From Haloquadratum walsbyi C23 (lineage in GTDB: Archaea > Halobacteriota > Halobacteria > Halobacteriales > Haloferacaceae): 32,000 bases of DNA. The stretch spans positions 1,890,001-1,922,000 of the forward strand of contig NC_017459.1 of assembly GCF_000237865.1 (NCBI RefSeq), in the 5' to 3' direction. Below the pieces are notes generated by a model. That model made no database searches. It was not told where the DNA came from and saw only the letters and a program-made list of their open reading frames with translations. Made by a program: the position numbers and the translations under genes. How positions within the stretch are numbered: the first letter of the stretch is position 1; every line of letters starts with the position of its first letter. Shown here in pieces: positions 1 through 32,000 of the stretch.

Positions 1-893
1 CATGTGAGTATATTGATGCCGCTGAGAATGACCTTGCAGTCAAGCCTGCGGGGCTGACAGGTGGGAAAGGAGTTCGAGTGATTGGGGATCAAGTGACTCA
101 AAGTGAGGCAAAATCGTACCTTCGAGAAAACGAGTACGAGCAGATTGTGCTTGAAGAGCGACTTGTTGGTGAGGAGTTTACTGTGCAAGCGTTCGTCGCG
201 AATGGTGAAGTTCGAACGACTCCAGCGATTCAAGATCATAAGCGCGCATACGAGGGCGACACCGGACCAAACACTGGCGGCATGGGAAGTTACAGCGATA
301 CAACACAGGCACTCCCATTCATGAATGATAAAGAGTACGCAGACGCAGTCGAAATTTTAGAAGCGACTGTTAGTGCATTGCCCAATTATAAGGGAGTCCT
401 GTATGGTCAGTTTATGCTCACGAGCGATGGACCGCGGGTAATTGAATTCAATGCTCGATTTGGTGACCCAGAAGCAATGAACACACTCCCGATATTGGAG
501 ACATCGCTTCTTGATATCATGCGCGCGGCACAACATAATGAGTCACTCCCACCACTCAGTTTCAGCAATCAGGCGACTGTGTGTAAGTACGCTGTTCCCG
601 AAGGATATCCAACAGACCCACAGTGCGGAACACGAATTACTGTCGACGAGGAGTCCGTAGAAAGTGCACAGATATATTATGCAAGTGTTGATGCTCGTGA
701 AGATGGATTATATACAACAACATCACGTGCCTTCGCTGTTGTTGGGATTGCAGACTCAATTGCAACAGCTGAATCGCAGGCTGAGACAGCGCTCTCTGCA
801 GCAGATGACGGACTTCGTATACGACACGATATCGGAACACAATCGCTTCTCCAGCGTAGGATCGATCATATGAGTGTAATTCGTGAGGAGTAG
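1..893 (+). CDS. purD: Phosphoribosylamine--glycine ligase (PurD), 5' end truncated by the window edge
   Basis: The frame is open from position 3 (..AVKPAGLTGGKGVRVIGD..). It carries ATP-grasp motifs: EERLVGEEFTVQAF, GPNTGGMGSY, VIEFNARFGDPE. The stop is at 891-893. Confidence 0.9.
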   Translation, partial: CEYIDAAENDLAVKPAGLTGGKGVRVIGDQVTQSEAKSYLRENEYEQIVLEERLVGEEFTVQAFVANGEVRTTPAIQDHKRAYEGDTGPNTGGMGSYSDTTQALPFMNDKEYADAVEILEATVSALPNYKGVLYGQFMLTSDGPRVIEFNARFGDPEAMNTLPILETSLLDIMRAAQHNESLPPLSFSNQATVCKYAVPEGYPTDPQCGTRITVDEESVESAQIYYASVDAREDGLYTTTSRAFAVVGIADSIATAESQAETALSAADDGLRIRHDIGTQSLLQRRIDHMSVIREE

Positions 894-1106
894 TAACATG
901 TCTGAGATGCGCATATCTTCGCGTGGTCAGATGCAGATTAACGGAATTATCATAAGATCAATATTGAATTTAAACACAAACTCATTTTATTCAGTATAGT
1001 CAGTTAACCATCATTTATGAACAGAGATTCCGCCAGTAATGTTCAATTCAACAATCAACACGACAGGCAATGAGTAGGCAGTGCAAAAAGAATAATATAA
1101 TATAAT

Positions 1107-1625
1107 ATGACTGATAGACATCGTCGACTGGATAGAAGCTCAACACCAGGTTCGACAAACTCGTTGTGGAAGTGGACAGACGCGAAACCCGTTTGGATTG
1201 TTATCCGTAATTACATATTTATTATGTTTGCTCGATTGGTTCCATCGCTTCGGGCACGAAACTGGGCGCTCCGTCAACTTGGAGCACATATCGGATCGGG
1301 CGTTTCATGGGGACTTGAGGCAACGCCAGATGTATTCTGGCCAGAATTGATTACAATTGAGGATAATGCTATCATCGGATATGATGCTGTATTGCTTTGT
1401 CATGAATTTCTTCAAGATGAATATCGAACGGGTGAGATCGTTATTGATAAGCGGGCAATGGTTGGGGCAAAGGTGACAATACTGCCGGGAGTTCATATCG
1501 GCGAGGAAGCACAGGTTGCCGCAAATTCTCTTGTAACTCAAGATGTTCCACCACATACAACAGTTGCTGGTGTTCCCGCACAGCAGATGACGAAACAGGA
1601 CGAGCAAGATGCAACTCGCCCATAG
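1107..1625 (+). CDS. Hexapeptide-repeat (left-handed beta-helix) acyl/acetyltransferase with an N-terminal hydrophobic segment
   Basis: The 172-aa ORF has imperfect hexapeptide repeats (IEDNAIIGYDAVLL, IDKRAMVGAKVTILPGVHIGEEAQVAANSLV). Confidence 0.7.
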   Translation: MTDRHRRLDRSSTPGSTNSLWKWTDAKPVWIVIRNYIFIMFARLVPSLRARNWALRQLGAHIGSGVSWGLEATPDVFWPELITIEDNAIIGYDAVLLCHEFLQDEYRTGEIVIDKRAMVGAKVTILPGVHIGEEAQVAANSLVTQDVPPHTTVAGVPAQQMTKQDEQDATRP

Positions 1626-1806
1626 ACAACTACCTCAGTATCAGCTAATGATGAGTTATAAAAATACAAAGAGAATACCTGCGACTTAGCCGCAGGATGA
1701 ATCCGGCAATTCTAAATCAATCTACGCATGGATAGCCACTCGGAGACTTGACAATCCATGGTTTAAATTGACAGGCAGTCCCATATTTAGATAGGAAGTG
1801 AAGTAC

Positions 1807-2606
1807 CACGGGCGCGGTGGCCCGTGGCTTCGCCGTGGTCTCTGGCGGGAAGCCAGCGAAACGACCGGTGGCGAATTTTAATTCCGCCCGCGCTCGTCTC
1901 TGGCGAGACTCGCGTGGAACCAGTAACACCCGAACACATCAAAAGTGCCACCGCAACAGAGGTCGTCTGTTGCTGCCGTGGCGGGCGTGTCCGTGGGCGT
2001 CCGCCCCTTCACATGGGCGCGACACAGACCCGGCGCACCGCGTCTTACCCCAAAATGGGTGCGCGGGTTTTGCGAGGCCGATAACGTGGATTCCAAATTG
2101 TAGTAGGGCGTCCCGATACTAAAAAAATGGGACGCAGCCGAGCGTACGAGCTTCACCCCCGCCCACGGTGGGGCGGGGAACTCGCGCTGCTTTTCGTTTA
2201 GACCGAACAGAGAGCGATCCCGACCACTCTGACGATGGCGGCCTGTCCGCCCCGAGCAATCAGGCAGAAATCGGAACCAGTCAGGTGAACGGTCAGTTCT
2301 TATACTGAACCGATGCAGATGCTGTGCCTGACTACTGTCTGCACCACAGAAAGTAACTCCGAGTCCGTCGAAATCTGCCGGACTCCTCGAGGCACAAACA
2401 ACTCTGGGAGTCCGAACACGACAGAGGATATGAGTACCGGAGGCTGAGATATGGCAGTCCCAGCAGTCCCACTCTCCCCGCGACAGTCCGTGAACCCAAT
2501 GCGGATTTTCACCGTGTCGGGGTTCGGTTGGACTGCAAACCTGCAATCTCCACCGCTCCCGCTCGCGCTCAGGATTCCTCCGCGTTCACACGAAGGAGGA
2601 TGTCAA
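1807..2606 (+). mobile_element. GC-rich tnpB-less IS200/IS605-like element (E1), non-coding
   Basis: The left hairpin is CCACGGGC-gcggtg-GCCCGTGG (1807-1828), preceded by GTAC. The right end is attcctccgcgttcacacgaaggaggatGTCAA (ends at 2606). It shares blocks with E2 (aagtaactccgagtccg at 2351, ggaggctgagat at 2439, ctgcaaacc). Only spurious Arg/Gly/Cys/Trp-rich ORFs are present. Confidence 0.55.
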
Positions 2607-2696
2607 CTACGACGTATACCCTCACTACTCATATCTTCAATACTTGTCTCCAATACCCAATAAAATACATTTTTGATTTCCGACAGAGTTGTGCTA

Positions 2697-3491
2697 TTAT
2701 CGAACACGAACAATGCCGCGTTTGAATATGAGTGTATTCGGAATAATAAGTTCCTCATCTTCATTCTCAACATGTGTAACAAATAAGTCAATCTCCTGTA
2801 CAATGCCGCGAGTGTCACCAATTTCAACCTCATCACCAATTGCATATGGTTGATGTAACAGAAGATATGTGCCGACCGCAGCTGACTTCAATAAATCGAC
2901 AAAAGCAACAGCAGCAAAAGCAACAACAGCAAAAAGATATACAGCGAGCAAGACCACCAACGCAAGCGTGGCAACTCCTAACTGTGAAAGTGCAACGAGT
3001 GCAGCGATATAGAATGTGGTAAATTTCGCTAATCGAGAGATGATAGTTATTTCAGGAAGCTTAATTTGTCTTAATCGCTCATCAACAAAGAGCTCTACTT
3101 TGTCACCAATGAGAATACCAGTCAGGACGACAAGCAATGCAACAAATACGCGAGGGAGAAATTGAACGGCTTCCTGCCAGAGTGCAGTTCCATATTGTAA
3201 ATCAGTGACTGAAAGCGATCCGACGGCTCCGACGGCGATGATAAAATACCTAACAATTCCACTGATGAGATTGACCGTCGATGTCCCGAACTCTTGTGCC
3301 GTTCGTTCAAGTGCTGTTCCTTCGATGACAGTCGGGATATTGAGCTGTAACAAGAGGCGTGTGGTTATTCTGCCTGTAATAACAGCAGCAACCACACTAG
3401 CGATGAAGACGAGAATAGCAACCCAGATTGCCTGCGGGACAGCAGCCACGAAGTCACGCGCCACAGGCGGGAACGATTGTAGTACCCACAT
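2697..3491 (-). CDS. mscS: Small-conductance mechanosensitive channel (MscS family)
   Basis: The 264-aa protein has several TM helices followed by the MscS beta-domain signature (YAIGDEVEIGDTRGIVQEIDLFVTHVENEDEELIIPN). It lies 11 nt downstream of dacZ. Confidence 0.85.
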   Translation of the reverse strand: MWVLQSFPPVARDFVAAVPQAIWVAILVFIASVVAAVITGRITTRLLLQLNIPTVIEGTALERTAQEFGTSTVNLISGIVRYFIIAVGAVGSLSVTDLQYGTALWQEAVQFLPRVFVALLVVLTGILIGDKVELFVDERLRQIKLPEITIISRLAKFTTFYIAALVALSQLGVATLALVVLLAVYLFAVVAFAAVAFVDLLKSAAVGTYLLLHQPYAIGDEVEIGDTRGIVQEIDLFVTHVENEDEELIIPNTLIFKRGIVRVR

Positions 3492-3502
3492 GAGAATGAC
3501 TA

Positions 3503-4318
3503 TTAGTATACCTCAGGATCAACCTCAAAGATGAGCTCTCCACTTTTGAATGCGCGGACAAGTCCATCAGATTCAGATAACACAATTGTCGTTGAGTTTG
3601 TCTCACGCGTGATTGCCGCACCAGCCATGTGCCGTGCACCAAGTCCCTTCGGGATATCGACTCCCTCAGCTCCTGGCTCCAAATACCGGTATGCACTGAC
3701 AATCTTTCCTGAATCTGAAACAATGAATGCACCATCAAGTCGTGAGAATTCTTTGAGCATTACCTTCACAATGGGATCACCGACATGAACATGTGATTTC
3801 TCAAAGGGATTGTAACTTAGTGGACGTGATTTATTCATCACCTTTCCTGCATCGCCAACAACAAATAGTGCTCCAACTGGTTTGCCTTTCTGACCTTTTT
3901 TACCAAGCTCAATAGCCACATTAAATACATCTCGAATGACGCTTGAATCAGCTCGCGAGTTAACAAATAAATCATAGATACCTGATCGAATTGATTCACC
4001 AACCTGGACGCGAACAAGAGAGTCTGGACCATCGTCAAAAATACTGAGATTGCAAACAACAGCGTCACCTTCCGCGACGATTCCAGATTCTATCGCTCCT
4101 TCAATCCCAAATCGAATTTGATCGCGAGCGTCATCAAACTCGATTGGTAATTCAATATACGTGGCGGCATTAACATTATTTTCAGGAGCAACAACGATGA
4201 TTGGATATTCAAGATCTGCATTAATAAAACGCTCATATCGCGATCCAGTTGGTGAAAACATCACAAGACCTTGGATATCAGCTATAATATCATCTACTAG
4301 GTCAGATAGCACCGCCAT
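3503..4318 (-). CDS. dacZ: Diadenylate cyclase, archaeal DacZ type (c-di-AMP synthase)
   Basis: The C-terminal DAC domain has the motifs LDGAFIVSDSG and GLGARHMAGAAIT. The N-terminal domain is typical of DacZ. Length is 271 aa. Confidence 0.85.
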   Translation of the reverse strand: MAVLSDLVDDIIADIQGLVMFSPTGSRYERFINADLEYPIIVVAPENNVNAATYIELPIEFDDARDQIRFGIEGAIESGIVAEGDAVVCNLSIFDDGPDSLVRVQVGESIRSGIYDLFVNSRADSSVIRDVFNVAIELGKKGQKGKPVGALFVVGDAGKVMNKSRPLSYNPFEKSHVHVGDPIVKVMLKEFSRLDGAFIVSDSGKIVSAYRYLEPGAEGVDIPKGLGARHMAGAAITRETNSTTIVLSESDGLVRAFKSGELIFEVDPEVY

Positions 4319-4339
4319 ATGTTATTTCTATGCAATGTG

Positions 4340-4347
4340 TTTATAAA
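4340..4347 (-). promoter_or_regulatory. TATA-like box upstream of dacZ, compatible with a leaderless or short-leader transcript
   Basis: On the minus strand, tttataaa is centred about 26 nt upstream of the dacZ ATG at 4318. Confidence 0.4.
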
Positions 4348-4416
4348 TGATTATGGGTATAACACGGCAATATTGAGTACCACTTTTTCACACTGAATTA
4401 AATCGAGTTGTCCAAG

Positions 4417-4499
4417 TGCGCGGGACAGGATTCGAACCTGCGGACCTCTATAGGACAGCGTCCTAAGCGCTGCGCCTTTGACCACTTGGCTACCCGCGC
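4417..4499 (-). tRNA. tRNA-Leu (anticodon UAG), class II with a long variable arm
   Basis: The reverse complement reads GCGCGGGTAGCCAAGTGGTCAAAGGCGCAGCGCTTAGGACGCTGTCCTATAGAGGTCCGCAGGTTCGAATCCTGTCCCGCGCA. It has a 7-bp acceptor stem, anticodon loop CTTAGGA, a long extra arm and a GGTTCGAATCC T-arm. Confidence 0.9.
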
Positions 4500-4570
4500 A
4501 CATTTGTTAGTTAATCAGCGTCCAAATCAAACTGTCGTTGTCATCATAATCTACAAGTCGTGCGAGGCGA

Positions 4571-4612
4571 GTGACTCGGGGCTTGTCCCTAGGGTACCTG
4601 ACACCGATTTGT
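4571..4612 (+). repeat. GC-rich palindromic repeat, copy a
   Basis: gcgaggcgagtgaCTCGGGGCTTGtccctagggtacctgacac, very similar to copy b at 11025. Confidence 0.6.
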
Positions 4613-4991
4613 TATGAGAAAGCTCAATGTTTAGTCGTGCTCTATCGTGTCAGCTATGCGACTCTCTCACGGCTGACACTGTTTGCTTCTCAAACAAACG
4701 GGGGAAAGCACTAATCTACTTCTAAACGAATTGTTTCGGGGTCACATCTATCCACGTTTTGAGGTGTTCGTCTTACTCACCTTGTCGAATCGACGAATTT
4801 CCTGATCTTTCGCACCCACCTGCTCTATTCACTTTCAGCGGCAAATGATTGAACCCGCAGGGATTGAGTCAACATCAGGGTAAATTTGATCTGAACAACA
4901 GTGGTGAGAATTTTTTATTTCGGCAGGTAAAGATGAGAGACCCTGCGACGTTCTATTCATATTGCTTGATACACAATACAACATTATATAT

Positions 4992-5300
4992 ATGTACAGT
5001 GCTCGTGACCGGGTTGAGAATGAGTCATGGCTTGAAGAGATTCGAACCGCTGCAGTAACGCTTAATCTTAGCAGTGAAACACAAACTGTTGCTGAGGATT
5101 TGTTTCTTTCACAAGCCCCAGATAGTGATCGTTCAAAGCAGGCTATTGCCGCTGCGAGTTTGTATGCTGGGACACTTATTACAGGTTCAGAGCGGTCTCA
5201 AAGCGCAGTTGCAGATGCGATGAACGTGACGAGACTCAGCGTTCAACAACACTGGAAAGGGATTCTCAATACGGCTGGATTCCAGCCACCATCGTGGTGA
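4992..5300 (+). CDS. Small TFIIB cyclin-repeat/HTH-like protein (TFB-related single repeat)
   Basis: The segment EDLFLSQAPDSDRSKQAIAAASLYAGTLITGSERSQSAVADAMNVTRLSVQQHWKGI resembles one TFB cyclin fold. The likely start is ATG 4992 (MYSARD..). Confidence 0.5.
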   Translation: MYSARDRVENESWLEEIRTAAVTLNLSSETQTVAEDLFLSQAPDSDRSKQAIAAASLYAGTLITGSERSQSAVADAMNVTRLSVQQHWKGILNTAGFQPPSW

Positions 5301-5858
5301 GAGGAATGTTGAATGATAGAGCGTCTGAAGCTGGACTTATCAGACAGTTTAGAGAATATACATTATGGATTGCCTCGGGATCGAACTCCGAGGCACTCTG
5401 CCTGCTATCTTGATAGAATTAATAATTACGAGGGTAAGTCTCCTTCCTCAAGGAGAGTGAAACGAACGAGCAGGGAGGGGATACAGCCGTGCATTATCTT
5501 GCCAAGAGATTACTAGCATGCCTTCTCGTGGTAAATTATGACGAGCAGTATTCATCAGACTGACTTAGAATGGGATACTAACCACGGTCAGCCTGAGTTA
5601 TCGTTGTCACTATTGAGTAGGGCTGGGACAGTCCGACTCAGAACGTCTGTGGAGACTGGTATCACGGTTGGTACGCGTCATCCGGACGTACCGCTTGCAA
5701 ATACCGTCACAAAAGCAGAAAGTCTGATGCGAGAACACGGAATCCCCACCCTCAACAGAGCGATAGCGGAGTCGGGTGGGGTAGTTCACGATGTTCGATT
5801 GCAAGTCATTTGCCTCGCGTAAAGACGGCATCTGTGCTACCTGTTGCATACTAACTCA

Positions 5859-6371
5859 CTACTCAGCACCACAGTCATCCGCTGGTCGGGTCGATGATCG
5901 TCCACTTCGATGAGGTGTTAGACGCCCATGGCGGTCAATTTCGCCGCGGACAATTCGTGTTGAAGAGATTCGTTTACCATCATCGGCGTATACATGTTCT
6001 ACTATTTCGACAGTGAGTGGATCAAGACCGCGCTCTTGACGAATTTCATTAATTCGTTCAGCACCCGTTTGTGTCTCCGGGGAGACAACGATAGCATCAA
6101 ATCCTGGTTCAGTCGCAATTCCGGTTGGTTTCTTCAATGGATGGATTTCAAATTCGCGGTCATGTGCTTCCGCAAGTGGTTCTAGCTCTGCAATAAGAGA
6201 GTAGCGGCGATCAGTGAACGGCTTAACATACCGATCTACCTGTCTTGTCTTTGGGGCAAGTTCATTGCTTGTGAGTCCAACAGTGAGATCCCCTAATTCG
6301 AATGCCCGCTCAAAGAGGGCTCGATGACCGTCATGAACCGGGTCAAAAGTCCCACCCAGCGCCACATGCAT
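5859..6371 (-). CDS. coaD: Phosphopantetheine adenylyltransferase (archaeal cytidylyltransferase-type PPAT)
   Basis: MHVALGGTFDPVHDGHRALF carries the (T/H)xGH nucleotidyltransferase motif, and ISSTRIVRGEID is present. An alternative start lies at 6392. Confidence 0.8.
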   Translation of the reverse strand: MHVALGGTFDPVHDGHRALFERAFELGDLTVGLTSNELAPKTRQVDRYVKPFTDRRYSLIAELEPLAEAHDREFEIHPLKKPTGIATEPGFDAIVVSPETQTGAERINEIRQERGLDPLTVEIVEHVYADDGKRISSTRIVRGEIDRHGRLTPHRSGRSSTRPADDCGAE

Positions 6372-6550
6372 AATCAGTAGATAGCTTGCCATGGGTAAAA
6401 ATGTAGGAGCATATTCGATTTTATCAAAAGAGCCCGGGCGATATTCAATCAGCCTGCTCTCAATTCGAGTTCCGAGACGACCAGTGCGTTATACAAGCGA
6501 TGTGCTGACTGTCCCTCGTCATATCTTTACACAATTGAGGATGCGGAGTC

Positions 6551-7642
6551 CTATGTGTCCGTATCAAGACATAGCGACTCAAGAAGGGTATCGATATTAT
6601 CACTTGCATGGAGTCGGCGCTGTTTTTTTGCTCCACCCTCGCGCGCGAGCAGTGTCGTGAGTCCATCAACGCCAAGTCGATTAGTTTCGCGATCGACAAA
6701 TTCTGAAAGCGTGACGGTCTCCATCGATCCAGGGATAATAAACTCAGCATCGCGACCATACCGCATTGCATGCCATTTGTTCGCATCAAGTATCTCACGG
6801 CGGACTTTAGTCCCAGATTCACCATCTGCATACCGAGCGGCAAAGTCCATGACAAGTGCATGGATGTATTCAACAATCGCAACTGTTACTGACGGATCAG
6901 CTTGTGCATCTGGTGTGCGAACTTCAACAGTTCCATGCCCGGTATGCGGTCGAACATCATACCATAATTCGCCGCGATCTTTGATTGATCCTGTCTCAAC
7001 CATTCGTTTCTCGAGTTGGTAATATGCCTCAAAATCCTCGAATCGGGTTGGCATTCCCGTGTTAGGGAGTGCCTCAAATATCTTTGCTCGAGCGGAGGCT
7101 AATCCAGTATCAAATCCGTTCCAATACGGTGAATTTGCCGAAAGTGCAAGAAGCGGCGGGAGATACCAGCGAAGTTCATTTGCAATCCAAGTTGCAGCAT
7201 CGGGATCATCAACACCAACATGAACATGCAGTCCAGCAGTTGTGTTCCGATGCTGTGGATATTGAATTCTGTCTAACTGTGATTGATATCGGGGTTTTTC
7301 GACGTGATTACGCTCGCGCCACTTCGCTGTTGGATGTAATCCCGCTGCCGCAATTCGGTAACCATGGTCTGCAGCATGCGTAACAAGTGCATCACGAACA
7401 GCCTGTACGGATTCACTGACTGCAGACACATCCTCAAGAAGCGGGGTCTGTGTTTCAATGACGAATTGAAATAGTTCATGATCTAGTCGGTCCGCAAGCA
7501 CTCCCGCTGGTGGGTGGTTATAATCGTAGATCAATTCCTGAATTCCAGCTGTTGGCTGTCCACTATCATCAACGACGAAAAACTCCTCTTCAACGCCGAG
7601 GGTACCCATCCGGTCGAAGGCGTCGGCCGACCCTACGTCCAT
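6551..7642 (-). CDS. gshA: Glutamate--cysteine ligase (carboxylate-amine ligase YbdK/GshA type of haloarchaea)
   Basis: [23 protein letters not shown] and SANSPYW are typical GCS2 motifs. ATG at 7642 is preferred over the TTG at 7666. Confidence 0.85.
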
Positions 7643-7907
7643 CGATAGATGCTTTGTGGTCCCCAATTAAATATGTCGCGGGCGAAGGCAACACTAGCGC
7701 ACGAGAGTTGAGTTATATTCACAATATTCAGAAAACGTGATTTGGAACTTGTATTTGTCTATACATAAACAACCTCGGGCGCAGTGGCGCGAAGCTTTTT
7801 GTATTTCTCAGGCGTATGCTAGTGCTCCTGCTCGACAATCGAGCGGATGAGGGTGGGCGGTTTAGGCGCCCTGATTCGAACATGCATTCCAGTCGAATAA
7901 TCTTGCA

Positions 7908-8555
7908 TTACATATTTGGAGTAGCAACAACGGCTAGATGATCATCGTGAAATCTATCAAGTCGTTGGCGAGTCTGTATTATATATCCCTCACGGAGGGT
8001 TGAGATAATTGTATCGAACACATCCTCGGGATCACTAAGAACGTCTTCACTACGAGCTTTAATCATAAGGATGAGTTTTCCATCAGGTGCAAGGAACTGT
8101 CGATTGCGGAGCGCAACGGTCGCCTGCCCTCGTGTCGCAACATCTTGAATCAGATACTCAATATCAGTCTCAACGACATGGGCATACGTTTCGGGTTGCC
8201 GAGCATCGCACAGGAGCGGAATTAGATTTGGACGGGTCGTCGCAACCTCTAGAAGGTCACGAACAGGACGAGGAGCGAATTCGATAGCATACGTTGGTCC
8301 AGCAAAATCTGCAACATGAGAAACGGTTGTCCCTGATGCAGCACCGAGATACAGGATTGATTCTCCTCCTGTCAGACCAGTTTCAATGTCAAGTTTAAAC
8401 ATTGCACCAAGCTTTGACCGCCCAGCATCCCATAGACGCCATCCATCAGTATCACGTGGCTCTCCATATACCGTTGTTCCGTGCGTTGTGAGCCGGGATC
8501 GATTATCAAATTGACGTCGTTGAACGCCGTCAGGAAGTGATGATGATGCCTTCAT
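7908..8555 (-). CDS. flpA: Fibrillarin-like rRNA/tRNA 2'-O-methyltransferase
   Basis: It has the SAM-binding motif ILYLGAASGTTVSHVADF and KARSEDV. Its start overlaps the nop5 stop in an ATGA. Confidence 0.9.
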   Translation of the reverse strand: MKASSSLPDGVQRRQFDNRSRLTTHGTTVYGEPRDTDGWRLWDAGRSKLGAMFKLDIETGLTGGESILYLGAASGTTVSHVADFAGPTYAIEFAPRPVRDLLEVATTRPNLIPLLCDARQPETYAHVVETDIEYLIQDVATRGQATVALRNRQFLAPDGKLILMIKARSEDVLSDPEDVFDTIISTLREGYIIQTRQRLDRFHDDHLAVVATPNM

Positions 8556-9469
8556 GCAGTGTCCTCTTTATCTCGAGCGCGAATTGTTTCAATTCGATCA
8601 GTAAGTTCATCATGAATCGATTGTTTGTGTGTCCCTGAGTAGTGGTCAATCCGCGCAGCGATCGCCAGTTTACCGGCGAAAGCCCGAGCGGCTGATCCTC
8701 GATTTGCTGGGTGTGTTCCCCGCACATATTCATGTGTGAATATCGCGCCGTGCTTTGGTGCAGAAGCACGTCCTTCAAGATGTGCAAACAGTGCGTCCTC
8801 AGCACCAAGGACCTGAATAGTACCTGCAGGCTGTCTGGCAAGTGATTTGAGTCCTCCTGCAAGTTCAATAAGCCGTGTTGCAAGAACCGGTCCTGCCATC
8901 GCCGTGAGATTTGGTGCAACCGTTGCAGCCTGTGTCTCAATATATGTTCGGAGATCATCCCGCTCTTCATACAACATGAGAACCTGAGTAGCGAGTGATG
9001 TAAGCCGCGTTTCTACAGGTGTCGAAGGGGTTATATCTGCGAGTTCGCGAACCGTGTCTACGCCTGTATCTGAGTCATCAATGCGTGAACCACCCCACTC
9101 GGTTAGTCGCTCGGTGAGTTCATTTGCTGTTCGCTCGACATCATCCATTGCTGTGAGACAGTGTCGAAGTTGACGATCATCTGAGGCTTCATATGACTCG
9201 ACGGCATTTTGTGTTGCAGTGATTGCAGCATCATGCAGTAATTGATAATACGTTGTAGTATCCTCAACGATCTCTGACTCAACAGCTTGCGTTGGCCAAT
9301 TCTGTGGATCCTCAGCCGCTCCATTGGTTATTGCTGTTGCTGCCGCATCAATATCATCAGGGTCAATATCGCTAAACCACGCTGGATTGTCAGATTGTTC
9401 TTTACTCATGGATAAATTTGAATCCTCACAGACTAAGTTCCCTTCCCCATGGGTGAGTAAGGTGAACAA
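8552..9469 (-). CDS. nop5: C/D box sRNP protein Nop5 (Nop56/58 homologue)
   Basis: The NOP domain is evident (AGGLKSLARQPAGTIQVLGAEDALFAHL...PKHGAIFTHEYV). The real start may be ATG 9409 (MSKEQS..). Confidence 0.85.
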   Translation of the reverse strand: MFTLLTHGEGNLVCEDSNLSMSKEQSDNPAWFSDIDPDDIDAAATAITNGAAEDPQNWPTQAVESEIVEDTTTYYQLLHDAAITATQNAVESYEASDDRQLRHCLTAMDDVERTANELTERLTEWGGSRIDDSDTGVDTVRELADITPSTPVETRLTSLATQVLMLYEERDDLRTYIETQAATVAPNLTAMAGPVLATRLIELAGGLKSLARQPAGTIQVLGAEDALFAHLEGRASAPKHGAIFTHEYVRGTHPANRGSAARAFAGKLAIAARIDHYSGTHKQSIHDELTDRIETIRARDKEDTA

Positions 9470-9681
9470 AGAAGTCGGGGGCCACCCACAACAGAGTGGA
9501 ATCAGCTATTGCGAGCGATATTTACTATTATGAGTATTTATATTATGAGTGTCTGTTAATCTTAATATTGATGTGGATATCATAGTGCATCATCACTCGT
9601 TATGTCGGAGATAGCATACATATTCAGCACAGTTATATCATGATAAGAGTTAACAATGATTCCGACAATAATTATACTATT

Positions 9682-9813
9682 ATGAGTCAGCGACCACCGT
9701 TTGTGTGTGTTGACTGCGGTTCCCGGGTGTCCTCAAGCGCATTCCGGGCTACGTGTCCGGAGTGCGGTGGTAGCCTCACCCCGGACATGGAGACAGCGAG
9801 GAACGCTAATTGA
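9682..9813 (+). CDS. Small CPxCG-type zinc-ribbon protein (43 aa), below the ORF-track length cut-off
   Basis: The translation is MSQRPPFVCVDCGSRVSSSAFRATCPECGGSLTPDMETARNAN, with a CxxC...CPxCG pattern. The stop is 4 nt before the next ATG. Confidence 0.55.
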   Translation: MSQRPPFVCVDCGSRVSSSAFRATCPECGGSLTPDMETARNAN

Positions 9814-9817
9814 CTAG

Positions 9818-10306
9818 ATGACAGACCCAACACGTATCACCGCGCTTGCAGTTACAACAGATGATCTTATCACAGCAATTGAGTCAAGTATTCGCGACCG
9901 ACGTGGGACCGTCCTTCGCGTCACCCCACCATTCACCGGACGAATGCGAGCACGACTCCATGTTGCTGATGTGGATGTCGATGTCGACCATACGGCGAAT
10001 GATCGTGAACACCATGATGAAACGAGTTACGTAGTTCGACCAAACGATGAGCATGCAGTAGATACCGAGCCAGTGACAATTGACCCGGAACGGTTTATTG
10101 ATGATGTACCACCGCTTCCAACCGTTGATTCCATAGAAGATAAACTTCGACGTTCGACGACACAATATTCGCAGTCACGCCACCGTGAGTGGTATCAATC
10201 CGCTATTGAAACATGGCGCGAATCAGTCTGTGATCGGCGCGTGAATACAGTAATACTTGATTTGGAGAATAAAAAACACTCAGTCGATGTATCGTATCTT
10301 GGATGA
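9818..10306 (+). CDS. Acidic hypothetical protein, probably translationally linked to the upstream zinc-ribbon ORF
   Basis: This is a 162-aa ORF with haloarchaeal acidic composition and no competing ORF. I do not recognise a family. Confidence 0.55.
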   Translation: MTDPTRITALAVTTDDLITAIESSIRDRRGTVLRVTPPFTGRMRARLHVADVDVDVDHTANDREHHDETSYVVRPNDEHAVDTEPVTIDPERFIDDVPPLPTVDSIEDKLRRSTTQYSQSRHREWYQSAIETWRESVCDRRVNTVILDLENKKHSVDVSYLG

Positions 10307-10410
10307 TCATCAGTCATCGTTTATCTCATTTGATGATAGTTAGATCACTCAAATCACATGAACTGCCTCAGGATCACATCAAAGCCTTGTAGCATTCGCC
10401 TCGATTTTCT

Positions 10411-10785
10411 TTGACGTCCTCTCCGCCCTGAAGGGCGAAGATTCCCACGGCACCGAACCGCTGGTTTGGGATGTGTAAGATTTGTAGTCGCCCGATGTGG
10501 ACGATTACTGGCTGTGCCAACCAGCCGTTACTCCTATCCCGGCATGGGATTCAGAGGTACGTCTTACTGCTCACACCCTCATTCTGGCACGGAAGAGGGT
10601 GTCTCCCGCTTGAAATCAGGGAATCCCGATACTGTCCGATTGATTGGGCGGGTAGACCGCCTCGGTTGACCACTGGACGGTGTCAGGTTGCTTAAAACAT
10701 CCGTTCTGCACGTTGAATGTGGTTCACGGAGGGTTTGTCGGATTTATCCCCGCTGTGAACGGCGGGGCTTTCTCCTCGCACTTCC
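10411..10785 (-). mobile_element. 375-bp tnpB-less miniature (MITE/PATE) of the same IS family as the intact element at 21316
   Basis: On the minus strand it reads TTAC|ggaagtgcgaggagaaagccccgccgttcacagcgggg... (left end matching 21316-21360). It continues ...aataggagtaacggctggttggcacagcc...ggttcggtgccgtgggaatcttcgcccttcagggcggagaggacGTCAA (right end matching 22648-22811). Confidence 0.65.
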
Positions 10786-11024
10786 GTAAATCTGCAACTA
10801 GCAAACAAATCTGGTTACCACATGACATCCTCCACGCCGTTCACGGCGCAGTTTCCTCCGTGTGAGTCTCAGTGGGTCTCTGACTCGCCAGAGCCAGAGG
10901 CAACATTCCCGTCACGGTATACGGTATTCTGGTCTGTGCGCTGTTGTTTGTGATTTTCATGAGAGCGTGGTGACTCCAACCAATGCGTTTCCAGCACGTC
11001 GGTTAACGCCCACGTACAGGCGTA

Positions 11025-11068
11025 CAAGGCGACTGCCTCGGGGCTTGATCTCGAGGGTAAACCGACAC
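11025..11068 (+). repeat. GC-rich palindromic repeat, copy b
   Basis: caaggcgacTGCCTCGGGGCTTGatctcgagggtaaaccgacac. Confidence 0.6.
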
Positions 11069-11337
11069 CCCTCATCCAAACGCAATGGTTAATCAAGTAG
11101 GTCAGTAAATACTGAATTGTGATGGTTAGTGTGTTTGGCTGAGAGTCCAATAACATGGGCGGTCAGACATCAAGACTGTCCAACTCAGAGAGGGGTGGGA
11201 CATTCCAAATCAACGTCGTCCGAGAGATGAAGTCTCTCGTGATCACGAAAATCTTCGATTTTCGAACGACCTGTGGGGAGCGCTCTGAAACGGCTCTCTC
11301 GGTGAGAGTGGGTTTGTAAGTTCTGTCAGAGAAACAG

Positions 11338-11373
11338 GAAGCCTCGGGGCTTGCCCGCGAGGCAGGTTCACGC
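11338..11373 (+). repeat. GC-rich palindromic repeat, copy c
   Basis: gaaGCCTCGGGGCTTGCCCGCGAGGCaggttcacgc. Confidence 0.6.
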
Positions 11374-12038
11374 TGTGCCAATGCATTCTTTATATAATCG
11401 CTCTATCAGGTCTCGGCACACGCGATTCACGCCCGTAGTAAACGGCAGGATTCTTTCGCTGTATCAAGATAGTGATCGGCATCCCACCGCTTCAGGGCTG
11501 TCTCCTAATTATGAGTTCACTGAGTTTCAAACTGCTGTTTCAGGTACCCTCGAACCCAGTCTGTAATCAGAAGACCGAGGCGAGGACCGATTCGGGCGGG
11601 GATATCTGCGGGAGGGGGTTGCTGAATGCAAATAAACAAGATCAACAGGATCGTTCCATAGTGGTGTTTCATCCGTGGATATCAGGATTTTTATTTAATT
11701 CATCGATCTCGACAGCGACTCGATGTGTGGATAAGAGACAGCCCTTCAGTGATGGGAGGAGGTCAAGTTGAGACTGCTTCTCCCAAGAAGTGCGGGGAAA
11801 TAGCAATTATGTGGGCAATAATTCATTAGTGAGTATCTTTGCATATTATAGGACAGATCACATGTACCGTACCGCCGAAATATACGTCCATTAGTATTGA
11901 ACGCCGCTTTGTATCCCGATTTTTAATCTCTATCCCCGACGAATACTTTAAATACTTTAGTGTATTACATACGGTAAGGTCTACTGCCAAGGCTCTCCTG
12001 TATTCTTGACCGGCCAGCACACGACCGCCGTCCCCATT

Positions 12039-13079
12039 ATGAGTGACACACGCACAAGAGAGTATACCGAGCGAGAATCGGAAAAGCACGACGAGGAAAC
12101 GGTCGATGATAAGGAAGCTTCGACGACAGAGACAAGAAGGCGGACAGAAACTGAGTCAGAAGTTGAATCAGCATCAGAGACGCATCGCTGTCCTGAATGT
12201 AGTGGAAATCTGATCCAAGATGAAGCACGTGGTGAGACAGTCTGTTCTGACTGTGGGCTTGTCGTTGATGAAAATTCAATCGATCGTGGACCAGAGTGGC
12301 GTGCTTTTGATAGCGCTGAACGGGATCAAAAATCTCGTGTTGGTGCCCCAACGACGAAATTGATGCATGATAAGGGACTTTCAACGAATATTGGCTGGCA
12401 AGATAAAGACGCATATGGAAATGCGTTATCAGCTCGCCAGCGTGAACAGATGCAGCGGCTTCGAACATGGAATGAACGGTTCCGAACGCGGGATTCAAAA
12501 GAACGTAATCTGAAGCAGGCACTTGGTGAGATCGATCGAATGGCTTCCGCACTTGGCCTTCCAGAGAGTGTTCGTGAGACTGCCTCCGTAATTTACCGTC
12601 GAGCACTTGATGAGGATCTCCTTCCTGGGCGTTCAATCGAAGGAGTTGCAACCGCAGCATTATATGCCGCTGCTCGGCAGGCTGGAACTCCACGATCGCT
12701 CGATGAAATTGAGCGCGTCTCTCGAGTTGACCGGATGGAATTGACACGAACATATCGATATGTGGTCAGAGAACTCAAACTAGAAATTGAACCAGCGGAC
12801 CCAGAGCAGTACGTCCCACGGTTTGCATCTGATCTTGATTTATCAGATGAGTCTGAACGACAAGCACGGGAGTTGCTACGGAATGCAAAAGAAGAGGCGA
12901 TTCACTCAGGAAAATCACCGGTTGGACTCGCAGCGGCTGCAGTGTACGCTGCTGCGCTGCTCACTAATGAGAAGGTAACACAAAATGAGGTGAGTGAAGT
13001 TGCGAACGTCTCAGAAGTCACAATCAGAAATCGGTATAAGGAGCTTCTTGAGGCAGACGGCGCTGGCGTTCTTGCATAG
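12039..13079 (+). CDS. tfb: Transcription initiation factor TFB (TFIIB homologue)
   Basis: It has the N-terminal Zn ribbon CPECSG..CSDCG, the B-finger/linker GPEWRAF and two cyclin repeats. ATG at 12039 is preferred over the TTG at 12006. Confidence 0.9.
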   Translation: MSDTRTREYTERESEKHDEETVDDKEASTTETRRRTETESEVESASETHRCPECSGNLIQDEARGETVCSDCGLVVDENSIDRGPEWRAFDSAERDQKSRVGAPTTKLMHDKGLSTNIGWQDKDAYGNALSARQREQMQRLRTWNERFRTRDSKERNLKQALGEIDRMASALGLPESVRETASVIYRRALDEDLLPGRSIEGVATAALYAAARQAGTPRSLDEIERVSRVDRMELTRTYRYVVRELKLEIEPADPEQYVPRFASDLDLSDESERQARELLRNAKEEAIHSGKSPVGLAAAAVYAAALLTNEKVTQNEVSEVANVSEVTIRNRYKELLEADGAGVLA

Positions 13080-13220
13080 AGTGCCTAATATATAATTGAA
13101 GATATTATCACTCTGGGGTTATTTCAGTAGTGAAATTAAGAATCGGATTTTTTAATTACTTTGATAGAGTATAGAGTTAATTTACATATTGTTTGACGAA
13201 GGGACAGAGCGTCGACCAAG

Positions 13221-13382
13221 TCATGGATTCGAAACTGGTGAAATCGCGCCACAGGCATCACACTTCAGAACAGTTGCGTCTTGACGATCAATAAGGTGTG
13301 TGTCTAGTGATCCACATTCATGACAGAATACATATGTTTCGGTGTATGATTCAACAGCGTCAGTTATCCGGTTCTGTGTGAA
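13221..13382 (-). pseudogene. eif2b: aIF2-beta C-terminal half (zinc-ribbon domain), detached from its N-terminal half; it has no start codon of its own
   Basis: The minus frame reads (TAG)FTQNRITDAVESYTETYVFCHECGSLDTHLIDRQDATVLKCDACGAISPVSNP*. This is the classical CxxC...CxxC aIF2-beta/eIF5 zinc ribbon, and the fragment contains no Met. Confidence 0.8.
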
Positions 13383-13760
13383 CTACCCTGCCCTACCGCG
13401 CTCGGGGCTGCTCGCCCCTCGCTTGGCGAGGACAGGGTTTCTTGCTTCTGTGTCGGAACTTGTATCGGACGTGGATACAGCGGTTCCAGACTCCGCAGGC
13501 GATTTCCCTTCACAGGCAGTTCAGAGCGTCCCACTCCTCCCAGATGGACACTCAGCCACAATCGACAGTGCGCGCTTTTTGTTGCGCTTGAACACCGTTA
13601 CCGTTAGAGACGTGGTGAGCATCATACTACTAGATTCAACCGTGGGTGGTAAAGTAAACGTACCGATGAACGCGCAACCAAACTATGCGCTATATCCCCT
13701 CTCTACGCCCTCACTCTGTTCGGGCGGTGAGGAAGGGGGCTTAGCGCCTCAAATTAGCTA
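13381..13760. mobile_element. About 380-bp non-coding repeat element, copy 1, inserted inside the aIF2-beta gene
   Basis: It is collinear with 31628-32000. The shared termini are gtgAACTACCCTGyCyTACCGCGCTCGGGGCTGCTCG...CAGGGTTTCyTGCTTC and ...GGCTTAGCrCCT. There is no TIR, and the internal ORFs are not conserved between copies. Confidence 0.7.
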
Positions 13761-14014
13761 AAATCACCAGTAAACCGAGCCCGAGCCCGACCCTTATCAT
13801 CTATTTGAGCACTTGTTCCGAGTTCCGACTGGAGATACCGGACAATATGATTTGGTTTTCGTGCCAACGGGTCATATGTCGTCTCGAAGTTTTCCCAGAC
13901 CGTCCGATTTCCTTCGATATGAATGTCCGGAGTGGGCAGTTCAAACCTATGTCCTTCCTCAGCGACGTCTGGTGTCTCCGCAAGCGCACGGTTCAATTGC
14001 TTATCGTAGTCCAT
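13754..14014 (-). pseudogene. eif2b: aIF2-beta N-terminal half (85 codons), terminated by a stop inside the inserted element
   Basis: The translation is MDYDKQLNRALAETPDVAEEGHRFELPTPDIHIEGNRTVWENFETTYDPLARKPNHIVRYLQSELGTSAQIDDKGRARARFTGDF, followed by S-stop contributed by the insertion. Confidence 0.85.
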
Positions 14015-14223
14015 ATCTGCCAGGACGATCGTCGGGAGATATACAATTTACGGGGAATTAATATTAAAAATACTACATATCATGACATTAAAACAGAATT
14101 AGATAGAATTAAGATCCATGTAGAATATCCGATACACCCTCAGAAACGACCAAATTTGAGAGATGTATGATAACGTGACTCAAGATAGTAATATATCCCT
14201 CCGGTTTCAAGCCAAAGTTGCTT

Positions 14224-14460
14224 ATGAAAAAGCAGGAACTCATCCACCTTCACGGCCTGCTTGCAGAGGTACATACCCAGGTCGAAGCATGGGAGGAGAC
14301 AGACATTCCGCTTACCGCGTATAATGAACTTGGTGTTCGACCAACATCGATACATAAATCCAAGACAGATCATAAAGCGGCCGTATTCAAGCTTATCGAA
14401 GGAATCACCGCACCGATGGACGAATCTGAGCCGGATCGTGTTGCACCAACTGCTGACTGA
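14224..14460 (+). CDS. Small conserved archaeal protein (UPF0058-like, from memory)
   Basis: The ORF reads MKKQELIHLHGLLAEVHTQVE..., 78 aa from ATG 14224. Confidence 0.5.
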   Translation: MKKQELIHLHGLLAEVHTQVEAWEETDIPLTAYNELGVRPTSIHKSKTDHKAAVFKLIEGITAPMDESEPDRVAPTAD

Positions 14461-14558
14461 TCAGGATTAAGTGACGTCTTTTTGATATACATCAATTAGC
14501 GACGCAGACTCGCTGTATTCATCAAAACAGGTTCGAGTGATCTACATTGATAGATTAC

Positions 14559-14597
14559 AAGGAGGATGCCCGGGGGTTAAGCCGAGGCGATTCACAC
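14559..14597. repeat. GC-rich palindromic repeat, degenerate copy g
   Basis: aaggaggatGCCCGGGGGTTAAGCCGAGGCgattcacac, preceded by gatTAC. Confidence 0.45.
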
Positions 14598-14760
14598 ATA
14601 CGAGACGCACGAATAGACAGATATTAATTGTGTGTATAAACAGTGACCTCTGGTCTCCTGGTGTAGTCCAATTAGTTTATGCCATCGCCAGTGTCGAACA
14701 GTAATCGAAGTTATAGTTGTAGACTGTCGCAACCAATATTAATTTCAATTGTAAGGTACC

Positions 14761-15362
14761 ACGGGTCGGGTTACCCGTGGAACTCTCGCTACGATCTTTA
14801 GATTCATGTCGATTCTTAAAGATTACTTGAGTAAATTATACGCTGAACAGGCGCAATACCACGCCGTCACAGTGGGGGATTACGAATGGTTTTCCTGGAC
14901 AGCGGTGTATATATCAGTGTCGGCGCATCGGTTGTGAATCCGATATAGTCGAGTGCCCGACAGGTGGCGGTTCGAGTGTGAGTGTCCGCCCACGCTGGAA
15001 ATAGGGTGTGCCCTACGTGGGAATCAAACAACGAGTATCGGGCTCTTGTTACCAATACAAGTAACTCCGAGTCCGGTGACAGTGACGGTGACCGAAGCTC
15101 CTGTGGCACAACCAACACAGGGACTTCGCATCGGGTGAAGAGAGGAGTACTGGAGGCTGAGATGTGGCACTCCCTAGAGATTGCCCAGTGACCGGTCACA
15201 CACCGATTCCAACGGTGGACTGGCTTGGTATTGGTATTGGGAGTCTGCAAACCCAAACTCAAACCCAAACTCAAATCCAAACCGAAAGCTGATACTCCCA
15301 ACCCAGCGAGGCGGTGCGGTGCCGTGGGATTCCTCCCGCCTTTAGTCGGAGGAAGATGTCAA
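14761..15362 (+). mobile_element. GC-rich tnpB-less IS200/IS605-like element (E2) retaining a decayed tnpB 3' end
   Basis: The left hairpin is CCACGGGT-cgggtt-ACCCGTGG, preceded by GTAC. The right end is cccaacccagcgaggcggtgcggtgccgtgggattcctcccgcctttagtcggaggaagatGTCAA. The remnant frame FECEC / SAHAGNRVCPTWE..NTSNSESG parallels CDTCG..ANADVNGAENI..NRSNGWLA of the intact TnpB. Confidence 0.55.
15249..15288 (+). repeat. Imperfect hexanucleotide tandem repeat (AAACYC)n inside E2
   Basis: aaaccc aaactc aaaccc aaactc aaatcc aaaccg aaag; it is preceded by the ggtattggtattgg duplication. Confidence 0.8.
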
Positions 15363-15562
15363 AGAGTATAATAGGGAATTCCCGTGTATTTTAGCGCCGA
15401 GAAAAGGTCAGTTCAGATATTGAGATTAATGTTATCACATTGAGATGGTGCGCCGGGGTTCGTATCAAGTTGCAATAGAATATACTTGATGAGAATCGAT
15501 TATATCAATCTAATATGGTTTTGAGCACCAATCAACGGTGAATAGCATATACTCATGAATCC

Positions 15563-16072
15563 TCATGATTCCTCAACAAGCTCATCAAATTCAGGGATAA
15601 GATTATCACCATCTGAATCATCATCCGTATTATTCGCAGATTCATCACCCGATGAGATATTACTTCCAGTCTCAGAGTTTGTCTCTGGAGATTCTTCGTC
15701 ATCATCCGCAATTGGATCAATACGAAGGATTTTCAACGGGATATTCTCAAGTCGTTGTCCAATCTCCTTGCGGGCAATTCGAGATGCATGTTCAGTACGT
15801 TCAACATTGAAAACCGTCATCTCGAGCTCAAGCGCCACAAGCGCTTCATCTGCAGCGACAAATGCCGGAGGAAGTTCTTCACCTGAGGGTGAGTGCCGCG
15901 AGCCCATTGAAATTTCAACGTAACTGAGATCAGGATTCAACATCTCCCCGGTCTTTGAAATGGCAATGCGTACGGCTTCATCGGTTGACTCCACATCATA
16001 AACCGGGACAGCAGCCTCGACGGCGACACTACAGTCCATATCATAATACTCTATGACCGCAGATGGCATCAA
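15563..16072 (-). CDS. UPF0212/DUF555-like archaeal protein with a long acidic tail
   Basis: The N-terminus reads CSVAVEAAVPVYDVESTDEAVRIAISKTGEMLNPDLSYVEI... Its start overlaps the ogg stop by 4 nt. Confidence 0.6.
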   Translation of the reverse strand: MMPSAVIEYYDMDCSVAVEAAVPVYDVESTDEAVRIAISKTGEMLNPDLSYVEISMGSRHSPSGEELPPAFVAADEALVALELEMTVFNVERTEHASRIARKEIGQRLENIPLKILRIDPIADDDEESPETNSETGSNISSGDESANNTDDDSDGDNLIPEFDELVEES

Positions 16073-17082
16073 AGGTTCGCTGTATCAGCCGACGACACTT
16101 CTCCGCCACCACGAAGATAATAGAACACGTATGTCTGTGCATACCCAGCGTATTGACCACCAAGCCGGTCACGGATCGCTCGCGATGTCTGCACATATCC
16201 ATCACGGTCACATGCCGGGAAATGCTCAGCAATCGCCGTTTGAATCCACGTATCAAGCGGGACCGCCTCTGTATAATCAAGTGAAAATAATAATACACAG
16301 TCTGCAACTTTGTTTCCAACTCCGACAAACTGTGTGAGATATTCACGAGCGTCTTCATATGCACGTTCAGCAGCTATAGCAGGATGTGCTTCACCGGTTG
16401 AAACCATTTCTGCTGTTCGTTGGACATATGATGCGCGATAGCCAAGACTGAGATCGCGTAACGCCGATTCTGATTGTGCTGCAAGTTGTGATGGTGTTGG
16501 AAATGCTGCGAATGACTCACCGCCAACAGTGTGTGTCGTCCCGAATGCATCAGCCATCGATAGCTGCATCTGATGAATACGTGATACTCGCATCTGCGCG
16601 GAGCAAATAAATGAAATTAGTGTCGAGAACGGTGGGTCACGGACAAGACGCAATCCATGGAAAGCATCAACAGCCGTCGTAACAAGCTCATCATCGGGAA
16701 ATGAATCATATATCGACGTGAGATCGTCGTCTAAGCGGAGTAAATGCGTTAAAACCTCGACAGGATCGCCTGTAGCTTCCCATTCAAGTTGATCTTCACG
16801 CTGGCGGACCCGAATGACGATTGGGGTATCACTTATTCCGTCGATTGGTGGTGCAACCGTCTCATACCAGTTTGAACCACCACTGACCGACATTGAGTCA
16901 TACATTCCGCTATCTGCTCGATTCCATAGATAAGATTGCCCACTCTCAAGTGTCGCTTGAAGATCAAATGGTCCGGCGATATCTTGAAGATCAATTGCAC
17001 CTGACTCGAAGCCAGAATAATCCATTGAGGATATCCAAACGCGCAATGTGTATTGGCGTTTCGTTTGATTGTCCAAGCCCAT
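16069..17082 (-). CDS. ogg: 8-oxoguanine DNA glycosylase/AP lyase, OGG1-type (HhH-GPD superfamily)
   Basis: FICSAQMRVSRIHQM and the HhH motif GVGNKVADCVLLFSLDYTEAVPLDTWI (with catalytic K/D) are present. An alternative start lies at 17025. Confidence 0.8.
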   Translation of the reverse strand: MGLDNQTKRQYTLRVWISSMDYSGFESGAIDLQDIAGPFDLQATLESGQSYLWNRADSGMYDSMSVSGGSNWYETVAPPIDGISDTPIVIRVRQREDQLEWEATGDPVEVLTHLLRLDDDLTSIYDSFPDDELVTTAVDAFHGLRLVRDPPFSTLISFICSAQMRVSRIHQMQLSMADAFGTTHTVGGESFAAFPTPSQLAAQSESALRDLSLGYRASYVQRTAEMVSTGEAHPAIAAERAYEDAREYLTQFVGVGNKVADCVLLFSLDYTEAVPLDTWIQTAIAEHFPACDRDGYVQTSRAIRDRLGGQYAGYAQTYVFYYLRGGGEVSSADTANL

Positions 17083-17146
17083 GCACCATCTATATAATTA
17101 ATTACCCCCTCCGGCATCTACCACGGTCGGAGTCCTGCACAGGCGG

Positions 17147-17178
17147 TGCAAGGCGACTGTCTCGGTGTAAGTTCACGC
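17147..17178 (+). repeat. GC-rich palindromic repeat, degenerate copy d, adjacent to a left-end-like relic
   Basis: caaggcgactgtctcggtgtaagttcacgc is preceded at 17119-17140 by taccacggtcggagtcctgcac, which resembles the E1/E2 left end. Confidence 0.45.
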
Positions 17179-17370
17179 TCTCGATAATTTTTTGTGATCA
17201 GATATAATTCTAGTTAGACAATGTCGTTGCTTCTGAGAGCTAACTACAGCCCATGTGTATTCTTTACAGTGAATTCCCTGCATGCTTGGGGGGAGTCGCC
17301 ACTATCTCGCCACCAACATATAGATATAGCACTTCCCCCGGCTCCCGGGTTAATCTATTCCTGACATTAC

Positions 17371-18993
17371 TTAATCACGTACATGTTCAATTGTCAGCCC
17401 GGCAAGCCGACGTGCGAGATCGTCATCAAGTCCACTGTCAGTACACCGCCATTGCCAATTTCCGCTTGCTGTCCCGGGTTCATTAAATCGGGCATGTGAG
17501 TCAAGTCCAAGTATGTCCTGTAGTGTTGTAAATCCAATTTGAGCATCTGAACGCCACACAGCATCGATAATTGACCAATTAATCTCTGAGCCATCAACTC
17601 CAAGATTATAATGTAAGCAATCGCGCTGTGAGTGTGAAAGTGAGTCATAATATCCAACGATTGTATTAGTATCGTGGGTTGATGAATATGCGACGCTTTG
17701 AGCGGGATAATGCATCGGTTGATACATATTCCCTTCGTGACACCAATCAGCATAATGAGGAACTCGCATTCCAGGGAAATTGAAATGTTCTCGAAGATCG
17801 TGGAGCGCTTGATCAATAAATCCAAGATCTTCAACAACAAACGGGAGTGATCCAATGTGTTCACGAATGGTCTCAAAGAAATCATAGCCAGGAACCGATT
17901 GCCATTCACCTGCAGCAGGAGTGTCGGCATCGACAGGAATTGCATAATATGCATCAAACCCCTTGAAATGGTCAATGCGGGTTATATCGACGAGTGTAAA
18001 GAGTCGGTCAAGTCGATGAAGCCACCAATTATATTCCGTCTCACGAAGATGTTCCCAGTCATAAACTGGATTTCCCCACCGTTGACCATCATCGCCGTCA
18101 CTTGGGGGGACACCAGCGACGACCGCTGGCTCATTATCTTTTGTTAGTTGGAATACATCAGGAGTCGCCCAAACATCTGCACTGTCAAGAGCAACATAGA
18201 TTGGGAGATCACCGACGAGTGTAATATCGCGGTCAGTGGCTGCCGCCTGAAGTGACTGCCACTGTTGATCGAATATAAATTGTATGATGAGATGATATAT
18301 AACCTCTGAATCTAATGATTCATACTGATCGCTGAGTGCGTCTGGGTCTCGATGCCGGATTGACTCCGGCCAGTCTGTCCATGCGCCATCATACGAGGTT
18401 CGAAGTGCCATAAACAGCGCATAATCGGTGAGCCAATGACTCTCTCGATGATAAAATGGTTTGAATGCTGTGGCATCGATGCTTGTTTGATTATGAGTGG
18501 ATATATTTTGGCTCGGATCGACAGAATCACCGAGCGTGACAGTGACATCAACTGCTATGTCATCATTGACACCAGAACTGGCAGTAGTATCAGTATCAGC
18601 ATGAATGTTAATCCCGCCAACGGACTCCTGGAATCGTTTTGCAGCGATTCGAAGGCGGTCATGTTTGTATTCACGTACTGCGTCATACGCAACTTCGTGC
18701 GGTGAAAAGTCTGGGACCGGTTTGAGATCCTCGCTTGTGAGATATCCATCAGCAACGAGATCGTCTAAGCTAATTATCAATGGATTCCCTGCGAATGCAG
18801 AGTATGACTGGTATGGAGAGTCATCATGAATACCGGCTGTTGGACCGAGTGGGCAGAATTGCCACACCGACTGATTAGCTGTTTCAAGCCACTCAAGAAA
18901 GTTTCGTGCACCTGGACCGAGATCACCAATCCCATGTGGACCAGGGAGTGCAGTGATGTGAGCGAAAACGCCTGCCTGTCGATCAAACTGCAT
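17371..18993 (-). CDS. malQ: 4-alpha-glucanotransferase (amylomaltase, GH77)
   Basis: The N-terminus is AGVFAHITALPGPHGIGDLG, with later motifs DLPIYVALDSADVW, RIDHFKGF and VAYSSTHDTNT. Length is 540 aa. Confidence 0.9.
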   Translation of the reverse strand: MQFDRQAGVFAHITALPGPHGIGDLGPGARNFLEWLETANQSVWQFCPLGPTAGIHDDSPYQSYSAFAGNPLIISLDDLVADGYLTSEDLKPVPDFSPHEVAYDAVREYKHDRLRIAAKRFQESVGGINIHADTDTTASSGVNDDIAVDVTVTLGDSVDPSQNISTHNQTSIDATAFKPFYHRESHWLTDYALFMALRTSYDGAWTDWPESIRHRDPDALSDQYESLDSEVIYHLIIQFIFDQQWQSLQAAATDRDITLVGDLPIYVALDSADVWATPDVFQLTKDNEPAVVAGVPPSDGDDGQRWGNPVYDWEHLRETEYNWWLHRLDRLFTLVDITRIDHFKGFDAYYAIPVDADTPAAGEWQSVPGYDFFETIREHIGSLPFVVEDLGFIDQALHDLREHFNFPGMRVPHYADWCHEGNMYQPMHYPAQSVAYSSTHDTNTIVGYYDSLSHSQRDCLHYNLGVDGSEINWSIIDAVWRSDAQIGFTTLQDILGLDSHARFNEPGTASGNWQWRCTDSGLDDDLARRLAGLTIEHVRD

Positions 18994-19041
18994 ACTGAAG
19001 CCATCGGCGTCGGCAATTAATCACTGTTGTTCTGTATATCA

Positions 19042-19089
19042 CGGAGAACCAAGGAGGAACCCTTGCGTTCAGCGCGGAGAGGATGTGAC
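19042..19089 (+). repeat. Solo IS hairpin combining a left-end-like 5' arm and a right-end-like 3' arm
   Basis: The sequence is ggagaaccaaggaggaacccttgcgttcagcgcggagaggatgtgac. Compare the left end ggagaatcgaggagaaagcctcgcgcttcagcgcgg and the right end cgcgcttcagcgcggggaggatgtcaa. Confidence 0.5.
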
Positions 19090-19368
19090 TAAAGACAGGT
19101 ATACCGCAGCATACAGACGTAATACGACAATCAAGAATTAGATTCCAACGTGGGCTTGTGTTAGATCTATTTTGAGTAGTCATTCGATGAGACTACTGAC
19201 CCTGTTGCTTTCACTACTCGAAATTACTCCGTGATTCCACCAGAGAAGATAGCAAAAGATATGCTCTATCGAAATATAAATATTAAATGTATTATAATCA
19301 ATAGGTTATTCAATCAATTGATTTGCCACTCAAAAACACTTATTCGTGACCTCATATTTCTAATCGAT

Positions 19369-21297
19369 ATGAATGATATCACGGTCACGCTTCCCGATGG
19401 TTCCGAATTATCTGTACCAGCAGATGCAACCGTCGAGGATGTGGCCTATGAGATTGGCCCTGGACTGGGACGCGATACGATTGCTGGGGTAGTTGACGGC
19501 GAGCTTGTTGATGCTACTACATCTGTATATAATGATGCGCGCGTCGTCATCGTTACTGAACAAAGTGACGAATACCAGCGCGTTCTTCGACATTCCGCAG
19601 CCCATGTATTCGCACAGGCACTTCAACGAGAGTACCCAGACGCGAAATTAACTATCGGTCCACCGACTGATGATGGATTTTACTATGATATTGCGAGTGT
19701 TGATCTTGATGAAAATGATCTTGAGACGATTGAAACCGAAATGGAGGCAATTATTGATGCCGACATTCCAATCACCCAACAGTATCAATCACGAGAGGAA
19801 GCGTTCTCGAAATATGAGAATAATCCATATAAGTGTGATATTCTTGAGACAGAGGCCGCCGATGAGGATCCAGTTTCATTCTATATTCAAGATGATTTTG
19901 AGGATCTCTGTCAGGGTCCACATGTCGATTCAACAGGTGAGATTGGTGCAATTACACTATTGAATATTTCATCAGCATATTGGCGTGGTGATGAGGATAA
20001 TGACACACTGACTCGAGTTTACGGAGCAGCATTCGAATCGGAATCAGAACTTGAATCATTCCTTGAGCGTCGTAAAAAGGCAAAAGAGCGTGATCATCGA
20101 AAGATCGGTCAAGAACTTGATTTATTCTCCATCCCAGATATCACTGGACCAGGACTACCGTTGTATCATCCCGATGGGAAAAAGATACTTAATGAACTTT
20201 CATCATTCGCACGGTCACTGAATCTTGAGGCTGGATATGAGCCCGTTGAAACGCCGCATCTCTTTCGGACAGAACTCTGGAAGCAATCAGGGCATTATGA
20301 GAATTATGTTGATGATATGTTCTTATTGGATGTGAGCGATGAAGAGTACGGGCTCAAACCAATGAACTGTCCTGGACATGCGACAATTTTTGACCAACAC
20401 TCATGGTCATATCGCGATTTACCGGTTCGGTACTTTGAGGATGGAAAGGTATATCGCAAAGAGCAACGTGGAGAACTCTCCGGGCTTTCTCGCGTATGGT
20501 CATTTACTATCGACGATGGGCATCTATTCTGTCAGCCAGAGCAAATTGAACAGGAGGTCACGCATGTGATGGATGCAATCTACTCAGTGCTTGATACATT
20601 TGGGCTGGAAGCACATGTTGCGCTTGCAACGCGACCAGAGAAATCAGTCGGCGGCGATGAGATCTGGGAGAACGCTGAGGCACAACTCCGGTCAGTACTT
20701 GAATCACAGAATATTGATTACGATCTTGAACCCGGGGACGGTGCATTTTATGGTCCAAAAATTGACTTTGCATTTGAGGACGCACTTGGTCGACAATGGG
20801 ACGGACCAACCGTCCAGTTAGATTTCAATATGCCGGATCGGTTTGAATTAACATACACTGGTGAAGATAATACGGATCATCAACCGGTAATGATTCATCG
20901 TGCCCTGTATGGATCATATGAACGGTTCTTCATGGTGTTGATTGAGCACTTTAATGGAAAGTTTCCGCTGTGGCTTGCTCCTGATCAGGTCCGAATTCTC
21001 CCAATCAGTGATGATCAACTCGGTTACGCACATCGGATTAAGAATGAACTCAGTGATTTCCGTGTCAGCATTGAGGACCGTGCGTGGACACTTGGACGAA
21101 AAATCCGTGCAGCACAAGAGGAACGGGTACCCTACATGATTATTATTGGCGATGATGAGGTTTCAACAGAGACGATTTCAGTTCGTGACCGGAAAGAGCG
21201 TGAAAAACAGGATGTTGATCTTAGTACGTTTCACTCACATCTCCAGTCTGAGTACGAAAATAAACGACTTGAGCCTGATTTCATCGATATGAATTGA
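19369..21297 (+). CDS. thrS: Threonine--tRNA ligase
   Basis: It has a TGS domain ([13 protein letters not shown]), the editing-domain motif HSAAHV and class II core motifs ([39 protein letters not shown]). ATG at 19369 gives 642 aa. Confidence 0.92.
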
Positions 21298-21315
21298 TCA
21301 CATACGGTTGATTAC

Positions 21316-22811
21316 GGAGAATCGAGGAGAAAGCCTCGCGCTTCAGCGCGGGAATGAATCCGACGAACTCTCCACACTCCACCGCCTGATAACATTGCAG
21401 GATATTCCACGCTGTGGCAATACCCATACCATTAATTACGAATACTGTCATAGAGTACCTATGGCAAAACAGGTTGTCACGCGCACCTATACTGCTTCCA
21501 TTCGGAATCAGTCACGGGTGTCCGACGATCTTGATGCCCTTGGGTTCGCAGCCTCGAAACTCTGGAACGTCGGACGGTGGACGTGTAGTCGCATCTGGGG
21601 TGAAATCGGTCACATCCCGAACCACACCGAACTCACCGCGTACCTCAAAACCCACGAACGCTACGATGACCTGCATTCGCAGTCAAGTCAGCGAGTCCTT
21701 CAAGAACTCGCTGAAGCGTTCAACAGTTGGTACGGCAAACGACGCAACGGAGACATGAGAGCGAACCCGCCCGGCTACCGCAAACATGGTGACGAACACC
21801 CACGCAGCACGGTGACGTTCAAAGCCGCTGGCTTCAAACTCGATACCCAGTACAACCGCGTTCGACTCTCTCAAGGCGCAAACCTCAAGAACTATTGGTC
21901 GGACTTCATCCTCTGTACATTCCATACTCGCCCCGACGTTGACCTCTCCACCGTAGAGACCGTCCAGCAAGTGAAAGCAGTGTGGACAGGCGACGAATGG
22001 GAACTTCGCTTCGTCTGTAAAGTGGAGATTGAGGCATCTGAGTCGCCCGGCGAGAAGACCGTCGGTGTTGATCTCGGTATTAAAAATTTTGCCGCGCTCG
22101 CCTACGAGGACGGTCACAGCGAACTGTACCCGCTCAATTGCTTGAAACAGGACGACTATTACTTCAGCAAACGGATTGCTCGGTGTGACGACTCGAACTC
22201 CGAGCAGGTCACCCGGCTGAATCATAAGAAGTCGGCTCGTCGCACTCACTATTTCCATACGCTTTCGAAACACATTGTTGAACGGTGTGTTGAGGAAGGC
22301 GTTGGAACTATCGTGGTCGGCAATCTCTCCGACATCCGTGTGGATGAGGAGACCAATGAGGCAAAAAACTGGGGTAGGCATGGAAACCTCGATCTCCACT
22401 CGTGGGCGTTTGACCGGTTCAGGAAGCTGCTCACCTACAAATCAGAGACGGAAGACATCACGGTTGAGCAGGAGTCTGAGCGCGATACGTCGAAGTCGTG
22501 TTCGTGTTGTGGTCGCAAGCGGGATGGGAACCGCGTTGAACGCGGGTTGTACGTCTGCGATACGTGCGGTACAGTGGCGAACGCTGATGTGAACGGGGCC
22601 GAGAATATCCGACAGAAAGTATCTCTGAGTTCACCGAATCTGTCGGTGAATAGGAGTAACGGCTGGTTGGCACAGCCATCGACATTCCTGTTCGACAAGG
22701 AGACTGGTGCGTTTGCACCTGAAGAACGGGTTAGGTCGTAAACCACAATATCCCAACTCAGCGGTGCGGTGCCGTGGGAATCCTCGCGCTTCAGCGCGGG
22801 GAGGATGTCAA
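21316..22811 (+). mobile_element. IS200/IS605-family element of the IS1341 type (tnpB only, no tnpA), apparently intact
   Basis: It is flanked 5' by TTAC (21312-21315) and ends in GTCAA (22807-22811). It has near-identical subterminal hairpins cgcgcTTCAgcgcg at both ends (about 21337-21350 and 22785-22798). Confidence 0.85.
21461..22741 (+). CDS. tnpB: TnpB (OrfB) RNA-guided endonuclease-type protein
   Basis: The 426-aa protein has RuvC motifs VGVDLGIKNFA, TIVVGNLSDI and NADVNGAENI, plus the zinc finger CSCCG...CDTCG. Confidence 0.9.
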   Translation: MAKQVVTRTYTASIRNQSRVSDDLDALGFAASKLWNVGRWTCSRIWGEIGHIPNHTELTAYLKTHERYDDLHSQSSQRVLQELAEAFNSWYGKRRNGDMRANPPGYRKHGDEHPRSTVTFKAAGFKLDTQYNRVRLSQGANLKNYWSDFILCTFHTRPDVDLSTVETVQQVKAVWTGDEWELRFVCKVEIEASESPGEKTVGVDLGIKNFAALAYEDGHSELYPLNCLKQDDYYFSKRIARCDDSNSEQVTRLNHKKSARRTHYFHTLSKHIVERCVEEGVGTIVVGNLSDIRVDEETNEAKNWGRHGNLDLHSWAFDRFRKLLTYKSETEDITVEQESERDTSKSCSCCGRKRDGNRVERGLYVCDTCGTVANADVNGAENIRQKVSLSSPNLSVNRSNGWLAQPSTFLFDKETGAFAPEERVRS

Positions 22812-22827
22812 ATATCTATCTGTAATA
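22600..22827 (+). ncRNA. Predicted omega-RNA (reRNA): scaffold overlapping the tnpB 3' end and right end, plus about 16 nt of flanking guide
   Basis: This is by analogy with characterised TnpB systems. This exact segment is the part retained in the 375-bp miniature at 10411-10785. The 5' boundary is a guess. Confidence 0.4.
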
Positions 22828-22896
22828 GAGGGGATGAGTCAGAAGACAGTATGTGATAATTAATTTTTCTTCATCATATCAGCACATTTTTTCGAT

Positions 22897-24588
22897 TCAA
22901 TTATCTGTGAAAATCTCATTGTACGATGCCGCGATTGGATAGCGCCATCCACTGTCAAAAGCCTTTGTTGTGACGCGGAGCGCTGGTGGTGTCTGTTTAC
23001 GCTTAAACTCTGATTGAGTGATATTTTCTACAACTGTTTTGACTTGTTCTTTTGTTGCGTTGGTCTCTTCGACAATCTGTGTGAGCGGATATTTGTCTCC
23101 GACATACTGGCTGACGACAGCGTCGGTGATCTCATATGGCGGAATATCATCAACATCAGTTTGTCCCTCAGCAAGTTCTGCTGTCGGCGCTTTTCCTATG
23201 ACAGAATGAGGGATTGGAGTAGAATCAGCCCATGTTGGGATATCCGTATTGAAATCTTCTGCAAGTGCGTATACACGACGCTTGGTGCAGTCACCAAGGG
23301 GTGCAATCGCACCAACCGCATCACCATAGAGTGTACAGTAACCAACTGCTGCTTCGCTTTTATTATCAGGGGTCAACACAAGTGCATCAAGATCATTTGA
23401 GACGCCCATCAATAACAAACCACGTACTCGAGCCTGTACATTCTCACGAGTAATCCCCCGAGTATCATCACCTGGTGTGACTCCATTGATTGCATCAAGC
23501 AAAGACTGTGAGAGGTGTTCAATCCCGATTTCATCGAATTGTATTCCAAGATTTTGAGCAACCCGCTCTGCATCTGTTCGGTTATTCTCAGTGGTAATAG
23601 CGCTCGGTAATGTTATGCCATGAACATTCGATGGACCGATAGCTTCGGCAGCAAGGGCAGCAGTAACTGATGAATCGATTCCACCGGAAAGCCCGATAAT
23701 AACATCATCAAATCCACTTTTATCGAGGTAATCCCGAATTCCCAGTTCGAGCATCCGTCGGAGTTGTGCCGTCTCAGATGGGGTTGTTCCTGACGTCGAG
23801 TTATTCTTCGGCTGACCAATCAATACACGTGGTTCGCCGCTTGTAGCAGAGGCTATCTGAGAACCATCAGAATCAAGTATGAACGATGTGCCATCAAATA
23901 GAATGTCATCATTGCCGCCGACTTGGTTGGCAAAAACAACCGGTGCGTCGATGCGCCTAGCATGACGCCCAAATCGATCAAATCGTGCTGAGGATTTATT
24001 CACTCGATATGGGCTTGCAGATAGATTAACAAGAAGGTCGACATCTGCGGTTTCATAGGGTGCAATCGGATCTGTTTGATGACGCTGTTGACCAGTTACT
24101 TCATGATCATACCAAGCATCTTCACAGATTGTAATCCCGACCGTTGTGTCGTCAATATGAGTTGTCTGCGATTCGGTGCCTCGTGAAAAATAGCGATGTT
24201 CGTCGAAGATATCATACGTCGGGAGAAGACGCTTATTATACTGCACAGTAGCTTCTCCATCAACGAAGACTGTTGCACTATTCGTGAGTGGTGGACCGCT
24301 CGTGCGGTCTGCAGAGGCGGTGTGTCCGACGATGAGCGGGGGACCCTGTTCGGTGAGATGGCGGAGGGTCTCAAGCGCAGTCTGTTCTGCATCACGCACA
24401 CGCTGTCGATGGAGGAGATCCCGAGGCGGATACCCCAATAATGCGAGTTCTGGTGTAATAATTAAACCGACACCCGCGTCGGTAGCTTGCTCATATGCTT
24501 CGATAATCTGAGTGCAATTGCCAGACACATCACCAACAATGGGGTTATGTTGGACAATGGCAATCTTAATTGGCAGAGACATACTCAC
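22897..24588 (-). CDS. nadE: Glutamine-dependent NAD+ synthetase (CN-hydrolase domain plus NAD synthase domain)
   Basis: The nitrilase-like N-terminus has PELALLGYPPRD and ICEDAW. The C-terminal PP-loop is GLSGGIDSSV. Length is 563 aa. Confidence 0.9.
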   Translation of the reverse strand: MSMSLPIKIAIVQHNPIVGDVSGNCTQIIEAYEQATDAGVGLIITPELALLGYPPRDLLHRQRVRDAEQTALETLRHLTEQGPPLIVGHTASADRTSGPPLTNSATVFVDGEATVQYNKRLLPTYDIFDEHRYFSRGTESQTTHIDDTTVGITICEDAWYDHEVTGQQRHQTDPIAPYETADVDLLVNLSASPYRVNKSSARFDRFGRHARRIDAPVVFANQVGGNDDILFDGTSFILDSDGSQIASATSGEPRVLIGQPKNNSTSGTTPSETAQLRRMLELGIRDYLDKSGFDDVIIGLSGGIDSSVTAALAAEAIGPSNVHGITLPSAITTENNRTDAERVAQNLGIQFDEIGIEHLSQSLLDAINGVTPGDDTRGITRENVQARVRGLLLMGVSNDLDALVLTPDNKSEAAVGYCTLYGDAVGAIAPLGDCTKRRVYALAEDFNTDIPTWADSTPIPHSVIGKAPTAELAEGQTDVDDIPPYEITDAVVSQYVGDKYPLTQIVEETNATKEQVKTVVENITQSEFKRKQTPPALRVTTKAFDSGWRYPIAASYNEIFTDN

Positions 24589-24683
24589 TTTTGTGCTTAT
24601 TCGGGCATAAGTTCATACACTCAATAGCATTGACGAGCGGCTATATATGATATTGTATATGATTGATTCTACAGAGAAAGCAG

Positions 24684-24720
24684 GCAGAGTGCCTCGGGGC
24701 TTGACCCCGGAGCAGTTCAC
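24684..24720 (+). repeat. GC-rich palindromic repeat, copy e
   Basis: gcagagTGCCTCGGGGCTTGACCCCGGAGCAgttcac. Confidence 0.6.
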
Positions 24721-24864
24721 TAGTAATAGGAGTTATCTCTGGTTAGTCGAAATGTGATAGTGGGTACTGAATATCACCCAGAGTTATAATAATCCGGATA
24801 TACCTCGGTTTAGCCAGTCCGAACGAGTGCTGTTAAGTGGTGGCCGACCGGATTAATCTGCATA

Positions 24865-26319
24865 ATGAGCACAGAGGCCACTATCTCATCGATGTCCGCG
24901 TACGCTATTCTTGGGTGCGGAAGTGTCGGTTACGCGGTGGCCGAAGAACTCGTTGAGGAAGGTAGAGATGTTCTCATTCTTGATAAAGATGAGAGTCGTG
25001 TTGAGTCGTTGCGTGATCAGGACTTAAACGCCCAACAGACTGATATTTCCGATGAAACTGTGAAAACGGCTGTAGCTGACCGTGAGGTCGTCCTTATTCT
25101 CGCATCAGATGTCGAGGCTAATAAAGCTGCAGTCGCAGCAATCCGCGAACAGGATGATGATCAATTTATCGTTGCAAGGGCATCTGATCCGGTAACAGAA
25201 GACGAACTCGATGAACTCGGTGCGGATGCTGTAATTAACCCCTCTGAGGTTATCGCCAATTCAGCACTCCGGTCACTCGAATCTGGTGAACTCGAGTATA
25301 AGACTGACCAGTTAGCAGCAATACTTGAGTCATCAGCAGATTCCGTTGCGATCCTGACACAAAAAAACCCAGATCCTGATTCAATTGCATCAGCAGCAGC
25401 ACTAGAGGCGATTGCTGAGTCTCATGATGCTGAGGCAGATATCCTGTATGATGGTGATATTGGTCATCAAGAAAATCGAGCGTTTGTAAACGTGCTTGGG
25501 ATTAAACTGACATCAGAGTCCAAAGAGCAGACATTGTCCGCATACGATGTTATTGCACTTGTTGATCATGCAGATTTTGAAACTCCTGGATTAGATAGAA
25601 CAGTCGACATTGTCATCGATCATTGCGAACCTGAGGAGGAAATCGATGCCAGCTTCAGTGATATTCGACCAAGCATGTCAGCTACATCAACTATCCTTAC
25701 AAAATATCTCCAGGAATTTGATATGAGCCCGACTGAAGTTGTTGCAACAGCGCTTCTGTATGGCATTCGATCGGAAACATTCGACTTTAAACGTGAAACA
25801 TCGCCTGCAGATCTCACGGCTGCAGCATACCTGTATCCATTCGCAGACCATGACACACTTGAGCAAGTTGAATCACCCTCTATGTCGCCAGAAACCCTGG
25901 ATATCCTCGCAGAAGGAATCCAGAATCGGGAAGTTCAGGGAAGCCATCTTGTATCAAACGCCGGCTTTGTTCGCGACCGGGATGCACTTGGGCAGGCAGC
26001 ACAGCACCTACTTAAACTCGAAGGAATCACCACAACAGCTGTTTTTGGTATCGCTGACGATCGGATTTACCTCTCAGCGCGCTCGAAGGATGTCCGTATA
26101 GACATTGAGAAGATACTTGAAGATGCATTCGCAGATATCGGCGAGACTGGTGGACACTCCACCCAAGGGGATGTCGAGATTCCACTCGGTATTTTCACTG
26201 GGATTGAGACAACCGATGGAAACCGCGATACTCTTCTGCAATTGACCGAGGAAGCTGTCCGACGAAAATTACTTGAAGCAATGGGTGTCGAAGGAGCTGA
26301 GAGCGGTAATGGAAGTTAA
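24865..26319 (+). CDS. TrkA-N (Rossmann) domain fused to a DHH/DHHA1 phosphoesterase
   Basis: The GxGxxG motif is ILGCGSVGYAV. DHH motifs are NPDPDSIASAAAL and LVDHADF. The DHHA1 motif is GETGGHSTQG. Confidence 0.8.
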   Translation: MSTEATISSMSAYAILGCGSVGYAVAEELVEEGRDVLILDKDESRVESLRDQDLNAQQTDISDETVKTAVADREVVLILASDVEANKAAVAAIREQDDDQFIVARASDPVTEDELDELGADAVINPSEVIANSALRSLESGELEYKTDQLAAILESSADSVAILTQKNPDPDSIASAAALEAIAESHDAEADILYDGDIGHQENRAFVNVLGIKLTSESKEQTLSAYDVIALVDHADFETPGLDRTVDIVIDHCEPEEEIDASFSDIRPSMSATSTILTKYLQEFDMSPTEVVATALLYGIRSETFDFKRETSPADLTAAAYLYPFADHDTLEQVESPSMSPETLDILAEGIQNREVQGSHLVSNAGFVRDRDALGQAAQHLLKLEGITTTAVFGIADDRIYLSARSKDVRIDIEKILEDAFADIGETGGHSTQGDVEIPLGIFTGIETTDGNRDTLLQLTEEAVRRKLLEAMGVEGAESGNGS

Positions 26320-26412
26320 CCGGAGAGCAGAAATCTCTAGATATCACCATGGCTCCTAACGCCACGTCATATTTAATCTAGCTAGTGAATAAATAATCAC
26401 GCCGACATATTG

Positions 26413-26454
26413 TAAACTGCCTTGCGGTCAAGCCCCGGGGCAGTCGCGTTGAAC
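26413..26454 (-). repeat. GC-rich palindromic repeat, copy f (inverted orientation)
   Basis: The reverse complement is gttcaacgcgacTGCCCCGGGGCTTGACCGCAAGGCAgtttac. Confidence 0.6.
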
Positions 26455-26620
26455 CGCCCGTACATATTCATCTGACACGATATTAATAGAAAAGTTGTAT
26501 TAGCATCAGTAAGATATGATACCGACAGTTATCGGTGTGAGATGTGCGAATATGAGAAAATAAAGAGTGTATTACAGTCACACACGACTCATAGTATCAT
26601 TCAGCATCACATGTGTTGTA

Positions 26621-27004
26621 TCATGCAACAACAGTGTTACCATCCTCATCATCTTCATCATCTTTCAGCCGTTCGACAACATCAGTGACCAAGACAATAT
26701 CACCAACCGACCGCACCCATCGATAAGGAACAATGACACCTGTCCCAGGTTCAACTCGGTCGCTAAATAATTCATCATTAAGCTGTGTCAGTGCAAGCCC
26801 AGTAATCTCACGTCGATCCTTGAGATCAACGCGAAGGTCTTCCACCTCACCGACAAAAACACCACTATTTGAGTATACTTTATGACCAATCAGTGTCGTG
26901 ATCTCTTCGATTGTCTCGTCCATATGGCGACTCACGGTGGCATCCATCTTAACAGTTCGTTGTATTTTATCAAGATTCCACGTCATTGTTGTGAAATAGA
27001 GCAT
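26621..27004 (-). CDS. PRC-barrel domain protein
   Basis: LIGHKVYSNSGVFVGEVEDLRVDL...VIVPYRWVRSVGDIVLV is typical of a PRC barrel. The start codon is uncertain. Confidence 0.6.
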   Translation of the reverse strand: MLYFTTMTWNLDKIQRTVKMDATVSRHMDETIEEITTLIGHKVYSNSGVFVGEVEDLRVDLKDRREITGLALTQLNDELFSDRVEPGTGVIVPYRWVRSVGDIVLVTDVVERLKDDEDDEDGNTVVA

Positions 27005-27197
27005 CCTGTGTAGAAAAAATATAGTAAAATATATTACTTATACAGTGATATAGCCGAGATTACACCATATTAAAACGAGTGATATGTCTATTATCTTGAT
27101 CGGAATAGAATAATTAGGGATATCAGATTATCACATCAACAATCATCAAATGAGTGTTCGCCTTGAGTTGAGGCTCACAGTGATTAAAGATATATGA

Positions 27198-27671
27198 TCA
27201 TTCATTGAATTCATTCGCCGTGACGCGGACGACAACCGTTTCTTCGACCTGGCGAAGGTCATACGATGGCAGTGTCTTATAAGAGCTATCTTCGGTTTTA
27301 GCACGTCGTGTCACATACATCGGCTCGGTTGGGGAGCCATCGACAACGCCATAGATGGCGAGTCGTTCACCGGTCTTCGATGGTGGAATCTGTTCATCAC
27401 GGACAGCAGTTGCGAGTGACCGGCTCAACCATTCATCACTCGTAATACTTGGTTCACGAATTATGGTCTGGTCAACGAATCGGAGAAGATACCAATCCAG
27501 GTCATTACACAACGAGACTGCTGCACCAAGGCTTACCGTTTCAACTGCCAGAGAATTCCGAAATGGCTCAGCAAACGAATATGTAATAAGTGCCTCTCTT
27601 GCTGTCTCCCGAGAGAGGAGTTCATATTGCACATCCGTGCCTTGCTCACCAAGAAGGCAGACGACCGTCAC
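27198..27671 (-). CDS. Conserved hypothetical protein
   Basis: This is a 157-aa ORF with haloarchaeal composition. The opposite-strand ORF looks spurious (Ser/Arg-rich). Confidence 0.5.
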   Translation of the reverse strand: MTVVCLLGEQGTDVQYELLSRETAREALITYSFAEPFRNSLAVETVSLGAAVSLCNDLDWYLLRFVDQTIIREPSITSDEWLSRSLATAVRDEQIPPSKTGERLAIYGVVDGSPTEPMYVTRRAKTEDSSYKTLPSYDLRQVEETVVVRVTANEFNE

Positions 27672-27752
27672 ACGATATTTCTCTCATAAGAAAATAAGAC
27701 GTTATCGTTATAACGGTTACATAGTATATACTATTTTAGTGTTATACTACAC

Positions 27753-28049
27753 CTAGTCTGCATCAAGCCAAAGCGTTGCACACTCCTCATCGCAAAATGC
27801 GAGTAAACGGCGTTCCCGAGTCAACTTGGATCCGGGGGGCGGCGTTCGCTCGCGATCTAACTCAACTTGACAATGACCATGCATTAAATAAATCGATTCT
27901 TCACACGTTGGGCACACTTTTGTTGTGTCCTTCCAGTCGCTTCGATGAATGACTTGTCGGACGGTCCATTCGGGGGTGGTTGGGTGAGGACGACACGTTC
28001 GTGACATAATCGTAATTAGGGTATCAAGCCATGTAAATGCATTTTTCAC
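27753..28049 (-). CDS. Small cysteine-rich (zinc-binding-like) protein
   Basis: The cysteine pattern is C..(H)...CPTC...HGHC...FCDEEC. The likely start is ATG 28007 (MSRTCRPHP). Confidence 0.45.
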   Translation of the reverse strand: MKNAFTWLDTLITIMSRTCRPHPTTPEWTVRQVIHRSDWKDTTKVCPTCEESIYLMHGHCQVELDRERTPPPGSKLTRERRLLAFCDEECATLWLDAD

Positions 28050-28394
28050 CGATTGTTCAGGTAAGATTGGTTGCGAACAAGATACTTTGTTATATAATTA
28101 TGAATAAGTGTACAAATGATTTCTTACATTTCATCTTGGGTAGTAACCGTTGAATGGATACTTTTGAATATTACTGACATCCTTCTCCACTTGCACACAC
28201 ACGTATTCTCCCTGATTTTAATCGATGTTCGATATACCATATACCTGATATCAATGTCTTGTTGACATTTATTAAGCCGAGTTCAATCAGAAACAATCCT
28301 ATATATCGCCATCTGAATATACCGATCTGAGCTACCTCGGCACACGGTGGATTATGATGTACGGTTTAAACGCCAGATTTGAATCCCATCAGTA

Positions 28395-29600
28395 TCAAAA
28401 TGTTGTAAGTTCATCATTGATGACACGCTCTGTAATGCTCGTAACATCAGCGAGTCGATTATCAATAATTGCTCGAATTTCAGGCTCAATTGCTTGAAGA
28501 TTAACATTTGATTCGGTCACAATCTTTGCATCTGCAATGTGTGGTTCATCAATTGGACGACCAATCTGTGAGAGAAGTCGAATTTGTAGGTCACGGATTC
28601 CATCAACATCAGCAACGACTGATTCAGCAATGTCGGTTGAAAGAAGATTATATATTTTTCCGATATGATTTACTGGGTTTTTCCCTGAGGTAGCCTCCAT
28701 ACTCATTGGTCGATTTGGCGTGATAAGCCCGTTAGCACGATTCCCACGCCCCACAGACCCATCATCACCCATTTCAGCACTTGTTCCTGTAACTGTCAGA
28801 TAGATAGATCCGGTATCATAGTCGTCTGCAGTGTTAACTGCAACAGTGACCTCGCGGTTTGTATGCCTGTGCGCGACATCGGTAACGAACGCACGGATGT
28901 TCTCAATAGCATCAGCATAATCTTCAAGATCAGCGACGTAACGATCAATCATCGCAGCAGCAACAGTGATGTCAATGCTGTTATTCTCTCGTTTTCCCAT
29001 TACTTTGATATCCGGACCAATAACAGGATGATTGTCAGCATATGGACCATTAAGTTGCATCTCAACAGCTTGAACAATTTTTTCTGTCTCTGTGAGAGGT
29101 GCATGTCCCACACCAAATGAGGTATCATTTGCCATTGGAATCTCAACGTTATTTTCGCCGAAGACATCTTTGAGATCTCCAGACCCCTGTCCGAGACGAA
29201 CGTCAACGATGACATCTGTCCCGAGAGTCAGTGCAGGGATATTTTCGCGAAGATATGTTCGAGCTGCGCTCACTGCTGTCGAATCAACTGGCAATCGTTG
29301 CCCATTATATTTTTTTGTTGCACGCCCAACTATCAGAATATACATCGGCTCCACAACCTCGCCGCCACCAAAGTCCGGAATCGATTCACCAGCTACTAAC
29401 TGTGTTTCATCGGTATTATAGTGTAAAACGTGACCAACACGGTCGAGATACAATTGTGATAGCGCACGTGAAACGGTCTCTGCAATGCCATCACAAATAG
29501 AGTCTGGATGACCAATCCCCTTTCGTTCGACTATTTCGACTCGCTGATCCTCAACAGCGTCACGATTGGCTGCCTCAATTGCAATATTCCGCTCAGTCAT
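28395..29600 (-). CDS. metK: S-adenosylmethionine synthetase, archaeal type
   Basis: MTERNIAIE...[21 protein letters not shown] is the archaeal MAT signature. Alternative starts lie at 29624 and 29666. Confidence 0.9.
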
Positions 29601-29681
29601 TATTCTCGTTTCTTCATCGGTCATCCTATAACTTGTGGAAACCTTCTCAAGAAGAAATATTACCACGAAAAATAAAACAGA

Positions 29682-30257
29682 TTACTCATCAAGTAATAAC
29701 CCAAGATACGAACTCCGAATCTGATCATCTGGATTTAATCCCAAAGCTCTAATTGTATCAGTGAGATCTGACCGCACAGTAGGGACGTCTGACTCGGTTG
29801 ATGTTGTTGCCTCAGCCTCAACAAACTCACCAAGATCACGAACATTATCAAGTACAACTGTATGTGTGGTATCGTCCGAATGTCTGAAGGTATAGATATC
29901 ACGATGTTTCACCACTGTGGCAGCAGGATCGAATCCTAATTCATCAAAAATAGCAGCAACTGTCGTATCATCGGCGACTGCTACTTCATACTCTTCCCGC
30001 GTTTTTGATGTTGCGTCAATCCGAGGACCCTTGTATGTGAGCTTAGTTGTTGATGTGGCTGTATCGGCTTCATCAGACACATCACGCTCCTCTCGCCGAA
30101 TTCGAAGCGCCTCATCTGTTGTTGCAAAATTGCGATGTGGTGCATTATAATATGTATCACGCTGTTCGACATGCCCAACATATGTCGAGTTGGCTTCAGT
30201 GAGCGCGGACTCAACTCTATCATGAGACGCACGGATCTTAAGTTCAACCTCGTACAC
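29682..30257 (-). CDS. CYTH-domain protein (CyaB-like class IV adenylate cyclase / triphosphate tunnel metalloenzyme)
   Basis: It has the N-terminal ExExK motif (MYEVELKIR), then QRDTYY, LRIRRE and the tunnel beta-strand pattern. The start is GTG. Confidence 0.7.
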   Translation of the reverse strand: MYEVELKIRASHDRVESALTEANSTYVGHVEQRDTYYNAPHRNFATTDEALRIRREERDVSDEADTATSTTKLTYKGPRIDATSKTREEYEVAVADDTTVAAIFDELGFDPAATVVKHRDIYTFRHSDDTTHTVVLDNVRDLGEFVEAEATTSTESDVPTVRSDLTDTIRALGLNPDDQIRSSYLGLLLDE

Positions 30258-30556
30258 ATAGCCTCGGTATAACCGAATTGGAATAAGTTATCTGGTCTGC
30301 TAGGTCGACATTGCTGATAGTCTGAGGATCGTTCTCTTGCGTAAAAAGATTGTATTTATTTAAATATATTTGTAATCGATTTAGTTGGATACAAGGGCTA
30401 AGTCTCTATCCATAAGAAGTAAATTGTAGATGTATGAACATGATGCAGAAGTCGATCCGAGGAGTCTATTGTCGTGATAATTGGTATTGAGCGGTATGCG
30501 ATAATATGCAGGGTCGAAACGTGATTCTTAAGAGTCAGACGGGAGATATTCAGTAT

Positions 30557-31609
30557 ATGAGTGACGAACCGCAGGCGGAAGAGGCCGATACGGCCGATTC
30601 GGGCATTCAAGACGGTGACTTTGTCCGTCTTGCATACACCCTCCGAACGCAGGAAGATAAAACCGTCATCGACACGACAGACCCAGAGGTCGCTGAAGAA
30701 GCAGGGTTAGATGACGATGAGCGTGAATTTGAGCCTCGTGTATTAGTTATTGGTGCAGGACATCTTTTCCCCTCAGTCGAAGATGCGATTCTCGACACAA
30801 CTGCTGGCGACAGTGGGGCTGTTGAAATCCCTGCGGATGATGCCTTCGGTGAGTATGATGAGGATGAGGTCCGAACAATCAGTGCAAATAAGATTGATGA
30901 CGATAATCAGTACCCTGGCGCGCAAGTGCAGATTGATGGCGATCAGGGTCGGATTATAACCATAATCAACACACGTGCACGGGTAGACTTCAACCATCCA
31001 CTCGCTGGTCAGGATCTTGAGTATGAATATGAAGTGCGTGATATCGTTGAGGATCCTGAAACAAAGGCTGAAAGTCTACTTGGAATGTATCTCCAAACGC
31101 CTCCAACCGTTCGAATTGAGACTGATACAGTCGAAGAAGAGCAACCTATTGAGACAGCAGACGAATCAGAGACTGCGGCTGAAGATGATGTCGATGCCGA
31201 TACTGAGTCGGAGATTGAAGCAGAAGTTGAGCCACCAGTCGAAACTGAAACTGAGACGGTTGAAGTTGAAAAGGAAACACTCTATGTGGACTCAACGCCT
31301 GAAATGCAAATGAATCAACAGTGGCTCTTCTCAAAACAACAGATTGCAGAAGAGGTTATTGACCGGACTGGTATTGACCGGATGATTATTCAAGAAATCC
31401 TTGATGGACGAGGTGGCATGATGGGGGGTCTTGGTGGCATGATGGGCGGTATGGGTCCTGAACTCGATGCTGAAGACGATGTTGAGACAGATGTCGATGA
31501 GTCGGATGATGTCGATATCGAGGAAACAGTCGAAGACCTCGAAGAACTTGAAGATGTAGACATCGACGCTGAAGAACTAGCTGCTGAATTGGGCGATGTT
31601 GAAGAGTAA
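30557..31609 (+). CDS. FKBP-type peptidyl-prolyl cis-trans isomerase (SlyD-like) with a very long acidic C-terminal extension
   Basis: The FKBP core is DGDFVRLAYTLRT...VIGAGHLFPSVEDAI...VDFNHPLAGQDLEYEYEV. The tail is rich in E/D/T and contains GGMMGGLGGMMGGMG. Confidence 0.8.
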   Translation: MSDEPQAEEADTADSGIQDGDFVRLAYTLRTQEDKTVIDTTDPEVAEEAGLDDDEREFEPRVLVIGAGHLFPSVEDAILDTTAGDSGAVEIPADDAFGEYDEDEVRTISANKIDDDNQYPGAQVQIDGDQGRIITIINTRARVDFNHPLAGQDLEYEYEVRDIVEDPETKAESLLGMYLQTPPTVRIETDTVEEEQPIETADESETAAEDDVDADTESEIEAEVEPPVETETETVEVEKETLYVDSTPEMQMNQQWLFSKQQIAEEVIDRTGIDRMIIQEILDGRGGMMGGLGGMMGGMGPELDAEDDVETDVDESDDVDIEETVEDLEELEDVDIDAEELAAELGDVEE

Positions 31610-31627
31610 TTGATATGACTAGCAGTG

Positions 31628-32000
31628 AACTACCCTGTCTTACCGCGCTCGGGGCTGCTCGTTGCTTTCCTCTTGCTTATTGAGTACAGGGTTTCCTGCT
31701 TCGCTTCGCTTCGCTGTCAGAAGCATAGTGAGGACATAGAGATTCCAGACTTCACGCGTGTGGTTCGGAGTGTCTCACTCTTACTGGATAGACACTCTGC
31801 CGTACTCGTCAATGCGTGCTTCTTCTCGCACCCGAATACGGCTGAGAACACGGCGAGCATCGTGTGAAACACCGAAAACACACAGGATGCTGATTGTATT
31901 GATCAAACCGTATGACAGAGTAATGACGGCGTTGTATCCCATCCCCGCCTTACTCACTCGCTTCGCTCGTTCCTTGAGGACGGCTTAGCACCTATTGAAT
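31628..32000. mobile_element. About 380-bp non-coding repeat element, copy 2 (last few nt beyond the window)
   Basis: It has the same termini as 13381-13760 in the same orientation. It starts 19 nt after the FKBP stop codon. Confidence 0.65.

Follow-up and report, generated by a model that had tools for sequence, protein, structure and literature searches.

A split aIF2-beta gene in Haloquadratum walsbyi C23: probable inactivation of tif2b1 by a PATE of the HqIRS71 type

The aIF2-beta gene tif2b1 of Haloquadratum walsbyi C23, which lies in the 32,000-nucleotide stretch of DNA analysed here (the window), is cut in two by a 380-bp non-coding element that, judged by its sequence, is a palindrome-associated transposable element (PATE) of the HqIRS71-type family already catalogued in this species. 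We are rather confident that this insertion made tif2b1 a pseudogene, and that its loss is tolerated with a second, TRAM-fused aIF2-beta, tif2b2, as replacement. The PATE, a non-autonomous IS200/IS605 derivative composed of a left-end hairpin, a tnpB 3′ relic with a putative guide-RNA scaffold and a right-end hairpin, would have entered directly 3′ of a TTAG at codon 84 by single-strand "peel and paste", a reaction that would proceed without terminal inverted repeats or target duplication. Mobilisation by TnpA acting in trans is suggested by family membership; H. walsbyi has almost no intact tnpA genes (PMC3119063).

As the preliminary description had recognised, an aIF2-beta gene is interrupted by about 380 nt of non-coding DNA: both flanks match Pfam PF01873 (eIF-5_eIF-2B), and together they cover profile positions 4-116, identifying an aIF2-beta domain. 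The N-terminal part of this 135-aa-type aIF2-beta (13758..14014, minus strand) begins at codon 1 and stops after the second base of the junction Arg codon. It matches the profile at 14014..13757(-) (positions 4-66, E 6.6e-15), follows the intact alleles L014 and L027 collinearly as far as 13758 and is, over its 85 aa, 92% identical to the intact allele P0128. The N-terminal fragment of an aIF2-beta comprises the gamma-binding helix and the core domain. As it stands, the ORF (13754..14014, minus strand) encodes 86 aa, reading into the element until a TAA at 13756-13754, and its product is identical to WP_049891871.1 of H. walsbyi. The C-terminal part (13221..13377, minus strand) begins with the third base of the Arg codon, continues as QNRITDAVESY...CHEC...CDAC...SNP and ends at a stop codon; it is collinear with the intact alleles from 13377 and matches the profile, zinc ribbon included, at 13382..13221(-) (positions 71-116, E 3.7e-13). 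Both CHEC and CDACG of the CxxC...CxxCG zinc ribbon are present in the window allele. We confirm that this half has no Met and is preceded by an in-frame TAG; a search for in-frame ATG, GTG or TTG codons found none, which rules out its independent translation. The restored protein is 66% identical to 135-aa haloarchaeal proteins over 99% of its length, and the gene order TFB - aIF2-beta - thrS matches HQ2571A - HQ2573A - HQ2579A. The element's first bases (C TAA) end the reading frame after 86 residues and leave a zinc-ribbon half that has no start codon, and tif2b1 would therefore be a pseudogene.

The exact limits of the element are given by intact alleles from related metagenome contigs (L014-L016 and L027), in which the empty site reads TTTAG/ACAGAACC, or in longer context GGTAATTTTAG/ACAGAACCGG. 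At the occupied site, TTTAG is followed by the element (CTAATTTGAGG...GGGTAGTTCAC) and then by ACAGAACC; in longer context, GGTGATTTTAG precedes the same element and ACAGAACCGG follows it. Because the empty and occupied alleles fix both ends, the element is 13757..13378(-), exactly 380 bp, and their comparison reveals no target-site duplication. The insertion point lies inside codon 84, directly 3′ of TTAG (13758..13761, minus strand), the transposon-adjacent motif (TAM) that adjoins the left end on its 5′ side and with which the left flank of the empty alleles ends (...TTTAG). Without the element the exon junction is GATTTTAG/ACAGAACC, and exact removal restores the reading frame with the peptide FTGDFRQNR (FTGDF-R-QNR). 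The limits proposed earlier, 13760..13381, were thus 3 nt away from the true ones, and the predicted junction FTGDF/TQNR has to be replaced; the "FT" read at 13382-13377 belongs in part to the element's conserved terminal TTCAC. A target GTGAA on the plus strand, equivalent to the 380-nt deletion of that description, is ruled out by the intact alleles.

In the split alleles tif2b1 evolves neutrally. Among five of them, 12 segregating sites are nonsynonymous and 3 synonymous, as expected under neutrality, whereas two intact alleles differ at 13 nonsynonymous and 21 synonymous sites (Fisher P = 0.012); pairwise pN/pS is 0.45-0.9 for the C half of split alleles versus 0.14-0.18 between intact ones. 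P0121, the most frequent of the split alleles (152 blocks of the collection), carries KSDACD instead of KCDACG and has lost a zinc ligand and a conserved Gly; the four cysteines are highly conserved zinc ligands (PMC8576121). The window allele carries R49P, a two-codon AR duplication and a P-to-L change in the conserved SPDT motif. The earlier statement that both halves are intact is accordingly right as to reading frame, since the split alleles contain no stop or frameshift and every indel is in frame (a point that counts against a pseudogene), but not as to conserved residues, which are altered in the window allele and, in sister alleles, include a zinc-ligand Cys. A single insertion is common to all 12 truncated alleles of a 90%-identity protein cluster, and divergence of the element between split alleles has reached 3-7%, so that calling the pseudogene "fresh" was an overstatement. 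The insertion is old enough to be common to all sampled H. walsbyi-type split alleles and young enough for them to have accumulated missense changes and in-frame indels and no stops; the locus is a slowly decaying pseudogene, an ordinary insertion of a known kind.

The supposition that aIF2-beta is normally single-copy does not apply to haloarchaea, which have two mutually replaceable paralogues (PMC3828320). In Haloferax volcanii these are HVO_1678 (135 aa) and HVO_2242 (202 aa); single deletions are viable and the double deletion is not (PMC3828320). A close parallel to the present locus is deletion of HVO_1678 (aIF2-beta-1; Gabel et al. 2013, PMC3828320), in which likewise the 135-aa paralogue is lost and the 202-aa TRAM-fused one kept; the mutant is viable and shows mild phenotypes when grown on acetate or at 4 M NaCl. 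That deletion was engineered, whereas the tif2b1 split is a knock-out that arose naturally and is fixed in a wild species. Many Halobacteria have a TRAM-fused aIF2-beta (848 proteins at E <= 1e-30), and tif2b2 is listed as HQ2850A for H. walsbyi HBSQ001, a strain other than C23, in the 2006 gene table. We rely on that table for the presence of tif2b2 in H. walsbyi because our searches did not recover its H. walsbyi sequence: tblastn against plasmids gave no match, and with P0178 as seed the homologue search, clusters, four contigs and the metagenome and viral-contig scans yielded non-Haloquadratum loci only, the candidate contigs having 60-64% G+C and not being Haloquadratum. The split of tif2b1 is tolerated, we infer, because tif2b2 (HQ2850A in HBSQ001) can replace it, and tif2b2 would compensate functionally in strain C23 as well. 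Among the outcomes originally envisaged, the ordinary pseudogene compensated elsewhere is the one favoured by the replaceable paralogues together with the neutrality of the split alleles, and it is the outcome that the preliminary description itself had named as its refutation.

PATEs of the HqIRS71 type, a known repeat family that the preliminary description did not recognise here, were published for H. walsbyi in 2011 (Dyall-Smith et al., PMC3119063). The element (13378..13757, minus strand; oriented with its top strand as the gene's sense strand) shares with them the species, the TTAG, the lack of inverted repeats and of target duplication, hairpins near both ends, the 5′ motif CTGAAT/CTAATT..AGGCGCTAAGC.CCCT.CCTCA and the 3′ terminus GGGGTAGTTCAC. 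Its 380 bp fall within the member range of 340-396 bp (Table S8 of that paper; 380-386 bp for HqIRS74), and Table S9 gives TTAG as the "targeting sequence" for HqIRS71 and ISNph20, with ends as here. Because PMC3119063 prints the ends of HqIRS71 alone (543-590 bp), our assignment stays at the HqIRS71-type level and carries no HqIRS number; the tif2b1 insertion is apparently not discussed in its main text or supplementary files.

A repeat scan of 13200-14050 found no terminal inverted repeats pairing the element's ends, near each of which a hairpin (13688-13747 and 13385-13438) is predicted by both single-sequence and consensus folding, with compensatory changes. The left one, an imperfect subterminal hairpin GCGCTAAGCCCCCTTCCTCAC...GAGAGGGGATATAGCGC (13688..13747, minus strand), has a homologue in the left end that precedes tnpB in an IS200/IS605 element of the ISNph20/ISHwa28 type (IS1341 group) on a Halorubrum ezzemoulense megaplasmid (L019, about 1165-1240). 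The right one lies within 13378..13600(-), which homology to the same IS marks as a tnpB 3′-end relic plus right end, with a terminal AGTTCAC. Homology to the tnpB 3′ end and right-end hairpin covers the last ~130 nt, the alignment being visible over the last ~135 nt (about 13378-13512), and the terminus GGGTAGGGTAGTTCAC is identical; upstream of ~13512 the similarity to the Halorubrum IS is weak, yet the region is conserved among PATE copies. Unlike that IS, the PATE lacks tnpB, about 1.26 kb being absent. It is too short for a transposase, its ends align with those of the Halorubrum IS, and it cannot move or cut on its own. The longest sense ORFs have 34 aa (relic frame) and 65 aa (13364..13561, continuing into the flanking gene), and an antisense ORF of 139 aa (13342..13761) extends into both flanks. 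Most PATE copies share an open frame of ~77 codons that could be taken for a small protein; we regard it as what is left of the tnpB tail. It varies most where the stems show compensatory changes, and a TGA interrupts the relic frame in the window copy.

In intact IS200/IS605 elements, the equivalent of 13378..13600 encodes the scaffold of the TnpB guide RNA (omegaRNA), and the 3′ part of the PATE appears to keep a homologous region at the expected place. The consensus fold is stronger on the sense strand (-136.8 kcal/mol, covariation term -3.9, 19 pairs with compensatory changes) than on the antisense strand (-100.4 kcal/mol, covariation term -0.44); the predicted structure would suit an RNA, and equally top-strand DNA hairpins recognised by TnpA. 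Rfam gave no match for the element, whether over the whole window at the gathering threshold or over 13150-14100 at E <= 10; the window's other TnpB element matches Rfam sot0042. The omegaRNA PATEs of Geobacillus stearothermophilus (Meers et al. 2023, PMC10055086) are likewise non-autonomous IS200/IS605 derivatives with conserved ends, and are thought to provide TnpB guide RNAs in trans. They are, however, bacterial and belong to an unrelated sequence family, and for the element described here a guide-RNA function is suggested by homology and structure.

The family is represented three times in the window and many times in other haloarchaea. A second, diverged copy (31625..32000, minus strand), truncated at its left end by the window edge, lies downstream of an FKBP gene; blastn matches it to the element at 31627-31702 and 31763-31824, and it too has the terminus GTAGTTCAC, of which the window contains 3 occurrences where 0.15 would be expected. 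The third copy, of the HqIRS71 type and more diverged, is intergenic (5353..5789, plus strand; 5′ boundary approximate), with the terminus GGGTGGGGTAGTTCAC at 5774-5789, a left-end hairpin GAGGGTAAGTCTCCTTCCTCAAGGAG...GCAGGGAGGGGATACAGCC and TTTAG at 5348-5352. Among haloarchaeal plasmids and megaplasmids, 53 records contain unannotated copies to which the element is ~75% identical over its full length. Ten copies, drawn from eight haloarchaeal genera, have the common ends TTAG/CTGTAATTGAGGGCGCTAAGCC...GGTAGTTCAC in unrelated flanks; TTAG precedes nine of the ten aligned copies from other genera and TTAT the tenth. An exact 21-mer scan of genome contigs added one more Haloquadratum copy (J07HQW2, L001) and two bacterial matches attributable to chance. 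Where Haladaptatus matches span the 3′ half only, no adjacent tnpB is annotated.

Conservation of the 3′ end bears on an alternative that leaves the gene a pseudogene and differs in why the insertion persists, namely that RNA-guided homing fixed or maintains it. The guide-RNA scaffold would be transcribed together with its 3′ flank ACAGAACCGGATAACTGACG as guide, an ISNph20-type TnpB from the same genome would cut empty TTAG-plus-target copies in the polyploid cell, and repair from an occupied chromosome would recopy the element. We consider this possible but unlikely, and consider it doubtful in its specific form, in which the scaffold and flanking exon program an ISNph20/ISHwa28-type TnpB against empty TTAG-ACAGAACCGG copies so that the PATE acts as a homing drive. 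It draws on the retention of the tnpB 3′-end and right-end region across genera, on the compensatory changes and greater top-strand stability of the predicted structure, and on the finding that every sampled H. walsbyi-type allele is occupied; TTAG and flank reproduce the empty site, though by construction. PATEs often encode omegaRNAs that TnpB proteins of other elements would use in trans (PMC10055086), and ISHwa28 is of the ISNph20 type, with one HBSQ001 copy containing a complete transposase (Table S8, PMC3119063). Most Haloquadratum tnpB genes, however, are disrupted (77 of 82 in HBSQ001 and 83 of 100 in C23; PMC3119063), the structure could equally serve TnpA recognition of single-stranded DNA, no Rfam model matches, and both the guide RNA and an intact cognate TnpB in strain C23 are putative. 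Drift in the presence of a redundant paralogue can also explain fixation.

That the N-terminal fragment of 84-88 aa is instead expressed and kept as a useful truncated protein seems improbable. Its promoter region and start codon are unchanged, its ORF is open in 12 of 12 truncated alleles, and its half of the gene has no synonymous differences among split alleles though neighbouring DNA has diverged (the element by up to 6.6%), which could reflect residual constraint on an expressed fragment. Against this, all five variable sites in the N half of the five split alleles are nonsynonymous, R49P and Y47C among them, and in-frame indels (AR and AW insertions, a 3-aa deletion) complete a pattern of relaxed selection rather than of constraint.

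We give still less credence to a gene that toggles on and off, with the intact metagenome alleles as recent precise excisions in one population. Excision of IS200/IS605 elements is precise, TnpA leaving no scar (PMC10055086), and the intact alleles were found in the same 90%-identity protein cluster. Yet intact and split alleles, flanks included, are only 94-96% identical (L014-L016) or 90-91% identical (L027). The intact alleles are separate lineages, not revertants, because they carry many further differences and do not have the missense changes of the split alleles. The suggestion of a population-heterogeneous insertion therefore holds in so far as related lineages at 90-96% DNA identity have an empty site, but these alleles are diverged rather than reverted.

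Self-splicing introns have a conserved catalytic core and conserved termini: group I introns follow a U at the 5′ splice site and end in G, and group II introns have GUGYG...AY ends and a domain V. A bulge-helix-bulge motif consists of two 3-nt bulges with a 4-bp helix between them at the two splice sites. Splicing from the transcript by the element itself or by an enzyme, in the manner of an IStron or a bulge-helix-bulge intron, so that full-length aIF2-beta is still made, can be practically dismissed: Rfam matches the element to none of its group I, group II or ribozyme families even at E <= 10, the ends CUAAU...UUCAC are unlike group I or group II termini, a systematic search found no bulge-helix-bulge at either junction (13758/13757, 13378/13377), while excision at three weak motifs nearby would take out 378, 399 or 415 nt without restoring the frame, both halves evolve neutrally with a zinc-ligand Cys lost in the commonest allele, and other family copies are intergenic in either orientation. 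These results also speak against the removal at the RNA level raised in the preliminary description. The idea takes its appeal from the element's sense orientation, extensive structure and frame-restoring removal, and from bacterial IStrons, IS605-family elements fused to group I introns that likewise sit sense-oriented inside genes (bioRxiv 10.1101/2023.11.20.567912); here, by contrast, a group I intron is undetectable and the interrupted gene is not under selection.

With tif2b1 inactivated by the PATE as the preferred reading, the WP_049891871.1 locus is better annotated as tif2b1 (nonfunctional) with an HqIRS71-type PATE than as a hypothetical protein or two hypothetical ORFs. Beyond annotation the importance is small, the locus being a natural counterpart of the engineered H. 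volcanii aIF2-beta-1 deletion. For tests of archaeal TnpB homing it could nevertheless be of use, since the empty and the occupied site of a haloarchaeal TnpB-family element form a clean and dated pair here, and the TAM TTAG and the 20-nt target are known; a homing drive, if real, could explain why the disrupted gene is fixed in the sampled H. walsbyi and intact in sister lineages. For the organism itself, the split gene suggests that H. walsbyi lives on the TRAM-fused aIF2-beta-2 alone.

The preliminary description of this locus as an aIF2-beta gene bisected by a non-coding element was right in substance. The PF01873 (eIF-5_eIF-2B) profile matches both halves of tif2b1: an 86-residue N-terminal ORF (14014..13754, minus strand) covers the N-terminal two thirds of the profile (positions 4–66), and a C-terminal stretch with the CxxC...CxxC zinc ribbon (13382..13221, minus strand) covers positions 71–116. 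This second stretch is preceded by an in-frame TAG and has no in-frame start codon, and the ~380 nt between the halves have no coding capacity detectable by Pfam. The window allele also carries a tandem 6-nt duplication, GGGCTC GGGCTC, at 13775–13792 (minus strand), giving GRARARF versus GRARF; other split alleles read GRAWARF at this small, slippage-prone repeat.

A search with the restored protein gave no full-length relative closer than 66% identity. The 90%-identity cluster of the N-terminal fragment contains 12 truncated proteins of 81–88 residues, all ending in ...FTG[D/G/N]FS*, and 3 intact 135-residue proteins. DNA with intact alleles (metagenome loci L014–L016 and L027) is collinear with the window as far as 13758 and then again from 13377. 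Their empty site reads GGTAATTTTAG followed directly by ACAGAACCGG, and the occupied site reads GGTGATTTTAG, then the element (CTAATTTGAGG...GGGTAGTTCAC), then ACAGAACCGG. This comparison therefore places the element at 13757..13378 (minus strand), exactly 380 bp, immediately 3′ of TTAG and with no target duplication. The deletion of 13381–13760 proposed earlier does restore the frame but is placed 3 nt off, and the junction peptide, given then as FTGDF-T-QNR, was originally FTGDF-R-QNR according to the intact alleles.

The element is a member of a published family of palindrome-associated transposable elements (PATEs), a known kind in a species riddled with them: H. walsbyi has 177–194 per genome (PMC3119063). 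PATEs are non-autonomous IS200/IS605 derivatives, described for this species by Dyall-Smith et al. (PMC3119063), and our element shows their defining features. A repeat scan found no terminal inverted repeats, and folding predicts a long imperfect hairpin at each end. Ten aligned copies with unrelated flanks begin with CTGTAATTGAGGGCGCTAAGCC directly after TTAG and end in GGTAGGGCGGGGTAGTTCAC. The published Table S9 gives TTAG as the target of both HqIRS71 and the TnpB element ISNph20, with CTGAATACAGGCGCTAAGC at the 5′ end and GGCGGGGTAGTTCAC at the 3′ end; among the HqIRS71-type members of Table S8, which measure 340–396 bp, HqIRS74 is an example at 380–386 bp, present three times in both of the sequenced strains (PMC3119063). 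The element is richer in G+C than the window (56% vs 47%), and its terminal 9-mer GTAGTTCAC occurs 3 times there against 0.15 expected. A diverged second copy lies at 31625–32000 and a third at about 5353–5789. By blastn against plasmid records, it matches 113 places in 53 haloarchaeal replicons, including those of Natrinema, Natronorubrum, Natronococcus, Salinigranum, Halorientalis, Halorussus and Haladaptatus; nine of these copies align across 80% or more of the query with ~75% identity, nearly all in unannotated intergenic DNA. The third window copy appears to contain an extra hairpin-forming segment of ~70 nt (GGATTGCCTCGGGATCGAACTCCGAGGCACTCTGCC; 5353–5430, plus strand) within its left end, which may be a small mobile repeat of the PATE-targeting sort reported by Dyall-Smith et al. 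(PMC3119063).

Other features of the window include the 3′ terminus of a PATE of a different type at about 2100–2606 (plus strand; ...GGATTCCTCCGCGTTCACACGAAGGAGGATGTCAA), which resembles the published HqIRS56 terminus, so at least two PATE families are present, and a tRNA gene at 4417–4499 (minus strand; RF00005, 60.8 bits). Directly after thrS (19231–21297) lies an ISHwa24-type IS200/IS605 element (21308–22811, plus strand) with a 477-residue TnpB ORF (OrfB_IS605 plus a Cas12f1-like TNB domain) and a right end, ...GGGGAGGATGTCAA, identical to the ISHwa24 3′ end in Table S9 (PMC3119063).

The PATE copies of the split alleles are 93–97% identical and occupy the same position, so the insertion was one fairly old event, inherited vertically. 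The intact alleles, flanks included, are 94–96% (L014–L016) and 90–91% (L027) identical to the window; they represent sister lineages that never carried the insertion and are not revertants. From established IS200/IS605 biology, insertion 3′ of TTAG would proceed via a single-stranded intermediate with TnpA supplied in trans.

A Halorubrum ezzemoulense megaplasmid carries a TnpB-encoding relative with the identical terminus GGGTAGGGTAGTTCAC; the two PATE ends can be aligned with its left end and roughly its final 130 nt. By this end homology, the 3′ part of the PATE is a relic of the 3′ end of tnpB together with the right end, the region that encodes the TnpB guide RNA in IS200/IS605 elements. 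A relic frame of ~77 codons, MLTTLPALFKRDKKRASSVVAEC...NKRG..PERGRA*, whose TAG stop lies inside the terminal 9-mer and whose tail aligns with the homologous TnpB C-terminus, is open in most copies from other genera (L004, L006, L008–L011, L005) and interrupted by TGA in the window copy; it is probably kept open by nucleic-acid structure. The consensus fold is clearly better for the top strand, the gene's sense strand (−136.8 vs −100.4 kcal/mol), with compensatory changes at 19 pairs, and as modeled would fit a guide RNA and TnpA hairpin recognition on single-stranded DNA equally well. One could speculate that the retained guide-RNA scaffold, reading on into the flank, directs a TnpB supplied in trans to cut empty sites and so maintains the insertion. 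PATEs often carry TnpB guide RNAs (Meers et al., PMC10055086); no Rfam family matches our element, whereas sot0042 does match the ISHwa24-type element (22617–22802, 155 bits), and we consider such maintenance improbable. Removal of the element at the RNA level, also raised earlier, is unsupported: Rfam gave no sign of a group I or group II intron or of a ribozyme, the termini fit neither intron class, and no bulge-helix-bulge motif was found at the junctions, the three weak ones nearby being unable to restore the frame.

The split gene evolves neutrally. We compared split alleles with each other and with intact alleles: among five split alleles, 12 segregating sites are nonsynonymous and 3 synonymous, as expected under neutrality (about 77% nonsynonymous), against 13 nonsynonymous and 21 synonymous differences between two intact alleles (Fisher P = 0.012). 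Pairwise pN/pS is 0.45–0.9 for the split-allele C-terminal half and 0.14–0.18 between intact alleles. By their nature the changes are damaging: the window allele carries R49P, an Ala-Arg duplication and a P-to-L change in the conserved SPDT motif, and in the commonest allele (protein P0121, 152 blocks of the collection) KCDACG has become KSDACD. The latter change removes a zinc ligand, one of four cysteines described as highly conserved (PMC8576121). The absence of stops and frameshifts reflects low overall divergence rather than selection. The N-terminal half (13758–14014, compared with split alleles L020, L023, L026 and L028) shows no synonymous differences, against a divergence of up to 6.6% in the adjoining PATE and about 4.6% in the C-terminal half; this may mark a recombination boundary or be chance. 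In some assemblies the orphan C-terminal half is called as a separate gene (P0188, 48 residues, MTDAVESY...), so the ATA of the window must be ATG in some alleles; since that allele also carries the Cys-to-Ser loss, an independent functional product is unlikely.

Haloarchaea do not bear out the assumption of a single-copy aIF2-beta. Haloferax volcanii has HVO_1678 (135 residues, the orthologue of the split gene) and HVO_2242 (202 residues, with a C-terminal TRAM domain); either can be deleted singly, not both, and a single deletion raises translation of the remaining paralogue tenfold (PMC3828320). Members of the TRAM-fused family occur widely among Halobacteria (848 proteins at E ≤ 1e-30; 364 metagenome loci). 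No Haloquadratum tif2b2 was found among the candidates retrieved, every one of which is on high-G+C DNA; our one source for the second paralogue in this species is the HBSQ001 gene table. It lists both aIF2-beta genes, with HQ2573A (tif2b) between tfbA (HQ2571A) and thrS (HQ2579A) as in the window, and so bears out the ordinary insertion pseudogene that had been envisaged should a paralogue exist. The split locus is a real feature: a known kind of PATE in a gene with a redundant paralogue.
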